In this document: positions 1 through 64,000 of the stretch, piece by piece
Position numbering within the stretch: position 1 is the stretch's first letter
Layout: the number at the start of each line of letters is the position of its first letter
Assembly (NCBI GenBank): GCA_037308085.1
Contig: CP147779.1
Coordinates: 1,792,001-1,856,000, forward strand
DNA: 64,000 bases
Direction: 5' to 3'
Source of the DNA: Promethearchaeati archaeon SRVP18_Atabeyarchaeia-1
GTDB taxonomy: Archaea > Asgardarchaeota > Atabeyarchaeia > Atabeyarchaeales > Atabeyarchaeaceae
The notes under the pieces: generated by a model
The model's input: the letters and a program-made list of their open reading frames with translations, nothing else
Databases searched by the model: none
Told to the model about the DNA's origin: nothing
Made by a program: the position numbers and the translations under genes

Positions 1-563
1 TCTTCAGTCTTTCTTCCCTCATGCAAGCCGACCGCCAGAATCAGGGCCAGCACACCTGAGAGACCGACAAGCGTGTACAGTTCGTGGTAGTCTGAAATCG
101 TGACGAGGAGGATATATCCTCCAAGTACAGGGGCAATCGCTCTGCCGATCGCCGTTGACGACGAGAAGGTTGCGATCTTTTCACCCCTGCTCCCAGGATA
201 CCTCTCGACAATCGCAGCATTCGCCACTGGAACAAGGATCGCAGTGGCAAAGCCGTGATAGAATCTTACCAGGATCAATTGATACGGATCAACAACGAGC
301 AAGTATAGAAAGGGAGCTGTGGCAAATATCACGCCAGCGAAGACAATCACTTTGCCTCTCCCCAATCGGTCCGATAGTAACCCGGCTGGAAGGCTGACCA
401 GTATGCCAGGGATGGTTGAGGCAGCTGCGACAAATCCCATTAGGTACGCGGGTGTCCCTAAGCTTGCTGCGAATGGGTTGAGAACGGGGGTCTTTGACAT
501 CGTTGAGCTGAGAATAGCGAAGAGCCCCATAATGCAGATGGTTAGGAAAAAACGTCTTGGCAT
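1..563 (-). CDS. MFS transporter (partial, runs off the left edge)
   Basis: Not in the ORF track; read by hand from ATG at 563: MPRRFFLTICIMGLFAILSSTMSKTPVLNPFAASLG...LPAGLLSDRLGRGKVIV (MFS motif A, GxLSDRxGR), several TM helices. Confidence 0.85.
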   Translation of the reverse strand, partial: MPRRFFLTICIMGLFAILSSTMSKTPVLNPFAASLGTPAYLMGFVAAASTIPGILVSLPAGLLSDRLGRGKVIVFAGVIFATAPFLYLLVVDPYQLILVRFYHGFATAILVPVANAAIVERYPGSRGEKIATFSSSTAIGRAIAPVLGGYILLVTISDYHELYTLVGLSGVLALILAVGLHEGRKTE

Positions 564-594
564 GGTCGATCTGCCCTCAGGCTGTGAGGTCCAA

Positions 595-1188
595 TCAACC
601 TGTTTGTTGGCTGGTTTTATAGGTCTTCCTTGAGTATCCAGCCTTCCCAAGACACTCCCCGAGACTGTGATATTCCTCGGTTATTGGGTTCCAAGTTATC
701 GGCTTGAGTTTTGCGTAGTCAATATTCTTGGATTCGCCCAGCAGTCTATCATCGACATTGACATTAACCACCTCTCCTACGAAAACATCATGCGAGCCAA
801 ACCTCATAATATCCTTCACCCTGCATTCGAGGCTTACAGGGCACTCGCCTATTATTGGGGGCATCACTTTTTTCGCTTCCATGGGCGTCAGTTTCGTTAC
901 TTTGAACTTGTCTACACTTCTGCCGGATACGATACCACAGTAGTCGGTTTCTCTCACTATGTCTACCGTTGGAATGTTGATGACGTATTCTCTTGTCGTG
1001 GTTATTAGCCCATGCGAGTATCGCGAAGGTCTAACAGATATGCTCACGCGAGGAGGATTGCCAGACAGGATTCCGCTCGCTGCGAGGGTGCAGATGTTAG
1101 GTTTCCCCTTCTCATCCACCGATGTGGCTAAGACCACAGGTGTCGGATATAGAATCGTGGCAGGTTTCAAATCCTTTCTAGATGACAT
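595..1188 (-). CDS. Flavin reductase-like / flavoredoxin family FMN-binding protein
   Basis: LYPTPVVL, GKPN, EYVINIP, DYCGIVSGRSVDKF, PPIIGECPVSLECRV, GSHDVFVGEV motifs. Confidence 0.9.
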   Translation of the reverse strand: MSSRKDLKPATILYPTPVVLATSVDEKGKPNICTLAASGILSGNPPRVSISVRPSRYSHGLITTTREYVINIPTVDIVRETDYCGIVSGRSVDKFKVTKLTPMEAKKVMPPIIGECPVSLECRVKDIMRFGSHDVFVGEVVNVNVDDRLLGESKNIDYAKLKPITWNPITEEYHSLGECLGKAGYSRKTYKTSQQTG

Positions 1189-1326
1189 TGATCAAACCTC
1201 TTGAGGTTTCTTTGACAATTGAATAGTCCGATGCTGCGAATATTGATTTGCAGTCACTTATCGCTCCTCGGGAAACGGGAGCGCACGCCCAATTATCTAT
1301 TGGGCAGGATTAACCAAAAAGAATAG

Positions 1327-1337
1327 AAAAAAAGGGG
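1327..1337 (-). terminator. Putative archaeal oligo-U terminator (CCCC-T7 on the minus strand)
   Basis: Downstream of the 1373..1726 gene; a similar CCC-T(5-7) motif follows several other genes in the window. Confidence 0.4.
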
Positions 1338-1372
1338 CTTATTATCTATTACGGTTATTCGCTGAGTATGAT

Positions 1373-1726
1373 CTACTGCTCCTCTTCGCTTTCATCAGTC
1401 TCTTTGGTCTCTTCCTTCTCTTGAGGCTCTTCACTTGCTTCCACAGTCTCTGGCTCATCTGCCTTCGTTGCTCTTCTTCCAAATGCCTTGCTTGTCGCTT
1501 CGCTGAATTTCTTTCCTGTTACGTTGACTCTTTCGCCTAGTTTCTTTGTTGCATCAGTTGCTGCAACGCTAAATTTCTTTCCAGTATCGGTAGCTCTCTC
1601 TCCGAACTTTTTTACTGCTTCGCTAGTCTTCCTTCCCGCCTCACCTACAGCATCACTTGCTTTCTTTCCCGCCGCCTTGGCTTTGTCGGAGACATCTTTT
1701 GTTTTTTTCTTCAGGTTTTCACTCAT
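1373..1726 (-). CDS. Small protein with 11-mer amphipathic repeats and an acidic tail (LEA/synuclein-like architecture)
   Basis: GGAGGG RBS upstream; 11-residue periodicity (AAGKKASDAVG/EAGRKTSEAVK/KFGERATDTGK/KFSVAATDATK/KLGERVNVTGK); Glu-rich C-terminus. Confidence 0.75.
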   Translation of the reverse strand: MSENLKKKTKDVSDKAKAAGKKASDAVGEAGRKTSEAVKKFGERATDTGKKFSVAATDATKKLGERVNVTGKKFSEATSKAFGRRATKADEPETVEASEEPQEKEETKETDESEEEQ

Positions 1727-1993
1727 TTTCGTTTCCCTCCAAACTTCTTAGGTAGTCATAAACAGATAAGGATATCGTGGACGAATCAGAGAGGATGGTT
1801 CGATTCAGACTGTGTAGGCTCGGGCTAGGCTGAGGAAAGAACATGTCCATTGGATGTTGCACCGAATATGCAGAAAAAGTCGATAAGAGAGTCCGAGGTT
1901 GAAGCGGCGGTTCTCGGGTGGGTTTTCGCTCGAAGACTATTGACCAGCTTGCCAGAATTCACTCGCAATTCTTGGATGGGAGTGGGCGGTGGG

Positions 1994-2563
1994 TCACTTC
2001 TTCATTGAGAAGCCGATTAAGCCCAAGGATTCACCTACGCTGAGGTAGTTTCCCGTCATTGGATTCCAAGTTATGGCTTTCAGTCTTTTGAAATCGATTT
2101 TTCCTCTTTGATCCAAGACATTCTCGGAGACGTCAATGTTAACTACCTCCCCGACAAATAGGTCGTGAGACCCCAGCGCTATGATATTCCTGACCTTGCA
2201 TTCGATGCTCACCGGACATTCTGCTATTATTGGAGGCTTTACTTTCTTCGCCTTGATGGCTGTTAGCTTGGTATCCCTAAACTTGTCAGAGTTTCTGCCC
2301 GAGACCATGCCACAGTAGTCGGCCTCTCTCACGATGTCAGCTGTAGGTATGTTGACCACGTATTCCCCTGTCTTCCGTATTAACCCATTAGAGTAGCGTG
2401 GAGGTCCCACGGAGATTCCAACCTGTGGAGGATTTGAGCATATGTTTCCAGCCCACGCTAGTGTGATTATGTTGGGCTTGCCTCCTTCGTCTATGGACGT
2501 GACCAGGACTACGGGGGTTGGATAAAGAGCGGTGGATGGCTTCAACTCTTTTCTTGTAGACAT
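1994..2563 (-). CDS. Flavin reductase-like / flavoredoxin family protein (paralog of 595..1188)
   Basis: Same motifs and collinear with 595..1188 along its full length. Confidence 0.9.
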   Translation of the reverse strand: MSTRKELKPSTALYPTPVVLVTSIDEGGKPNIITLAWAGNICSNPPQVGISVGPPRYSNGLIRKTGEYVVNIPTADIVREADYCGMVSGRNSDKFRDTKLTAIKAKKVKPPIIAECPVSIECKVRNIIALGSHDLFVGEVVNIDVSENVLDQRGKIDFKRLKAITWNPMTGNYLSVGESLGLIGFSMKK

Positions 2564-2926
2564 CGATATTCCCCTTTCAATTCGGTTAGGTTAATGCTGA
2601 TTAGTTGAGAACTAATTTGCTTATGAGTGCTTGATCTATAAGAGGTCTCCTAGTAACAGAAGCCGTTTGTCTTGGAGGTTTCTGGATGCTGGAACTCTTC
2701 TATTTTTCCCGCCTTTGTGCAGACTAGATCATGCTTTCATTTCGGCTTCCGTTTCCTCGCTGGGTGGATTCAACGTTATATACTACAGGATCATACTCTG
2801 TATTGTCGCTGACAGTTATCGTCGTTGGCGCTGACTTGATGTTGAGTGCGCTTATTGGGTTCTCGATCGTCCCCTTCTGACCTTGTATTAGAATCCGTCG
2901 CGTCAAACTGTGGTGGCTAGGCAGAC

Positions 2927-3616
2927 ATGGTTCCAAATCTTGGTGAGCTGGCAAGCGAGCAAATTGACTTGCAAGGCAAGAGAACAAGGAGGGGACGGAT
3001 AAAGTATCGGAAGCTCTTCTCGAGGCGCTCAAAGAAGAAGAGACCAGAAACGATAGTCGGGGACATCAGAGCAGATAGCGGGGCCGAGGCCAAGGTAATC
3101 ACATGGCTGAAAGAGCACGATTTGGTTTTCGAAGCCCATGGGGCGATCCCACATTCAAGAAGGAAAGTCGATGCGAACAAGTTGGTTGAGGAAATTCTGT
3201 CTGGCTTCTCATCAGAGAGGAGGGAGCTCTTGGCGTCGAAGTTGAAATTGAAGAAGATCGAGAACAACAGGTCTATTGGTCGATATGATTTCAAGGTCGA
3301 AGGAACTAGCAGGAGCAATGGGAAACACGAAGTCTATTACATAGAGTATTGGGGATTGTACAATCCGAATGTGGAAGTCACCAAGGATAGTCTCAGGAAG
3401 TTGTACAATCGGCTACTGGTCAACTATACCCTAATCAAGAAGCCGCTGAAAGAGAAATACTACCGTGCAATTGGGCTCAACTTGATCTCGTTGACTAGAG
3501 CCAACTTGAAGAAGAAGTCTCTCGACGAGAAGCTTGGTTGCCTCCTGGATCTGGATCAGAACCACCTTATTTCAAAGTTCATGAGCAAAGAGAATGTTCC
3601 AGTCAAGAAAGAATAA
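2927..3616 (+). CDS. Hypothetical protein, probable PD-(D/E)xK-like nuclease fold
   Basis: S..E..V..WL, YDFKV, YYIEYWGL, K.KYY...GLNLISL pattern. Confidence 0.55.
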   Translation: MVPNLGELASEQIDLQGKRTRRGRIKYRKLFSRRSKKKRPETIVGDIRADSGAEAKVITWLKEHDLVFEAHGAIPHSRRKVDANKLVEEILSGFSSERRELLASKLKLKKIENNRSIGRYDFKVEGTSRSNGKHEVYYIEYWGLYNPNVEVTKDSLRKLYNRLLVNYTLIKKPLKEKYYRAIGLNLISLTRANLKKKSLDEKLGCLLDLDQNHLISKFMSKENVPVKKE

Positions 3617-3743
3617 GCTACATAAGAGAGAAAAGGAGAGATTAGAAGAGATGACAGCGGGAAGATCACGCCGAGTTCGGTCTTCTTACAGCAAGCGTGG
3701 CATGGCATGCTTCTGTATTGCATTTTAGGAGGAGAGGACAAGC

Positions 3744-4865
3744 ATGGGAATGCACGATCTTGAGACATCCGTGTTAGAGGCAAGCAAGAACATCCTGAAG
3801 ATAATCACTCATGGCGATAGAGCTCGCATACTGAGAAAAGAAGATGATGTTCTCCTTATTGGGGATCAGAGGGATCTAAGCCCCATTTATACTGAAACCT
3901 TGGCAAAGATCATCCGTGAATGGCAGAAGCAGAAGACCACGAAGGTTCATGTTCGATACTTGCCCAAACAGAGACCAGTCACTGATCTGAGACAGATTGA
4001 TCCGTCAGTAGGAACTCTGGCTGCCAAGGCGGACATCATAATAGGCACCTACTCGAACCCGGGTGAGGCGATCGTCAATCAGGAATCGCCAATACTCAAC
4101 AAAGCTTTCTTTTCTACGATTTTTGATAGAATGCGGAAGGACAACATACGGCTCTACGCTGTTGCGGGAAGACCTAACTTGCGCGTATTGGAAACACTCG
4201 CAAACAGTGACGCCATTGAAGAGACCAATGCGTTGTCAAAGCAGCTTAAGCGCTACCTTCAACATAAGTCAGACGAAAAGATGCAGGTTTACACTCTGAA
4301 AGAGGGAAGGTACGGCGATCCGCTGGAATTTGAGATTCCAGGACCGGAAATGGTTTCAGCCGACTACTTTGAGGCCAACGAGAATATCATTAACATCCCC
4401 TCTGGCGAAGTATTCTTTGAACCGGCTCCGGGTACAGCGAGTGGGAAAATCTACTTCAAGGAGGGAAGCTACTACCACTTGTTTGTTCCGATCAAGGGAA
4501 TGGTTATACTAGAGTTCAAGGATGGCGAGGTTGCCGATTGCCGAAGCCTCGGGCAAAAAGACGATGAGGTACTCAAATTCATGACGAAGCACTTTGAAAC
4601 AAAGGAAAACAGGCATTTGGCTGAAATGGGAATAGGCACATACATAGCGGCATCAAAGATCCCGATGGAGGACATGATCTACAACAGGACCATTCTGGAG
4701 AAGCTTCAAGGGTTCCATATAGCGTATGGGAGTTCTATTCACATAAAGGGAAAGCACGATGCTCCGGAGCACATAGACAACTGGGTCAAATACGGCGATG
4801 TCTACATCGGCGAAGATCACCTGATCTCGAAGGGCAAAGTAAACACGAGGCTACTTGGCGACTGA
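3744..4865 (+). CDS. Aminopeptidase, M29 / thermophilic metalloprotease-like
   Basis: NIPSGEVF, LAEMGIGT, EKLQGFHIAYG, HID metal-ligand motifs. Confidence 0.75.
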   Translation: MGMHDLETSVLEASKNILKIITHGDRARILRKEDDVLLIGDQRDLSPIYTETLAKIIREWQKQKTTKVHVRYLPKQRPVTDLRQIDPSVGTLAAKADIIIGTYSNPGEAIVNQESPILNKAFFSTIFDRMRKDNIRLYAVAGRPNLRVLETLANSDAIEETNALSKQLKRYLQHKSDEKMQVYTLKEGRYGDPLEFEIPGPEMVSADYFEANENIINIPSGEVFFEPAPGTASGKIYFKEGSYYHLFVPIKGMVILEFKDGEVADCRSLGQKDDEVLKFMTKHFETKENRHLAEMGIGTYIAASKIPMEDMIYNRTILEKLQGFHIAYGSSIHIKGKHDAPEHIDNWVKYGDVYIGEDHLISKGKVNTRLLGD

Positions 4866-4972
4866 TAGCGACCTAACACTTCTCTTTAGCTTGCGAGTGA
4901 TTAAGCTCCTTGCAGATACTCTTATCACTGACCAAGAGAATACCCCACTCTTCACAAGGAAGTGAGAACTAC

Positions 4973-5773
4973 TTGTCTCAGTCGCGGCAGTCGAGTTATG
5001 GTTACGATGCCATTCAAAGACATCAGGCCATCGAAAAGATGGTCGTGCGCATGAACCAGGAAGACCAGCAAGAAAAGAAGTATTACCGGATCAGGCCCGC
5101 AAGATGGTATGGTGGCATTGTGACCGCTGATTGTAGTGGTTGTGGCTTGCTCTGCAAGTTCTGCTGGGTTGCAGATGAGGTGATGTCTAACCCCGCTAGT
5201 GTGGGACGATTCTACACGCCTAGAAGAATCGCAGATGAGATCCTTGTCATAGCTAAAAAGCGAAAGCTAGACCAAATCAGAGTAAGTGGAGGGGAACCCA
5301 CAATCGGGAAACCTCACCTACTACAACTCTTGAGACGCATAGAAGGCTATGGGAAGAAATTCATCTTAGAGACTAATGGCATCCCTATCGCGGCTGACAA
5401 AGAGTACGCCGAAAATCTGTCAGACTACCGCAGTTTCCTCCACGTGAGAGTCTCCCTGAAAGGATGCGACGAGGAAGAATTTTCCATTTTGACAGGGGCG
5501 CGACCTGAGCAATTCCAACTTCAACTGAAGGCCCTCGAGTACCTTGTTGAGGCAAGGGTCGAATGCCACCCCTCCGTTATGACATCATTCTCTACAACGG
5601 AGAGCTATAACGCTCTGAATAGAAGACTCAAGAACATGGACCCGCTGCTGGCTCAGAACACCGAGATCGAGGAGCTAATACTCTATCCCCACGTCGTGAA
5701 AAGGCTCAAGAAGTATGGCCTGGCTTACAGCATTGGTCACAGGCCTGACCAGGTTCCGCTCGATCAGATTTGA
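4973..5773 (+). CDS. Archaeal radical SAM protein
   Basis: CSGCGLLCKFC (CxxxCxxC), RVSGGEPT, FILETNG; start probably TTG at 4973 (track start 4910). Confidence 0.85.
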   Translation: MSQSRQSSYGYDAIQRHQAIEKMVVRMNQEDQQEKKYYRIRPARWYGGIVTADCSGCGLLCKFCWVADEVMSNPASVGRFYTPRRIADEILVIAKKRKLDQIRVSGGEPTIGKPHLLQLLRRIEGYGKKFILETNGIPIAADKEYAENLSDYRSFLHVRVSLKGCDEEEFSILTGARPEQFQLQLKALEYLVEARVECHPSVMTSFSTTESYNALNRRLKNMDPLLAQNTEIEELILYPHVVKRLKKYGLAYSIGHRPDQVPLDQI

Positions 5774-5881
5774 AGCTACACTAGCAGAAAAACGTTTTAT
5801 AGTACTGATTGTCTAGAATCGTCCGTTGCGCATTGCGATTGACTCAAAGCATATCTGGGCTATTCGCCGATCAAGAGGATT

Positions 5882-6907
5882 TTGACCATGGACGTAATTG
5901 AGGAAGGCAATGGCGAAATATGGTCGAAGCACGACCCGGAGGAGCACCGCAGATGGGTACAAGACAAGAAGAACAGGTCACTTCAAGATAGAACTATGAG
6001 CATCAAGGATGCGGTCTCCAAATACGTTGGTGACGGAGAGTACCTAGCGATGGGTGGCTTCGGTCATGTCCGAGTCTCTATGTCCGCAATATACGAAATG
6101 ATAAGGCAACACAAGTCAAACCTCACTATGGCGGGTAAGACTGCCGTCCACGACATAGAGATCCTCGTGGCAGGTGGATGCATAAAGCGTGTCGACAGGG
6201 CTTACTCGGGCGGGCATGAAGTGAGAGGACTTTCACCAGCCTTCAGAAGAGCAGCAGAATCCGGCGAGATAAAGATCCAAGAGTGGAGTAACGCATCCTT
6301 CCAGTGGAGATTTAGAGCCGCCGCGATGGGGATCCCGTTCATGCCCACGCGCATACTGATGGGAACGGACACATTCAAGTACAGTGCGGCAAAGGTCGTG
6401 AAGGATCCTTTTACTGGGATGAAGGTGGCGCTCCTCCCTGCCTGCTATCCAGATATTGTCTTCATCCACGTTCACAGGTGCGATGTATATGGGAACTGCC
6501 AGATTGATGGAATTACCATAGAGGATGTAGACCTATCAAGGGCCGCACGCAAACTCGTGGTGACAACCGAGAAGATAATTGACAATAGCGAAATTAGAAG
6601 GGAGCCTTGGAGAACCAGCATCCCCTACTATTATGTTGACGCGGTCTGTGAAGTTCCCTACGGCTCGCACCCTGGAAATATGCCCTATGAGTACTACTTC
6701 GACGAAGAACACATTGGAATGTATCTAAAGGTCGCTAAGACTGCGGAGGGCGCAAAGGAGTACATCGCCAAGTATGTACTTGGCGTCAAGGACTTCGAAG
6801 AGTATCTTGACCTAGTTGGAGGAACGAAGAAGCTCGCCTACCTCCGACGAGTGGAACAACTAAGAGAACGCCTCAAGGCACCTTGGGCGGAGGAAAAAGA
6901 GCGGTGA
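5882..6907 (+). CDS. CoA-transferase subunit A (glutaconate CoA-transferase-like)
   Basis: MGGFG, WRFRAAAMGIPFMP, PDIVFIHVHRCDVYGN, PYGSHP motifs. Confidence 0.88.
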   Translation: MTMDVIEEGNGEIWSKHDPEEHRRWVQDKKNRSLQDRTMSIKDAVSKYVGDGEYLAMGGFGHVRVSMSAIYEMIRQHKSNLTMAGKTAVHDIEILVAGGCIKRVDRAYSGGHEVRGLSPAFRRAAESGEIKIQEWSNASFQWRFRAAAMGIPFMPTRILMGTDTFKYSAAKVVKDPFTGMKVALLPACYPDIVFIHVHRCDVYGNCQIDGITIEDVDLSRAARKLVVTTEKIIDNSEIRREPWRTSIPYYYVDAVCEVPYGSHPGNMPYEYYFDEEHIGMYLKVAKTAEGAKEYIAKYVLGVKDFEEYLDLVGGTKKLAYLRRVEQLRERLKAPWAEEKER

Positions 6908-6923
6908 AGGGAGGTGTAGACGA

Positions 6924-7724
6924 ATGAATCAAAGTGGAGAAAAAAGCAGCGACTTCACGCTGATCGAGATGATGGCGTCAGCCGGCTCAAAGATACTTGA
7001 AGACAGAAAAGTCATCGTTTGCGGCACCGGAATACCGATGCTTGCAGCTCTCCTCGCCCAGAAGACACACGCCCCAAACATCGTGATCATCTTCGAGGCT
7101 GGAGGCATAGGCCCCCAACCCCCAACCCTACCAATCTCGGTGGGAGACTCAAGAACCTTCTACAGAGCAATCCTTGCTGGGTCGATGGACGACGCCATGT
7201 CAGCCCTCCAGACGGGATACGTTGACTACGGATTTCTCGGAGTAGGTCAGATCGACAAGTACGGAAACATAAATGCAACATGCATCGGATCACATGACAG
7301 AATGAAAGTCAGCTTTCCAGGTTCGGGCGGAGCAAACGACATAGGGTCCCTCGTCTGGAAGACAATAATCGTTACTGGGCAGCACGACAAAAGAAGATTC
7401 GTGGAGAAACTCGACTTCTGCACCACCCCTGGATATCTAACTGGTCCAGGAGCTAGGGAAGCAGCTGGGCTGCCAAAAGACACTGGCCCGTATCGCGTTA
7501 TCACTAACATGGCTGTTATGGGATTCGACAAGACAACAAAGGAAATGGCTCTCCTCTCAACTCATCCTGGCGTGAGCGCGAAACAAGTTGTCGAAAACAC
7601 GGGTTTCAGGCTAAGTGTCCCGAGCAAGGTGGATGTAACCGACCCTCCGACTTGGGAAGAAGTCAGGATACTGAGAGAGGAAATTGACCCGGCGGGGATC
7701 TTTGTGAGGCGACCAAAGAAATGA
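6924..7724 (+). CDS. CoA-transferase subunit B
   Basis: GTGIP, IFEAG (catalytic Glu), QIDKYGNIN, PGSGGAND, FVEKLDF; adjacent to subunit A. Confidence 0.9.
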   Translation: MNQSGEKSSDFTLIEMMASAGSKILEDRKVIVCGTGIPMLAALLAQKTHAPNIVIIFEAGGIGPQPPTLPISVGDSRTFYRAILAGSMDDAMSALQTGYVDYGFLGVGQIDKYGNINATCIGSHDRMKVSFPGSGGANDIGSLVWKTIIVTGQHDKRRFVEKLDFCTTPGYLTGPGAREAAGLPKDTGPYRVITNMAVMGFDKTTKEMALLSTHPGVSAKQVVENTGFRLSVPSKVDVTDPPTWEEVRILREEIDPAGIFVRRPKK

Positions 7725-8060
7725 CCATGAGTCGTTGGCCACGTATGGGCAGCCAATCTTCAGCGCGTGTTTCCCCGGCCTCAAACATGGAGCGCAATTG
7801 GCCGCTGCGATTGACGTTGCATAATTCTGTATGATATAGTTACGTTACTTTGAATTCGTAACATTATTATTTCAGACCCTATAGATCAAGGCGCCCATAG
7901 GGCTGGTTATGCGCAATATTTCTTTCTAGGCGATAGGCAAACCATGCCTAAGAATACCAAGTCTAGCGAGAAACCTAGTGACATTGAGTTCTGCCAAACA
8001 TAGTCATAGTAACCCTATTGTGTGCTAGTGCCTGTCTATCCTCTTATCCGTCTCCTGGCA

Positions 8061-8783
8061 TCAAGTTCTCAGGGCACTGGGTGTCTGAGATAGTTGCCTT
8101 TTGAGTTCCTTCCTGTCCAATTGAGCACCACAAAGTGGACATTGACCATGTTTCCGCAGATATTCGAGCAGATGCGCTCTGTGAGCAGGACCTCCACAGA
8201 AGGGGCACCATGTTGCCGGATCCCTGACTCTCAACTCCTTTTTGCATATCATACAGGCACCGACAAGGGCATTATCTCTACCCTCTTTTGGCATTGTTAC
8301 AGTTCCCTCATGTCCTATGGCCGCAGCCCGGATTATCTCGCCTGCGGGTAAGCTTTCACCGCAGTTTGGGCAGAAATGGGCGTTCTCAAACCTGAGGCTG
8401 GAGCCGCAATTGCCACATTTCGGCGGAAGGCGAACAACTCTGAATCCCAGTTTGAATCTAAACGCGGCGATCAAGTATAGACTCGTTGTTGATCACAGAT
8501 ATATGCTGGGAAGAGGGTTTCCTTCGAAAAGGATGGTCGCTAAAGGACCAGTGTCTAGTAAGATATCAAGAATTCCCCAACCTAGAAACCAAGGAAAAAA
8601 GCTTAGCAGTAAGAGGTAGTATGTCTTTCCCCGAGGCAGTGTTAGTGTAGCGGCGCAATTCGGGCACTTAGATTCTCTCCCGAACCAGTTGCGCCCAACG
8701 ACTGCAACGTACACGCTACAATTCGGGCACTTCAAAAATGTTGGTGGACCCTTTGGGCTTTCTGCATAGTCCTGCACAATCAT
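8061..8783 (-). pseudogene. Membrane protein (Zn finger-2TM-zinc ribbon-RING-like finger) interrupted by one in-frame TGA at 8493-8495
   Basis: ORFs 8493..8783 and 8061..8474 are in the same frame (...PSIYL-TGA-STTSLYLIAAF...); C-terminal CMIC-x12-CPFC-x4-H-x2-H-x10-CPLC. Confidence 0.6.
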
Positions 8784-9426
8784 CCCCCTCCGATGACATT
8801 GCAGCCACTCTGTCTATTAATCTTGCCTGCCATCAGGGGTGAGACCGCCTCTCCTGTTCGGTGAGTTACATGAAGCGTCCTCGATTGCTTGTTCATATGT
8901 GATTCCCGGTATCCAGTTGCAGGCGATGCTATAGTCACAGGGTGGCTCATATCTTACACCTAGAAGCCTGCCTTACCCGTACCCGACTACGTCAAAGCTG
9001 TCTTGGGGTCCTCATGCTCCTCGAAATAGTCACTAACCTTATCACCTTACATCAGTTCCGCCTGCGCAGACTCTTCGACTTTCCTAAGGTCAATCTGTAC
9101 AGCTCCGGGTTCGGGGTGCCGACTGAGAAAACGGAGATGCGACGAAGTTATGATAACCTGGGTCAGTTTTCTGCTGAAGTCCTCCCCCGCTTTTCCCGAA
9201 CAGAGATTCTTGTGGACCTTTTTAATACTATTATTGTGAAGAATAGGAAAATCGTTGCGAGCATCGCAGAAAAATAGGGTGGTCCACATAAGCTTTAATA
9301 ACGGAAACATTGCCTTAACTCCTCTCAGAGAGGCGGCACTGCACCGCATCTCGCAGATTCACGTTACTGGCAAATGGGGTAAGGTAGAGTCGCCTTCTGC
9401 AGAAATTAGAAAGATGGGTGTAGATA

Positions 9427-9810
9427 ATGCCGGAAGTTAAGAGCTTAAGGAAGCAACTTGAAGAAGTTCTGAAGAGCATGGAGGAAGCTGACCCAGATAT
9501 AGAAGGATCCGCACTCGTCAGAACCGATGGCCTCGTCATGGCCTCGGCTATCCACAAGGACGCAGACGAATCACTCATAGCTGCGATGTCAGCAGCTCTG
9601 CTGAACATTGGCTCCAGATCAGTCTCCGAGCTAGAGCGTGGCGCCTTGGATAAAGTCATCGTAAGCGGAACAAGGGGCGACGTGGTTCTAAGTGGGGTGG
9701 GTGGAGAGGCAGTTCTCTCAACCATAACGAGACCGGGAGCGAACTTGGGACTCGTCCTCGTCGAAATGAAGAGAACCGCCGGGAAGCTCGGTACGACCCT
9801 CAAGGGTTAG
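9427..9810 (+). CDS. Roadblock/LC7 domain protein
   Basis: IEGSALVRTDGLVMAS, IAAMSAALL, ELERGAL, ANLGLVLVEM. Confidence 0.93.
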   Translation: MPEVKSLRKQLEEVLKSMEEADPDIEGSALVRTDGLVMASAIHKDADESLIAAMSAALLNIGSRSVSELERGALDKVIVSGTRGDVVLSGVGGEAVLSTITRPGANLGLVLVEMKRTAGKLGTTLKG

Positions 9811-10011
9811 AACTTTGTATACGCAACACACTGCAAGAAAGCCGATTCTCCAAAAGGGCTCATCGGCTATTGCATTACCTTGTGCTCTTCACATTTTCCA
9901 GTCCCTAGTGAGTAGTGTTTCCCTTACTTTTGCCTCGGGGATCACCCCAAATCATTTGCTAGACGCGGGTTTTCTGACGTGAATGCAACGGTCTCTCCAA
10001 CTTGTTCGTTT

Positions 10012-10059
10012 TGTTACCAAATAGTAACACTTATATGCCATATGTTACCAAATAGTAAC
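10012..10059 (+). promoter_or_regulatory. Tandem palindromic operators flanking a TATA box upstream of the sHSP gene
   Basis: Exact 17-bp repeat TGTTACCAAATAGTAAC at 10012-10028 and 10043-10059 (GTTAC-N6-GTAAC dyad); TTATAT at 10031-10036 between them. Confidence 0.7.
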
Positions 10060-10102
10060 TATAGATTAGAGGCATATACAAATTGAGCCTCCACTCTGGG
10101 GC

Positions 10103-10723
10103 TTGTCAGAGGTGAGCAATGAGATGAGTGATAGGAGAGATTTTGATGATGAATTTGGCGACACATGGGAAGACGAGTCATTCAAGAAACTGTTCGAAGA
10201 ACAAAGAAACATGGAACACGCATTGAGGCAGTACGTCAAGAAACTGATCGAGTCCGTCAAAAGAGGAGATCTCAAAGGAAGAAGCGAAATAATACCAATA
10301 GACCGGCCAGGCGTCACAGGATTCATATTCCGCCAGGAGTTCGGAGCTACAACGGCGCCAAACGAAGAGAGCAAATCACCCGCAATAATGGAGGAGCGGG
10401 GAGAGGAAAAGCAAGGATTTGCCATTCCGCAGAGCACAGTGCAAGAGGAAAGGGAACCTGTTCTCGAGACATTCGCAGACGGAGACGAGTTCGTCGCACT
10501 AGTTGAACTCCCAGGCCTGGAAGAAGACGAAATACGTGTCGAGACGGGGAACAGCTGGATAAAGATCGGTGCCATCAACTTCAGGACAACCCAGATCGAT
10601 GTCCCTTCGGAGTTTGACACCAGCAAGACTATCAGAATGTACAAGAACGGCGTACTCGAAGTAAGGGTACCATTAGCGACGCTTGCGGAACGCCACGAAG
10701 AGATCAGATTCGGCGCCGCATAG
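10103..10723 (+). CDS. Archaeal small heat-shock protein (Hsp20/alpha-crystallin domain)
   Basis: EREPVLE...VELPGLEEDEIRV...YKNGVLEVRVP. Confidence 0.8.
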   Translation: MSEVSNEMSDRRDFDDEFGDTWEDESFKKLFEEQRNMEHALRQYVKKLIESVKRGDLKGRSEIIPIDRPGVTGFIFRQEFGATTAPNEESKSPAIMEERGEEKQGFAIPQSTVQEEREPVLETFADGDEFVALVELPGLEEDEIRVETGNSWIKIGAINFRTTQIDVPSEFDTSKTIRMYKNGVLEVRVPLATLAERHEEIRFGAA

Positions 10724-11179
10724 ACAGAATCTAGTGAAGCGCGGAAGAGACCCTGAACTACCCTGTCGCCATAGGGCCCGAATGTCCAATTCGGTCACTC
10801 TGTTTGGAGCCAAATAGCGGGCTCGGAGTCTAGCATCGATTCCCCCTGCCCTATTTCCACCTCTTCTTTCATAGATCCTCGCTTTGGGTCTGTTTCTTCT
10901 TGTTTTCTCAGTCTTGTTCACACCCTCACGATGTTCGCTGCGAGGATAGTATTTCAGTCTCCAGACCAGCAGGGCCTCATTGTCAAGGTGAAGGGTCCGA
11001 AATGATGGGGTCAAACGGCCCCGAGCTGCAAGTTTGCAGGCTTCAGCAGTGGGTAAATGGTTCTTTGCGATGTCGGTATAGGGCAATGCATAATGCAACG
11101 ACCGAAAGCCAGAAATCAGTCTCTGTCACCTAGCCTAAACCAACGACCCGATGATTTCCTCCGATTTGAGGGAGGAGTG

Positions 11180-11836
11180 ATGAAGAAAGAGACCAAGGAC
11201 TGGACAAAAGACGAGTTGATGAATGAATACGTGGGGAAATACACGCCACTGACTATCCCAGTTGACATTTCCATCGAAGGGCAGCAGACAATCCTGAACC
11301 TCACCCGCGCAGAGAAGATACTAGATGACGCGAAGGTCATCGCGGTCGAGGACTGCGGCTGCAGAACGAGGATGCGCAAATGCGACGCACCACTGGAAGT
11401 CTGTCTGAGCTTGGACGACGGCGCCAAGGAGGCAATAGAAAGTGGCGCCCGTAAGATATCAAAGTCTCAGGCGCTTGCCGTCATGAGGCGCTCGCACGAA
11501 GCTGGCCTCGTTCACCTGACCTACACAATCAAGGGACAGGAGAAGCCGTTTATCATCTGCAGCTGCTGCTCATGCTGCTGCCACTCTCTCAGCGCACTCG
11601 TTAGATTCGGAATTCCCGACCACGTTGTAGCCTCGGAGTACATAGCTTCAGACAATGAGGAAACCTGCGACAAATGCGGCACATGCGTCCGACGCTGCCA
11701 GTTCCACGCACGGCAACTCGTGAACGGCAAGGTGGAGTTCGATCAATCAAGGTGCTATGGATGCGGGGTATGTGTCACCACTTGCCCAACGAAATCAATC
11801 AAGCTAATCACAAGAAAGATACTCCCTACCTGGTAG
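11180..11836 (+). CDS. 4Fe-4S ferredoxin-domain protein
   Basis: CGCR..C..C, ICSCCSCCC, and two CxxCxxCxxxC motifs; GGAGG RBS before ATG 11180. Confidence 0.88.
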   Translation: MKKETKDWTKDELMNEYVGKYTPLTIPVDISIEGQQTILNLTRAEKILDDAKVIAVEDCGCRTRMRKCDAPLEVCLSLDDGAKEAIESGARKISKSQALAVMRRSHEAGLVHLTYTIKGQEKPFIICSCCSCCCHSLSALVRFGIPDHVVASEYIASDNEETCDKCGTCVRRCQFHARQLVNGKVEFDQSRCYGCGVCVTTCPTKSIKLITRKILPTW

Positions 11837-12004
11837 AGTCGGGAGTTGGGCGCGCTTTCTCCACAACTTTGTCTAACAGCGCCTCCAACGACTGCCGGCA
11901 GCGTTAAGCCCAAATGGGCAGATTTATTATGGCACTGTCGTTAATAGTAGTGGCGAGGCTGAGAGCTGAGGCTACTATAGGAAAGAGAAGGAGGGCTATG
12001 CGGT

Positions 12005-13666
12005 TTGAGCAATATTCTAGAGGGAGAAGGAACGGCAAGCAAAGCTGGCACCGAAGAGAAGACGGCGTCTGAAATAATCGTTGATGAATTGCTGGAAGCC
12101 GGTGTGAAGCACGTCTTCGGGATTCCTGGTCATACCTGCTTGGGTATTGTTGAGGCGCTGCGGAAGCAAAAAGATATCGACTTCATCACCGTTCGCCATG
12201 AAGAAACTGCAGCTTTGATGGCGTCCGCTTATGCAAAGCTTACAGATAGACTCGGCGTGGTTCTTACAATTGCTGGTCCAGGAGCCACGAACCTTATGAC
12301 TGGGTTGTACGATGCAAAAATGGATCATGCCCCAGTTTTGGCGCTTACGGGCCAGGTGGACCTACAATTCATTGGCCGTGACGCACTGCAGGAAATCGAT
12401 CAAAACGCGCTCTTTGAACCTGTCTCCCTATTCAACAAGGTGATAACCACCGGAGATGAGACTGCAGAGATCACTCTGCTAGCCATCAAGAACGCGCTCG
12501 TCCGTCGAGGCGTTTCGCATCTCGGAGTTCCAGTCAACATTCAGAGGCAAAAGACGGCTCAACAAGTGAAGCCCCTAAAGGGTCGAGTCCCGCAGCCCAG
12601 AATACGCCCATCGGAGGAACTCTGCAAAAAGGCAGCAGACATGATCAATTCTGCCGATCGCCCAATGATCATTCTTGGTTGGGGTGCGCGGTTTGCCGCA
12701 GACCGTTGCCTTGAACTAGCTGAGAAGATTGGCGCCCCAGTAGCCACGACTTTCAAGGCAAAAGGCATAGTCTCTGAATTCCACCCACAATCCGTTGGGG
12801 TTCATGGCAGTGTCGGCCCAGACCCCTCTAAGGAACTGGCCCATGGTTCTGACCTTCTGATAGTTCTTGGTAGCTCTTTTTCTGCGCAGACAGCAATCCC
12901 ATCGGACAAGCCGGTAATTCAAGTCGATTATGATTCCTTGGCCCTCGGGAAGCGGTTCCCCGTGGAATTGTCGCTTTGGGGCAGCGTCGAAGATACTGTG
13001 CCCATATTGACAAGCTTAGCCAAGGAACGGGACAACAAGTCAATACTGCGCAATATCGAGATGCTGATGCAGAAATGGAGACAGAAGATTGAACCCGTAT
13101 TGTCCTCAGATGAGGTTCCAATACATCCTGCCAGGGTTCTGCGGGCACTCCAGAAAGTGATACCGGAGGAGGCGATGATTTCAATTGATGCGGGTGACAA
13201 CTCTTGGTGGTTTGGAAAGTACTTCAGAGTAAGTAAGCAGAGATTCATGCTCTCTGGATACTTAGCGACCATGGCGTTTGGCTTCGCCGCCGCTTTGGGT
13301 GCAGGCTTTGCCTACCCTAGTGTCAAGTCAATAGCTCTAACGGGGGATGGTGCGTTCTCCATGGTGATGGCTGATTTTACGACAGCCGTCAAGTATCATC
13401 TGCCAGTTGTGGCAATCGTCTATGACAACAACGAACTATCCATGATAACTCATGAACAAAGGATGGAAGGATTCCCGAAGTACGCCACCGAACTTGTCAA
13501 CCCGAATTTCGCAGATTTCGCCGAATCCTGTGGTGGAGACGGTTACGATGTAAGGCAACCGGAAGAGCTGGAACCTGCGCTGGAGAAAGCGATGGATTCA
13601 CGAAAACCGTGCATCGTCGATGTTCACACCAATCCTACAAAGTACTGGATGACCGAGCACTCCTAG
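12005..13666 (+). CDS. ThDP-dependent enzyme, pyruvate oxidase/acetolactate synthase family
   Basis: VFGIPG, VRHEETA, GPGATNL, GDGAF...DNN ThDP motif. Confidence 0.9.
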   Translation: MSNILEGEGTASKAGTEEKTASEIIVDELLEAGVKHVFGIPGHTCLGIVEALRKQKDIDFITVRHEETAALMASAYAKLTDRLGVVLTIAGPGATNLMTGLYDAKMDHAPVLALTGQVDLQFIGRDALQEIDQNALFEPVSLFNKVITTGDETAEITLLAIKNALVRRGVSHLGVPVNIQRQKTAQQVKPLKGRVPQPRIRPSEELCKKAADMINSADRPMIILGWGARFAADRCLELAEKIGAPVATTFKAKGIVSEFHPQSVGVHGSVGPDPSKELAHGSDLLIVLGSSFSAQTAIPSDKPVIQVDYDSLALGKRFPVELSLWGSVEDTVPILTSLAKERDNKSILRNIEMLMQKWRQKIEPVLSSDEVPIHPARVLRALQKVIPEEAMISIDAGDNSWWFGKYFRVSKQRFMLSGYLATMAFGFAAALGAGFAYPSVKSIALTGDGAFSMVMADFTTAVKYHLPVVAIVYDNNELSMITHEQRMEGFPKYATELVNPNFADFAESCGGDGYDVRQPEELEPALEKAMDSRKPCIVDVHTNPTKYWMTEHS

Positions 13667-13751
13667 CAGATCAGGATGGGTTAGCCAGAGAAGCTCTCAT
13701 GAATCCAAGTCCTTCTTCAGCTGTGCCAAGAAGCTTCTGGAGCGTCTCGCT

Positions 13752-14681
13752 CTATCTCTCAAAGATCTTATACATTGGATGTTTCCCTGGCTCAGGCTTA
13801 ACGTTGTAGGTTCTCTTCGCATAGTAGGCTGTCATAGCGTCTGCCATTGCTATGGCGGGAAACACCGCGTATGCCTCTTCTATTGGTCCGTAGAGGACAT
13901 AGCTTCCTCCCATCAGTGAGGTATAGAGTGCAGCGCCTGAGATCGTCGTTACGTACGCGTGTGGACCCATTAGCCCTTTCTTCACCTTCTTCCATGCAGT
14001 GATCGCATTTGACGGTCCGCAACCAGCGGGTAGACCGAACTCCTCTCTTACAAGTTGGATAGCGCGTGCAGCATACGCGATGCTTGGAACATCAAGCACG
14101 GCGGTGTCCACGATTACGTTCTGGATACCCGCCTCTTTGGCAAAATCAAGCAATCCTGTTTTGCCGCCTTCGCCTTTGAGCACTTTTATTCTGCCCTCGG
14201 GGGTCATGTCTCTAGAGTTGAAGGCGAGAATGATGCTAGATTCCACATCAAGATCTCTGAGCGCATCAATTTCGCTCTGCCTCGGGGTCTCCATGATGGA
14301 GTTGTAGATCGCTCTTCTCATCAAGCCAACTTCGGATACATGGCGCATAGCCTCGATTCTGACTTCCGGCGCCGTGCTGTCGACAAGGAAGGGCTCTTCA
14401 GCTGCTTCAGCTGCGAAATCGATGTACTTTATGAGCGCCTCAGACGTGTTACCGACGACATCCAACACGGCTGGGTTTCCGGTCTTGTCCGACATCTCTT
14501 CCTGTGCCTTGATTAGCTCCTCCGCCTTGCTCTTGTCGAATGTGCCCTTCATGGGATCGGAGACAATCTTGTGCTTATCGTAGAAGATGGTTCCAATGAG
14601 CACGGTTGGATATTGACCGATCTGACCGCCGAACTTGACTCCCGCAACGTCGATGACAATTTGCTCCTTGTTGAACTTCAT
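13752..14681 (-). CDS. mtrH: Tetrahydromethanopterin S-methyltransferase subunit H-like (stand-alone MtrH/MtgA family)
   Basis: GGQIGQYPTVLIGTIFY, PFLVDST, RAIYNSI, PAGCGPSNA, LYGPIE; true start probably MKFNKEQ at 14681. Confidence 0.85.
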   Translation of the reverse strand: MKFNKEQIVIDVAGVKFGGQIGQYPTVLIGTIFYDKHKIVSDPMKGTFDKSKAEELIKAQEEMSDKTGNPAVLDVVGNTSEALIKYIDFAAEAAEEPFLVDSTAPEVRIEAMRHVSEVGLMRRAIYNSIMETPRQSEIDALRDLDVESSIILAFNSRDMTPEGRIKVLKGEGGKTGLLDFAKEAGIQNVIVDTAVLDVPSIAYAARAIQLVREEFGLPAGCGPSNAITAWKKVKKGLMGPHAYVTTISGAALYTSLMGGSYVLYGPIEEAYAVFPAIAMADAMTAYYAKRTYNVKPEPGKHPMYKIFER

Positions 14682-15019
14682 CAAGATGCTAACGCCTCTG
14701 CAGCGCAGGTGAACTCGAATGCGCATAATCGTATGGCTCAGAAGGGTGGCTTGCTCACCGATTCTGTATCCTTGATCGCTTATATTGCTTTGTTGGGATC
14801 GAGTGCAGAGAGTCATGGCTAGATGATCCCGCAAGCAGGTGCGCTTGGCAACGTGAAGGGCTTGAAAGACCGCACCAAACAGCCGAGAATCGCAAGACCA
14901 CGGGCTTTGGCAGAGGGTAGATGGCATCCTAAGCTTCGACTGATGACTGGCGTCGGCCAGCTACGCCTTCCACCTTAGGACCATACCGGCCTTGAGCTTG
15001 ATATGATCATGCTTGCCAA

Positions 15020-16039
15020 TCAGAATGTTGAGAAACCAATTCGCATCTGGTCCATAATTGCCCCCTTTTGCTCCTGAAGTATTCTATCAACATTCTCGCG
15101 AGTAACTGCTTTCGTTGTGCCGACGTCCGTCACACAGGCAGCCCCAGCGGCCTGCCCTTCAAGCAGGAGGTCCAGCAACTCCTTTCTGGTCAGAGCGGCT
15201 ACGTCGATCTTTCCCAGTTTGTCCGCTTTCCTAGTCAGGTAGAAAACTACCCCTGCAGAGAATGCGGCTCCAGCACCCATCGGATCAACGACAGGAACCT
15301 TGAAAGCCGGCATGGCGACCCTATCATAGGCGTGCTTGGCGACCAACCCCTCATTGCCCAAGGTGATTATCGGGAGTTTTACCCCTCGATTGGCGATGGC
15401 GTTGAGTGCTTCAGTTGACTTGTGCTTACCTGTCATGCTTTCCGCTTCTGTACCGTTACAGTGCAGCACATCAATCCATTCAGAGGCTCGTGCAAGGAAC
15501 TCCCACCCATGTCCCTGCGGCTGGATTGGGTCAACGACGGTCACACAGTCGAGTTCCTCCTTGACCTCCCTTAGGATCCGAGGAAGCTGCTCGTCAAACA
15601 GTCCGAGGGATCCAGTTGCACCAATGTAGAATACGCAGGGTCTCTCCCTTCTCAGCAAATCTCTCACTTTGAGTGGCTCAAGGAGCGTGTTTGCCCCAAT
15701 ATCGAAATGAAATTTGCGGGCTTCACCTTCGGCGGATATTGTCGTGGCTGACCCAGTCGGAGTCTTCTCGACCTTCTCCACGTGTGTGACCACGCCATTC
15801 TTCTCCAATTCCTTGATGATGAAATCGCCGAGATCGTCCTGTCCCACTGCACCCGAGCAGCTGACTTCACCTTTTGCCAGACCCAACTTCAGCAGGTCAA
15901 TTGAGACGTTGGCCGCATGCCCGCCAGCAGAAAACCTTTCTCCAGACAGCGCGGATGTTGCCTCCCCTGGGGCAGCGGCTTCGAGCTGACCGCTAGCAGT
16001 AATGTCGACAACCAGCATACCCGTACAGGTAACGAGCAA
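15020..16039 (-). CDS. PfkB family carbohydrate kinase-like protein (catalytic Asp replaced by Ala)
   Basis: GGHAANV, GAVGQDDLG, NGTEA, ITLGNEG, DPMGAGAAF (canonical GAGD). Confidence 0.8.
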   Translation of the reverse strand: MLVTCTGMLVVDITASGQLEAAAPGEATSALSGERFSAGGHAANVSIDLLKLGLAKGEVSCSGAVGQDDLGDFIIKELEKNGVVTHVEKVEKTPTGSATTISAEGEARKFHFDIGANTLLEPLKVRDLLRRERPCVFYIGATGSLGLFDEQLPRILREVKEELDCVTVVDPIQPQGHGWEFLARASEWIDVLHCNGTEAESMTGKHKSTEALNAIANRGVKLPIITLGNEGLVAKHAYDRVAMPAFKVPVVDPMGAGAAFSAGVVFYLTRKADKLGKIDVAALTRKELLDLLLEGQAAGAACVTDVGTTKAVTRENVDRILQEQKGAIMDQMRIGFSTF

Positions 16040-16094
16040 AATGGATAGTACTCCTCTGCAGCTCGTGCTTCTGAAATGAGATATGGTCTCATGA

Positions 16095-16260
16095 TATTTG
16101 AAAGGATGGTACGGGGTTCTGTTAACTCTTGGGGTGATGAGTTAACTGGGTAGCATCGACTCCGAGGATTACCTGTTCCTTCCGCTCCTCAGGGTTCCCC
16201 TTCACCGCTTCACCTGCCGCTCCCTTCAGGCTGAACCGCAGCCCTGCGCCGACGATATTC
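16095..16260 (-). ncRNA. Putative omegaRNA overlapping the tnpB 3' end, with the guide from flanking DNA
   Basis: GC-rich tail after RuvC-III; terminal hairpin GTTAACTC-N10-GAGTTAAC; position matches known TnpB omegaRNA loci; boundaries approximate. Confidence 0.5.
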
Positions 16261-17377
16261 AGAGCCCCATTCTCATCCCTGTCCACGAGCCTCCTGCAGC
16301 GTGGGCAGTAGACCTTCCTCCCTGCGCATTCGACTATCTTGGAGCCACATATCGCGCAGATTGAGGAAGTCTTGGATGGATTAACGTAAAATACTGGGAT
16401 ACCATCCCAGCGTGCCTTGTACTCTATTTGCCGCTGCAGCTCGGCGTAGCTCCAGCTGTTCATCCTTGCCCTGTAGTCCTTGCCCTGCCAGTTTCCCTTC
16501 CTGTAGAGTTTGCGGATGCCTCTGATGTCCTCCATGACTATGCCGAACTGCCTTTCCTTCGCCTCCTTCACTATGCTTGCTGAAGTGTTGTGCAGTATCC
16601 AGTTTACCTTGCTCCTCTGGATTCTTCCGTATTTGGAGTAGAGCTGCTTCCTGACGCGGCAATCGCTTCTTCTGAGGCCTCGCTTCGCCTGCCTACAGTT
16701 CTCCTTGATCTCGGTCGCCCTCGACAGGTCATACCTCCTCATATCTCCAGCCGAGGATGCAGTGGTTACATTGTCGAGGTTGCGGTCTACCCCGACTAGC
16801 CCCACAGGCTCAACCTGAGCAACCTCCTTCGTGAAGGCCAGTGACACGGCGGAGGCGGTCAAGCAGACTGAACGCACAGCACACCCCTCAACAGACTGCA
16901 GCGAGTAGGCGTTCAGCGGGAGGTAAACGTACTCTCTTGCCCTGATGGGCAGCCTGAGCTTGCCCTTGATTATCCTGAAGCCGTAGCAGTCGGTGAGCAT
17001 GAGCCTTGTTGCGCAGGGCTTCTTCACCCCCTCCCGCTTCCTCAGCGCCTGCCTGTAGTTTCGGAGGATGCCCGCGGCCTTGCTGATCGCGGTTAAGCGG
17101 TAGTAGGCTGGCACATCAAATCCTGCGAGTTGATGGTATGCCTTCTTTGAGAGCGCCTTCATCGAGGTGACATTCTCAGCTACACCAATCCTTAAGCAAT
17201 CGTTCACCATCTTTCTGAACGCATCCAAAAGGTTGAGTAGCTCTGGAGACGGCGTATAGTTCTGCTTCACCGCTTTGACCGCTTGCATACCCGAAAATGG
17301 GGTACTTCGGCTAATAAAGCCACCATACGGCCGAGAAGCCTCCAACTCCAACTTTCACCCGAAGAGTTAACAGAGCT
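16115..17377 (-). mobile_element. Non-autonomous TnpB-only element with IS6-like terminal inverted repeats and an 8-bp target-site duplication
   Basis: Left end GGTTCTGTTAACTCTTGGGGTGA (16115-16137) vs reverse complement of 17355-17377 AGCTCTGTTAACTCTTCGGGTGA; flanks TGGTACGG (16107-16114) and TGGTTCGG (17378-17385). Confidence 0.75.
16122..17288 (-). CDS. tnpB: RNA-guided endonuclease TnpB
   Basis: RuvC-I GVDRN, RuvC-II VMEDI, zinc finger CAICG/CPRC, RuvC-III DRDENGALNI; start probably MQAVKAVKQ at 17288. Confidence 0.92.
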   Translation of the reverse strand: MQAVKAVKQNYTPSPELLNLLDAFRKMVNDCLRIGVAENVTSMKALSKKAYHQLAGFDVPAYYRLTAISKAAGILRNYRQALRKREGVKKPCATRLMLTDCYGFRIIKGKLRLPIRAREYVYLPLNAYSLQSVEGCAVRSVCLTASAVSLAFTKEVAQVEPVGLVGVDRNLDNVTTASSAGDMRRYDLSRATEIKENCRQAKRGLRRSDCRVRKQLYSKYGRIQRSKVNWILHNTSASIVKEAKERQFGIVMEDIRGIRKLYRKGNWQGKDYRARMNSWSYAELQRQIEYKARWDGIPVFYVNPSKTSSICAICGSKIVECAGRKVYCPRCRRLVDRDENGALNIVGAGLRFSLKGAAGEAVKGNPEERKEQVILGVDATQLTHHPKS

Positions 17378-17478
17378 TGGTTCGGCAAGATTTAAATACG
17401 AGGACTCGTAATTTACACGCGAGAATACGACTACTCGTAATATTCCAGGACGTGGATCTTCCCAAAACTTGGAAAGAG

Positions 17479-18258
17479 ATGGTGAAGTTGGCCGAAGGGC
17501 AGGTTACTGATGTGGTTGAGGAATACCTAGAGACAATCTACAGGCTCCAAATGAGGGAAGGTGACGGGGCTAAGACAAATGACATCGTCAGAACAATGAA
17601 GGTCGTTCCAGGAACCGTCACAAATACGGTGGAGCGACTGGAGAAAGAAGGCTTTGTAGAACACGAGCCCTATAAAGGCGTTAAGCTGACAGAGAAAGGA
17701 CGCAAGATCGCGCTGCAAGTCGTCAGAAGGCATCGCCTATCCGAGAGACTGCTCACAGACATTCTCCACGTTAACTGGGGGAAGGCTCACGATATAGCAT
17801 GCAAGATTGAACATGACATCGCTGACGAGGAGGTCATGGAAAGGATTGAGGAGGCATTGGGTAATCCTAAGACGTGCCCTCATGGAAATCCTATCCCCTC
17901 TGAAGACGGAGAGTCCACAGATGACGAATCCAGTGTGAAACGGTCTAGGTCTCTCTGGGATCTTCAAGTCTCAGACTTGGGCGTCATAACGAACATCGCT
18001 GACGAAGATAGCGAGGTTCTGAGGTACCTTTCTGATTTCGGGCTGATGCCTGGCATGAACGTGGAAGTGATCAAGAAAGATCCCGCGGAACACACTATGA
18101 TTGTGCGGCTGGCTGGCTCCGCCATGCACACGATTACCGAAAAGGTGGCTTCATCCATCCGCGTCAGAGGGGCAGAGCGACTCAATAGAGCCGATATTCT
18201 GAACCGCCGCACTCACTCTGTCGGCAAAGGATCGACGTTTGGTGAATACGAAAGCTGA
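17479..18258 (+). CDS. DtxR/MntR family metal-dependent regulator with C-terminal FeoA-like domain
   Basis: EEYLETIY, HEPYKGVKLTEKG, RRHRLSERLL, ACKIEH, CPHGNPIP; TATA-like TTTAAATA near 17391. Confidence 0.92.
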   Translation: MVKLAEGQVTDVVEEYLETIYRLQMREGDGAKTNDIVRTMKVVPGTVTNTVERLEKEGFVEHEPYKGVKLTEKGRKIALQVVRRHRLSERLLTDILHVNWGKAHDIACKIEHDIADEEVMERIEEALGNPKTCPHGNPIPSEDGESTDDESSVKRSRSLWDLQVSDLGVITNIADEDSEVLRYLSDFGLMPGMNVEVIKKDPAEHTMIVRLAGSAMHTITEKVASSIRVRGAERLNRADILNRRTHSVGKGSTFGEYES

Positions 18259-18282
18259 GAAATGCTGGGCAGTTGAGCCATA

Positions 18283-18732
18283 ATGCAGAGAACAGAGAGA
18301 TACCTGACCGAGCTAATGGAAGGAGAGGCAGGGATCGTAGTGGATGTCGAAACAGAGAACTGCCCTGAAAGAGGCAAAAAAGGAGCGCGCAGTGGCGTGA
18401 GCTGCGTGGCCGGCTGTGCCTCGAGGTGGGGTGCAGTTCAAAGGCTCTCGGAATTAGGCTTGACTCTTGGAACGGAGGTCACCATGACGAGTTCTGCTCC
18501 CCTCAATGGATCTCTTGAGGTATCCGCCAGAGGACGTAAGATAGTACTCGGAAATGAGTTGGCCTCACGGATCGTAGTCACGGAAACCAATCGTGATGAG
18601 CGCCCGAGTCGGAAAAACTCGAATGAAATAGCTAGCAAGAAAGGCGTTCAAAGGCGAAACCAAAATAGGTTGCCTCACACGAGAGCCGTGCAAAAAGAAA
18701 TAGAAGAGTACAGAGGGATACGTCTTGACTAA
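18283..18732 (+). CDS. feoA: Ferrous iron transport protein A
   Basis: RLSELGLTLGTEV...APLNG.LEV..RG.KIVLG...A..I.V. Confidence 0.75.
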   Translation: MQRTERYLTELMEGEAGIVVDVETENCPERGKKGARSGVSCVAGCASRWGAVQRLSELGLTLGTEVTMTSSAPLNGSLEVSARGRKIVLGNELASRIVVTETNRDERPSRKNSNEIASKKGVQRRNQNRLPHTRAVQKEIEEYRGIRLD

Positions 18733-19021
18733 GACTGTACTAAACTTGACAGAACTAACAGACGGACAAGGAGGCATTGTTGTCGGCGTGGATGGCTCAG
18801 CTGGCAAGAGAAGGGATCAAGATGGTACCCTGAAGGCCTGCTCCGAAGAGAAATGCGGGTTTGTGAGACGGCTCATGGATCTCGGTTTGACCCCCGGAGC
18901 CAAGGTCATGGTTGTGAAGTCAGCTCCCTTTAACGGACCCTTGGAGATTCTGGTCAGAGGATCCAGAATAGCGCTGGGCAGATGCGTGGCTTCAAGGATC
19001 AAGGTGGAGGTGACGGGATGA
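18725..19021 (+). CDS. feoA: Ferrous iron transport protein A
   Basis: RRLMDLGLTPGAKV.VVKSAPFNGPLEILVRGSRIALGR. Confidence 0.9.
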   Translation: MTKTVLNLTELTDGQGGIVVGVDGSAGKRRDQDGTLKACSEEKCGFVRRLMDLGLTPGAKVMVVKSAPFNGPLEILVRGSRIALGRCVASRIKVEVTG

Positions 19022-21114
19022 ATGGCAGTTCCAGCAAGGGTGCAACTCTCCCAACAGAGGGACCCCACGTTAAAGTGAAATCTGGCTCGAAAGATCACGG
19101 CGAGCCCCTCGGAGGGAAAGGGCTGCTAAAGATCGCCCTCGCAGGAAATGCCAATGTCGGGAAAAGCGCGATTTTTAATCAATTGACTGGATTGCATCAG
19201 CATATCGGAAACTGGCCTGGAAAGACTGTGGAAAGGGCTGAAGGAACTCTTCACTTCAAGGGATACACGATCGATGTAGTCGACTTGCCTGGCATCTACT
19301 CACTCTCGACTTACTCTATCGAGGAGCTGGTCTCGAGGGAATACATCACATCTGAGAAACCTGACTTGGTTATCGACGTGATTGATGCCACTCTGTTGGA
19401 GAGGAACCTGTTTTTCACTCTGCAACTGATGGAACTGGAGACCCCTCTAGTCGTCGCTTTGAACCAGATTGACTTGGCGAAGAGAAAAGGAATCGACATC
19501 GACATAAGGAAACTGGAGAAGGCTCTTGGGGTTCCTGTGGTTTCCACCGTTGCGGTCAAGGGAATAGGAATCTATGAACTCTTGGATAAGGCAATAGAAA
19601 CCATTGAACGCAAGAGAAACCGAAAACACCAAAACGCGGGCAAGGGAAAAACCCAAGGAGATACTGGGCAAGAAAAAAGCTGCTACCTCAATGGTCCGAT
19701 CAGGTATGGAAATGAGATCGAGGCGAGAATCAACGGTCTGGTAGTCAAGCTTAAGCAGCATCGATGGAAATATCCCAGTAGATACCTGGCGATCAAGCTC
19801 CTCGAAGAGGATGAGGAGATCGCAACAGAAGTCGCGAAACTCGATCCTGCGACAGTCTCAAAGGCTGGAGAGCTTTCCGATGAGCTTGAGAGAATCCACA
19901 GTCACTCTTGCTCTACCCTAATTACGTCGGAGCGGTATGAGGTTGCTGGCTTTATAGCTAGGGATGTTGAAGAGGTGAAGTCCCCGCTGAAGCCCCTATT
20001 AGAGGAACGGCTGCACGATGTCACGACCAGCAGGTTCATGGGTTATCCCATAATGCTCATCACAGTGGCATCCATGTTCCTCTTAGTTTTCGCTTTCGGG
20101 GGATGGTTCTCAGGTCTACTGTCGAGCTTCTTCTACGGCTGGCAGCCAGCCTTCCAAGCAGCACTTGGGGGTGGGGTGATGTCTAGTCTGGGATGGAGCG
20201 TTATTGAAGGAGTAGTAGCTGCTATCACCGTTGCCTTGCCTTTCATAATTCCCTTCTACGTCATTCTCTTCGTTCTGGAGAACTCGGGCTACCTCAGCAG
20301 GGTAGCATTCCTAATGGACAATCTGATGCACAAGATAGGACTTCACGGGAAAGCCTTCATCCCGATGATTCTCGGGTACGGCTGCAATGTCCCAGCATGC
20401 CTTGGCTGTAGGATAATGGAAACCGATAGAGAACGGCTTCTCGCAGCATTCGTGACGACTCTGGTGCCATGCGCCGCAAGAACAGTAGTAATCCTCGGAC
20501 TCGTCGGAGCATTCCTCGGAATACAATATGCTCTGGCTATCTACGTCTTTGACCTGGCAGTGATCTTCCTTCTGGGAAGGATAGCATTCAAAGTCCTGCC
20601 GGGCGAACCTACTGCGCTAATAATGGAGATGTCAGACTACAAGCTACCCCACATGAAGACGGTCTTCAAGGAGACCTGGGTTAGGCTTCTGGAATTTGTG
20701 AAGATGGCGTTTCCAATAATCATAGTCGGCAGCTTCGTTCTCAAACTGATGAGTGTCATTGGCCTCATGGAGCCAATATCCGCTGCACTCAGCCCAGTGA
20801 CAGTTGGATGGCTTGGCTTGCCAGCTGTGACTGGGATCATCCTGATTTTTGGTGTGCTGCGGAAGGAGTTGGCGCTAATAATGCTTGCCGCACTCGTTGG
20901 GACAACTAATTTCGCGCTTGTGTTGACACCCATCCAGATGATCGTGTTCACGATAGTCGTAATGTTCTACGTTCCATGCCTCGCAACAATCGGAGCATTG
21001 GTCAAAGAATTCGGCTGGAAGAGGGCTCTATACGTAACCCTTTTTGAAATACTGTTCGCCATCGCCCTCGGAGGAATAGTCTTAAGAATCCTAACACTCG
21101 TGCTCCAATTATGA
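19018..21114 (+). CDS. feoB: Ferrous iron transport protein B
   Basis: G1 [29 protein letters not shown]; TM domain with GYGCNVPA and PCAAR gates. Confidence 0.95.
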
Positions 21115-21162
21115 AAGCACAATTTTCAGGGTCCTTTTAAGAAGAGTTGAAGAAAGAGATCT

Positions 21163-21591
21163 ATGTTCCAGACTCCTGAATCTCTCAAGTGGGTGATTTC
21201 AACGAAAAGGTCGGTCCTTATCACGCGCTCGGTTATTGACAGCATTCTTACATATGCGAAGGTCCAGCATCCTAGGGAAGGAATCCTGCTCCTCAGCGGA
21301 AGGATAGATAGTGACGGAATCCAAGTCGACGAAGTTATTGTGCCTCCCCTCGCTGTCCATGGGTATGGCTTCTCGAGTTTTCCTTTCCAGATGCTTCCAA
21401 TAGATCTGTCCGTGGTAGGCACGGCGCATTCCCATCCTTCTGGAGTTCTCCGGCCATCGGTTGAAGATCTGAACCACTTCTACGGTAGAGTGATGGTCAT
21501 AACAGCGTACCCGTACGATTCCGAGAGCCAGATCGCAGTCTACGACAAAGCGGGGACGACCATAAAGTACGAGATAGAAAAAGGAGCATGA
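21163..21591 (+). CDS. JAMM/MPN+ (Mov34) metalloisopeptidase
   Basis: HPREGILLL (Glu) and HSHPSGVLRPSVED (HxH-x7-S-x2-D). Confidence 0.9.
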   Translation: MFQTPESLKWVISTKRSVLITRSVIDSILTYAKVQHPREGILLLSGRIDSDGIQVDEVIVPPLAVHGYGFSSFPFQMLPIDLSVVGTAHSHPSGVLRPSVEDLNHFYGRVMVITAYPYDSESQIAVYDKAGTTIKYEIEKGA

Positions 21592-21698
21592 ATTCGCTCG
21601 CCAGACAATCATGGTGAACGATCCTTCTAATTCTGCGGGCACGGCCGCTGCCTGCCGTGACATCTATATTGCCCTGATCCACTTCCAGCGTGAACAGG

Positions 21699-21708
21699 AA
21701 AAAAAGGG
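21699..21708 (-). terminator. Putative oligo-U terminator (CCC-T7)
   Basis: Just downstream of the minus-strand MFS gene. Confidence 0.4.
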
Positions 21709-21728
21709 AGAGAGTTGGGTGCGACTCT

Positions 21729-23096
21729 TCATGTCTCTTTAGCTACTCTTTTTCCCCCGTGCTCTTTTTCCAGCTGCTTGAAATTGAAGTCTACTTTGAC
21801 ATGTTGTAGTGCTAGTGCTCCCATTAGAAGGAATATCGCCAGAACTGGCCCGAATGCTCGATATCCTGTGTTTCCTGGGAAGGCCACGTTCCAAGTTAGA
21901 ATGCCAGATATGAAGAAGCCTAGAGCTTGGAATAGATTCAAAGGAATGGAGTTGAAACCCATATAGATGCCCGCTCGCGCTTCGCCAGTCTTTATTTCAT
22001 CTTCGTGAGCTATGTCTGACATGATCACGTAGGGGAAGATCATGTATCCAGACATGTTGAATGCAACTAATGCGACGTATATGAACCCCTGCCAGAACAG
22101 CGGTATCGGTACGCCTGGCCATCCGATTAGCAAGGAAAATGGTAGAACCGCAGTCAGGAACAGCATTGCGAAGGTGAAACTACTTTTCCTGCCAACTTTC
22201 CTGATAACCAGCATCCAGATGAGAAAACTAAGGATTACGACAACGATGAATACGGCGCCGAATATGATGTAGTCTATCGTCGTTGAAAAGTTCAAGACAT
22301 ACTGAACAAAACCTAGCACCATGCTCTGAATAGAGATGAATGCGACGGACAATAATCCTTGGCAGACGATCCATGCCAGGTAGTTCTTGTTGGCAGTTAT
22401 GACTCTGAACTCGCGTCTAATGGATGGTGTCTTGATTTGCTTCTCATGCGATTCTAGGAGCTTCAATATCGAGGGGATGTAGAAGACGATCTGTACCATG
22501 GAAGCTATGAACATTATCTCAAGGATTAAGCCCCAGCTACCGGCTTTTATCAGGCTCGGAAATGTGAATGCAATTAGTATTCCGATCGCAGTTCCAATCA
22601 TGTTTGTCGTATTCAGGATTGTCGATAATCGGACTCTCTCTTCTGGCTCGGTTAACTCTGGCATCCAGCTCTGATATGGTGTACTGATCCATCCGTACCA
22701 GAAGTTCACCATGCAAACTGCGATTGTCATGTATAAGAACAGAGGTATCTGGTAAGAGCCTGCATTAGCATCAGGTACCATCGCGGATGTGGGCAAGAAG
22801 TAGGTTGGCGAGAATAGTAGAATCATGGAAAGTGCGAGAAATGGTATTCCAGTGATAACGAAAGGTTTTCTTCTCCCATATCGGGTGCCTTTCAATCTGT
22901 CACTTAGAGCGCCGGCCGCAAACTGTGATATCATTATCGTTATTTTGCTGAGAGCTAAGGCGATTCCGGCATACAAGCCAATTAGCACAAGCGGGTTTGC
23001 TTCATAGAAGTTCAATGGAGCGAATTCGACTAGTCGCAGGGCAATCTGAGCACCCAGCGGTCCAATGCCATACCACAACTTATGACTTGCCTTCAT
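21729..23096 (-). CDS. MFS transporter, GPH/MelB-like sugar:cation symporter
   Basis: GALSDR...TRYGRRKPF, PYQSWMPELT..EER, DIAHEDE.KTG.ARAGIY; about 12 TMs. Confidence 0.85.
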   Translation of the reverse strand: MKASHKLWYGIGPLGAQIALRLVEFAPLNFYEANPLVLIGLYAGIALALSKITIMISQFAAGALSDRLKGTRYGRRKPFVITGIPFLALSMILLFSPTYFLPTSAMVPDANAGSYQIPLFLYMTIAVCMVNFWYGWISTPYQSWMPELTEPEERVRLSTILNTTNMIGTAIGILIAFTFPSLIKAGSWGLILEIMFIASMVQIVFYIPSILKLLESHEKQIKTPSIRREFRVITANKNYLAWIVCQGLLSVAFISIQSMVLGFVQYVLNFSTTIDYIIFGAVFIVVVILSFLIWMLVIRKVGRKSSFTFAMLFLTAVLPFSLLIGWPGVPIPLFWQGFIYVALVAFNMSGYMIFPYVIMSDIAHEDEIKTGEARAGIYMGFNSIPLNLFQALGFFISGILTWNVAFPGNTGYRAFGPVLAIFLLMGALALQHVKVDFNFKQLEKEHGGKRVAKET

Positions 23097-23720
23097 GAAG
23101 AGTCTTTATTTGCGGTATCTGTATTTAAATAGGTTGTGTCCTAGAGCCTTGCCCGATAAGTAAGTCGGTAGATTACAGAGTATTAGCCAGGGATCTGGGC
23201 GCTTCTGACTGCAAAATGAAAGGCAGAACAAAGGCATTGTGAGGTGCACTGCTCTCACACTGTCCTGTTTTGAGAAAAGATTGTGCTTTCCACGTGCATA
23301 TGTGCACTCGTGCAAAGCTCTCCCTCGTTATCGCGTCTCTCAAAGACTACATGGTAAGCCTGGTAGTTGCACTCTGGCCTAGTCGCCAGCAAACAAGGGG
23401 TGAAGGCTGGACAATATCGCTTCCAGTTAAAAGTTAACATTATCGTTGGCAAACAACAAAAGCTATTTATCCCGTCTTCAATCGCTCAATTAGTGGACGC
23501 AAGCCTGATGATCGCGTATGTTTTGCAGCATTTGCAGAGAAGATGAGATCGCACATAGGTTGTTGTTCCCTTTAGTATTGTTCCGATTCCCATTTCGCAT
23601 TGGAAAGGCTAATAGATTCGAAGCCATGAAAAGTGATGAGGCATGCGCAAGGTCGCGCTTGAGAGTGGTTGTATCCATGATAACCAGCAGCATTCGGTTT
23701 GAGATTGGAACAGTCATGGG

Positions 23721-25193
23721 ATGGTAGGAAGTGAGTTTATGGTTATTTCGAATAGGGGCATTGTGGTTCTGGGGGGTGGCGCCACTGGAATAGAAGCGTC
23801 GTTGAACCTTGCAGATATGGGCTTCACAGTGCATCTTGTTGAGGGATCACCTACGCTGGGGGAGAAGATTCTCTATGCAGATCATACGACCTCGTCCGAT
23901 TCTTCCATCACGACGCTTTACCCAAAGATGGTGGAGTGTGCAAGACATCCCAGGATATTGTTGCACCTCAATTCAGCCGTTGCTGCCTTCAAAGGGGGTC
24001 GCGGAGATTTCGTCTTGAGAATCGTTGAAAAGCCCAGATACGTCAGTTCCGAGAAGTGTGTGGGCTGTCAAGCGTGCTCAGACAAATGCCCAGCCAAGGT
24101 CCAGAATGAGTTGGACGCGGGCAGAAGCATGAGAAAGGCCATCTATATGCCCTTGCCAGAATCGGTACCTAGAATCGTGACTATAGACTCCAAGAACTGC
24201 CTATTCTTCACCAAGAAGATCTGCAGAGTATGTGAAAGGTTCTGCACGTCTGGCGCAATAGACTTCGACCAGAAGCCACGTGAGACAGAACTGAATGTTG
24301 CATCAATTGTCGTTGCACCAACTCTGGACATGAAAGACGCCTCAATTCTACCGAACGTGAAAGATGTTGGAATCTACCGCTGCAAGCACCCCGCTGATTG
24401 CAGACCTGAGGATTTGCAGGCGGCCATCAAACTGGGAGCGGCGGTCGCGAATGCCGTTGGCCAGGATATGGCGGGGGCCTTAGGAATTGCAGAGTTCAAC
24501 AGGCTAGCCACGCTTAGCCCAAGAAGCATCACAGCTGTAGTCGATCAAGGCAAATGCAACGGGTGTGGCGCGTGCGAGAATCTTTGCGCGAGTGGAGCCC
24601 CGAAGGTCACATCGACTGGTGGGCAGAAGCTTTCCCAGATTAACCCTCTTCGCTGCGAGGGTTGCGGGACTTGCGTCGCCGGGTGCCCACGCTTTGCGAT
24701 CACGTTGCAGAACTACGCCGACGATCAGGTTCTCGGTCAGGTCAATGTTGTTCTTAGTCAAGCCGTGGCGCCTGGTGAGCCGCGGATTCTGATGTTTGCA
24801 TGCGAATACTGTGGCTTCCCCACCTCAGAGCGTACTGGAGCGTGGAAAACAGACTACCCTGAAAATGTCAAGGTTGTGAGCCTTCCCTGTAGCGGCAGAC
24901 TGGACCCGTTCATCGTGGCTGCAGCTCTCAAGGCTGGGGCTGACGGCGTGATAATATCAGGTTGCAGACCAGGACACTGTCATTTCCTGATTGGAAACAA
25001 GGTTGCGGAGCAGAGGTACAGGATCCTCGAAGAGGCGATGGATACACTTGATGCTGGCTCGTGTAGAGTCCGTCTCCAATGGATCTCTCCCAGCGAACCT
25101 AAACCGTTCACGAGCTTCGTCAAAGAGATGTCCGAAAGACTTCGAGAACTTGGTCCTAACCCGATAAGGAATTCAGCGGCCGGGAATAGCTGA
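23721..25193 (+). CDS. Truncated HdrA-like protein fused to ferredoxin and MvhD domains
   Basis: N-terminal GGGATG, HdrA ferredoxin insert (CVGCQACSDKCP), two further CxxCxxC motifs, C-terminal MvhD (FACEYC, PCSGRLD, GCRPGHCH). Confidence 0.8.
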   Translation: MVGSEFMVISNRGIVVLGGGATGIEASLNLADMGFTVHLVEGSPTLGEKILYADHTTSSDSSITTLYPKMVECARHPRILLHLNSAVAAFKGGRGDFVLRIVEKPRYVSSEKCVGCQACSDKCPAKVQNELDAGRSMRKAIYMPLPESVPRIVTIDSKNCLFFTKKICRVCERFCTSGAIDFDQKPRETELNVASIVVAPTLDMKDASILPNVKDVGIYRCKHPADCRPEDLQAAIKLGAAVANAVGQDMAGALGIAEFNRLATLSPRSITAVVDQGKCNGCGACENLCASGAPKVTSTGGQKLSQINPLRCEGCGTCVAGCPRFAITLQNYADDQVLGQVNVVLSQAVAPGEPRILMFACEYCGFPTSERTGAWKTDYPENVKVVSLPCSGRLDPFIVAAALKAGADGVIISGCRPGHCHFLIGNKVAEQRYRILEEAMDTLDAGSCRVRLQWISPSEPKPFTSFVKEMSERLRELGPNPIRNSAAGNS

Positions 25194-25231
25194 TTAAAGG
25201 GAATAAGTACTCAAACGAGGTTGAACAACCA

Positions 25232-25741
25232 TTGGATCTCCCTGAGAAAATAACCCCTGACCCCTCATTCATGGAGGAAGTCCTGAGCGAGCCGGATGGA
25301 GAGATGCTGAGATACTGCTTCAATTGCGGGACTTGCACCGCTTCATGCGTCGTCAGCAGACACACCGAGAATTACAGACCAAGAATGATCCTTCACTTAG
25401 TATCGCTGGGAGCACGGGATGCAATCCTCAAAAGCAAGGAGATCTGGCTTTGCGCAGCATGCAACACGTGCGGGGAGCGCTGCCCCCAGGGAATCAATAT
25501 AGCCGAAGCGATGAATGTTCTCCGCAGGCTCGCCATAAAGCACAATCAGATCCCCTCCTCCGTGAGAGCGCTTGCTTCGAGTATAGTGAAGTTCGGCAGA
25601 ATCTACGAGATAGACGACTTCATAGAGGAGGAGCGTCAAGACTTAGGTCTGCCTGTGCTTCCACCTCCCGACAAGAAATTCCTAGAATCCCTGTCAAGGA
25701 AGATTAACTCGAAATCGCCAAACCTTCTTCCCTCTGAATAG
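25232..25741 (+). CDS. hdrC: Heterodisulfide reductase subunit C
   Basis: CFNCGTCTASC, IWLCAACNTCGERCPQG. Confidence 0.9.
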   Translation: MDLPEKITPDPSFMEEVLSEPDGEMLRYCFNCGTCTASCVVSRHTENYRPRMILHLVSLGARDAILKSKEIWLCAACNTCGERCPQGINIAEAMNVLRRLAIKHNQIPSSVRALASSIVKFGRIYEIDDFIEEERQDLGLPVLPPPDKKFLESLSRKINSKSPNLLPSE

Positions 25742-25786
25742 ATGACGCGGCAAGAACAGATCCAAAGAACCAAGAGGTAAACAAGA

Positions 25787-26710
25787 ATGAACCAAGCCGC
25801 CAAAAGCAATTACAAGGGCTGCCATTGTGGTAGCAGGGACAATAGATACGGCTACTTCGCAGGATGCACCATCCCCGCCAGATTGAACAGCTACGAACTC
25901 TCTTCTCGAAAAGTCCTAAACAGGCTTGGGGTAGAGCTGGTGAATCTCGAAGGGGCCTCTTGCTGCGGAATGCCTCTTGAGCGAGTTGACCACGAATCCC
26001 ACATGTTCATGGTTAGCAAGGTTCTCGCTGAGGCGGAGCGGCAGGAGCTTGATATCCTGACTCTCTGTTCAGGTTGCTTCGGGAGCTTGTCACGAGGTGC
26101 CGCTTACCTCACTAGTCACCAAGAAGAATGGAAGAAGATGAACGAATCACTCGGAGAATTCAACCTCCAATACAGAGGCATAGCCCAAGTCCGGCACTTA
26201 ATTCAGATCCTCTACGAAGATGTCGGTCCTGCAAGGATCAGAAGCCAGGTCAAGCGGGATCTGGGCAAGCTTAGAGTTGCAGCGCACTATGGCTGCCACC
26301 CGCTGAAGCCACACGATATAGTCAAGTTCGATGATCCAGAGGAACCGAAGAGCCTTGATGAACTCATCAGCGCTACAGGTGCGGATAGCGTTGAATACAA
26401 GGACAAACTGCAATGCTGCGGATCACCTATCTTGGCTGCCGACGAGGGCCTCGCCATGAAAATAGCGAAGACGAAGCTGGACAACATAAAAGCTGCAAAT
26501 GTTGACGCTATTGTCACGATCTGTCCGTTCTGCGAACTGATGCTTGATGGAATGCAGATAGTCATCGGAGACAAGTTCAAGGAGAACTATGGTATCCCCG
26601 CGCTGTTCCTGCCTCAGCTAATAGGGCTCGCCATGGGCATTGAACCAGTAGACCTTGGCATTAACATGAACAAGGTAAGCGCGGAGAACCTGCTTAGCCG
26701 CATAGCATGA
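25787..26710 (+). CDS. hdrB: Heterodisulfide reductase subunit B
   Basis: Two CCG domains (GC..CCG..CSGC; HYGCH..CCG..CPFC). Confidence 0.92.
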   Translation: MNQAAKSNYKGCHCGSRDNRYGYFAGCTIPARLNSYELSSRKVLNRLGVELVNLEGASCCGMPLERVDHESHMFMVSKVLAEAERQELDILTLCSGCFGSLSRGAAYLTSHQEEWKKMNESLGEFNLQYRGIAQVRHLIQILYEDVGPARIRSQVKRDLGKLRVAAHYGCHPLKPHDIVKFDDPEEPKSLDELISATGADSVEYKDKLQCCGSPILAADEGLAMKIAKTKLDNIKAANVDAIVTICPFCELMLDGMQIVIGDKFKENYGIPALFLPQLIGLAMGIEPVDLGINMNKVSAENLLSRIA

Positions 26711-26729
26711 GAAGAGGAGTGAGGAGAAG

Positions 26730-28076
26730 ATGTCAGAGCCTCCCGACATGGGCGCGAGAACTGAGGGAAACCAGAAGGCATGCCTCGTAATTGGCGGAGG
26801 AATTGCAGGCATACAGGCCTCCATCGATCTTGCTGACCAAGGCTTCAAGGTCTATCTTGTTGAGCGGGAGCCGAGCATAGGTGGACACATGGCTCAGCTT
26901 GACAAGACGTTTCCAACACTCGACTGCTCCGCGTGCATACTGACTCCAAAAATGGTTGATGCTTCGAGACACCGAAACATTGAGCTAATCACGTACGCAG
27001 AGGTCAACTCGGTGACGGGTGAAGCCGGAGACTTCGAAGTCAAGATAACAAGGAAACCTCGATTTGTCAGGTCGGACAAGTGCACTGGCTGCGGAACTTG
27101 TTCTAGGCATTGCCCGGTTGAGGTTCCAAATGAATTTGATGTGGGACTCGGCATAAGGAATGCGATATACGTACCGTTTCCTCAGGCTGTTCCATCGACC
27201 TACACGGTTGATGATGCACACTGCATCAAATGCAAGCTCTGCGAGAACATATGCCAGGCGGGCGCATTGGACTTTAGCCAGAAGCCGGTTGAGACGAAGC
27301 TGAATGTCGGAGCCGTGATAGTCTGTACTGGCTTCGACTTCTTCGATGTCAAGCAGCACTACAAGAACCTAGGTTACGGGAGATATGACAACGTTATCTC
27401 ATCACTTGAATTTGAGCGGCTAATCAACGCGTCGGGTCCAACAAGCGGCTCGGTAATTAGGCTCTCTGACGGTAGAGTCCCGAAGAGAATCGCCTTCGTC
27501 AACTGCATAGGGAGCAGAGACGAGAAAAAGGGCATTGAATACTGTTCGAGGGTCTGCTGCATGTATTCAACCAAGAACGCTATCCTCGCTACCGAGCACG
27601 TGGATGGCTGCGAGCCAACTATATACTTCATAGACCTCCGAGCCTTTGGGAAGGGATTCGAAGAGTTCTACAAGTTGGCCGAGAAGACCTACGGAGTGAA
27701 GTACGTGAAGGGAAGAGTAGGTGAAATAGCCCAAGATCCTGAGACGAAGAACCTAATCATAAGAGCGGAGGACACCGCGTCCGGAAGAGTGCTCACAAAC
27801 GAACATGATTTGGTGGTTCTGTCACCCGGACTGACTGCATGCAAGCAGGCAATCGACTTCACTAAGTGGGGTTTGCCGGTCGAGAGAGATCGCCACGGCT
27901 TCTACCAAAGCAGGGAGGCTGCAACGCTCCCCGTTGATACATGCGTCAAGGGGTTCTACGTATGTGGAGCCGCCGAAAGTCCAAAGGATATCCCAGACTC
28001 AGTTGCCCAAGCCAGCGCCGCGGCAATGAGGGCTTCGATTGTCTTGGCAGGCAGTCAACCCAAGAGGAGGTACTAG
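26730..28076 (+). CDS. hdrA: Heterodisulfide reductase subunit A-like (lacks the N-terminal domain)
   Basis: GGGIAGIQA, LDKTFPTLDCSACILTP, CIGSRD, YCSRVCCMY, PKDIPDSVAQA. Confidence 0.9.
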   Translation: MSEPPDMGARTEGNQKACLVIGGGIAGIQASIDLADQGFKVYLVEREPSIGGHMAQLDKTFPTLDCSACILTPKMVDASRHRNIELITYAEVNSVTGEAGDFEVKITRKPRFVRSDKCTGCGTCSRHCPVEVPNEFDVGLGIRNAIYVPFPQAVPSTYTVDDAHCIKCKLCENICQAGALDFSQKPVETKLNVGAVIVCTGFDFFDVKQHYKNLGYGRYDNVISSLEFERLINASGPTSGSVIRLSDGRVPKRIAFVNCIGSRDEKKGIEYCSRVCCMYSTKNAILATEHVDGCEPTIYFIDLRAFGKGFEEFYKLAEKTYGVKYVKGRVGEIAQDPETKNLIIRAEDTASGRVLTNEHDLVVLSPGLTACKQAIDFTKWGLPVERDRHGFYQSREAATLPVDTCVKGFYVCGAAESPKDIPDSVAQASAAAMRASIVLAGSQPKRRY

Positions 28077-28078
28077 AC

Positions 28079-30130
28079 TTGGCGAACTCAAAAGCTGGTT
28101 CAAGTCCATCGCACTCATTGTCAAACGAGGAGCCGAGGATAGGCGTCTACGTGTGCCACTGTGGAAGCAACATCGCAGGCACGGTTGACGTAGAGAAGGT
28201 GGCAAACTTCGCCTCGAAACTTCCGAACGTCACCATCGCGCGACACTACATGTACATGTGCAGCGACAGCGGGCAAGCACTCATAAAGGAAGACATCGAG
28301 AAACTTGGAATCAACAGAGTCGTGGTCGCCTCCTGCTCACCAAGAATGCATGAACCTACTTTCAGAAAGGTATGCGAAAGCAAGGGGCTTAACAAGTATC
28401 TGTTCGAGATGGCGAACCTGCGCGAGCACTGCTCGTGGGCGCACATGCATGAGCCTCAGAAAGCTACCGAGAAAGCAATTGAGCTCGTAAGAATGGCTGT
28501 GGCGAAGGCGCGCCTGCTGGAGCCCCTGCCACCGATGGAGGTCGAGGTCACACCGAGCGTCCTCATAGTTGGTGGTGGCGTTGCGGGACTGACTGCCGCA
28601 AGAGACGTGGCGCAGCGGGGATTCAGCGTCACCTTGGTGGAGAAGAAGCCGGTTCTCGGGGGAAACCTTGCAAAGCTTAGTGCACTCTTCCCTTCAGGCA
28701 AGAAAGCCTCTGAGACCATAGAGCCCGTAATCAAGGACGTCGTAACGAATAGAAACATCACTGTCAAGTTGAATACGCAGGTTGTGTCGTCGCAAGGTTT
28801 CATCGGCAACTTCAAGGTCACCTTGTCGGAGCAACCTGACTTCGTAAATCAGAAATGCAGCTTGTGCGGAGAATGCTCAAAGGTTTGTCCCGTTGAAGTT
28901 CCTGACGAGTATAACTTCGGTCTGGTTTCCCGGAAATCCATCCACGAGGTACAATCTCATACTCCGGAAGGAAGTAGCAGCAGATTCGTCTTGGATCCCG
29001 AGAACTGCACCAAATGTGGAAGATGCTTGGAGGTGTGCCAGCCCTCAGCTATTGACCTGGATCTTAAGCCCAAAGAATCAGAAGTCGACGTCGGTTCAAT
29101 AATACTGGTCACCGGTTTTGACTCATTTGAACCCAACGGTCTGTATCTCTACGGTGTAAACCCGGATGTGGTAACTCTGGCTCAGTTCTCTAGGATCATG
29201 AGGGAGGATGGGCCAACTAAGGGTGAGCTGGTCAACCCTAGAACTGGAAGGAGGTCACAGTCAGTTGTCTTCATATCATGTGTCGGTTCGAGAGAGGAAC
29301 CTGATTACGGAGAAGCAGTGGAAGGAACCGCTCCTCGGAGAACATACTGCTCAAGAGTCTGCTGTACCGCCATAGCTGAGAGCGCTAACGCGATCAGAGA
29401 GAAATATCCTAGGTCTCAGGTTTACGTCCTATATAGAGACTTCAGAACTTTCGGCAAAGGGCACGAAGAACTCTATAGGAGAAGCAGGGAGAACCTAGTA
29501 AAGTACATCCGTTACACGTCAGAAAAGCCGCCTGAAGTCAAAGGCATAGAAGGCGTTAGAGAGGACAAGCCTCTAATAGTTTCGGTTTGGGATGACTTGA
29601 TCGCGAGGCAAGTCGAGATCCCAGCAGACATCGTCGTACTCGCGTCGGCGATAGTTCCCTCAAAGGGCGCGACCGAGCTCGGTCAGATCCTCGGGGTGAC
29701 CCGGTCACGCGATGGCTTTTACCTCGAAGCCCACCTGAAACTGAACCCGCTGAGTTCTGTTTCGGACGGAATATTCCTTGGGGGAGTAGCACAGGGACCG
29801 AAGGATAGCTGCGACAGCGCGGCTCAGGGTAGCGGAGCCGCAGGCAAGGCCTCCGCGCTGCTTGCACAAGGACGAGTTTCGATAGAATCATCAGTCTCAT
29901 CAGTCAACGAGGACAGGTGCGGCGGATGCGGAATCTGTGAGGGTGCTTGCATCTACGGCGCAATGGAAATGAAAGCGCTGGGTGAAGACAAATCCAAGCG
30001 CGTGGCGCATGTGATCGAAGCTGTGTGCAAGGGCTGCGGAACATGCGGCGCAGGATGCCCGTCAGGAGCTATAACCATGAAACACTTCACAGACCATCAA
30101 ATAACAGAGATGATCAAGGCAGCCATGTAG
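28079..30130 (+). CDS. hdrA: Heterodisulfide reductase subunit A
   Basis: RIGVYVCHCGSNI, YMCS, SCSPRMHE, NLREHCSW, GGGVAG, CVGSR, YCSRVCC, C-terminal ferredoxin; TTG start after GAGGAGGT RBS. Confidence 0.92.
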   Translation: MANSKAGSSPSHSLSNEEPRIGVYVCHCGSNIAGTVDVEKVANFASKLPNVTIARHYMYMCSDSGQALIKEDIEKLGINRVVVASCSPRMHEPTFRKVCESKGLNKYLFEMANLREHCSWAHMHEPQKATEKAIELVRMAVAKARLLEPLPPMEVEVTPSVLIVGGGVAGLTAARDVAQRGFSVTLVEKKPVLGGNLAKLSALFPSGKKASETIEPVIKDVVTNRNITVKLNTQVVSSQGFIGNFKVTLSEQPDFVNQKCSLCGECSKVCPVEVPDEYNFGLVSRKSIHEVQSHTPEGSSSRFVLDPENCTKCGRCLEVCQPSAIDLDLKPKESEVDVGSIILVTGFDSFEPNGLYLYGVNPDVVTLAQFSRIMREDGPTKGELVNPRTGRRSQSVVFISCVGSREEPDYGEAVEGTAPRRTYCSRVCCTAIAESANAIREKYPRSQVYVLYRDFRTFGKGHEELYRRSRENLVKYIRYTSEKPPEVKGIEGVREDKPLIVSVWDDLIARQVEIPADIVVLASAIVPSKGATELGQILGVTRSRDGFYLEAHLKLNPLSSVSDGIFLGGVAQGPKDSCDSAAQGSGAAGKASALLAQGRVSIESSVSSVNEDRCGGCGICEGACIYGAMEMKALGEDKSKRVAHVIEAVCKGCGTCGAGCPSGAITMKHFTDHQITEMIKAAM

Positions 30131-30157
30131 AGGCGAAGAGGAAGGTGTGACCAAGAA

Positions 30158-30640
30158 TTGACCAAAGAGAGCCACTCTGTTGTAGCACAAGGCAATCCTG
30201 GTTTCGAACCAAAGATCATTGCAATAACCTGCAACTTCTGCACCTACGCAGGCGCTGACCTAGCCGGAACGAGCAGAATACAGTATCCTACTAATGTCAG
30301 AATAATCCGCGTAATGTGTAGCGGCAGGGTTGACCCGACCTTCGTCCTAAAAGCGCTACAGGAAGGAGCTGATGGTGTCCTGATAGCTGGATGTCATCCA
30401 GGAGACTGCCACTTCCTTGTTGGAAACGAGAAGGCTCTAAGAAGGTACACGGTGCTTAGCAAGATGCTCAAACAAGTCGGACTAGAACCCGAGAGGGTCA
30501 GGCTTGAGTGGATATCAGCCTCAGAAGGGGAGAAGTTCGCCAAGGTTATCCGCTCCATGGTTCAGGATTTGAGGCGCGTGGGGCCGAACCCCTACAAGAA
30601 CGGCCTGCAAGGTGGAGGAAAGGTGGGCTTAAGCTCGTAG
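30158..30640 (+). CDS. mvhD: Methyl-viologen-reducing hydrogenase delta subunit
   Basis: CNFCTYAGADLAG, MCSGRVD, GCHPGDCH, WISASEG. Confidence 0.95.
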   Translation: MTKESHSVVAQGNPGFEPKIIAITCNFCTYAGADLAGTSRIQYPTNVRIIRVMCSGRVDPTFVLKALQEGADGVLIAGCHPGDCHFLVGNEKALRRYTVLSKMLKQVGLEPERVRLEWISASEGEKFAKVIRSMVQDLRRVGPNPYKNGLQGGGKVGLSS

Positions 30641-30662
30641 TGGATCAGAGGCGAAATGAGAA

Positions 30663-31052
30663 TTGGAGAAGAGACCTTCCACTGTAAAGAACGGTCAAAC
30701 CCCTCAGAACTACGGTTTGAAGATTGACGGTCTGCTTGGAGCCTTCAGGTCGGAGCAGGTAAGATGGCTCATAAGCCGGGAAAAAGAGATCAAGAAGAAC
30801 TCGGGAATTTCTGATGAAGCCTACAGGCAACTGGTAAGTGGGACAGTCAAGCGGGAGGCTGAAAGAAGCACGATCATCATGGAACTGGTGAGAAGCAACG
30901 GGGGAACAATCGGAGAGATAGCTTCTTCAACGAGAATCCCTGAGAAACAAATTCTCAGACACATGATCGCGCTCATGAAGAAGGGCTCTGTGGCAATTGT
31001 GGACGAGAAGGAAGGCCAATATGCGTTCACAGCTGTAGAACCTCCGGAGTAG
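30663..31052 (+). CDS. Hypothetical protein with C-terminal winged HTH, within the mvh operon
   Basis: TIGEIASSTRIPEKQILRHMIALMKKG; tightly coupled between mvhD and mvhG. Confidence 0.7.
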   Translation: MEKRPSTVKNGQTPQNYGLKIDGLLGAFRSEQVRWLISREKEIKKNSGISDEAYRQLVSGTVKREAERSTIIMELVRSNGGTIGEIASSTRIPEKQILRHMIALMKKGSVAIVDEKEGQYAFTAVEPPE

Positions 31053-31053
31053 T

Positions 31054-32040
31054 ATGATCAAGAATGGAGAGGTTGCTCTAATAATGGTTCAAGCCAAAAG
31101 CGTGATATTCGTTCAACTTTCCAGCTGCTGGGGCTGCCACCAATCGCTCATAGACCTATACGAGAAACTTGTGGACATCCTGCCAGCGCTGAACATCAAG
31201 TACTGGCCGGCAGTTGTCGACTTCAAGGAAAAGGATCTCGAAGGGCTCCCCGATAGGGGTATCGACGCTGGCTTCGTAGAGGGCACAACCCGTACAGAAA
31301 ATGATATTCGCCTCCTTAGATTGGCAAGAAGCAAGTCGAAGCTCCTCGTCTCATATGGAACATGCTCCACCTACGGTGGCGTCTACGCATTAGCCAACCT
31401 CTCAACCAGAGACGAACTGCTCAGAAGAAAGTATTACGAAGCGGAGTCTCTGTCCAACAAGGGCGTACCTTCAGACAACCTCCCCGAGATAACCAGCTCC
31501 ATAAAGAGAAATGACGAAAACGTGAGATTCGACCTCTACCTTCCAGGTTGCCCGCCGACAAGTGACAACATAGCAGCCGCAGTCACGGCATTAATCGAGG
31601 GCAAACCAATTAAGGTCTACGAGAAAACCGTCTGCGACGAGTGCGAAAGAAACAAGGAAGAGAAAAAGAGCGTCAAGAGATACAAGAGACGCTTTGAGGG
31701 CAAAACAGATCCCGTGAAGTGTCTTCTCAACGAGGGATACTTGTGCCTAGGGCCAGGAACGCGGGCAGGATGCGGGGCTCAGTGCCCGACAAACGCCAAC
31801 TTGCCATGCGACGGATGCTACGGTCCGCCCCCTGGGGTGACTGATCAGGGTGCAAAGCTACTCAGCGCAATCGCAAGCATCGCGGACATGCCACCAGAAG
31901 AACTTGACAGAGAAATCGCAGATCCCTTGGGTCAATTCTACAGATTCACCTTTGCATATGGTCTCATCAAGAAGTCAGTCAGGACCTACATTGATGAGAA
32001 AAACAAGGGGATCACGAAGAAGAAGACCGAGGAGGGATAG
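31054..32040 (+). CDS. mvhG: F420-non-reducing hydrogenase small subunit
   Basis: SCWGC, YGTCSTYGG, LPGCPP, VCDEC, CLL..GYLCLGP.TRAGCGAQCP...CDGCYGP. Confidence 0.92.
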   Translation: MIKNGEVALIMVQAKSVIFVQLSSCWGCHQSLIDLYEKLVDILPALNIKYWPAVVDFKEKDLEGLPDRGIDAGFVEGTTRTENDIRLLRLARSKSKLLVSYGTCSTYGGVYALANLSTRDELLRRKYYEAESLSNKGVPSDNLPEITSSIKRNDENVRFDLYLPGCPPTSDNIAAAVTALIEGKPIKVYEKTVCDECERNKEEKKSVKRYKRRFEGKTDPVKCLLNEGYLCLGPGTRAGCGAQCPTNANLPCDGCYGPPPGVTDQGAKLLSAIASIADMPPEELDREIADPLGQFYRFTFAYGLIKKSVRTYIDEKNKGITKKKTEEG

Positions 32041-32043
32041 AAC

Positions 32044-33366
32044 ACGACCAGCACCGGCGAGAAGAAGATAGAGATCAAACCTGTCACCAGACTCGAAGGG
32101 CACGGCAACATAACGATAGTGCTTGACAAATCCGGAAAGGTGAAGGATGCCCGCTTTGACACGACAAACGCCAGATTCTTTGAGAAGTTCCTTGAAGGAA
32201 GAAGAGCTGAGGACGCACCAATAATCGCTCCGAGGATCTGTGGCATATGCCCCGAGCCACATCACCTCGCTTCGGTCAAAGCCGTTGAAGCTGCTTGGGA
32301 CATAGATCCGCCCAGGCCAGCGAAGAAGCTGAGAGAGCTGCTAATCAATGGCAAGCAAATCGCGAGTCACGCCCTAAGCTTCTACGCACTCGCGGCGCCA
32401 GATTTCGTTGTTGGACCTTTCGCTGACCCCGCCGTAAGAAATGTCGTGACTGTGATAAACAAGCTTCCCGATGTGGGCAAGAAAGCTTTGGAGCTAATGC
32501 ACATCGGGCAGGAGCTATGCGGAATAGTGGGAGGGAAAGCGATACACCCGATCACGGCAATACCTGGAGGCATGTCGAAACCACTCGAGGAGGACAGAAG
32601 AGACTATCTCATAAAGAGGATTAGTAGAGCACTAGATTTGTCCCAGTTCACGTTGGACCTGGCTAAGCAAATCATCTCAGACTACTGGGATGTGGTTAGT
32701 AAGATAGCTGTCGTAGAAACATACTACGTTGGGCTAACGAACAACGGAGTCCACACCATATACGACGGCAACATTAGGGTAATGGGTCCCAACGGCAAAA
32801 TTGAAACCGACTCTCCTCCAAAACAATACCTAAGTTTTCTGAGCGAACAGATTGTGACCCATAGCTACGTCACGCACGTATTCTACAAGCCGGCTGGGTA
32901 CCCAGCAGGAATATGGAGAGCAGGGCCACTGCCCAGAATAAACGTCGTTGACAGGATGGCGACTCCACTCGCGCAGGCTGCACTCACAGAACTCAGGGAA
33001 AAGGTTGGAAGACCCTGCCACGCAACCTTTGCCTATCACTGGGCGAGAATGATAGAGCTTGTTGCTGCAGCTGAGAGAGCGAAGGAACTCCTTGAAGACA
33101 AGGAGATAGTCGACCCCGACGTGAAGAATGAGGTCGTAAGAACCAAGGAAGGAAACGGCGTGGGGGCAGTCGAGGCTCCGAGAGGAACTCTTATACACAA
33201 CTACTGGACAGACAGGGAAGGAATTATCACAAAAGCAAATTTAATTGTGGCAACGAATAACAACGCCGGGGCAATAGACAAGTCCCTGAAGGTAGCATCA
33301 AAACAGATATTCGAGGACAAGGCATATCTCACACTCAAACTTCCCAAACCAATGATACGTGACTAG
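32044..33366 (+). CDS. mvhA: Group 3c [NiFe] hydrogenase large subunit, VhuA-type (no C-terminal DPCxxC)
   Basis: PVTRLEGH (32080-32103, upstream of the track start), L1 RICGIC, EAPRGTLIH; start inferred at ACG 32044. Confidence 0.88.
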   Translation, partial: TTSTGEKKIEIKPVTRLEGHGNITIVLDKSGKVKDARFDTTNARFFEKFLEGRRAEDAPIIAPRICGICPEPHHLASVKAVEAAWDIDPPRPAKKLRELLINGKQIASHALSFYALAAPDFVVGPFADPAVRNVVTVINKLPDVGKKALELMHIGQELCGIVGGKAIHPITAIPGGMSKPLEEDRRDYLIKRISRALDLSQFTLDLAKQIISDYWDVVSKIAVVETYYVGLTNNGVHTIYDGNIRVMGPNGKIETDSPPKQYLSFLSEQIVTHSYVTHVFYKPAGYPAGIWRAGPLPRINVVDRMATPLAQAALTELREKVGRPCHATFAYHWARMIELVAAAERAKELLEDKEIVDPDVKNEVVRTKEGNGVGAVEAPRGTLIHNYWTDREGIITKANLIVATNNNAGAIDKSLKVASKQIFEDKAYLTLKLPKPMIRD

Positions 33367-33550
33367 CGCTGACACGTTACCGAAGCATCTCAAGGACTAC
33401 CAGCAAACTAGGCATTTGCTGAGTATCGCTTGGCATGCCCGTGATCCGATGGAAAGACAATAGAAGCAGATTGGAAGACCTGAGATCACAATTTGCCAGC
33501 GGAATAGACGAACCCGCGGAAAAGGAAAGGGAGAGCTTCTCGAAAAAGGC

Positions 33551-34240
33551 TCAGCGATGGAGGATCTCTAGCATTCTAACCGCGTTCTCTCTCATGTTGG
33601 TGTCGTTGTTGAAGAATACATGGACTCTCTTCGGTTTCTTCGCGCGAATCTTGCCGGCGATTTCTTCTAGCTCCCTGTCGGAGTAGTTGTGTGAGTACCA
33701 AGAGCGTCGCCCGTGGATTCTCTCATAAACTGATCCGCTCGTGTTGTAGACCTCGAGCGGGAAGTCCGGGCTGTCGATGCTTACCCATGTGAGCCCAAGC
33801 TTTGTCGCCCAATCTATCCACCTTTCACTAAACCAATTGATATTCCTGACTTCCAGGGCGAATCTCTCGGCAAGCTTGGTCTTCTTTACGAATTCCTCAA
33901 GCTTTGGCGCGATGGAGGGCTTCATTGACGGCGGAATCTGAAACAAGTAGAAGTCTATATTCACATCCATAGGACTAAAGAGATCGGCGAATTTCTGCCA
34001 TGAAGAGAAACCCTTGTCGCTGAATTTGAATAGGTGAGTGATAAAACGGCTTGCTTTTATCGCCCATCGCAGCTTCGCACCCTTTGTCGCCCAGGACTTC
34101 ACTTGGCTTGGAAAAGGGAACCTATAGTAGCTCATGTTCAGCTCCACAGAATTCAAGCCGGAGTTCTCAATATACCAGTCGAGGTTGTTGCCACGATTCC
34201 AGGAATACATCCAGCCCGAGGTTCCCACGAATACCTTCAT
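33551..34240 (-). CDS. DUF72 domain protein
   Basis: VGTSGWMY, SVELNMSYY, LFQIPPS, ALEVRN, YERIHG, VFFNN. Confidence 0.9.
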   Translation of the reverse strand: MKVFVGTSGWMYSWNRGNNLDWYIENSGLNSVELNMSYYRFPFPSQVKSWATKGAKLRWAIKASRFITHLFKFSDKGFSSWQKFADLFSPMDVNIDFYLFQIPPSMKPSIAPKLEEFVKKTKLAERFALEVRNINWFSERWIDWATKLGLTWVSIDSPDFPLEVYNTSGSVYERIHGRRSWYSHNYSDRELEEIAGKIRAKKPKRVHVFFNNDTNMRENAVRMLEILHR

Positions 34241-34517
34241 TGACAGGCGCCTCCCTTCCTGAACTATCTCTCCTTGGCTCGGCGCACGCTAATTAAAGTT
34301 CTCTTTGTGTGAGGATTGCTCAAAGCACAGGCCCCGTGCAGCCAAACATGTGGGAAGTCATGGTGAGGAAGAGGTGAAGAAGGAGAAGCTTAATCATCCA
34401 GCAACTCTGGCTTTGGGAGGGTCCGGAAGCACGTCGAGTACCTGCCCAGGAGAGATAGCAGGCGACCGATGCCTCACTCGGTCTTGTTCTCTGTTACCAA
34501 CAATGAATCATACAGAG

Positions 34518-35111
34518 CTAACCACCTGTGCCAACGGCGAGGCATAGCGACCCTAAGATCCCAGCGGGGACCAGCACATAGTACTCGTAGAGGGAAAAGA
34601 ACAGGGAGATTCCTAGGATTCCCCCGATGACGTACAGTATTCCGATGAAAAACCAAAGAGGGCGCCGGGAGCGACGCCTGCGCTGCGCGATGAAGAATCC
34701 GCCAATCGACAACATAACGACTCCCAAGATTGTATCGTCGAGAACGCTAAGAAATATGCCGGCGATTGTCGGCAAATAGAAGTATTGAGAGAAATAGACA
34801 TAGGTGTAGCCTGGAGCATACTGGATTCCGAGGGGCGCCAGACCATAGTCTATCATGCCCAAGATCGCAGCGGCTATGCCAAAAAGGGACCCGATTACTG
34901 CTGCAGAATCAAAAGTGAAATCGCGGTAATTGTCTATTGTGGCGACCACAGTCAGAGAGGATGCGACCAGGAGGATTGCGTAATTGATGACTCCGTACCG
35001 GGCGAAGTCCATGAAGCCCAATGTGACATAGCTCGCGGCGATCGAGACAATCGCGAAGCATGAAAGCAGTAGCTGACCGATTATGCCGATGCCAATCTCA
35101 ATATCAAACAT
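34518..35111 (-). CDS. Hypothetical multi-pass membrane protein
   Basis: About 6 hydrophobic helices; no recognisable motif. Confidence 0.6.
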   Translation of the reverse strand: MFDIEIGIGIIGQLLLSCFAIVSIAASYVTLGFMDFARYGVINYAILLVASSLTVVATIDNYRDFTFDSAAVIGSLFGIAAAILGMIDYGLAPLGIQYAPGYTYVYFSQYFYLPTIAGIFLSVLDDTILGVVMLSIGGFFIAQRRRRSRRPLWFFIGILYVIGGILGISLFFSLYEYYVLVPAGILGSLCLAVGTGG

Positions 35112-35492
35112 TCCCGATGTTGCCCCTCTGCTATTTTGGAACCGATCCTAAGAGTCGACCTGCAGACCCCTGTCTGCAAACTTCGCCAATCTCGTTGTAG
35201 ATGAAAACACCCACGTTATATAAATCTGACGCTCCTTGCCACGTCGATCTGAGTACGTTTTGTGCGTTGACCTTTCTAGGAGGCGATGTCTTATCCAGGT
35301 TCTTCGCAAAAGTTTAAGAGTCTGTTGAACCTCGGGGATAGCATCTCGCCCTGGGCTATACGAACTCTTCTTCTAGCTATTCAACGGATATGAGTCGGGC
35401 TCACAGAATAGAAAGCATCACAACAAGAAGACGATGACGCCAGTTCCATATTTCCATGCAAACAATGAAACCAAAGGAGCTTGTCGTGACCT

Positions 35493-36623
35493 GTGCGGAG
35501 ACCACCTGCAATTCAGACACTATCACAGATCGCGACGGGGGCCTCGATTATCTTCATTCCGAACCTCTCAGAAGACCTAGGCGCAGACAATACAATTGTT
35601 GGGGTCATCGGTGCTATTTATGCTCTAGCCCTTTTCGTCTCGTCTTATATCTTTGGAAGAGAGTCAGACGTTCACGATCGGAGGATATTCATCAAAATAG
35701 GTCTTGGGCTCTCGATCATCACATTTCTGTTGCAGGCGCTTTCAGATCCCATCTTTTTTGCTCCGCTTCTGATCCATCCGTGGTTGCTTGCGCTTATACG
35801 TTTCTTGACAGGCTTCACGGCAGGAATGGTGCCCGCAGCCTTGACGGCGTACGTTTACGACTCAAAGGGTCAAATGGGGAGATTCTCTGCGTACGGATCA
35901 CTAGGATCCGGGCTGGGATCGCTGCTGGCCGGTTTCATAGCAATATACTGGGGCATCTTTGTTCTCAGTTCACTCTGCTTTGCGGTCGCCTTCGCGATTT
36001 CACTCACTTTGCCAGGATCTAGTAATGTATCCTTGAAGGTCTCGTTCTTCCCGACCGCTCTCATGAAAAGAAACTGGTATGTATACGCATCATTCTTCCT
36101 AAGGAATTTCGGGGCCAATGCCATATGGGCTGTGTATCCTCTTTTCATAGCCCAACTGGGGGGTGACAAGTTCTGGACGGGGATAATTCTCACCACAAAC
36201 TGGCTGGCCCAGTTCGTAATCATGTCCGTTCTCGACCGGTTTAACAGCAGAAAGTTGCTCGGTGCCGGTCTACTACTATCTGCAGCTGCTTTCGTTGCAT
36301 TCACCTTCGCCCAGAACTTCTATCAGTTGATTCCCATGCAACTGCTACTTGCCTCTGCATGGTCAACTCTCTACGTCGGTGCGCTGGTCTTCCTAATCGA
36401 GCACAATGTCGAAAAAGCCACGTGTTCGGGTATACTCAACTCAACGTCAAATCTCTCCGTCGTGTTCGGAAGCTTGCTGGGAGGAATCGTCTCACAGTTC
36501 TTTGGTTATGTCACAACCATGTACACAGCGGCTGCCGTAACTCTCATAGGATACGTGCTCTTCAGAATCGGAGTCAGAAGTACCATTAGAGAAAGTCCTT
36601 CCGAAGGTGCTCGGAAACGCTAA
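35493..36623 (+). CDS. MFS transporter
   Basis: FGRESDVHDRR motif-A variant, 2x6 TM organisation. Confidence 0.85.
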   Translation: MRRPPAIQTLSQIATGASIIFIPNLSEDLGADNTIVGVIGAIYALALFVSSYIFGRESDVHDRRIFIKIGLGLSIITFLLQALSDPIFFAPLLIHPWLLALIRFLTGFTAGMVPAALTAYVYDSKGQMGRFSAYGSLGSGLGSLLAGFIAIYWGIFVLSSLCFAVAFAISLTLPGSSNVSLKVSFFPTALMKRNWYVYASFFLRNFGANAIWAVYPLFIAQLGGDKFWTGIILTTNWLAQFVIMSVLDRFNSRKLLGAGLLLSAAAFVAFTFAQNFYQLIPMQLLLASAWSTLYVGALVFLIEHNVEKATCSGILNSTSNLSVVFGSLLGGIVSQFFGYVTTMYTAAAVTLIGYVLFRIGVRSTIRESPSEGARKR

Positions 36624-36786
36624 CTTGTAGCGGAAACCTTTGTGCTTTGAATGCATCACTCTAGCTATTTGGCCCTGTTCGGTAGGTCGGCTTGGAGTGC
36701 AATTTGCAGTGCAAGTCAACCTTTGAAGAAGTAATCATGAAAACCGTTGATGGTCATCAGATTTACAGGCATCCATGAAACCAAGG

Positions 36787-37911
36787 CTAGTGGATTCTGG
36801 ACAACTTGACTTTCTGCTCCATCTCGGCCTGAGTCTTGACTGGGACTACGTCCCTGACTTTCTCCAGAGTAATAGCTTCGCTCGGGCAGTTCGAGGCACA
36901 AACGCCGCAACCTATGCAGAGATCCTCCCTGAGCACTATCTTGTTGTCCGACAGGTCATCTGCATGTGGCCAATGGTGGTACCTTGCCTCCATCGGGCAG
37001 ATTTTCACGCATTCCTCGCACTTGGTGCAGAGGTCATCGTTGGTCCTTGGAAGAAAGTTAGCTTTTGTTATGGCGCCGTAATTTCTCTGTTCCTTCACTG
37101 ATTTGAGGAAGCCGCAGCAGCATGGGCAGCAGTTGCAGATGAAGGTTGACGTCTCTTGTGCATTCATGGTCTCATGGACCAATCCCGCCTTTTCAGCTTT
37201 CTTCATGATCTCGAGCAGTTCATCCCGCTCCACTTTTCGACCAACTCCCTGCGATAGAACGTGCATCGCCAGTACCCCCGTAGTGACGCAGAAGTTCTCA
37301 TCGGTTCTCTTGCATGGTTCTCCAGCGTGCTTTGCAGCGTTACGGCAACTGCATGGGACTACGGCGAACAAGGTGGCTTTCGCGAGATATTGCTTCATGA
37401 CCTCGTACGGGAGAACTTGGTGCTCCACGGCGACCGACTTGTTGAGATCAACTATCTTCTCAGTAGGATCCGCGGCGGGTATAACGCGGTATATCGGATA
37501 TTGACCTGCGCTTAACTCAAACGGATGCCCAGAGTGGAACAGTTCCTTAAATGCCTTTGCCGCCTTCTGCATTCTTTCTGGACTATCCCTATTGTGGGTG
37601 AAGTACACCTCGAAGAGTCCAGGTATGAAAGGCAGCAACGCGTAGCTGCTTCCTATCTTGATCATCTTGCCTTTGTAGACCATATCGTTCAGCATCTTCG
37701 TCAGCTTTTCTTTGGGCACGCGCGTCAATTCAGATATTCTCTCTGCTGGTAGGGGTTGGCTAGGCTTTTCGAAGACAGTCACAAGCTTCACTTCTTCCTG
37801 ATCGAAGATGCCACCTAGCATCTCGAATGTTGCTTTGAATTTTGGCAACTTGACTGCGGTTCCTCTGTTCATTATCTGGCGCAATCTCTCATAATCATCT
37901 TCATTTCCCAT
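36787..37911 (-). CDS. 4Fe-4S binding protein (same family as 11180..11836, with an extra N-terminal HTH-like domain)
   Basis: PCSCR..C..C, ICNCCPCCC, two ferredoxin motifs. Confidence 0.88.
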   Translation of the reverse strand: MGNEDDYERLRQIMNRGTAVKLPKFKATFEMLGGIFDQEEVKLVTVFEKPSQPLPAERISELTRVPKEKLTKMLNDMVYKGKMIKIGSSYALLPFIPGLFEVYFTHNRDSPERMQKAAKAFKELFHSGHPFELSAGQYPIYRVIPAADPTEKIVDLNKSVAVEHQVLPYEVMKQYLAKATLFAVVPCSCRNAAKHAGEPCKRTDENFCVTTGVLAMHVLSQGVGRKVERDELLEIMKKAEKAGLVHETMNAQETSTFICNCCPCCCGFLKSVKEQRNYGAITKANFLPRTNDDLCTKCEECVKICPMEARYHHWPHADDLSDNKIVLREDLCIGCGVCASNCPSEAITLEKVRDVVPVKTQAEMEQKVKLSRIH

Positions 37912-38133
37912 GGAAGATTCTCCCCAAGAATTCTTTCAGTGGACTGCTATCACTGGATTACTCTTGCAATATAAGGATACTAGATTATGGACCGGCAACT
38001 TGCTTCCCTTGTCTTATACTGGGCTACCATGGGATCTCTTCCAGACACAGCCAGTAACAGGTTTAGGCTTCGTTAATGATATTAGGTGGGAACTCCTAGG
38101 GTTAGCAGAGCCTTAATTACTTGGGAGAGAAGA

Positions 38134-38346
38134 ATGGTCGCTGGATTAGAACCAGAAGAAGCCTTGCATTGCAAGGACTGTCCAAGATGGTACGGTGCAG
38201 AGGATGATGAAATTGGACCATGCTCTATAAAGCACGCTAGAGGAGACAAGAAGTACCTGACGCATGGGCATCATGAATGTGATGAACCAGAGCAGATGAA
38301 GTGGTTCGAGGAACAGAAGCGCAAGCACAAGAAGAAGGTTTCCTGA
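38134..38346 (+). CDS. Small Cys/His-rich hypothetical protein
   Basis: HCKDC..W..GPC..H..HGHHEC; ATG at 38134 after a purine-rich RBS. Confidence 0.55.
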   Translation: MVAGLEPEEALHCKDCPRWYGAEDDEIGPCSIKHARGDKKYLTHGHHECDEPEQMKWFEEQKRKHKKKVS

Positions 38347-38448
38347 GCAGCGACTTCAACAACCCCCGTCCTGGTGCGAGGCGGAAACTGCTCGCTTTCA
38401 AACTGTTCCGAAGATCATTGGAAGTAAACTCATGAGCCAATCAAGTCT

Positions 38449-39375
38449 TTGAAGCTGAGAATTGGAGTTGCCATAACTTTGGAGTTCTCTATTAGGACAT
38501 TCACGCTCGAAGATGTTGACTTCGCTGTGCGCGTATCGAGCAAGGAGAAGTGGGGGTACTCCAAGGAAGACTTTACGCTAATGTTTCTAATGGGGGTTGG
38601 AGATCACTATGTCGCGCAAGAGCAAGAGAGCGGAAGACGCGTTGGAATGCTATCAACCTATGTCTATGGAGGCAAACTCGCGTGGATCGGGAACGTAGTA
38701 GTCTCACAAGAGTCTAGGCATATGGGAGTCGCAACGATGCTCCTCAAACACGCATTAAGATCCTTGAGGAAGGGAGGAGTCAAGACCGTAAGACTCTACA
38801 GCTACATGAATGCAGAATCACTATATGAGAAGCTGGGATTCGCCCGCGAAGGGATTGTGGGTGTATTCTCAAAGGCTTCTAAGAGGAGGAAGATTGAAGC
38901 AGAGGAAGCCCTGCCACCGAGCCATGGTGATCTTCTGTCTCCAAATCAAATCGACCTACAACATCTTTACGAATACGACACCAATTGCTTCGGCTCAGAT
39001 CGCCAGAAAGTGCTCGCCGCCATGATCCGCACCGAGGGTATGGTATGCCTTGCAAAAGCTAGCGACAGAAATAGAAAGAGGATCATAGGTTACATCATGG
39101 CGTCTGCGGGAAAGAGAGAGAGCGAAGTAGGCCCCTTTGTCTGCGACCCAGAACGAAGAGACGCACTTGAAGAGCTCCTTAAAGCGGTCATAGACAGATT
39201 CGGGGAAAAACGGGTCACAGTGGCCGAACCTCTCGAAAACACAACAGGCACAGAGATCATGGAGAAACTCAGCTTTACCAAAACGATGGAGGTAGTAAAG
39301 ATGCGAAAGGGAAGAGACTTGTACAATGGAAGGCCAGAATGGATATTTGCTGTCGGAGGATTAGAGAAGGGATAG
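38449..39375 (+). CDS. GNAT family N-acetyltransferase (tandem GNAT)
   Basis: WIGNVVV...RHMGVAT, LYEKLGF; second GNAT-like domain. Confidence 0.85.
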   Translation: MKLRIGVAITLEFSIRTFTLEDVDFAVRVSSKEKWGYSKEDFTLMFLMGVGDHYVAQEQESGRRVGMLSTYVYGGKLAWIGNVVVSQESRHMGVATMLLKHALRSLRKGGVKTVRLYSYMNAESLYEKLGFAREGIVGVFSKASKRRKIEAEEALPPSHGDLLSPNQIDLQHLYEYDTNCFGSDRQKVLAAMIRTEGMVCLAKASDRNRKRIIGYIMASAGKRESEVGPFVCDPERRDALEELLKAVIDRFGEKRVTVAEPLENTTGTEIMEKLSFTKTMEVVKMRKGRDLYNGRPEWIFAVGGLEKG

Positions 39376-39443
39376 AGCGACAACCATTCTCAGTCCTATT
39401 GACGAAATCATGGTGATCCGACCAGCGAGAACCCTAGTGGGGA

Positions 39444-40400
39444 GTGTTCCTTGTGGACATCGTGGCACTTGGAGAATGCATGATCGAGTTTTTCTGCAAT
39501 GGATCAATTTCCGAGGCCAGGACTTTCGAAGCCTCGGCCGCGGGAGACACCTTAAACACGATAGTCGCAGCCTCACGCCTCGGGAGCAGGTGCGGATTCA
39601 TCACTAAAGTTGGAGGAGACGCGTTCGGAGATTTCCTGATCAATAGATGGAAATCAGAGAACATCGACACCTCTCATGCCGCTGTACGAACAGACGGGTT
39701 CAACGGAATATACTTCATATCCCTCCAGCCCAACGGACAGAGAGAATTCATATACTATAGGAAGGGAAGCGCTGCGTCCACCATCACGCCGCAGGACTTG
39801 GATCCTGCGTACATAGGATCGGCCAAGATTCTGCACACCAGCGGCATCTCCCAAGCAATATCCGAGACGTCCCTCGCGACAGTCGAGGAAGCGATCCACA
39901 TCGCTAGGAAACGCAACGTGAAGGTTTCATTCGATCCAAACTACCGACCTAAACTCTGGAGTAAGGAGAACGCCTTGAAGGCCTACGAAGCAATCCTTCC
40001 CCAAGTCGACATCGCGTTCCCAGATGAGACGTATGGCGCGCTCATCAATGAAGCGAAGCCGAGGGAGATACTCAAGTACTTCGCCAAATTCGAGATACCG
40101 ATAATTGCTCTAAAGCTGGGAGAGAAAGGCACGTTCGTGCAGGGACTAGAAAAGGAAGCGAAGAGCTGCGGGGTGTTGAACGTCGGCGTGAAGGATACAA
40201 CCGGGGCGGGAGATGCATTCAACGGCGGATTTCTTCACGCTGTCTGTGAGGGTCTTTCCTTGGAGGATGCAGCCATTCTCGGCACAATAACGGCTGGGCT
40301 CAAGGTTACGGGTAGAGGAGCCGTTGGATCTCTTCCACACAGAGGAGACGTATATCGACTTCTAAAAGCGGTGAAGTCTGGGAAGAAGCGCTTAGTTTAG
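39444..40400 (+). CDS. PfkB family sugar kinase (KdgK-like)
   Basis: GECMIE, AGDTLN, YYRKGSAAS, FDPNYRPKLW, DTTGAGDAFNGG. Confidence 0.9.
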   Translation: MFLVDIVALGECMIEFFCNGSISEARTFEASAAGDTLNTIVAASRLGSRCGFITKVGGDAFGDFLINRWKSENIDTSHAAVRTDGFNGIYFISLQPNGQREFIYYRKGSAASTITPQDLDPAYIGSAKILHTSGISQAISETSLATVEEAIHIARKRNVKVSFDPNYRPKLWSKENALKAYEAILPQVDIAFPDETYGALINEAKPREILKYFAKFEIPIIALKLGEKGTFVQGLEKEAKSCGVLNVGVKDTTGAGDAFNGGFLHAVCEGLSLEDAAILGTITAGLKVTGRGAVGSLPHRGDVYRLLKAVKSGKKRLV

Positions 40401-40531
40401 CGCTAATACTGGAGATAGATGTTTCAAATCCAATAATGCTAAAGTTTAGAAGCGATTGCATCAGATGTAAACCCTTATAAGCCCAAATTATTAATACTAC
40501 TAGAAAGATATGATAACTAGGTGAATAAGAA

Positions 40532-41239
40532 GTGAGCTACAATATCCCGCAAGTGAATATAAGTCCGAACGGTGAGCTAATCCCAAACCCAGGCGAAAAC
40601 TTGGTATCAACATACAGAGACGTTCACTACGACAAATGGGAAGGGGAAATCTACATAACTGACCTACGACTCGTCTGGATCGGGCTACAGCACAAAGGCG
40701 GTCTGCTCGGAAAACTTGCCAAGGCGGCGGTCGTCGCAGGAGTAGCAGTCGCAGCCGGCTATGCCGCGAGCAAGGTTTCAGCGAGAGTAGGCATTCCCTC
40801 AAGAATAGGTGGCTTGGGCGGCGGTGCGCTCGCAGGGTTGACGGTAGCGTCCTTGATGAGCAAGCACCCGGACGGCTCGCCAACGACAATATCCGTTCCC
40901 TACGAGGTTGTGTCCAGCATCCAGATCGGAAAGAACAAAAACGAGCTAATACTGGCTACTGAGGTGGGTGGATTTACATTCCGGTTTGAGAAGGGTGGCG
41001 CAGACACGGTTGCGACGGTAGTTAAGGCTCAGCACCTCAATGCGACTAAAAGGGTCCAAGCACAAGCACAAGCCCCGGCAGCACCATCTTATCAGCAACC
41101 TCCTCCCTATCAGCAACCTGCACCGGCATATGCGCAACCGGCGCCTCAACGTGGCCAAGCTTTCTACTGTCCTCACTGTGGGACACCCCTCGAACCCGGC
41201 GCAAGGTTCTGCCATAACTGTGGTGCAAGAATCGACTGA
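40532..41239 (+). CDS. GRAM/PH-like domain protein with Gly-rich insert, PPxY-bearing Pro/Gln linker and C-terminal zinc ribbon
   Basis: GEIYITDLRLVW, FRFEKGG, QQPPPYQQP, CPHCG..GARFCHNCG. Confidence 0.75.
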   Translation: MSYNIPQVNISPNGELIPNPGENLVSTYRDVHYDKWEGEIYITDLRLVWIGLQHKGGLLGKLAKAAVVAGVAVAAGYAASKVSARVGIPSRIGGLGGGALAGLTVASLMSKHPDGSPTTISVPYEVVSSIQIGKNKNELILATEVGGFTFRFEKGGADTVATVVKAQHLNATKRVQAQAQAPAAPSYQQPPPYQQPAPAYAQPAPQRGQAFYCPHCGTPLEPGARFCHNCGARID

Positions 41240-41341
41240 GATCGGCACCTTTGATGTAGGGCTGCTTTCATTCCAGCCCTCAACTTTTTGATTTCAGCCT
41301 ATGCCTTCTGCCCCTTCGGGAATCCTCTACGGTTCCGCTTG

Positions 41342-41800
41342 TCACTTGTGCCGACGCACTTCCTCTTGCAGTTTCCAGAACCTCTTTCTCAGACGTTTCT
41401 TGTGATCGATTAGGGACTTGACTTCATATTGCGTGCTAAATGGAGCTCCGCTCTGCCGGTTCTTCTCCCTTGGTTCCACGGGTTTCTCATCTAAGTCATC
41501 GTTTTCCGATGTCGTCTCCAAGTTCCCATCCGAATTGAATTCTCCTCCCTCATCAGCACCGTGGTCAACTTGACGAACCTCTTTCTTCAGTTCCCTTATC
41601 TTGACGGACAGTTCGCTCCTGACGCCCTTGAGTTTCCGGTATACTCTCCTCAGTTCCTTTTCCTTGTCTTTGCTGCTATCGACTGGAGACGGGTTGCCTA
41701 CTTCACGCGTCAAGCGGATCGACCTCGTGGTTGCGCATAATTCCCATGTTTCTACTAGACCCCGAAGAAGAAATAGATTACCCTTCCGTGGACACCGCAT
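41342..41800 (-). CDS. Hypothetical coiled-coil protein
   Basis: Two charged helical segments around an acidic linker; start uncertain. Confidence 0.4.
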   Translation of the reverse strand: MRCPRKGNLFLLRGLVETWELCATTRSIRLTREVGNPSPVDSSKDKEKELRRVYRKLKGVRSELSVKIRELKKEVRQVDHGADEGGEFNSDGNLETTSENDDLDEKPVEPREKNRQSGAPFSTQYEVKSLIDHKKRLRKRFWKLQEEVRRHK

Positions 41801-41826
41801 GTGACTGGCGTTCTAACCTAGCTCCG

Positions 41827-42130
41827 CTATTTCCTCTGGTTGGCTGGCTCAAAGCATATTGATGAAAGGCACTCATCTTCGGTGCTTTCAACCAATCTGA
41901 GGGTCACTTTCATTCCCGTCATCCTACCTAGGGCTACTTCGAAGTAGCCTCTCGTGACTCTGCATAGCACTCCACCAATCTTGAGCCCACGCTTCTTGGC
42001 AACCTTTGCATAGATTAGCATTAGCAGTCTTTCGTTTCAAAAGATATCTGCTACTCCTGAGTGGATTCTTCCGCGCTATCGACAAGTCGCTCACAGCAGA
42101 ATCCATTCATGAAGCAGCGCCCTCTGCAGG
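41827..42130 (-). pseudogene. Possible decayed V4R/MetOD1-like small-ligand domain gene
   Basis: Fragments NGFCCERL...*QISFETKDC* and IYAKVAK...LCRVTRGYFEVALG...ECLSSI, joined across stops and a TGCTAA duplication. Confidence 0.3.
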
Positions 42131-42463
42131 GCGGAAAACCAGGGGAAAGCCTATCCAAGGTGCACTCGGAGTATAGCGCCTCATCATAGAATGGGCATTC
42201 CCCGGAGGCGGAGGTGTATTCCGAAAGGAGGGCTTCAACGCGGTCTTCAGAATGAAGGGGATTGAGAAGGTGGGAGTATTTCACTTCTTCTAGCATACGG
42301 GATGCCCCTCCAGCCTCTAGGGAAACCGCTGATGCATGCAATAGTCACTCGCCTTCTAAGAACTGGGAGGGGGACCCCTCTAAAAGTGAATCAATCGGCG
42401 CTTTATCCGCGCTCAGTAGAAGCGGGCAACGTCATATGCCTTCATGATCCATGAAAGAACGCT

Positions 42464-42473
42464 AAAAAAAGGG
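42464..42473 (-). terminator. Putative oligo-U terminator (CCC-T7)
   Basis: Downstream of 42522..43658. Confidence 0.4.
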
Positions 42474-42521
42474 AAACAGTGAAAGAAGGAAGGTAGTCCT
42501 GTCTCAGGACGCCTGTTGCCG

Positions 42522-43658
42522 CTAACTCTGACCCATCGCATCGGACAGCTTAGCTCTCCAAGATGCCAGCTTTTCCATTATCACTTCTTTTTCTCTTCGA
42601 TCCAGTGTTCTCTGAGGATAGCGAGCAAGTTCCCTGGCAGTGGAGGCTAAATCATAGATCGCTCCGAATTTGCGCGTCATTCCCATCACCCTGTCTCGGA
42701 CGTCCAGAATCGCCTTGGCCAATGCGCCTGCAGTCGAGTTAAGCGACTCCTCTATGGGATTGAAGACCTGCTCCGCAGACGAAGAGTAGATATGCGTGGC
42801 AGGCGGGGGTGGCGACCTGACGGGCGGAGGAGCGGGTGGAGGAGTTGGCGCTGCAACGGTGGAACGAGTTTCCTGTTCCATCGCAGGCGGGCGTTGTGGT
42901 ATTGGTGGTCCTCCTTTGGGCATTGAGGGCGCCTCTCTTGGTGCGCCAGATGGAGCTTCCCTCGGTTGAGCGGTGGAGACGACCTGCGCTCCTTGCAGTG
43001 TCTGCCTCGACCTCGACTCAACGTCTCTTATGCTCTCTATGGCGCTATCACTAGCTTCTCTTATGGAGGTCTTGAGCTCTTCGGATAGTCTTCTTGAAAG
43101 TTCTTCTAAAGATCTCATGGCTTCGAGCGCCTTCTGGCCTTCGGCACCCATTGCAGCAAAGTCCCCCGTGGCTGCTGCGGCGGGTGCGCGGCCTCCCGAT
43201 CCTCGCTCTACTGCCTGCGCCGCTGATTCATTGATAAGTTTCACCGTCTCCAATGCTTTGTAGCTCTCGTTTTTGACTTCACTAACCTGTTTGCTCAAGT
43301 CATCAAGCTCGGGCATCTTGAGAGAACCCACTCCCTGAGTGGCTTGATTCGAGGCATCTTCAAGTTTCTTCATGCTTTCCAGCGCGCGCTGACTCGTTTC
43401 CCTGAACGTTGTCAAGTGGTCTGCGGCTTCCTCCATCTTTATCACGGTATTCGTAAGAGGAACCACGATATTGTCGACTTGGGCGAAGAGCTTGTTAAGC
43501 CGAAGCCCGACATCCTCACCTAGCGCCTTGAGGAAAGTTATTATTTCATCAACTTCTTTCATCAATTCATTAACCTTAACGCCTATCTTTTTCTCAATTT
43601 CAGTCTCCACATTTTCCTCCAACTCTGGAAGGCACCTCCGCTGTTCCCATCGCATCAA
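42522..43658 (-). CDS. Coiled-coil protein with polyproline linker and small C-terminal helical domain
   Basis: Long heptad-rich region, then PPIPQRPP and PTPPPAPPPVRSPPPP, then a ~75-aa helical C-terminus. Confidence 0.75.
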   Translation of the reverse strand: MMRWEQRRCLPELEENVETEIEKKIGVKVNELMKEVDEIITFLKALGEDVGLRLNKLFAQVDNIVVPLTNTVIKMEEAADHLTTFRETSQRALESMKKLEDASNQATQGVGSLKMPELDDLSKQVSEVKNESYKALETVKLINESAAQAVERGSGGRAPAAAATGDFAAMGAEGQKALEAMRSLEELSRRLSEELKTSIREASDSAIESIRDVESRSRQTLQGAQVVSTAQPREAPSGAPREAPSMPKGGPPIPQRPPAMEQETRSTVAAPTPPPAPPPVRSPPPPATHIYSSSAEQVFNPIEESLNSTAGALAKAILDVRDRVMGMTRKFGAIYDLASTARELARYPQRTLDRREKEVIMEKLASWRAKLSDAMGQS

Positions 43659-43868
43659 GAAGGGAAGTACTGTACTCCCCCCGGTAGTGGGCGAGAGAGA
43701 GGATACACCCTTAGCCGCTGCAATGGATTATATCGCTAAAGATCCTAATATATCCTGCACCGAAATCTGTTTTCAGATGCTTTCGACGTAACTAGTTTCC
43801 TGCGAAGATATAACATCTTTGCCGTTCTCAGCCCAGGGCGGAAGGGCTGAGCAAGACCTCAGAGAGCA

Positions 43869-44144
43869 TCAGAGTCCCGCGTCCATGGTTCGCTTCAAGA
43901 GCCTCATGACATCGAGCGAACTCGCCTTCTCGTAGAACTCTTTCATGCGTGCGATGCAGAACTCCACCCCGTGTGACCTATTGCCGAAGGTCACTTGCTG
44001 AACCATGGAGTCAATCCAGTCGAGCAGACTCCTGTCTATTGACAAAGTTGTCGCGACTTTTCCGCCTGTCGGTCTACCACTTGATTTCTCACCCAGAGTC
44101 ACAGTGACCTCTGGAACTCTAGGAAGCTTAGGTCTTCTCCCCAT
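43869..44144 (-). CDS. Ribbon-helix-helix (CopG-like) protein
   Basis: TTLSIDRSLLDWIDSMV...FGNRSHGVE. Confidence 0.7.
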   Translation of the reverse strand: MGRRPKLPRVPEVTVTLGEKSSGRPTGGKVATTLSIDRSLLDWIDSMVQQVTFGNRSHGVEFCIARMKEFYEKASSLDVMRLLKRTMDAGL

Positions 44145-44300
44145 GTCTCTTCACCTTCAGCGAATTCGAATCAACAGTCGCAATAGATGAAAGAAAATGG
44201 TCGGGACGTCAGTTACTCTGCTGAAGTTGATCAGGGAACGAGTATAAAACTCTTGGCATGCAAACCAAAATATCAGTTCATGGCCCTCACAATTCCACCA

Positions 44301-44521
44301 CAGGAAAGTCCGTGCCCTTTATGGCAGGACGGGTGGCAAGCTCAGATAGAGAAACAAGCACCTACCCAGGCGAAGGGTGCGACGCGCGATGAATTGTCGC
44401 CTGTGGAGATCATGGTCCTCACCCTAGCGCCCCTAGCGCAACCAAACATTATCCCGTGGGCTGAGGCAAGCTCGGCCCATGAATAAGAAGGCCAAAACCC
44501 TTCAGGGGGTTGGTAGCCAGC
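44301..44521 (+). mobile_element. Gene-less IS200/IS605-type mini element (PATE/MITE) with omegaRNA-like scaffold, copy 1 (more decayed)
   Basis: Left hairpin GTCCGTGCC-CTTTAT-GGCAGGAC, core CGCCTGTGGAGATC...AGGCAAGCTCGGCCCATGA, right hairpin CCAAAACCC-TTCA-GGGGGTTGG; collinear with 61788..62009. Confidence 0.6.
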
Positions 44522-44707
44522 GTTTCCAAGAGACGAGATGACTTGAAATCATCTGGTTCGAAGAACGGATTTCAAGCAGACAAATATCTTAAATAGGAAG
44601 TAACGGATAAATAGGACTCGACTTCTTGAATCTCGGAAATGTTTGGGGACTTCAGCTGAACTGAGAGATTTGGGAAGAGAACTGTAACCTTAGAAGAGGA
44701 GAGAAAC

Positions 44708-46615
44708 TTGGACAGATCAAACAAAGCTCTCTTAGCGTCAACGCTATTGGTCGTAGTAATGCTATCATCCTCAATGGCAGGCATCACCAACACCTCTGCT
44801 GTCGTCGGGGGCTGGAACAACCAGAATCTGCCAAGCGGCAACATGAGGCAGACACAATTGAACGTGAAGATCGTCTTCGTCGGGATCAAACAGCAATACG
44901 TGAACATCTCAGACGGATACTTCCAATGGAACCTTCCACCCTACCACATCCAGAGGGAAACAGATTACGGGACCAACTGGGGAGTAAATTACACTTTCAG
45001 CTACAGCTATGCATTCAACCAGAGTTTCGACACCTTGTTCTTTCTCTATCTGAGTACAATAGCGAAAATCGACCTTGTGAGACCCAATCCGTACACAGGT
45101 CTTGTGAACAACCGTTTCTATAACGCCAACGCTGTCGAAGACTATCTCTACGGGCATCCAGAAGGGTACGGCGGGATTCCTTCGACGGGGTACGTGCTAT
45201 TCTTGATGAATATTACCCGGCTCTTCGACTCCGACGGTCCTATCAACCAGCCACACTACTATAACTTGACCTACTCCGATGTCGATTCCAGTGTGAAGGT
45301 CACTGATGGCTGGTATGGGCGATGGATGACAAGCTGGGGAGGACACTACAGGCTTTACTTTGTTGACGTATCTGCAGGAGCAAGCCCAGGCAAGCTGCTA
45401 CCTAACTTGGCTTCGAGTTGGTTGAATCGCTATCACCCGCCCATCTGGAGCCTCAAGATGAACTTGGCCACAAAGAATGGGATAAACTTCCTTAACCAGT
45501 ATCTGGCCAGCTTCGTCTTCGGAGCGGCATATGGCCTGTTCTCAAGCGACTTTCTTTACCCTCCAAGAATAGCGCCAAGTATGCACTACAACATAACCAT
45601 ACTGATCTTCGACAACTGCACAAGTTACCAGACACTTCCAATCGAGAACCCCTATCCACCACCTCTATATCTTCCACCTTATGATGGTGACTTCGCCGTG
45701 ACTCAGTCAGTGATCCTAAGCGCCTTCCAAGCATTGGTACCTTACGCAACTTGGACCGTGAACGTTTCATATGTTCACTTGCTCGGACCCGGTGATCCAT
45801 CGCCTTACGGCACCCTATGGTCGGTGATAAGGAATGCCGAAAGGACGCAAAGCGCCTTTGGCAGCCCAGTTAAGTACGTCGACCGAGACCAGCTCTACAA
45901 CTATCTTCAGACGCACCTCAGCGAATTCATCAAACCAACGGCTGGGCAGCTCCTGATACCCGTGTTTGCGTTCGCATTCAAGGACAGCTACAACCTCGGA
46001 TACCAGTATGAGGGATACGAGTACGACAACTACTGGGGCTTCGGATATCCTGACGTTGTTCTCGTAAGCCACTCACTGACGGATCTGATAGGTGGCGGAG
46101 GAAGGATCCCATACGGCTTCACGCAAACCATAATACACGAGACGGGCCATGCCCTAGGGTTGGCTCATCCGTTCTGGTGGGATTGGGATGAAGACTTTGT
46201 GGCATCAGTCATGGCTTACTATCCATACGAGTACCAGTTTAGCCAGTTCGACAAGGATACGATACAGAGGGGCTTCGCAGACTACTACATAATCAGAGCA
46301 GAGTCGATGATGCAAAACGCAAGTCAACTCAAGGAATACAAGCCAATGAACTCGACGCTACTCAAACTATATAATGAGGCATACGGGAACTTGACTACGG
46401 CACTCTCATTCTATAGCAGCATGGATTACCACAATGCAATGTCCAGAGGAAAGACGTCACTTGACTTGTTCGCACTCTTCATAGTGGGGGCAGGACAACA
46501 GGCGCAGAAAGTGTCAGCTCCGCAGGATTCCACAATGATAATCATCATAGCTGCCGCAGGAGGCCTCATAGCTGGGATAGCTATCGGACTCTTCCTCAAG
46601 ACGAAGCGAAAATGA
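44708..46615 (+). CDS. Secreted, membrane-anchored metzincin metalloprotease
   Basis: Signal peptide, HETGHALGLAH (HExxHxxGxxH), Met-turn SVMAY, C-terminal TM plus KTKRK. Confidence 0.85.
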   Translation: MDRSNKALLASTLLVVVMLSSSMAGITNTSAVVGGWNNQNLPSGNMRQTQLNVKIVFVGIKQQYVNISDGYFQWNLPPYHIQRETDYGTNWGVNYTFSYSYAFNQSFDTLFFLYLSTIAKIDLVRPNPYTGLVNNRFYNANAVEDYLYGHPEGYGGIPSTGYVLFLMNITRLFDSDGPINQPHYYNLTYSDVDSSVKVTDGWYGRWMTSWGGHYRLYFVDVSAGASPGKLLPNLASSWLNRYHPPIWSLKMNLATKNGINFLNQYLASFVFGAAYGLFSSDFLYPPRIAPSMHYNITILIFDNCTSYQTLPIENPYPPPLYLPPYDGDFAVTQSVILSAFQALVPYATWTVNVSYVHLLGPGDPSPYGTLWSVIRNAERTQSAFGSPVKYVDRDQLYNYLQTHLSEFIKPTAGQLLIPVFAFAFKDSYNLGYQYEGYEYDNYWGFGYPDVVLVSHSLTDLIGGGGRIPYGFTQTIIHETGHALGLAHPFWWDWDEDFVASVMAYYPYEYQFSQFDKDTIQRGFADYYIIRAESMMQNASQLKEYKPMNSTLLKLYNEAYGNLTTALSFYSSMDYHNAMSRGKTSLDLFALFIVGAGQQAQKVSAPQDSTMIIIIAAAGGLIAGIAIGLFLKTKRK

Positions 46616-46798
46616 AAGCGGAAACGCAAGAGAAAACATAGCTGACGGTGACCGACTGTAAATTGTGGACCAAAATTCCACATCCCTTTTTCTTATTGCA
46701 AGACGAATCTTAGGCTTTCGTCACTAGGATCGCTTCACCGAGAAGATCACAACACTTTTATGCCAGCATGCCAGAACGAGATGTATTCATAGAAAGAG

Positions 46799-49210
46799 TT
46801 GAGGGCTTTGGAGAAGCAGCAGGCAGGCCTTTCAAATTCTGAGGCCGCAAAAAGGCTCGAAAAGTTTGGCCCAAACCGGATCCAGAGGCCACTCAAACTA
46901 AGCTTCATGGGCATAGCGGCTGAAGAAGTAACTGAGCCCATGATACTGCTTCTGCTAGCAGTGGCAGTCGTCTACACTATATATGACCTGTCGGATGCTC
47001 TAATAATCTATGCAATCATCATCGTTCTTGTTCTCGTGGAGATCGTCAACGAATATCGCGCGAAGAAGACAATTCAGTCTCTCATGCGCATAACTTCTCC
47101 CAAGGCAAGAACGCTCCGCCAAGGCAAAATAGTGTACGTTGCAACGGAAGAGGTTGTACCAGGCGACATTCTGATTTTGACTGCCGGCACACGAGTCGCC
47201 GCTGATAGCAAAGTCGTTCTATCTCTCAGCCTTGAACTCAACGAGTCACTCCTGACAGGCGAGTCATACTCTCGAGAGAAGAGAGCGGGAGATGAGATCT
47301 ACGCTGGGACCACAGTTTCTTCAGGCGAAGGCAAAGGGGAGGTGTTTGCTACTGGCGGCAATACTCGGATGGGTAAGATCGCATCCCTAGCGCAGGCTGT
47401 TAAACCACCGAGGACGCCCCTACAGGTAGCGATGCATAGCCTGGTCAAACCCCTAGCTTTCCTTGCCATATTCTTCAGTACCTTTATCCCCTTTCTCGGG
47501 ATCCTGCGTGGTCAAGATCCTCTAGCAATGGTACTGACTGGGCTTGCTCTTGCTTTTGCAGCCATCCCTGAAGAACTCCCAATAATCATCACGATAATCC
47601 TTGCCTTAGGATCATACCGTCTATCCCAGAAGCATTTCTTGGTTAAGAAGCTCAGAGCGGCTGAGGTCTTGGGAGATGCCACTGTAATCCTCACAGACAA
47701 GACGGGAACTATCACTGAGAACAGACTGCATATCGCCACCGTCTTTCCCAAGAACGAGGAGCGTAGAATAATAGATGCAGCGATAGGGGCGCTCGATGAA
47801 CTCTCTATGTCTCCCATCGATGATGCGGTATTATCCAAAGCAAAGGAGATGAAGATAAAGCCAAGCTTGGGTGCAATAATCCGGGAAAGGATCTTTGATG
47901 GGAACAGGAAGACGAAGACAATCTTGCGTGAATCAAAAAGGGGTCTCGAGATATACATGACGGGTGCGCCCGAAGAAGTTCTGAAGCTCTCAAGGGGCGG
48001 AGCAAGTAGGTTTGAGGAGGAGCTCGAAAAGCAAGCTGGTGAGGGCAGAAGGGTCATAGCCATAGCCCACAGATCCATCATGGCACCTGAAAGGGATTTG
48101 CCATTCACTGAATTGGAGAAGGACTTGGATCTTGATGGACTGGTCTCATTCGAAGATCCGCCGCGCAAAGGAGTGAAGGAGACGGTTGAGATTGCGAGGC
48201 AAGCTGGCATACGAACAATCGTCGTAACTGGGGACCATCCTCTCACCGCAACCTCTATTGCGAGAGAGGTCGGTATCCCATCAGAAAAGGTTCTAACCGG
48301 TGCCGAAATTGACGGTATGTCTGACGCGGCGCTGCGGAAAGCTGTCGAGAAGGTTTCAGTCTTCGCTAGAACAACCCCTGAGCACAAATTCCGCCTCGTC
48401 AATGCACTACACAAGAACAAGGAGGTCGTCGCGGTTACTGGAGACGGCGTGAACGATGCGATAGCCCTCAAGGGAGCAGACATCGGAATCGCGATGGGGG
48501 TAAAAGGAACGGATGCTGCAAAGGAAGCTGCTGACGCAGTGCTCGCAGACGACAATTTCGTAACGATCGGTCAGGGTATTTTTGAGGGACGCAAGTTCTT
48601 CGACAATCTGAGAAAGGGCGTCAAGTACTACCTATCCGTGAAAGTAGCTCTGATTCTACTCTTCCTATTCCCAGTCATACTCAACGTCCCGTTTCCTTTT
48701 GCACCGATTCAGATAGTTCTGCTTGAACTATTCATGGATCTGGCAGCTTCAGCCGGATTCGTGTCAGAGCCTGCAGAGAAGCTAATCTATACCCGCCCTC
48801 CAAGGGATCCAAAAGAGAAATTCATTAACGCGAGAATGCTAAGAGGAATCGCGGTCAGTGGCCTCAGCCTATTCGCTGCAGTGGCAATATGCTACTTCTA
48901 CGCAAGGCTGTGGTTGCACTTGCCAGACGTTGAGGTGCAGACGTTTGCCTTTACAGCTTGGATCATAGGTCATATCCTGCTGGCACTTGTTTCGCGGTCA
49001 GAGAAGGAGCCGATAGTGAAGCTAGGCATATTCTCTAATAAGGCAATGATTGTGTGGGCAGTCGCCGCCTTGTTCTTTCTGCTCTTGGTGGTTGGTGTGC
49101 CGCCAGTTAGTGTGTACTTCAGACTCTCTGCCATCACCATAACTCAGGCAGCGCTGATATTCGGAATATGCTTCGTATGCACATTCTGGCAGGAACTTGG
49201 GAAACTCTGA
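46799..49210 (+). CDS. Cation-transporting P-type ATPase (type II-like)
   Basis: LTGES, IPEELP, DKTGT, TGDH, TGDGVND. Confidence 0.93.
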   Translation: MRALEKQQAGLSNSEAAKRLEKFGPNRIQRPLKLSFMGIAAEEVTEPMILLLLAVAVVYTIYDLSDALIIYAIIIVLVLVEIVNEYRAKKTIQSLMRITSPKARTLRQGKIVYVATEEVVPGDILILTAGTRVAADSKVVLSLSLELNESLLTGESYSREKRAGDEIYAGTTVSSGEGKGEVFATGGNTRMGKIASLAQAVKPPRTPLQVAMHSLVKPLAFLAIFFSTFIPFLGILRGQDPLAMVLTGLALAFAAIPEELPIIITIILALGSYRLSQKHFLVKKLRAAEVLGDATVILTDKTGTITENRLHIATVFPKNEERRIIDAAIGALDELSMSPIDDAVLSKAKEMKIKPSLGAIIRERIFDGNRKTKTILRESKRGLEIYMTGAPEEVLKLSRGGASRFEEELEKQAGEGRRVIAIAHRSIMAPERDLPFTELEKDLDLDGLVSFEDPPRKGVKETVEIARQAGIRTIVVTGDHPLTATSIAREVGIPSEKVLTGAEIDGMSDAALRKAVEKVSVFARTTPEHKFRLVNALHKNKEVVAVTGDGVNDAIALKGADIGIAMGVKGTDAAKEAADAVLADDNFVTIGQGIFEGRKFFDNLRKGVKYYLSVKVALILLFLFPVILNVPFPFAPIQIVLLELFMDLAASAGFVSEPAEKLIYTRPPRDPKEKFINARMLRGIAVSGLSLFAAVAICYFYARLWLHLPDVEVQTFAFTAWIIGHILLALVSRSEKEPIVKLGIFSNKAMIVWAVAALFFLLLVVGVPPVSVYFRLSAITITQAALIFGICFVCTFWQELGKL

Positions 49211-49282
49211 CCACAGCAAGGAATTGCGGATCTGGCGTAGGTACAGAATCTGTTCGCTGATTCTCGCTTGGGTGAAAGTGAC

Positions 49283-50029
49283 TCAGAGGAAGGGGAAGAA
49301 AAGGTACCACAGGAGAAATGCCGATAACAGCGGAATAGTGACATTGTCCATCCATGAAACACACAGAAGTTCCGTGGCAGCAACAGCCGATGAGACTGCC
49401 GCTCCAATCAGGAGCAGAGAGACAAGTGGTACTCGTAGAGGATATAGAAGGAAAGCAAACATGATTGCCACGAACGTCATCAGCACAACAGCAAGTGATC
49501 CCTCAGCACTCTTGGTCTTGCCACGCCAGACATGGAACTTGTGCTTGCCGAAAGGGCGACCTACGACTTCACCTGCACCATCCCCCCAAGAGACAGCCAA
49601 GATAGAAGCGACGAATATCGCAGGGTAGCCCATGAACAGTATGAAGACTAGGGCGTACGAAGCTAGGGCAAAAACCGCGGCAAGAAAGGTCTGCAGGCGG
49701 CTTCCGTCTTCTCTCGTGCCAGAGGACAGAGCAGCTTTGGCAAGGTTTACCCCGAAGATGGATGCACCCAGAATGCCGGCAGCGAAAATCCCTATGGTGA
49801 TTGCGGGTCCAGTCAAACTACTGTAGAAGGGGAGTGCCAAGGCAACTAGCGAACTCATGACGATGTGCGTAAACTTGCGCGGAATCCACTTCTTGTAGCC
49901 TCTACTCGCTAGTAGCCACGAGATCGCCAGTGAAAGGAATCCGACGCCGACGACAACAACAACCAGAAGAATGTCTAGGGTCGTCAGGTCTGAGAAGAGT
50001 AGACTCACCATTACCATCGTCGCCCACAA
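49283..50029 (-). CDS. Phytol/dolichol kinase-like CTP-dependent polyprenol/diacylglycerol kinase
   Basis: RKFTH, WGDGAGEVVG..FG, KSAEGS, DNVTIP. Confidence 0.85.
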   Translation of the reverse strand: MWATMVMVSLLFSDLTTLDILLVVVVVGVGFLSLAISWLLASRGYKKWIPRKFTHIVMSSLVALALPFYSSLTGPAITIGIFAAGILGASIFGVNLAKAALSSGTREDGSRLQTFLAAVFALASYALVFILFMGYPAIFVASILAVSWGDGAGEVVGRPFGKHKFHVWRGKTKSAEGSLAVVLMTFVAIMFAFLLYPLRVPLVSLLLIGAAVSSAVAATELLCVSWMDNVTIPLLSAFLLWYLFFPFL

Positions 50030-50902
50030 TTGCCCAAGCTAGAACTTGCAGGGCACTTCATTCTGCTTGCATGCCTCTCCCTGTGAAATATCCAGATACG
50101 CATATTTCCGCTTTTCTACTGACCCCACGGCTTCCCCCACCACTGTAAAGAGGCTCGCAGCCTGCGCTCCTCACTATATTCGTGAAGGAGAAACAGCATG
50201 TGACGCGTTGTGGACATAGTTGGTGTTCTTTCGATCAGGGACGAGGGAGCCAAAAGAGAGGATTAAAGAACCATGGAATAATTTTTGAGGCGATTACTGC
50301 TCCGCGGGCATTCACTCACTCGATCATCTAAGTCTGTCTTTTCAAGGAGGAGAAATCGGGGAACTGCAAGAATTATCGAAGGATTCCCAGCCTCTCGCTA
50401 CCAGAGTCAAGCCATTCGAGAATCGCGTTACCGGTCTAGACCCCTCGGAAAGAAGGTGATCTACCTCAAGATCAAGAAGAGTAAGGATCTGATGAGAGTG
50501 TATATACGGTCAAATGATTTCCTTGGGAGGGTTTTCGGAGAGCTTTTCGGTAGCCACCGTCCTAGTAGCCGGGTGCCTCACACAGCGCTGGCAATGAATA
50601 ACCTGGCATATGGGACTTTCAGCCATGCTTGGAAAGCGTTTGAGAAGGCTGAAACATTTCTTGAGCAAGCTATCCAAAGCATTTGCTTAGTTAACCAAGA
50701 CTCAAGTCGAGAATCTCTCTCTGGTCGAGAAATGCGCGCTAATACAGCGAGCTAGCGAATGAGCCTCGGCGAGGTCTTTTGGGTACAGAATTTTGCGATC
50801 TTTGTGCTGCGGTGCTGGGCTTTCATGCAAAAAGAGGGAAACCTATTTGAAAGGAAGTTGCGGATAGTTAAATGATGCTAATGAATTGATTGCGAACTTC
50901 AC

Positions 50903-51541
50903 ATGAATAGGGTAAGGACGCTGATTCTATCAATGGAGAATCTCAAGTACTCCTTCAAAGTCGTGGTGGCTGGTGACCCAGAAGTAGGCAAAACTTCTAT
51001 GGTACGCGTCTTCGCCACCGGTAAGTTCGAGAAGAACTACATTCCAACCCTTGGCGTCAACATTCTCTCCAAGAACCTCAATTTCAAGAATGTCGAGGTT
51101 GCGATGGCGATCTGGGATCTGGCGGGCCAAGGCTTCATGGACGAGGTTAGAGGTCAGTACTACAGTGGAGCAAGAGCAGCGATACTTGTCTATGACATCA
51201 CTAGAGCAGACACTTTCGCTCGAATTGTTGCTTGGAATGAGGAATGTAAGAAGTTCTCGCAAGGTATCCTAACCAAGATCATAGTCGGGAACAAATTGGA
51301 TTTAGATTCTGAGAGGGAAGTGGCAACTGGGGACGGAATAAGACTTGCAGAGGAAATAGGTGCTGGATTCGTCGAGACGTCCGCCAAGACTGGAGCCAAC
51401 ATTGAAGTCATGTTCACCGAGTGCGCAAAAAGCCTGCTGAAGAGCCAACTCATGTACCTTGAGAACAGAGTGTCTTTCCTGACCGCGAGAGATGGCATGT
51501 CACAGCCAGCCGCAATTGTGAAGAATGAATCGGGGAGGTAG
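50903..51541 (+). CDS. Rab-like small GTPase
   Basis: G1 GDPEVGKT, G2 YIPTLG, G3 WDLAGQ, RabF-like YYSGA and LVYDIT, G4 NKLD, G5 ETSAK; no C-terminal prenylation Cys. Confidence 0.92.
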   Translation: MNRVRTLILSMENLKYSFKVVVAGDPEVGKTSMVRVFATGKFEKNYIPTLGVNILSKNLNFKNVEVAMAIWDLAGQGFMDEVRGQYYSGARAAILVYDITRADTFARIVAWNEECKKFSQGILTKIIVGNKLDLDSEREVATGDGIRLAEEIGAGFVETSAKTGANIEVMFTECAKSLLKSQLMYLENRVSFLTARDGMSQPAAIVKNESGR

Positions 51542-51547
51542 CCCAAG

Positions 51548-52792
51548 ATGCAGGATATTGAGAAATTGAAGCAAGCCAAGAAGAAGGCAGAAGACACGCT
51601 GAAAGTTATCGAAGCCAAGAAGCTTAATGGAGAAATAAATCCAGCCGAATACGACGCTTGGAAAAGGGAATTCACGGGTCACGTCAAGAAACTGTCGGGG
51701 ATGCTGGAGCAGATGGGGATCAAAGATGAAGACCTGGGACAGGAGAGGCCCATCGATACGCGTTTCCAGATGTACCTAAAACCAGAAGTTCAAGGCATAA
51801 TGAAGAACCTTCTTGAGAATCCAGAGGAGGAAATTACTCCGACTTTCGACTGGACGCTTGGCGATCGCTATCCCGAGATTGAACGTATTTCTGGTCTTAA
51901 GCCAGAACAGGCGAAGCCTCTGGTTGAAGGGCTCTACGATGCTGGAGTTCTTCAAAGGGAGTTTGCAGATGTTTACATTAAGTGCCCGAAATGCAATTCC
52001 TTCGCGATTCGCCCAAGAGTCCAATGCCCTTCATGTGGGTCTCCAAAAGTGATCAGGGATGAGGTCATAGAACATTCGAAATGTGGTTATCTGGACTTCG
52101 CTGCGTCCTTCAAGGATAAGAGTGGATATGTCTGCCCCAAATGCAAGAAGCAACTGAAGAAGATGGGGGACGATTACAAGATGCCTGGCGAATGGTATAA
52201 GTGCAAGTCCTGCAACGAATTCTCCGAAACCATTACTCTGAGAGAGTCTTGCAGCGCTTGTGGAAATCTGTTTGACGAAGAGGAGGCTGTCCTCCACCAA
52301 GCCTATTCCTACAAGCTTTCCCCTAACGCTAGGGCAGAAGTCGAGAGCGCACTGATAGTAGTCACACCTGTCAAGGATAGTCTTGGGAAGCTTGGGCTTA
52401 CAATAGAGTCGCCGGCAATGCTGAGGGGTCTCTCGGGCGCAAGGCATCAATTCATGGCGGCAATAGTAGATTCGTCTTCTGCAGCGCTAGATAGAAGGCC
52501 GATCGTGATCGACGTAGCTTCTTCTGAATCAAAGGTCGACGTGAATCAGGTGCTAAGCTATTTCGCGAAGGCGTGCGATATCGATTCTGTCGCAAAGCTA
52601 CTGATAGGCGTGCCAGGTTTCAATGAAGATGCTAAGAAAGTCGCTGCAAGCTATGGAATATTAGCCGTCGAGGCAGGCGACAAGGAAAGGATTCCCTCAC
52701 TTCTTGTAAAATACGCTCAGTCACTCGCCAAGAGCAACCCTGAAGAAGTCAAGAAGGAAATCAGTACTCTAAAATCGGTTCTAGAGGCATAG
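51548..52792 (+). CDS. TackOD1-type multi-zinc-finger protein with N-terminal helical hairpin/wHTH and C-terminal REase-like domain
   Basis: CPKC..CPSC..IEHSKCGY..CPKC..GDDY..WYKCKSC..CSACG..YSYKL; LRGLSGARHQF; 6 bp after the GTPase. Confidence 0.75.
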   Translation: MQDIEKLKQAKKKAEDTLKVIEAKKLNGEINPAEYDAWKREFTGHVKKLSGMLEQMGIKDEDLGQERPIDTRFQMYLKPEVQGIMKNLLENPEEEITPTFDWTLGDRYPEIERISGLKPEQAKPLVEGLYDAGVLQREFADVYIKCPKCNSFAIRPRVQCPSCGSPKVIRDEVIEHSKCGYLDFAASFKDKSGYVCPKCKKQLKKMGDDYKMPGEWYKCKSCNEFSETITLRESCSACGNLFDEEEAVLHQAYSYKLSPNARAEVESALIVVTPVKDSLGKLGLTIESPAMLRGLSGARHQFMAAIVDSSSAALDRRPIVIDVASSESKVDVNQVLSYFAKACDIDSVAKLLIGVPGFNEDAKKVAASYGILAVEAGDKERIPSLLVKYAQSLAKSNPEEVKKEISTLKSVLEA

Positions 52793-53070
52793 CATCTGAA
52801 TAGGCGGACAATTAAGCCGCCTCGTTGGGCGTGAAGCTACCCCAATCTTTTTCCTCCCATTTGGATTGCAGATGGCTTATCGGGCTGAGAATCGCCCGAT
52901 CCTAAGATTCGGAGGACTTCGATCTCGAAATAACGGTAACATACCAATGTTCAGACTCAAAGCAAATAAACCCGCGCGGCAATATCTAGTCGTGTCAGGA
53001 TTGAGCCATCAAGCTTTTCAAACTCATTCTGAGTATTATTGTGTAGGTCGATAACAGGAGGTCCAAGGCT

Positions 53071-53637
53071 TTGCAGCATCGTCGCGGCGCGTTTTATCAT
53101 GATGAAGAAGCTAGAAGAAAGTGGCAAGATCCTGAAGCAATTCTTACCGACATAGGAGTGAGACCTGGATCCACCTTTGTCGACGTAGGCTGTGGGGAAG
53201 GTTTCTTCGCCATCCCAGCCGCGAAAACCGTCGGCAGAAAGGGCAAGGTCTATGGAATAGACGTGTACAATGAGGCGGTAGAGCACCTAAAACAAAAGGC
53301 CGATAGAGAAGGCTTGGGCAACCTGTATCTTCACGTGGGGGCAGCCGAGGAGACTGTCATTTGCAAGGGATGTGCCGACATCGTATTCTTTGGAATCGAT
53401 CTTCACGATTTCAGAGATCCAGAAAGGGTCTTGGCCAACGCCAGAGTAATGCTAAAACCCACCGGAAGACTAGTAGACCTTGACTGGAAGAAAGAACTCA
53501 CGGGAGTAGGTCCTCCAATCGAGATCAGGTTTAGCGAAGAAGAAGCTCAAAGTCTAATAAAGAAAGCAGGCTTCACTGTGGAACGGGTAGAGAGCGTCGG
53601 ATCATTTCATTACATTATCGAGGCGAGACTGAGGTAG
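53071..53637 (+). CDS. Class I SAM-dependent methyltransferase
   Basis: VDVGCGEG, VYGIDV, LKPTGRL.DLDW. Confidence 0.88.
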   Translation: MQHRRGAFYHDEEARRKWQDPEAILTDIGVRPGSTFVDVGCGEGFFAIPAAKTVGRKGKVYGIDVYNEAVEHLKQKADREGLGNLYLHVGAAEETVICKGCADIVFFGIDLHDFRDPERVLANARVMLKPTGRLVDLDWKKELTGVGPPIEIRFSEEEAQSLIKKAGFTVERVESVGSFHYIIEARLR

Positions 53638-53650
53638 CCCAGCATGCATC

Positions 53651-54793
53651 TCAGACCGTTATTGGGTATCTCCCATATTCCTGTGCTTTCTTGAACATTG
53701 TGTCGATATTCTGTGGAGGCACGTCGGGTTGGATGTTGTGTGCGCCAGCCAGTATGTAGCCGCCGCTTGGACCCAGATCGTGTATTCGCCTTCTGACTTC
53801 CTGTTCGACCTCATTTTCGGTTCCCTTGGGCAGGGTGTATTGTGTGTCGATTCCTCCATGGTAGCATACGCGCTTGTCGTATTTTTCGACTAGATGCCGT
53901 GAATCCATGTCTTTTGCTCTCGGTTGAACCGGGTTCAGGATGTCCACGCCGACGTCGGCAAGTTCCTCGATTATGGGCTCAACTGAGCCACAGCTGTGAA
54001 ACTGAATCTTGGCTTTCTTCGCAAACCTCTTAAGATGGGAGATAAGATCCCTCAGCCTAGGCTTGACTAGTTTTCTCCAGAGTGCAGGCGACATAAGAAG
54101 GCCGTCCTGATGGCCGTAGTCATCTGCGCAGAGGACGATAGTGGCGTAGTCTCCTACCTCGATCAGATAAGCTTCCCAGAAGCGCTTGTTGATCTCCAGA
54201 GTTCTATCCAGCAAGGCGCTGGCAAACTCGGGGTCCGCTATGATGTCGTAGTAGAACTTGTTGAAACCCCTAAGCCAGACCGCCAGCTCCAACACACCCC
54301 CCAGGAACGTATCTGCTGTGACCGCTAGGCCACTCTCAAGGAAAACTTTCGCGCGCTTTCCGATATTGCTGAATCTTTCCTCATGTGGCTCGGGAGCCAC
54401 GTATCTCTCTATGTCTTCAATTGACTTGGCGCTGTACAGAGGCGCCTTATCCTCGACCAATTCGTAGTAGTATCCTTGGTACTGCCTTTTCAACGTTAGA
54501 CCAAACTCGTTGACTATCCATCCTTCTCCCCTTTTCACCTCGTCTTCTCTGGGTGGATTGGGTCGGATATGCCTGATGTCCACGCCGAAGCGCTCAAGAA
54601 TCTTCTCGTCTACGTCAACGAGTCCCTGCATCACATCCCAGATCTTGGACTCAACCACCCTGAATCCGAGGTGCTTCAGCAGGTTATCGTAGGCGGCTTT
54701 AGTGATGCCGCTTATCACCCCTCCAAGGTCAACTGGAACCCTATCCGGCTCCTTCCTGTCAATTGATAGTAGAACCCTATCGATATGTTGCAT
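53651..54793 (-). CDS. Uroporphyrinogen decarboxylase / MtaA-CmuA family methylcobamide methyltransferase
   Basis: PDRVPVDLGG, DDYGHQ, FHSCG, GGIDTQ, GGYIL..HNIQ; coupled to a corrinoid protein. Confidence 0.85.
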   Translation of the reverse strand: MQHIDRVLLSIDRKEPDRVPVDLGGVISGITKAAYDNLLKHLGFRVVESKIWDVMQGLVDVDEKILERFGVDIRHIRPNPPREDEVKRGEGWIVNEFGLTLKRQYQGYYYELVEDKAPLYSAKSIEDIERYVAPEPHEERFSNIGKRAKVFLESGLAVTADTFLGGVLELAVWLRGFNKFYYDIIADPEFASALLDRTLEINKRFWEAYLIEVGDYATIVLCADDYGHQDGLLMSPALWRKLVKPRLRDLISHLKRFAKKAKIQFHSCGSVEPIIEELADVGVDILNPVQPRAKDMDSRHLVEKYDKRVCYHGGIDTQYTLPKGTENEVEQEVRRRIHDLGPSGGYILAGAHNIQPDVPPQNIDTMFKKAQEYGRYPITV

Positions 54794-54797
54794 AATC

Positions 54798-55454
54798 TCA
54801 TCTTCCGATCAGACTCTTGCACAGTCTCACCGCTTCAACCGCGTCTTTGCCATAGGCGTCCGCTCCCACTTCTTGCGCATATGCCTGGTCGACGGCGCCG
54901 CCTCCAATGATGATCTTGAGCTTACCCCTGAGTCCTCGCTTCTCGAGTTCTTGTATTACTGTCTTCATCTCGCCCCTCGTTGTTGATAGGAGCGCTGACA
55001 TGCAGAGTATACCCGCCTTCTCAGTAGCCGCGGATTCAGCGAACCTCTGAGGAGGCACATCAGTACCCAAGTCGATGACCATAAAACCTTCAGGTCTAAG
55101 CATCAGGGTGACTATGTTCTTGCCGAGATCATGTATGTCTCCTCTAACGGTTCCTATTACCACAGTGCCCTTGGCCTCTGATAGTTTGCCTTGCCTGAGG
55201 ATGGGGCTCAGAATATCCAGTACTTTCTGCCCAACCACTCCGGCAAACATTAGCTCTGGGAGGTAGTAGACCCCCTTCTCATACTTGCTCCCTATCACTC
55301 CAAAGGCTTCAGAAATGCTCTTCACCAATTGCCCGGCGGGGGCTCTCTGCTCCAAGCATCTCCCTGCAACTTCTAGGGATTCTAATTCATTTGCCATGTC
55401 GATGCTGCTGATCAGCGAATCCCTCAGTTTCTCGGCTATGCTGGCTCGACTCAT
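54798..55454 (-). CDS. Corrinoid (B12-binding) protein
   Basis: YYLPELM, GTVRGDIHDLGKNIV (DxHxxG), MSALL, GGGAV, GADAY. Confidence 0.92.
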   Translation of the reverse strand: MSRASIAEKLRDSLISSIDMANELESLEVAGRCLEQRAPAGQLVKSISEAFGVIGSKYEKGVYYLPELMFAGVVGQKVLDILSPILRQGKLSEAKGTVVIGTVRGDIHDLGKNIVTLMLRPEGFMVIDLGTDVPPQRFAESAATEKAGILCMSALLSTTRGEMKTVIQELEKRGLRGKLKIIIGGGAVDQAYAQEVGADAYGKDAVEAVRLCKSLIGR

Positions 55455-55645
55455 GTTTCCACCTCAAGACTTCAACAGTCAGAATAGTAGCTAGATCCAA
55501 TTAAGAGTTAACGGTGGTCTGAACCTAGGGCGCCGACAGGCCTGCGGCATCCCACCTTATCCTACGTAACTCTTTTTACTGTGCTTCGACACAGACTATC
55601 ATAGGCATACTGCATGAGCATTTTGAATCCTTTGGAGGGGAAAGG

Positions 55646-57712
55646 ATGAAGCGCGCAAGATTCTGCGCCCTGCTAACCGTATCACTCGTCATACTTTCAA
55701 TCACATCTCCATATGCATCTTTTACTCCTCTTACTCCAGCATCTGGTGCATCTACCTGGCAGATATACCCCGCTTGGGCAGCAGTTAACCTGCTGACACC
55801 AGGCGCGAACGTGGACAGACAGGCCTGGGCTTTGCTGATCGCAAACGCCTTCAGCCAATTCGGAATTTCCGCCACGAGGCAGATAGTTCCGTGGCCCACT
55901 GCATACAGCAGGATGTTGACTCCAGACCCATCAGTCGTCGGCAAAAGCTGGGCTGATGGCGGCTTCGACATCGGCTTCATAGGGTACGCCCTGACCCCTG
56001 ATACCGATCCATATTCATTCTTTCATCCCTACGACGGGCACGGGTTCTTCACCGGCGGGAACTACTACCTTTGGAATAACACTGAGAATGACCAGCTGCT
56101 AGAGAGTATTCGGAGTGAAATGAATTCGACGAAGAGGCTTGAGTACATCAGGCAATGGCAAGAACTGGCTTACGACGAGCTCCCCAGCATTACTCTCTTC
56201 TACACCAAGGATGTGGTCGCCTTCAAGCCGAGCTTTCAGTCAACGCCATTCTCAACATACTATTACCCGTTGTGGCCCAGTGTCGAGCAGTGGAACGACA
56301 CCTTGGGCTCGACGAATGTTACCGTCGCCCAGATAGGATCCTTTGGTCCTGGCGGCGGCGAAGGCCTTGTCCCATACCTTACCACGTCATACTACGACCT
56401 GACAGTGTATGGACCGATCTACGGTGAACTTGGTGGCTTAGGTATGCTCATGAGGAACACGTCGATGGCGATGGTACCCTACATGGCTTACGGCAACTAC
56501 ACTACTGCCGCCGGCGGCAAGAACTGGACCTTCTGGATAAGACCTGGCATCCACTTCCAGAACGGTGAGGAACTCGATGCGCGAGACTATGTCTACACAC
56601 TGAGGTATGAGATGACCCCCACCTCTGGATCAGCTGGCTCAGGAGTATACGCCTACATAACCAGCATCATCTGTGGTGCAGATTTCGGTGCGGGCATTGC
56701 AGCGGGCTACGGCAACCACAGCGTCTACTGGGCTGGCGAGGCTGGAACGCCAGGAGCGGCTCTGCCTTACAACAAGTATGAATTCCATTGCGACGAGCAA
56801 GCCGCGTGGGCTTTGACGACGGTAGATATTGGAGGCCTTGCGATCATGCCAGCATCAGTTCTTGTGAACGCTAGCACTTTCCCAGACTACAGCACTTGGA
56901 ACCCATCAAATGCACCTTTTATGCAGAGCACATCATTCAACACTGGAGCCTCAGGCACATACAGGTACTATGCCAAGAACGGGACATTCATGGCAGCGAG
57001 AAGTGGACCCTTCGGTGCTGGTCCATACCAGTGGGCCGACTACAACACAGGGACCGGTACAGCACACCTGACAAAGTTCGACGGCTACTTCCGCCGCGCC
57101 GCGCTGGAGTCTGAGGGCATCTACAGGTTCACGGACTACTACGTCGTGCACATCGGCAGTGTTACAGCTGCAATAGCAGCTCTACAGGCTGGCAGCGTTC
57201 AGGTACTTGACAGCCAATACCACGTGGAGGCCTCTTTGGATTCACTGAACCTAGCATGGGCTAGTTGGGTTTCCTTTGATAGCTATGGCGTACAGGAGAT
57301 GGGCTTCAACATGCGCCACCCGATTTGGGGCACAGGTTTGGGAACACCTCTTGGACAGTCGGACGCATCACAGGCAAAGGCAGCTGCTTACCATGTTAGA
57401 CATGCAATCGAGTACTTGATCCCGAAGGACCAGATAATCAAGAACATACTCCACAACTTCGGCAGCTACGGAATCACGACCCCTGTCACGAGAGGCAACC
57501 TGGGCTTCGACGCCAGTATTGTCCCTCGCAACTACACGTATCCGGTGGCCATGCTCTTGGCTAAGGCGGAGTTTGAGGCTGCAGGATACACATTTGTACC
57601 GCCGCCACAGCATGGGCCCTGGTACAACTATGGTCCGTTGATCGCTGTTGTTGGGCTGGCTGGAATCATAGTCGTAGGAGGGCTCTACGCCTTTAGACCC
57701 CGCAGGCGGTAG
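55646..57712 (+). CDS. Family 5 (OppA/DppA-like) solute-binding protein, circularly permuted, C-terminal TM anchor
   Basis: Signal peptide; WTFWIRPGIHFQNGEELDARD, GAGPY, GFNMRHP, VRHAI; TM plus RPRRR at the C-terminus. Confidence 0.85.
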   Translation: MKRARFCALLTVSLVILSITSPYASFTPLTPASGASTWQIYPAWAAVNLLTPGANVDRQAWALLIANAFSQFGISATRQIVPWPTAYSRMLTPDPSVVGKSWADGGFDIGFIGYALTPDTDPYSFFHPYDGHGFFTGGNYYLWNNTENDQLLESIRSEMNSTKRLEYIRQWQELAYDELPSITLFYTKDVVAFKPSFQSTPFSTYYYPLWPSVEQWNDTLGSTNVTVAQIGSFGPGGGEGLVPYLTTSYYDLTVYGPIYGELGGLGMLMRNTSMAMVPYMAYGNYTTAAGGKNWTFWIRPGIHFQNGEELDARDYVYTLRYEMTPTSGSAGSGVYAYITSIICGADFGAGIAAGYGNHSVYWAGEAGTPGAALPYNKYEFHCDEQAAWALTTVDIGGLAIMPASVLVNASTFPDYSTWNPSNAPFMQSTSFNTGASGTYRYYAKNGTFMAARSGPFGAGPYQWADYNTGTGTAHLTKFDGYFRRAALESEGIYRFTDYYVVHIGSVTAAIAALQAGSVQVLDSQYHVEASLDSLNLAWASWVSFDSYGVQEMGFNMRHPIWGTGLGTPLGQSDASQAKAAAYHVRHAIEYLIPKDQIIKNILHNFGSYGITTPVTRGNLGFDASIVPRNYTYPVAMLLAKAEFEAAGYTFVPPPQHGPWYNYGPLIAVVGLAGIIVVGGLYAFRPRRR

Positions 57713-57897
57713 GGAAGCCCGCCCTGAACGATGCTGGAACGCGCGAGGAGCTGCAGGAGCAGAAGATCTGAATTAGATCAGAGAATCGACAATCACAGGT
57801 CGGATCTCGGCTCATGAATTTATAAGCATCTGCAGAACACCATTTATCCGTGGAAGGGACAGCGACGTAGGGGGTCTGCAAGTTCCCCGTCCAGAAT

Positions 57898-60381
57898 GTG
57901 GGAGCGGTTCAGGAAAAGGGGTTCAAATTGAGAAGAGCTACGTATTCGCCGCCAAGGTTGGCTGCAGCTCTAACGCTCGTGGTGATTGCGTCCTCATTCT
58001 CTTTACCAGTATTCGCAGCAATGGCTGCGGCTCAGGGAACCGGAGCAACCGTAGATCCCGTAATAAGAATCTACCTCCTAGTTTCGCCAGGGGCCATGAG
58101 GCAGTCCACGGCACAGGTTATAGCGAACTGTCTGTCGGAACTTGGGATTCAAGCACAGGTGATCTCAGCTGACTGGGCAACTATCAATGGCAGAGCCTTC
58201 TCTCCGGCCCCCAGCATGATCGGGAAAACTTATGAGCAAGGAGGATTCGACGCTCTGCTCACAGACTGGCTCTACAATCCTGACCCTAATCCTTATCCCA
58301 TGTTTCACAGTAGCCAGATGCCTCCGACTGGGCAGAACTACTACCTCTGGAATAACACAATGGCGGACATGCTCGCGTATAACATGACAAGGGTTATTGA
58401 TCGCCCCACGCAGCTGCAATGCGCTGAGATGTGGCAGGAAGTAGCCTACGAGGAACTGCCCTCAATCGCAATATGCTATGACCATGGTGTAGTTGCATTT
58501 CGCCCGAACCTCAATTCGACGCCATTCGAAGCGTGTTACTATCCTAGGTGGCCGGGTGTTGAGCGCTGGAGCTTCACCTCATCTCCTATGACCAGCGTTA
58601 CCGTAGCCCAGCCTGGGGCGTGCCCGTATTGGGGGCTGACGCCGTACCATTCAAACTACTACAGTGACATGACTGGTTATGCCCCAATCTACGGCGAGCT
58701 TGGCGCCTACGGTCTGCTCATTAGGAGTCTGAACTCGACTTTGATGGAGCCTTACATGGCCTACGGGAACTACACGATGTCGCCTGATGGGAGAAACTGG
58801 ACTTTCTGGATACGACCTGGAATAAGGTTCCATAACGGCGAGGAACTTGATGCAAGAGACGTGGCGTACACCTACAGGTATGTCATGACTCCAAGCTGGA
58901 ATTCTGGCTGGTACTCCTACGTCAAGGGGATACTTGGAGCCAACAGTAGCGTGTATTGGGCAGGTGAATCAGGGACAGCGGGGGCAGGCATGCCGTACAA
59001 CAAGTTTGAGGTGCACTTTGACCTACCGCAGCCGTGGGCTTTCTTCCAGGCGGACATCGGAGGCGGGGCAATTCTTCCCGCGTCCGTAATTGTGAACTCG
59101 AGTAGTGGGATACCCGATCTCAGTGCCTGGAATCCGGACCCCGTAGGCACGGCTGGGTTTGTGTGGACATCCTTCGTCACTGGAAGCGCCGACACTTACT
59201 GGTACTATGCCAAAAACGGAACGCAGTACACGTCTTCGGGTCCGATGGGGGCGGGTCCATACAAGTGGAGCTCCTATGATCCAAACACGGAGACAGTGCA
59301 TCTCATCAAGTTCGATGGCTATTTCAATAAGGCCGTGCTGGAAGCTGGAGGAGCATTTGGAATAACCGACTACTACGTGAAGCACATCGCCGATGCCTAT
59401 TCAGCCATCTCATGCTTGACAAGCAACACGGTCCAAGTTCTCGATTCTAGCTATCACCTCGGAACATACGTAGCATCTTTAGATCCCGGCTGGAGCCGAA
59501 TAATCTCGTATCAAGGATACCAAGTGACAGAGCTGGGCTTCAACATGCGCCACCCAATCTTGGGCACAGGGCTGGGTACCCCCTTAGGTATAACCAATGC
59601 AAGTATGGCGGCTGAGGCAGCGAAGCACGTCAGACATGCACTTGAGTACTTAATCCCAAAGGACCAGATAATCTCGTCAATCCTAAACGGCTATGGCGAG
59701 CCTGGCCTTACGCCGCCTATTATGAGATCAATGCCAGGATTCAACTACGCCATTACCCCACGCAACGGTACATTGTCGAATGTCAAGGTCCTCGCTATGA
59801 ACGAGTTGGAGGCTGCGGGATACACGTTTATACAGGGACAAGGATATTGGCCGAATTATGATCTCCTTATTATTACGATATCTCTTGTCAGTATAACCTT
59901 CGCCTCGCTACTCCTCGGAGTGGGCCTAATACGAAGGAGAAGCAGGTTGAATGCCGACGTTCGAGGCCAAAGAGGAAACCCGCGCATTGAAACTCCAATA
60001 AGCCAGCCTGAAACGCTGGAACAGGGCGAACCGGAGAAACCAATTGAAACCTCGGTTCCACGACAAACTACAATGCCGTGCCCGCGTTGCGGAGCAATTT
60101 CCAGGGATCCTGCCGCGCAGTACTGCAAATACTGCGGGGCACTTCTGGGAGGCGGTTCAAGAGGGATGGAGATTCAGGCCAAGGGAAGAACATTCGCGCT
60201 AAAGGGCAGATGTATGGTTTGCAATCTTCCAATCGGGAAAAGTGATGAGGTTGTCTGGTGCCCCCGATGTGGAAACGCTGCGCACAGGACACACTTGCTC
60301 GAATGGTTGCACGTCAAAAGCTACTGTCCGGTCTGCCGCGCACCCATCAACCAAAGAGACCTTCTCTCTTCACGTGATTGA
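57898..60381 (+). CDS. Permuted family 5 solute-binding domain-TM-zinc ribbon-RING-like finger fusion
   Basis: Paralog of 55646..57712 up to the TM; then CPRC..YCKYC and CMVC-x12-CPRC-x4-H-x2-H-x3-W-x6-CPVC. Confidence 0.85.
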   Translation: MGAVQEKGFKLRRATYSPPRLAAALTLVVIASSFSLPVFAAMAAAQGTGATVDPVIRIYLLVSPGAMRQSTAQVIANCLSELGIQAQVISADWATINGRAFSPAPSMIGKTYEQGGFDALLTDWLYNPDPNPYPMFHSSQMPPTGQNYYLWNNTMADMLAYNMTRVIDRPTQLQCAEMWQEVAYEELPSIAICYDHGVVAFRPNLNSTPFEACYYPRWPGVERWSFTSSPMTSVTVAQPGACPYWGLTPYHSNYYSDMTGYAPIYGELGAYGLLIRSLNSTLMEPYMAYGNYTMSPDGRNWTFWIRPGIRFHNGEELDARDVAYTYRYVMTPSWNSGWYSYVKGILGANSSVYWAGESGTAGAGMPYNKFEVHFDLPQPWAFFQADIGGGAILPASVIVNSSSGIPDLSAWNPDPVGTAGFVWTSFVTGSADTYWYYAKNGTQYTSSGPMGAGPYKWSSYDPNTETVHLIKFDGYFNKAVLEAGGAFGITDYYVKHIADAYSAISCLTSNTVQVLDSSYHLGTYVASLDPGWSRIISYQGYQVTELGFNMRHPILGTGLGTPLGITNASMAAEAAKHVRHALEYLIPKDQIISSILNGYGEPGLTPPIMRSMPGFNYAITPRNGTLSNVKVLAMNELEAAGYTFIQGQGYWPNYDLLIITISLVSITFASLLLGVGLIRRRSRLNADVRGQRGNPRIETPISQPETLEQGEPEKPIETSVPRQTTMPCPRCGAISRDPAAQYCKYCGALLGGGSRGMEIQAKGRTFALKGRCMVCNLPIGKSDEVVWCPRCGNAAHRTHLLEWLHVKSYCPVCRAPINQRDLLSSRD

Positions 60382-60513
60382 GCAACAGCTAGGCAGCGTA
60401 ATCATTGAGAGACCTGCTTATTCTTCTCCCTCCAGGGACTTTCGACGTGTCCATGCCTGCGCAACTTGTCTGGGCCTCCATCGCTTCGAGAGAACATGCG
60501 TTGCGCCTTGTGC

Positions 60514-61518
60514 TCATGTAAGCACGCCTTGGCTGGGGCCGTTTTGACGCTTTTTGTGGCTTCTCTCTTTCCGGGGCGCGCCTTCACTGGGCTTACGTTG
60601 GCTTGGAAGCAATTGTCTCAGGCGGTCCCTTTGAACTAGCAGTTCGATTCTCTGCATTGCTCTTTCTACGTATTCCTGGTTGATGTCGATGCCTATGTAG
60701 TGTCTACCGGTGTTTCTCGCTGCAAGGCAAGTCGCACCTGCGCCGCAGAACGGATCCAAGACCACTTCTCCCTTGAAGGTGTAAAGCTGTATGCACCTGT
60801 AGGGCAGCTCGACAGGAAAAGGCGCCGGGTGCCCTACTTTCTCTGCAGACTCTGGCTGGAATTCCCATACGCTTTTGGTGTATTCGAGAAACTCCTCCTT
60901 TGATATTGTAGGTTCTCTTCCCTTGTCACTTCTCCCAAATTTGCCTTTAGAGAAGACTAGTATGTACTCGTGTGTGTCCCTTAGGGTTGGATTTGTGGGT
61001 GATAGCCAGCTTCCCCACGCGGTTGAGGCGCCAGCGCCTGCTCCCTTGTTCCATATGACTTCTCCTCTCATCAGGAAGCCGACTTCTGTCATGACGTCTA
61101 TCACGAACTTGTGGTACGGAATGTAGGGCTTCCTCCCAACGTTTGCGATGTTGATGCAGGCCCTGCCTCCATTGACGAGTACTCTGTTTGTCTCGGAGAA
61201 GACGCCTTTCAACAATCCTGAGTATTCCTCAAGGTTCAGGTCTTCGTCGTATTCCTTTCCCACATTGTAGGGAGGTGAGGTGACCATGAGGTGGACGCTG
61301 CTATCCGGGATACTGTTCATCTTTCTTGAATCGCTGCACAGAACTCTGTCCAGTACTTCGGGAGGAATAGGATTCTCAATTTCGGGTTCGCCCTCTGCTA
61401 CTTTTAGGTCTTGGTACAGCTTGCCCCGGTAGAATGGGGTGGAGTCGTGGCACTCCCTCTTCGAAACGCCGAACCTGCTAGTCTTGGTTCCCCTCACCAT
61501 AAGGATCTTCCTCTCCAC
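60514..61518 (-). CDS. Orphan N4-C/N6-A DNA methyltransferase (beta class)
   Basis: TSPPY (motif IV) before HPAPFP and VLDPFCGAG (motif I). Confidence 0.9.
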   Translation of the reverse strand: MERKILMVRGTKTSRFGVSKRECHDSTPFYRGKLYQDLKVAEGEPEIENPIPPEVLDRVLCSDSRKMNSIPDSSVHLMVTSPPYNVGKEYDEDLNLEEYSGLLKGVFSETNRVLVNGGRACINIANVGRKPYIPYHKFVIDVMTEVGFLMRGEVIWNKGAGAGASTAWGSWLSPTNPTLRDTHEYILVFSKGKFGRSDKGREPTISKEEFLEYTKSVWEFQPESAEKVGHPAPFPVELPYRCIQLYTFKGEVVLDPFCGAGATCLAARNTGRHYIGIDINQEYVERAMQRIELLVQRDRLRQLLPSQRKPSEGAPRKERSHKKRQNGPSQGVLT

Positions 61519-61787
61519 TCGTTGCCTAAGAACTCACTCTTCAATACCGATCAGATCAAGTTAGAATACAACACGTCTAAATGGTTATCTCTAGAGACTC
61601 TAGTGTAATATTCGTGAACAAGATTCGATCTAGCAAAAAGCAGAGCGTCTCGTGCCGCTCCTCTCAAAACGCCGGTCTCTGCTTGGATATCATGCTCTCG
61701 TTGATTTCCCGTAATGTCCGTCGTCCCACGTATTCTCCCCTTGCTTCAGCGAAGCCAGCTTCAGGTTAGATTATTACAGACGCGGGC

Positions 61788-62009
61788 CAGAAATCCCACG
61801 CCCTTTAGAGGTGGGGTGAGTGGGGGGTATGAATAGGGGAACGTGCATCTGTCTCTGCAATAGGCACGGTGCGTGCCGAATCTACGCCTGCGGAGATCGA
61901 AGCCGCTACTCCCGCGCCCCTGGGCGCGTCAACGGTGCCCCAAACGCGCCAAGGCAAGCTCGGTCCATGAGCCAGGAAGCCAACACGCCTTAGCGCGTTG
62001 GCAGCTCAC
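61788..62009 (+). mobile_element. Gene-less IS200/IS605-type mini element (PATE/MITE) with omegaRNA-like scaffold, copy 2
   Basis: Left hairpin region ATCCCACGCCCTTTAGAGGTGGGGT; core GAATCTACGCCTGCGGAGATC...AGGCAAGCTCGGTCCATGA; right end GAAGCCAACACGCCTTAGCGCGTTGGCAGCTCAC ending in TCAC. Confidence 0.7.
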
Positions 62010-62093
62010 TACTCTAGGCAACTGTCACGTGTCGCAGAAGCAATGTATTTATGGATGAAGCCGGATAGTTGTATTGCCGCAGTTACTTGTAGC

Positions 62094-64000
62094 ATGGGGG
62101 GAACGCAGTTAAAGCGCGGCGAGAAACGTTATGCGCTTCTATTTGTGGCAATGCTGATCTTCACTGGGCTCTCCTACCAATTCGCGCCCAGTACGTTGAA
62201 TACTTCTACTCCAAGCCAAGAGCACTCAAGAACCCCATACATATCTACGCCTTTCAGCATAACCCTGCTGGTACCTGGCGCAAACCCGCAGAGACAAGCT
62301 TGTGCGCAAATGGTCGCGGCCAACATGCGCAGCATTGGCATACAAGTGCAGACGGTCATTGCTTCATGGGCTCAGACCTACTCGAGGGTTCTGACGCCTG
62401 ATCAGTATGTGATTGGGAAGCCCTATGATCAGGGCGGTTTCGACATGGTATTTATTGGATATTCTCTGGGTCCCGATCCAGATCCATACACCTTGTACCA
62501 TAGCAGTCAATTCGCCCCGTATGGAGAGAACTACTACCTCTGGAACGACTCATACAACGATGCATTATGCTACAACATAACGCACACAGTCGACCCTACA
62601 CTGCGTCTTCAATACGTTCATCAATGGCAGGCATACGCCTACAACTGGACACCTAGCGTGGCAATCTACTACAACAAAGAGGTCGTAGCCTTCAAGCCAA
62701 GCTTCCAGTCAGCACCATTCCAGAATAACCACTATCCACAGTGGCCTGGCGTTGAGCAATGGAACGACACAGCGGGCTCAACCAACGTCAAGATTGCGCA
62801 GATAGGACCCTTTGGTCCTGGCGGTGGCCAGGGTCTTGTCCCATACCTTACCTCGTCATACTACGACTTGACGGCCTACGGACCCATCTTCGGTGAACTT
62901 GGCGGCTCTGGGCTGCTTACCAGGGATCAGTCAGGAGCAATGGTGCCCTACGTGGCTTACGGCAACTACACAGCTACCGCTGGCGGCAAGAACTGGACCT
63001 TTTGGATTCGTCCTGGAATCACGTTCCAGGATGGCACGCCACTTGATGGTAGGGACTTTGTCTATACGCTGAGATACGAGATGACTCCTGCCTCCGGATC
63101 GGCTGGAACAGGAGCGTACAACTACGTGTCTGGCATCATCTGTGGTTCCGATGTCAGCGCTGGTATAGCCGCGGGATATGGCAATAGAACTGTCTACTGG
63201 GCAGGTGAGCAGGGAACACCAGGAGCGGGGCTGCCGTTGAACTACTATGAGGTTCACGTCGACCAAGAAGCTGCTTGGGCTTACACGGAAAGTGACATCG
63301 GAGGTTCCTCAATCCTGCCGGCAGAAGCCTTGGTAAACAGCAGCGCAGGAGTCCCAAACTACAGCGCCTGGAATCCATCTAATGCGGCTGTCCTTCAAGG
63401 CACATCGTACAACACTGGAACGTCAGGAACTTATGTGTACTATGATAAAACAGGATCATTGATGCCGGCCAGATCTGGGCCTTTCGGTGCTGGTCCGTAC
63501 AAGTGGATTAGCTACGACACAGGCACGTTTACTTCGCATGAGCAGAAGTTCAGTGGCTACTTCAGACGCTCTGCCCTTGAGGCCGCGGGTGTCTACAGGT
63601 TCACGGACTACTACGTCGAGTACATCAGCAGCGCTACGGCTGCAATAGCTGCTCTGCAGTCTGGCAGTGTTCAGGTGCTCGACTCACAATACCACTTGGA
63701 GAACTTTTTGGGTTCACTCAATCCTTCGTGGTCTAGTCTGACTTCCTACGATGGGTACGGCGTACAGGAGATGGGTTTCAACTTGCGCCACCCGATCTGG
63801 GGGACTGGTCTGGGCACTCCTCTAGGTCAGTCTAATCCAGCGAGGGCAGCCGAAGCCGCTTGGCACGTTAGACGCGCAATAGAGTACCTAGTTCCGAAGG
63901 ACACCATAATCAAGCAGGTTCTCAATGGGTATGGCACATATGGTATCACAACCCCGATTACCCGGAAGACCCTCGGCTTTGACACGAGTATCGTTCCTCG
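62094..64000 (+). CDS. Third permuted family 5 solute-binding protein (partial, runs off the right edge)
   Basis: Not in the ORF track; read by hand from ATG 62094 (MGGTQLKRGEKRYALLFVAML...LLVPGANPQRQA...); long near-identical DNA stretches shared with 55646..57712. Confidence 0.85.
   Translation, partial: MGGTQLKRGEKRYALLFVAMLIFTGLSYQFAPSTLNTSTPSQEHSRTPYISTPFSITLLVPGANPQRQACAQMVAANMRSIGIQVQTVIASWAQTYSRVLTPDQYVIGKPYDQGGFDMVFIGYSLGPDPDPYTLYHSSQFAPYGENYYLWNDSYNDALCYNITHTVDPTLRLQYVHQWQAYAYNWTPSVAIYYNKEVVAFKPSFQSAPFQNNHYPQWPGVEQWNDTAGSTNVKIAQIGPFGPGGGQGLVPYLTSSYYDLTAYGPIFGELGGSGLLTRDQSGAMVPYVAYGNYTATAGGKNWTFWIRPGITFQDGTPLDGRDFVYTLRYEMTPASGSAGTGAYNYVSGIICGSDVSAGIAAGYGNRTVYWAGEQGTPGAGLPLNYYEVHVDQEAAWAYTESDIGGSSILPAEALVNSSAGVPNYSAWNPSNAAVLQGTSYNTGTSGTYVYYDKTGSLMPARSGPFGAGPYKWISYDTGTFTSHEQKFSGYFRRSALEAAGVYRFTDYYVEYISSATAAIAALQSGSVQVLDSQYHLENFLGSLNPSWSSLTSYDGYGVQEMGFNLRHPIWGTGLGTPLGQSNPARAAEAAWHVRRAIEYLVPKDTIIKQVLNGYGTYGITTPITRKTLGFDTSIVP

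Follow-up and report, generated by a model that had tools for sequence, protein, structure and literature searches.

A TnpB nuclease and its predicted omegaRNA between IS6-type transposon ends in an Asgard archaeon

The DNA analysed here (the window, 64,000 nucleotides in all) belongs to an Asgard archaeon of the Atabeyarchaeia lineage, the kind of host that a first-pass annotation had suspected. Between positions 16115 and 17377 lies a 1,263-bp element in which tnpB, read from the minus strand, is the sole gene of substantial length and no transposase is encoded. The coding sequence (16122–17288) specifies 388 amino acids from a conserved ATG at 17288 (MQAVK...), and the longest frame opens at a TTG at 17351. 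A TATA-like box (17312–17318, minus strand; TTTATTA on the tnpB strand), about 24–30 nt upstream of the ATG and just inside the left end, is a candidate archaeal promoter, and TTTAAAT or TTTATAT occupies the equivalent position in the clade A copies and MITEs described below. The protein scores 68.8 bits against PF07282 (cut-off 26.3) and 117.8 bits against the NCBIfam guided_TnpB model (cut-off 100), and its PDB matches are TnpB and Cas12f structures. The RuvC motifs GVD189RN, VME274DI and DRD359ENG (P0001 numbering) and a CxxC...CxxC zinc finger are in place; it thus carries the RuvC-like D/E/D triad and zinc-ribbon (TNB) domain by which TnpB is recognized, and the original reading of the element as TnpB-only with an intact triad stands. 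Ratios of dN/dS of 0.12–0.25 for this copy against paralogues and orthologues, and of 0.12–0.27 for tnpB in general, indicate purifying selection.

The element is bounded by 23-bp terminal inverted repeats (TIRs) at 16115–16137 (GGTTCTGTTAACTCTTGGGGTGA; right end, tnpB 3' side) and 17355–17377 (reverse complement AGCTCTGTTAACTCTTCGGGTGA; left end, tnpB 5' side), which match at 20 of 23 positions; the outermost 2–3 bases of the left-end repeat differ among copies. These are the only long inverted repeats in the region (I1: 20 nt, 95%), and only two occurrences of the TIR core are present in the 64-kb window, where 0.01 would be expected. Target-site duplication (TSD) copies lie directly outside, at 16107–16114 (TGGTACGG, tnpB 3' side) and 17378–17385 (TGGTTCGG, tnpB 5' side), and agree at 7/8 positions (chance of at least 7/8 per pair about 5e-4). 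The 20/23 and 7/8 matches first reported are confirmed. Because homology with two full paralogues begins and ends at the TIR tips, the element boundaries are also fixed independently. The TIRs begin GGTTCTGTTAAC..., and the element thus has the IS6/IS26 hallmark of short TIRs starting with GG together with an 8-bp TSD; tips reading GGTTCTGTT with an 8-bp TSD are typical of IS6, as in IS257, IS431 and IS26. The 23-bp TIRs and 8-bp TSD are the mark of a DDE transposase whose cuts are offset by 8 bp.

The right-end TIR is also part of the gene and, probably, of an RNA. It holds the tnpB TAA stop (16122–16124), which in all copies closes exactly 7 nt short of the element end. A predicted omegaRNA-like scaffold (16115–16248, minus strand) overlaps the 3' end of tnpB and runs out to the element tip, with its terminal hairpin arms at 16139–16146 and 16121–16128. 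The earlier placement of both stop codon and hairpin within one TIR therefore holds for the stop and the 3' arm, but the 5' arm (16139–16146) lies just inside the TIR. An alignment of 13 sequences (A1) yields 28 pairs with 97.8% of cells paired, and compensatory changes in 9 of the pairs. Compensatory cells number 33 against 10 in shuffles, none of 500 shuffles matches the observed score, and the signal collapses once pairing partners are slid. The 5' arm of the hairpin additionally co-varies with TIR subtype (AAC, ACC, CAAG). The case for structure is carried by this covariation, since the fold of the single sequence is no stabler than shuffles (z = +0.54), and an Rfam scan of 15000–18500 at E <= 1 matched no family. 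Computation finds a structure that overlaps the gene 3' end and terminates at the transposon end, as expected of an omegaRNA. These results support a conserved RNA structure of about 135 nt at the tnpB 3' end, in which the TIR would form the 3' arm of the last, covarying hairpin, and they agree with the suggestion that the TIR doubles as the omegaRNA 3' end.

From its position directly 3' of the scaffold and TIR end, a guide of about 20 nt is predicted at 16095–16114 (minus strand; CCGTACCATCCTTTCAAATA on the tnpB strand), and its first 8 nt would be the right-end copy of the TSD. A search of the genome with an 18-nt guide returned no second perfect match, and secondary targets in the genome with up to three mismatches were unconvincing, so nothing points to retargeting for regulation.

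The element is one of many with the same architecture. About 24 TIR/TSD units were found in the genome, comprising two TnpB clades, MITEs and two larger transposons, and TSDs match at 7–8 of 8 positions in 15 of the 24 (chance about 5e-4 per pair). The MITEs (257–269 bp) retain TIRs, TATA box and scaffold, and have no open reading frame. Other members of the clade likewise have paired TIRs with 8-bp TSDs, both in this genome and in two relatives and metagenomes; such further copies were a check that the first-pass annotation had proposed. Pairwise identity among copies is 72–91%, and all of them are, judged from their sequences, old. In a tree of 15 TIR-bearing and 29 non-TIR TnpBs, those with TIRs form one clade (support 93/95), which spans Asgard archaea, Bathyarchaeia, Nitrososphaerota and Thermoplasmata. 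Clade B keeps the complete D/E/D triad, and RuvC-III of clade A reads DRH in place of DRD.

The first-pass annotation had predicted an IS6 transposase with the same ends, and the genome contains two candidates. They are the only matches to PF13610 (DDE_Tnp_IS240) in 2.81 Mb (65.4 and 63.7 bits; cut-off 27), and both genes sit within TIR/TSD units, a 6.5-kb and a 4.4-kb cargo transposon whose TIRs match the two TnpB element subfamilies. The larger (549276–555829), whose transposase is 383 aa long (C1:549896-551047), has a perfect 8/8 TSD, TGGAGAAC, and a B-like TIR; the smaller (614149–618567, T614k) has a 7/8 TSD and a TIR identical to that of clade A. For both proteins the best NCBIfam model is IS6 (E = 6e-35 and 2e-33, over the full model length), with scores of 120.7 and 116.1 that fall 4–9 bits under the equivalog cut-off of 125; one of the two lacks an N-terminal 126 amino acids found in the other. 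Homologous IS6 transposases are enclosed by the same TIRs in Bathyarchaeia contigs, and the same TIRs also bound unrelated cargo. The IS6 transposons and the TnpB elements have nothing in common beyond about 24 bp of TIR, and none of 80 loci on genome contigs is a unit with both tnpB and an IS6 transposase.

Immediately 5' of the TSD, in tnpB orientation, the host DNA reads TCTTG (17386–17390, minus strand; core TTG 17386–17388), which had been proposed as a candidate TAM. This motif generalizes to WTG across 16 independent clade B and MITE insertions, with T13/A3 at -3, T16 at -2 and G15/A1 at -1, giving TG in 15/16 and TTG in 12/16 (P = 4e-18); four units (M1526k, M537k, M763k and mg_L232) show TSD plus TTG only after a shift of 1–2 nt and were excluded from the strict statistics. 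Clade A insertions instead have the consensus YTTA (TTA in 6/10, P = 1e-10). Position -1 is G in 15/16 of the clade B/MITE insertions and in 0/10 of those from clade A (Fisher P = 2e-6). The difference persists among elements with the same ACC-type TIR (5/5 clade B vs 0/9 clade A, P = 5e-4), and WTG is the same in clade B elements bearing three different TIR subtypes. On the mirrored side the motif is essentially absent (TTG 1/14, TTA 1/11, in the first-pass set), and cargo-only and transposase-bearing units with these TIRs have no common flanking motif. The motif is thus one-sided, adjoining the outer edge of the TSD at the tnpB 5' end, and follows TnpB clade rather than TIR subtype. Because it abuts the TSD on that side only, an empty site would read as TAM followed by guide target.

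We also sought the empty allele itself. Two relatives (G001 and G002) have the syntenic PfkB and DtxR genes with a 220–276-bp spacer and no element, and these spacers are too diverged for the 8-mer to be read. Contigs of four wetland runs covering 15300–18200 show occupied junctions and no joint spanning the element, and a 303-nt skip in them (16157 to 16461) matches a deleted paralogue (C1:1254037-1255002). The exact joined-flank pattern had 0 matches in JGI metagenomes, and the genome itself has no paralogous uninterrupted site. Across relatives, public contigs, JGI metagenomes and the genome itself, a base-exact empty allele was thus not recovered.

These data confirm the original observation and largely support its interpretation. 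We consider it likely that the element is a non-autonomous TnpB/omegaRNA (OMEGA) module between ends of IS6-family type, moved in trans by an IS6-type transposase, with a guide consisting of TSD plus flank and with TnpB homing onto empty alleles. An IS6-type transposase would mobilize the TnpB elements in trans, and read-through transcription would then yield an omegaRNA guided by the TSD and downstream flank (CCGTACCATCCTTTC...). An unoccupied allele, reading TAM (WTG), 8-mer and flank, would be a perfect TnpB target; an occupied allele would match over 8 nt only before the TIR intervenes. Cutting of empty alleles by TnpB could lead to copying of the element by homologous repair, as homing or retention, and we propose that surviving copies adjoin a TAM because such cutting would favour them. 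IS6-family elements such as IS26 transpose replicatively, without excision, and the usual rationale that TnpB restores an element after excision is therefore inapplicable. Survivorship alone must consequently account for TAM occupancy close to 100%, and this asks much of it. Additionally, the clade A motif, present despite DRH, is not easily explained by purely cleavage-based homing.

We also weighed whether TnpB, with or without omegaRNA, binds WTG or YTTA and recruits or orients the IS6-type transpososome, a guide-independent, CAST-like steering of insertion in place of post-insertion survivorship. We regard this as unlikely, although much of the motif evidence suits it: occupancy is near-complete, strictly one-sided and in fixed register with the 8-bp stagger, and the motif follows TnpB clade and not TIR subtype. 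Non-excising IS6-type elements also weaken the restorative-homing rationale (PMC13565253). Retention of the clade A motif alongside DRH is expected if binding matters and cutting does not, but the complete D/E/D triad of clade B, under purifying selection, argues that cleavage matters. Moreover, neither MITEs nor TnpB elements encode a transposase, such that the complex would have to form wholly in trans, and we know of no precedent for contact between TnpB and a transposase. As all copies appear old, insertion bias and survivorship are not separable here.

It is very unlikely that WTG and YTTA are simply the target preference of the DDE transposase, unrelated to TnpB. Weak target preferences are common among DDE transposases, and the T614k unit shows ATTA in one orientation. 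However, a preference of the transposase does not sit well with the asymmetry of the motif, with the divergence between clades that share the ACC-type TIR, with the constancy of the clade B motif over three TIR subtypes, or with the lack of a common motif at cargo-only and transposase-bearing units.

There is only a slender chance that another enzyme, from a different DDE family with 8-bp TSDs or a casposase-like Cas1, moves these elements and that the IS6 transposons merely have similar ends. Mobilization in trans is our inference, the transposases score slightly under the IS6 equivalog cut-off, and repeat-flanked, Cas1-linked TnpBs of Asgard archaea are on record (PMC10691335). Against this, the genome-wide TIR scan placed transposase genes in the two IS6 units only, and the Bathyarchaeia IS6 transposases are enclosed by the same TIRs. 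The GGTTCTGTT tips with an 8-bp TSD are typical of IS6, and casposons make TSDs of roughly 14–15 bp.

The remaining reading, an ordinary IS200/IS605 (IS1341-type) or IS607 solo TnpB moved by a Y1 or serine TnpA and flanked by incidental repeats, can point to three Y1 and three serine-recombinase TnpAs in the genome and to TnpB family models named for IS200/IS605, but the statistics on TSDs and TIRs (7–8/8 in 15/24 units, plus relatives and metagenomes) effectively refute it. The enclosure of unrelated cargo and IS6 transposases in the same TIRs and the adjacency of the Y1 and serine genes to other TnpB clades also speak against it. With TIRs matching at 20/23 and with 8-bp TSDs in numerous copies, the element falls outside the IS1341 group of IS200/IS605; TIR plus TSD, with serine recombinases adjoining TnpBs that lack TIRs (at 1.50 Mb and 1.97 Mb), set it apart from IS607.

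Building on the reading of a trans-mobilized OMEGA module, we tentatively extend it to the whole clade, in a form that we hold possible but short of probable. The TnpBs of this archaeal clade would be obligate passengers of a replicative, non-excising IS6-type transposon, with the last omegaRNA hairpin serving as the transposase-binding TIR and the guide starting with the TSD. Insertions would exist or persist only where the clade-specific TAM (WTG or YTTA) abuts the 8-bp stagger, through gene drive into empty alleles independent of excision or through TAM-steered transposase, and omegaRNA-only MITEs would parasitize the nuclease in trans.

The current view is that TnpB restores transposons after scarless excision, and the rarity of DDE partners has been read as support for it (PMC13565253). 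A monophyletic TnpB clade in four archaeal phyla tied to non-excising IS6-type ends may thus offer a natural test of whether OMEGA nucleases can work as simple homing drives or can even choose target sites. The predicted TAMs, WTG for clade B and YTTA for clade A, are open to direct test. The system is also compact and well defined: the nuclease has 388 amino acids, the scaffold measures about 135 nt, the TAM is predicted to span 3 nt, and natural guide-only MITEs exist. Its host lineage is that of the archaea closest to eukaryotes, where Fanzors likewise jumped into TIR transposons.

The premise that prokaryotic TnpBs ride only IS200/IS605 and IS607 elements is out of date: Altae-Tran et al. 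(2023, PNAS; PMC10691335) described TnpB branches that are associated with DDE transposases and bear inverted terminal repeats, among them solo TnpBs whose ends match. As in the DDE-1 to DDE-6 branches described there, the TnpB here is enclosed by symmetrical inverted terminal repeats, less than 250 bp separate the 3' end of tnpB from the transposon end, and the solo TnpB ends are near-identical to those of transposase-bearing relatives. In contrast, the families named in the main-text descriptions of that work and of a 2026 review (PMC13565253) are IS630, ISL2 and IS1031, not IS6. In the loci examined here the transposase never shares a unit with tnpB, omegaRNA-only MITEs also occur, and the 8-bp TSD has no fixed sequence, which puts the TAM-like motif outside it. 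A literature search for TnpB with the IS6 family returned nothing relevant, and the main text of the paper on Atabeyarchaeia mobile elements describes five IS-like transposons, with no word on TnpB or inverted repeats. The presence of TnpB in DDE/TIR transposons was therefore already known (2023). The IS6-type ends appear to be new, although the clade may coincide with one of the published branches; the clade-specific, one-sided TAM-like motif just outside the TSD is new.

With IS6/IS26 insertion sequences and their MITEs or mobile insertion cassettes, the elements share TIRs beginning GG(T)TCTG, 8-bp TSDs, partner units carrying a DDE_Tnp_IS240 transposase and TIR-bounded passengers that lack one. 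They differ in that the passenger is an RNA-guided nuclease whose predicted RNA structure co-evolved with the TIR, that a passenger-specific motif flanks insertions, and that the transposase partners are extended at the N terminus by a SWIM/zinc-ribbon region and travel with large cargo (a type IIG R-M gene). The parallel with Fanzors in TIR/TSD transposons is the capture of a TnpB-family nuclease by DDE transposons, an omegaRNA (here predicted) ending in the TIR and a TSD at the guide junction. In Fanzors, however, the TAM includes the 5' TSD and the scaffold includes the 3' TSD (PMC13565253), whereas the TSD here is sequence-unspecific and would be guide, not scaffold, with the TAM beyond it. 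The archaeal host, typical short TnpB, arbitrary TSDs and conserved motif outside the TSD place the element outside the Fanzors.

Like the IS200/IS605 solo TnpBs (IS1341; ISDra2-type OMEGA), the element has an intact RuvC domain and zinc finger, an omegaRNA scaffold that overlaps the gene 3' end and stops at the right end, and a right-flank guide and left-flank TAM, the last three predicted here, such that the empty or rejoined site would be the target. IS200/IS605 and IS607 elements are by definition without TIRs and TSDs (PMC13565253; PMC6188088); the TIRs and 8-bp TSD found here, with no linked Y1 TnpA, contrast with the subterminal hairpin ends of IS200/IS605, and the first 8 nt of the predicted guide are duplicated target sequence. 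As the presumed transposase is non-excising, the substrate for homing would be naive empty alleles and not excision products.

We confirm that a TnpB gene in this Asgard genome resides in an element with IS6-type terminal inverted repeats (TIRs) as well as target-site duplications (TSDs), as the first-pass annotation had observed for positions 16107-17385, and our results support its interpretation of that arrangement. The 23-bp TIRs (16115-16137 and 17355-17377, matching at 20/23) emerged from an inverted-repeat search as the sole long inverted repeat of the region, and just two occurrences of their core are found in the 64-kb window, where chance predicts 0.01. Immediately outside them lie the 8-mers TGGTACGG and TGGTTCGG, which are 7/8 identical. 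Only one long ORF is present (minus strand, 16122-17351); it matches PF07282, scores above the cut-off of NCBIfam guided_TnpB and has solved TnpB and Cas12f structures among its PDB hits. Its D/E/D residues are intact (GVD189RN, VME274DI, DRD359ENG), as is a CxxC...CxxC zinc finger. Its start is likely the ATG at 17288, judging from a beginning common to both TnpB clades of the family (MQA.KAV). The TAA stop codon does lie inside a TIR, as had been claimed, and in every copy exactly 7 nt separate its end from the tip of the element.

These ends are genuine transposon ends of a family. The window spans C1:1792001-1856000 of the closed 2.81-Mb host genome, which holds two full paralogues (85-87% identity); their alignment with the window copy is confined to the stretch between the TIR tips, and they carry perfect 8-bp duplications (ATAGCATT and TGGAGCTC). 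A genome-wide TIR scan returned about 24 TIR-bounded units: three full copies (~1,260 bp) of clade B, to which the window copy belongs, and a 966-bp deletion derivative; ten clade-A copies (~1,292 bp), whose TnpB is ~40% identical to that of clade B, together with a single deletion derivative; a 381-bp remnant alongside six MITEs (257-269 bp); and two large units measuring 6,554 and 4,419 bp. TSDs match at 7-8/8 in 15 of the 24 units, and random pairs reach at least 7/8 in ~5e-4 of trials. Copies in a same-genus (G001) and a same-family (G002) relative have the same architecture and TSDs of 7-8/8, so that the paired ends and duplications sought in other copies are present in all of these genomes. 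The clade-B derivative (C1:1254037-1255002, loci L004/L036) has lost the 3' third of tnpB through a ~300-bp internal deletion, but 50 nt at its right end, on the tnpB 3' side, remain; no TSD was seen at its flanks, and its deletion joint recurs in contigs from two other wetland runs.

Mobilization of the TnpB elements in trans by an IS6-type transposase is, in our judgement, quite probable. An IS6 transposase with the same ends was found: the IS6-family DDE domain (PF13610) has exactly two matches in the genome, both within the two large TIR/TSD units. The 6.5-kb unit (C1:549276-555829; L019:276-6829), with clade-B-type TIRs and an 8/8 TSD (TGGAGAAC), codes for a 383-aa transposase whose N-terminus is of SWIM/zinc-ribbon type, and also for a 995-aa Eco57I/MmeI-like type IIG/IIL restriction-modification protein; three further ORFs have no Pfam match. 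By predicted content this unit is a mobile restriction-modification cassette. The 4.4-kb unit (C1:614149-618567; L020:249-4667) has TIRs that match the clade-A consensus exactly, a 7/8 TSD and a 251-aa transposase without the N-terminal 126 aa of the 383-aa one; its cargo ORFs are mostly unannotated, with one weak DUF4325 and one weak aspartyl-protease-like match. Among NCBIfam models, IS6 fits both transposases far better than any other, yet they score 4-9 bits below its equivalog cut-off. No sequence common to the large units and the TnpB elements was found beyond ~24 bp of TIR. Across a survey of Bathyarchaeia, Nitrososphaerota and Thermoplasmata, the same TIRs also enclose homologous IS6 transposases and unrelated cargo; thus, these ends appear to act as general IS6-type vehicles. 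Units of 1.1-3.2 kb on Bathyarchaeia and Nitrososphaerales contigs (loci L066, L077, L082, L090 and L111), with the same IS6-type TIRs and perfect 8-bp TSDs, contain neither TnpB nor transposase; they carry a MEDS-domain regulator, a SAM methyltransferase or unknown ORFs, and resemble mobile insertion cassettes.

An omegaRNA ending in the TIR, as proposed in the first-pass annotation, is well supported computationally. The MITEs have kept the final ~135 nt of the clade-B elements, and RNAalifold predicted 28 pairs in a 13-sequence alignment, nine of them with compensatory changes. In this structure 97.8% of cells pair, double-change cells number 33 vs 10 in shuffles, the observed scores were reached by 0/500 shuffles, and the signal collapses on sliding the partners. 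The TIR forms the 3' arm of a terminal hairpin whose 5' arm changes with TIR subtype (GTTAAC, GTTACC, GTCRAG), and we regard this predicted co-variation as the strongest evidence for a co-evolved transposase site and RNA scaffold. Single-sequence thermodynamic stability of the scaffold is unremarkable, and the region has no Rfam match. The six MITEs (C1:868840-869096, 1260433-1260701, 1526452-1526708, 537694-537951, 673143-673403 and 2198749-2199010) combine IS6-type TIRs with a clade-B-like scaffold; they lack the TnpB ORF (longest frames 58-87 aa), retain a TATA-like box (TTTATAT) behind the left TIR and adjoin TTG where TSDs are readable. They are candidate guide-only elements that may use TnpB in trans.

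With elements oriented by tnpB, the host sequence departs strongly from randomness at the three bases just 5' of the TSD at the left end. The strict set, which comprises 16 independent insertions of clade-B elements and MITEs (host genome, G001, G002 and seven metagenome contigs), gave T13/A3 at -3, T16 at -2 and G15/A1 at -1, with TTG in 12/16 (P = 4e-18), and ten clade-A insertions gave YTTA, with TTA in 6/10 (P = 1e-10). At the mirrored position of the other end both motifs are essentially absent (TTG 1/14 and TTA 1/11, first-pass set). The suggested TAM ending in TCTTG is present beside the window copy (17386-17390, minus strand), and TG recurs in 15/16 clade-B/MITE insertions. The motif varies with the TnpB/omegaRNA clade rather than with TIR subtype: where the TIRs are of ACC type, G stands at -1 in 5/5 of clade B vs 0/9 of clade A (P = 5e-4), and WTG adjoins all clade-B elements, be their TIRs AAC, ACC or CAAG. 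No motif common to transposase-bearing and cargo-only units was seen.

The RNA from the right end would carry the 8-mer and right flank as its guide. Since the motif lies outside the TSD, the empty site would read WTG, 8-mer and right flank, that is, TAM plus guide target, and at the occupied left junction the match would stop after 8 nt, at the TIR. This geometry strongly suggests empty-site targeting; TAM adjacency may stem from either homing survivorship or TAM-steered insertion. No second target of the guides was found in the genome. Collapse of the empty site to one 8-mer is read from TSD statistics, not from a direct empty allele, none having been found in public contigs, an exact-pattern metagenome scan or a paralogous-site search. 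The flanking PfkB-kinase and DtxR-family genes are syntenic in G001 and G002 with a gap of 220-276 bp vs 1,449-1,535 bp in the host genome, and the element is therefore absent there; the relatives' spacer is too diverged for the exact 8-mer to be read. The insertion site lies just upstream of a pair of palindromic boxes, each a copy of AATACGAnnACTCGTAAT (17395-17412 and 17424-17441), that precede the DtxR-family gene (~17476-18258; Fe_dep_repress and FeoA). One of the two is conserved in both relatives, and the boxes are likely the operator of this metalloregulator.

In a maximum-likelihood tree the 15 TnpBs with TIRs all fall into a single group, apart from the 29 without (support 93/95, one change), the TIR set including Bathyarchaeia, Nitrososphaerota and Thermoplasmata copies from a right-end pattern scan, ascertained through the TIR itself. 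The 2.8-Mb genome has ~49 TNB-domain matches. Its three Y1 TnpAs and three serine recombinases adjoin TIR-less TnpBs of other clades, and canonical IS605-type (Y1 TnpA) and IS607-type (serine recombinase) pairs lie at C1:1573364-1575056, 1955413-1956875, 1499577-1501182 and 1969633-1971286.

At 72-91% pairwise identity the copies are old, with divergence within a genome equal to that between genera, and tnpB is under purifying selection (dN/dS 0.12-0.27). Clade-B copies within the genome differ by dS of 0.32-0.47; TSDs are better kept than this permits if all divergence followed insertion, so much of the divergence probably predates the insertions. Clade A (C1:54026-55316 and nine further copies, for example loci L039, L040 and L042; dN/dS 0.15-0.27) has DRH, or NRH in one copy, in place of DRD at RuvC-III, lacks the second CxxC and adjoins YTTA. 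Its TnpB may be a rearranged or nuclease-dead protein that still needs TAM recognition.

IS200/IS605 and IS607 elements are defined by the lack of TIRs and TSDs (PMC13565253), and we reject membership of the window element in either family on account of its TIRs and TSD. The view that TnpB rides only on such elements is outdated: DDE-transposon TnpBs have been known since 2023, when Altae-Tran et al. described six DDE-associated branches carrying inverted terminal repeats, plus same-ended solo TnpBs (PMC10691335). The DDE partner families listed in a 2026 review are ISL2, IS630 and IS1031, and the association is considered rare because restorative homing benefits only excising elements (PMC13565253). 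We found no literature link between TnpB and IS6-family ends, and the main text of the Atabeyarchaeia genome paper does not mention these elements. Relative to this literature, a replicative partner of IS6 type that is predicted to work strictly in trans would be new, as are TIR/hairpin co-variation, omegaRNA-only MITEs and a clade-specific flanking motif. Also new would be a TAM beyond a sequence-arbitrary 8-bp TSD, which would make the TSD part of the guide. In Fanzor systems the TSD belongs to TAM and scaffold (PMC13565253), whereas here it would belong to the guide.

Follow-up and report, generated by a model that had tools for sequence, protein, structure and literature searches.

The window analysed here, a stretch of 64,000 nucleotides from the genome of Promethearchaeati archaeon SRVP18_Atabeyarchaeia-1, carries on its forward strand a gene at 57898..60381 whose product is termed SBP5-RING. 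The gene is an uninterrupted open reading frame of 827 aa when read from the GTG at 57898 and of 817 aa when read from the TTG at 57928; the public record of the protein has 817 aa and fits the TTG start, with its G-rich stretch upstream. The protein consists, in this order, of a signal peptide, a permuted SBP_bac_5 ectodomain, a transmembrane (TM) helix, a linker, a zinc ribbon and a RING finger. The hydrophobic core of the signal peptide (aa 21-39, 57958..58014), located by a hydropathy scan, is preceded by an Arg-rich n-region, and a similar N-terminus occurs in the ortholog described below. The extracellular ectodomain of the OppA/DppA/NikA type, cluster C (aa 44-655, 58027..59862), recognized by Pfam, AF2, Foldseek and sequons, leads into a single TM helix (aa 657-675, 59866..59922), found by the hydropathy scan and representing a C-terminal anchor common to all five tail-less paralogs of the genome. 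On the cytoplasmic side follow the positive-inside stop-transfer patch RRRSR (59932..59946), a poorly conserved linker (aa 684-726, 59947..60075), a C4 zinc ribbon (aa 727-749, 60076..60144) with the pattern C-x2-C-x11-C-x2-C (Cys at aa 728-748), and a RING-H2-like finger (aa 771-812, 60208..60333) with eight ligands in the order C4-H2-C2 and Arg813 (60334-60336) after the last Cys. All of these features lie on the forward strand.

The ectodomain carries 11 N-x-S/T sequons where shuffled sequences have 4.4 +/- 1.9 (11 or more in 6 of 2000 shuffles), and the cytoplasmic tail has none; six Lys are present in the tail. As read from the sequence, SBP5-RING is a predicted type-I membrane protein, with a signal peptide, one TM helix, a positive-inside patch, sequons exclusively outside and zinc fingers inside. 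The initial annotation had described this series of parts, from the uninterrupted 827-aa frame through the signal peptide, the sequon-rich family-5 domain, the TM helix with RRRSR and the linker to the zinc ribbon and a C4-H-H-C2 finger bearing a Trp (Trp802), and all of them were recovered in our analysis. The linker is likely disordered, as its low conservation between orthologs and the lower pLDDT where the tail model begins suggest.

The match of the ectodomain to SBP_bac_5 amounted to 140.9 bits (cut-off 32.4, E 7.4e-41), its AF2 model had a pLDDT of 93.2 and a pTM of 0.92, and Foldseek related this model to NikZ, DppA, AppA and OppA with E 1e-12 to 1e-9. The canonical order of the profile segments is broken: the C-terminal segment, positions 291-361 of 368, lies at 58069..58305 (C1:1850069-1850305 in genome coordinates) and marks the permutation, upstream of the canonical N-terminal two-thirds (positions 3-283) at 58747..59838. 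In a phmmer search against PDB sequences, aa 67-209 aligned to residues 372-503 of AppA (1xoc) and aa 277-385 to residues 51-156 of 8upi. By these sequence matches the ectodomain is a circularly permuted version of the OppA/DppA domain, and the permutation is common to all six paralogs; the first description of the SBP domain is amended in this respect. SBP5-RING is like the OppA/DppA/NikA-type binding proteins (AppA 1xoc, NikZ 4oet, DppA 1dpp) in sequence and predicted fold, but differs from them in having the canonical C-terminal ~130 residues first, in its cytoplasmic ribbon-RING tail and in a gene copy without adjoining transporter genes; the likeness extends to an oppBCDF operon that adjoins one of its paralogs. 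Archaeal solute-binding proteins are commonly membrane-anchored rather than free in the periplasm.

Apart from the six permuted paralogs the genome has no SBP_bac_5 genes, and the tail is present on one of the six. Upstream of SBP5-RING, the 688-aa paralog P0002 (55646..57712, forward strand) has the same permuted ectodomain and TM anchor and ends in RPRRR; described earlier as the same protein ending after the TM, it is a paralog with 51% identity. Downstream, the tail-less paralog P0003 (61998..64000, forward strand, continuing past the window; 952 aa in the genome) carries two extra repeated modules before its TM helix and no RING. In the phylogenetic tree, SBP5-RING (P0001) and its ortholog P0006 form a 100/100 clade separate from the tail-less paralogs.

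A union of a binding protein with a RING tail might reflect an assembly error that created a chimera at the TM junction, or an accidental read-through fusion persisting without selection in a decaying gene. We regard such an origin as highly improbable. The genome assembly consists of one contig of 2.81 Mb, and both the TM helix and the linker-ribbon-RING stretch are spanned by contigs from a second, independent study (X2 record 7 covers 59615-60083). The same fusion was recovered in three independent assemblies with 55-61% protein identity and all zinc ligands intact. One of them is the ortholog P0006 in the same-genus genome G003 (GCA_019058575.1; 792 aa, 61% identity, aligned over aa 20-823), where the gene order URO-D, B12-binding, SBP5-RING and N6_N4 methylase is conserved; another is P0020, a contig-ended third copy from a metagenome, which spans the ectodomain, TM helix, ribbon and RING. 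The bridging contigs together with P0006 and P0020 rule out the chimeric junction that had been considered initially, and R-R-R of the stop-transfer patch is kept in both sequences. The identity between orthologs depends on the part of the protein, being 67% in the ectodomain, 69% in the RING and 23% in the linker, and all 12 zinc ligands of the tail are kept; this part-specific conservation argues for purifying selection on SBP5-RING and against decay. The points in favour of an artefact or decay are the confinement of the fusion to a single genus and a -1/+1 indel pair in one deep wetland-run contig (X2 record 2), which would disrupt the reading frame of the ectodomain in the population concerned; the pair is absent from contigs X3 (same sample) and X1. 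These indels represent either a strain variant or an assembly error, between which the contigs cannot discriminate.

The orthologs came from an exhaustive search of representatives; a word-indexed search with the tail matched only SBP5-RING itself and one FG-GAP protein. The combination of SBP5, TM and RING, for which a search of Asgard proteomes had been proposed, was found in the same-genus orthologs and nowhere else among 400 Asgard genomes. The SBP-RING fusion is a young lineage-specific invention and not a general Asgard feature; given this distribution, the lineage as a whole can do without it.

The RING finger of the tail follows the ligand pattern C-x2-C-x12-C-x2-C-x4-H-x2-H-x10-C-x2-C. 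Compared with the RING criterion C-x2-C-x(9-39)-C-x(1-3)-H-x(2-3)-[CH]-x2-C-x(4-48)-C-x2-C, its spacing is non-canonical, the fourth ligand being Cys and not His and ligands 4 and 5 being separated by 4 residues instead of 2-3, in a PHD-like manner. The eight ligands are invariant in 21 paralogs of the finger and kept in the orthologs. Scored by Pfam on its own, the tail narrowly exceeded the cut-off of Prok-RING_1 (29.4 against 29.1 bits) and narrowly missed that of zf-RING_2 (27.0 against 27.3 bits), whereas all RING models fell under the cut-off in the scoring of the whole protein. With the whole protein as query, phmmer matched the PDB sequences of RNF24 (E 2e-6) and EL5 (E 1e-3), both over the tail, and also that of Arkadia. 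The AF2 model of the tail had a pLDDT of 94-97 over the finger, and Foldseek superposed the RING model on RNF165 (5ulk_C, 1.1 Å over 46 columns, TMt 0.82) and EL5 (1iym, 1.7 Å over 49 columns, TMt 0.72), with further matches to RNF38, Rad18, Ring1B and APC11. The predicted structure of the finger agrees with the RING fold, which is defined by a beta-hairpin, a central helix and a binuclear cross-brace. Feature matches of the tail in the atlas were to archaeal RING clusters, all <0.9, and are leads only. The zinc ribbon in the tail alone scored 26.0 bits with DZR and 25.2 bits with Zn_ribbon_3, both slightly below the cut-offs, and its four Cys are kept in P0006, P0020 and many paralogs. An assignment of the ribbon as a ubiquitin-binding NZF/RanBP2 finger is no more than an idea, as Pfam gave no such match up to E 1 and the spacing deviates by one residue.

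Asgard archaea encode ubiquitin, E1, E2, RING, JAB and ESCRT-I/II genes. The ubiquitin locus of the present genome has the order Vps28/UEV-Vps23/JAB/RING/Ub/E2/E1, with an 83-aa RING (C1:330916-331167) between JAB and Ub-E2-E1; ubiquitin is encoded at C1:331445-331699, the single canonical E2 of the genome at C1:331839-332255 and the cognate E1 at C1:332362-333300. The ubiquitin/E2 system, whose absence had been named as fatal to a ligase function, is therefore present, with Ub, E1, E2, JAB and ESCRT-I genes. The RING finger of SBP5-RING is 47% identical (E 2e-16) to the operon RING, which itself passes zf-RING_2 with 29.6 bits against a cut-off of 27.3; this kinship, along with sequence and predicted fold, bears out the view of the finger as a RING. 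E3 activity has been demonstrated in vitro for such operon RINGs from two archaeal systems, C. subterraneum (PMC5654768) and Helarchaeia (bioRxiv 10.1101/2023.07.25.550441), and the srfp E3 of C. subterraneum is impaired by mutation of I30, W58 and R69 (PMC5654768). In SBP5-RING the E2-contact positions are occupied by Val773, Trp802 and Pro810, and the linchpin Arg813 follows the last Cys; judged by motif and not by an alignment to srfp, these residues appear to match the I30, W58 and R69 positions. SBP5-RING shares with the archaeal srfp of Ub-E1-E2 operons the RING family, the ligand pattern, the E2-contact positions and a genome with cognate Ub, E1, E2 and JAB (PMC5654768; bioRxiv 10.1101/2023.07.25.550441). 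However, the srfp proteins are soluble, operon-encoded and about 80-100 aa long, whereas SBP5-RING is an 827-aa type-I surface protein with the RING as its C-terminal tail, has a zinc ribbon before the RING and is encoded 1.5 Mb from the ubiquitin operon. In a predicted complex of the cognate E2 with the RING (alignment residues 48-113) the score was 0.28, the mark being 0.32, which decides neither way.

The same data bear on the question of whether the tail is catalytic. A zinc-finger adaptor devoid of ligase activity could bind a protein, ubiquitin, E2 or ESCRT and thereby sort, tether or mark surface proteins. Several features are consistent with such a role: the zinc ligands do not follow the canonical RING pattern, Pfam scores the finger marginally, the linchpin varies among the 28 RING-tailed proteins of the genome (the operon RING has N at this position and the ortholog P0006 has H), and the eukaryotic fold relatives found by Foldseek include the non-ligase zinc finger and RING tails of GATOR2 and IFT-A. 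We nevertheless consider it unlikely: the paralogs show hardly any variation in the Val/Ile of the E2 contact, in the aromatic residue or in the Cys-Pro, the nearest matches in both structure and sequence are active RING-H2 E3s, and the RING encoded with Ub-E2-E1 is itself a member of the family, of a type that is active as E3 in other archaea.

SBP5-RING is one of 28 RING-tailed open reading frames in the genome. The same ribbon-RING tail stands behind unrelated surface ectodomains, namely FG-GAP and DUF5122 propellers, fn3, PPC and CarboxypepD_reg, and arrestin-ribbon-RING fusions are also encoded. A comparable layout of signal peptide, ectodomain, one TM helix and cytosolic RING-H2 characterizes the eukaryotic PA-TM-RING E3s (RNF43/ZNRF3, GRAIL/RNF128, RNF13). 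SBP5-RING is not a member of this family, as it has an SBP_bac_5 ectodomain and an extra zinc ribbon; Pfam found no PA domain in the whole protein. Since the sequences are related in the RING alone, the likeness is, at the level of sequence, one of convergence or independent domain shuffling and not of orthology. Ligases of the ZNRF3/RNF43 type act by bringing the ligase beside surface proteins that the ectodomain engages (PMC3905715). Taken together, the sequence and the structural models indicate that SBP5-RING is probably a receptor-shaped membrane ubiquitin ligase, with a layout so far described only in eukaryotes. The literature searched, the coverage of which was incomplete, contained no description of archaeal ectodomain-TM-RING proteins.

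One version of a receptor ligase would be gated directly by ligand, whose binding would shift the oligomeric state of the protein towards a dimer or cluster and so activate the RING towards substrates other than Opp. The layout equals that of the eukaryotic ectodomain-TM-RING E3s, and the occurrence of the ribbon-RING tail behind many ectodomains suggests a generic module with a sensor outside and a ligase inside. Solute-binding proteins, however, are usually monomers that dock on permeases; there is no sign of dimerisation, the long unconserved linker argues against rigid coupling and no substrate is indicated, which leaves this version as a doubtful one.

The search for a partner at the membrane led to the Opp transporter. 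No ABC transporter genes were found adjoining the SBP5-RING gene; the sole oppBCDF operon of the genome (OppC_N-, oligo_HPY-type) lies at C1:2275207-2279335, divergent to the tail-less paralog o2272731, and OppBCDF may be shared as translocator among the SBP5 paralogs. A TM-HEAT-RING gene located 16 nt after oppF in this genome is absent at that place from the nearest genomes, G002 and G003; this adjacency was set aside as an anecdote. The initial annotation had offered a transporter or the tail-less paralogs as targets of ubiquitination. The type-I architecture, the RING kinship and the Ub, E1, E2 and JAB genes support its receptor-ligase reading in part, whereas the proposed tail-less targets are weakened: the cytoplasmic stub RPRRR of P0002 contains no Lys, which makes this paralog a poor target for lysine ubiquitination. 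Opp is a more concrete candidate, because its sole operon adjoins a tail-less paralog.

With moderate confidence, the best explanation of SBP5-RING is a membrane-anchored RING E3, whose ectodomain would dock on OppBCDF and whose action on this transporter may depend on ligand. The RING would recruit the single canonical E2~ubiquitin of the genome to the inner membrane face and promote the transfer of ubiquitin to Lys residues of neighbouring proteins or of the tail itself, while the ectodomain would set the place and timing of ligase action. The N-glycosylated ectodomain, once liganded and closed, would dock onto the sole OppBCDF translocator, as any binding protein of its class, and docking would put the RING beside the cytoplasmic faces of the transporter. 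In this manner, occupancy by a given ligand could cause the transporter, or else the binding protein, to be ubiquitinated and turned over via the ubiquitin-ESCRT pathway or the proteasome, whose genes lie at other loci of the genome. The ligase activity of SBP5-RING, its binding of a ligand, its docking on OppBC and its choice of substrate are all inferred. The single TM helix offers no obvious route of conformational signalling, and this counts against the best explanation. In its most specific form, the protein would be an occupancy sensor of the sole Opp importer, the loaded protein docking on OppBC and ubiquitinating the transporter or itself for turnover by ESCRT or the proteasome, a scenario to which we assign a rather low probability.

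A functional parallel exists in fungi, where nutrient permeases undergo substrate-induced ubiquitination and arrestin-type adaptors recruit Rsp5 (PMC3517545). The analogy is limited to function, namely the coupling of a surface nutrient to the ubiquitination of its transporter, and is hypothetical for SBP5-RING; the fungal system employs a soluble HECT ligase acting via adaptors, whereas SBP5-RING would be a putative ligase fused to the binding protein of the transporter (PMC3517545).

The features newly described here are the permuted ectodomain, the tail on one of six paralogs and the fusion in one genus among 400 Asgard genomes. To our knowledge, the published biochemistry of Asgard and other archaeal RINGs is limited to small soluble operon RINGs, and we know of no described fusion of a solute-binding protein with an E3 in any domain of life; the literature searched, incomplete in coverage, yielded none either. 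SBP5-RING hence offers a concrete candidate for a membrane E3 in the Asgard ubiquitin system and shows that, in a prokaryote, simple shuffling of domains can give rise to the layout of a receptor-type E3. The well-understood binding fold and the single plausible docking partner, OppBCDF, make ubiquitin control of surface transport directly testable. If the occupancy-sensor reading were true, SBP5-RING would be an archaeal one-polypeptide forerunner of the nutrient-induced down-regulation of transporters by ubiquitin in eukaryotes, and would provide the first concrete pair of membrane cargo and E3 for the Asgard ubiquitin-ESCRT system.

Three further genes of the window had been connected with a wider membrane-ubiquitin network. 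The product of 8061..8474 (reverse strand), annotated as a second TM-RING, has a zinc ribbon and a RING of the same family, but the hydropathy scan found no TM helix in it. The JAMM gene at 21163 encodes a Prok-JAB protein as proposed, and the PPxY protein at 40532 carries the motif PPPY.

The gene under study (P0001, 57898..60381, + strand) is a single open frame of 827 aa counted from its GTG, and the composition described in the initial annotation was recovered along it: a hydrophobic signal core (aa 21-39 by hydropathy scan), an SBP_bac_5 ectodomain, one TM helix (aa 657-675) followed by RRRSR, a zinc ribbon and a C-terminal finger. The public record of this protein has 817 aa, which is consistent with a start at TTG 57928, a codon preceded by a G-rich stretch; the n-region is Arg-rich with either start. 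The abundance of N-x-S/T sequons noticed earlier in the ectodomain is confirmed by 11 counted versus 4.4 +/- 1.9 in composition-preserving shuffles (at least 11 in 6 of 2000), and the tail has 0, a pattern that fits a predicted topology with the ectodomain outside and the tail inside. The neighbouring tail-less paralog P0002 (55646..57712), 51% identical to P0001, carries its stop directly behind its TM, as had been reported.

An artefact of assembly or a decaying gene is a most improbable source of the fusion. The source genome is one 2,808,651-bp contig, and both TM and tail are crossed with 0 differences by Logan contigs of a second study: record 7 of run X2 spans 59615-60083 over the TM (59866-59922) and record 17 of run X3 spans 59948-60600 over linker, ribbon, RING and stop. 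An exhaustive phmmer search of 1.84 billion representative sequences returned two further copies of the same fusion. The ortholog P0006 (792 aa, 61% identity, alignment over aa 20-823) lies on a contig of an NCBI MAG, the same-genus genome G003, with a URO-D methyltransferase, a B12-binding protein and an N6_N4 methylase as neighbours, as at P0001; P0020 is a contig-truncated fragment, with its frame open up to the contig edge, that covers the ectodomain end, TM, ribbon and RING. Ortholog identity is high in the ectodomain (67%) and RING (69%) and low in the linker (23%), and 12 of 12 zinc ligands are conserved, as would be expected if a flexible spacer links folded domains that are under selection. 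Maximum-likelihood phylogeny groups P0001 with P0006 (100/100), separate from the tail-less paralogs, which points to one fusion event.

Another contig, record 2 of X2 (a deep wetland run), lacks one base at 58031 and has an extra T after 59119, a pair that would disrupt the frame of the ectodomain and bring in stops from codon 52 on; these indels are absent from contigs of the other run of the same sample and of the source run. The URO-D-type methyltransferase and B12-binding corrinoid protein pair (53651-55454, - strand), directly upstream of the SBP5 genes, is syntenic with the ortholog locus (L033 2371-4159), and the N6_N4 DNA methylase is next after the RING gene in the source genome and one gene further on in the MAG.

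The assignment of the ectodomain to SBP family 5 stands (7.4e-41, 140.9 bits vs the Pfam cut-off of 32.4), with the correction that the domain is circularly permuted and departs from the canonical segment order. All SBP_bac_5 matches in the source genome fall in six paralogs, three within 55646-64000 of the window and the others at G000:C1:1383888-1386377, 2272731-2274758 and 2479791-2481821; all six end in a TM anchor and P0001 alone has a RING tail. Wherever the C-terminal profile segment is detectable in the paralogs it stands before positions 1-283, and in P0001 AppA residues 372-503 find their counterpart at aa 67-209, and 8upi residues 51-156 at aa 277-385; it is this order that identifies the permutation. 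The paralogs are thus permutants of the OppA/DppA fold with the canonical C-terminal ~130 residues first, and many ~600-aa metagenomic relatives share this order. The ectodomain model (pLDDT 93.2, pTM 0.92) matched NikZ, DppA, AppA and OppA with partial coverage, as an order-dependent aligner would be expected to give.

The tail holds a zinc ribbon (aa 728-748, C-x2-C-x11-C-x2-C) and a finger (aa 771-812, C-x2-C-x12-C-x2-C-x4-H-x2-H-x10-C-x2-C, with Trp802). The source genome possesses one ubiquitin locus, encoding VPS28, UEV-Vps23 (UQ_con + Vps23_core), JAB, an 83-aa operon RING (zf-RING_2 29.6 bits, above cut-off), ubiquitin ending GG-ND, a UBC-type E2 and a ThiF-type E1, so that the ubiquitin/E2 system presupposed by the annotation is present. 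The finger shares 47% identity (E 2e-16) with the operon RING, a sequence kinship that places it in the same family as the RING of this ubiquitin system. Matches of whole P0001 to PDB sequences (phmmer; RNF24 at E 2e-6, EL5, Arkadia) all lie within the tail. The tail (aa 715-827), modelled with AF2 from the paralog alignment, reached pLDDT 94-97 over the finger, and Foldseek aligned the model to RNF165 (1.1 Å, 46 columns, TMt 0.82) and EL5 (1.7 Å, 49 columns, TMt 0.72), with further small-domain matches to RNF38, Rad18, Ring1B and APC11; the best of these small-domain matches are active RING E3s. By Foldseek E-value, the whole ribbon + RING tail was closest to tails found at the C-terminus of GATOR2/SEA and IFT-A subunits, coat-like proteins of eukaryotes in which ZnF and RING likewise stand in tandem.

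The RING-like finger with Trp is therefore upheld by kinship and predicted fold, but its ligand set, C4-H2-C2 with PHD-like 4-5 spacing, is non-canonical, and on the tail alone (aa 690-827) the RING Pfam scores lie at the cut-offs (Prok-RING_1 29.4 bits vs 29.1, zf-RING_2 27.0 vs 27.3; DZR scored 26.0 and Zn_ribbon_3 25.2). The linchpin position varies among paralogs of the finger. A tail serving as a non-catalytic adaptor is accordingly entertained, as a rather unlikely alternative. The usual E2-contact positions are taken by Val773, Trp802 and Pro810, with Arg813 directly after the last Cys; mutations of I30, W58 and R69 impair the E3 activity of a C. subterraneum small RING finger protein (srfp; PMC5654768), and by motif I30, W58 and R69 would correspond to these positions of the P0001 finger. 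An E1/E2/RING cascade from Helarchaeia was shown in vitro to ubiquitinate UEV-Vps23 (bioRxiv 10.1101/2023.07.25.550441). We somewhat favor the prediction that P0001 acts with the cognate E2 as a RING E3 anchored in the membrane.

Opp systems commonly share one translocator among several binding proteins. The sole OppC_N- and oligo_HPY-type ABC operon of the source genome (oppB, C, D, F) is in divergent orientation to the paralog o2272731, which makes OppBCDF the obvious candidate for a docking partner. Most plausibly, the SBP domain would target P0001 by ligand-dependent docking on OppBC, setting the RING beside the transporter; P0001 might equally well ubiquitinate its own tail, in which there are six Lys. 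Ligand-induced clustering of P0001 that switches the RING on is a rather unlikely route by comparison. Tail-less paralogs had been proposed as targets, yet the cytoplasmic stub of P0002 is without lysine, making it an unlikely substrate. On the same strand, 16 nt behind oppF, stands a TM-HEAT-RING gene whose RING is of the same family (operon and RING gene together: G000:C1:2275207-2280350 = L077 3708-8851); this adjacency is given little weight because it is absent in G003 and the complete sister-genus genome G002.

The layout resembles that of the eukaryotic ectodomain-TM-RING E3s RNF43/ZNRF3 and GRAIL, and E3 action is predicted to be shared by analogy; that family has a PA domain, however, and P0001, without one, does not belong to it. 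Its RING groups with archaeal operon RINGs, although the whole protein is not an srfp. Our literature search, incomplete in coverage, found no archaeal ectodomain-TM-RING protein or SBP-E3 fusion described. The solid architecture makes an open question on the Asgard ubiquitin system testable; what weighs on the other side is that the E3 role is a prediction and the distribution one genus.

The suggested search of Asgard genomes for SBP_bac_5+TM+RING, run on 400 phylum genomes with the junction-spanning query aa 540-827, found both-sides, one-frame matches in the source genome and G003 only (at most 6 candidates were scored per genome, so weak fusions could escape); the SBP5 copies of G002 were all tail-less with this query. 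The RING tail alone matched in 139 of the 400. The source genome has 28 RING-tailed ORFs, all with a C-terminal finger, about half behind TM helices and many with the same ribbon before it. Metagenome proteins place FG-GAP and DUF5122 propellers, fn3, PPC and CarboxypepD_reg ectodomains ahead of the ribbon-RING tail, which in the source genome also follows arrestin and HEAT modules. Such comparisons suggest that the SBP fusion is a young member of a wider surface domain-TM-ribbon-RING theme. The 28 ORFs show that (zinc ribbon)-RING tails at the C-terminus have undergone a large expansion in this lineage; they are clustered in part at 2.016-2.031 and 2.154-2.180 Mb of G000:C1, with arrestin, HEAT, FG-GAP propeller, PPC, CarboxypepD_reg and unannotated partner modules.

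Elsewhere in the window, the supposed second TM-RING (8061-8474, - strand) is, by a hydropathy scan that found no TM helix, a soluble 137-aa ribbon-RING protein of the same family as the P0001 tail. The PPxY protein (40532-41239, + strand; 235 aa) indeed has PPPY in a Q/P-rich segment; its middle part is hydrophobic and rich in Gly/Ala, and it ends in a C4 zinc ribbon resembling that of the RING tails, without a RING. The claimed JAMM protease (21163-21591, + strand) is a 142-aa Prok-JAB with the motif HSHPSG...S..D, standing alone directly behind a gene for a FeoB-like 710-aa membrane GTPase.
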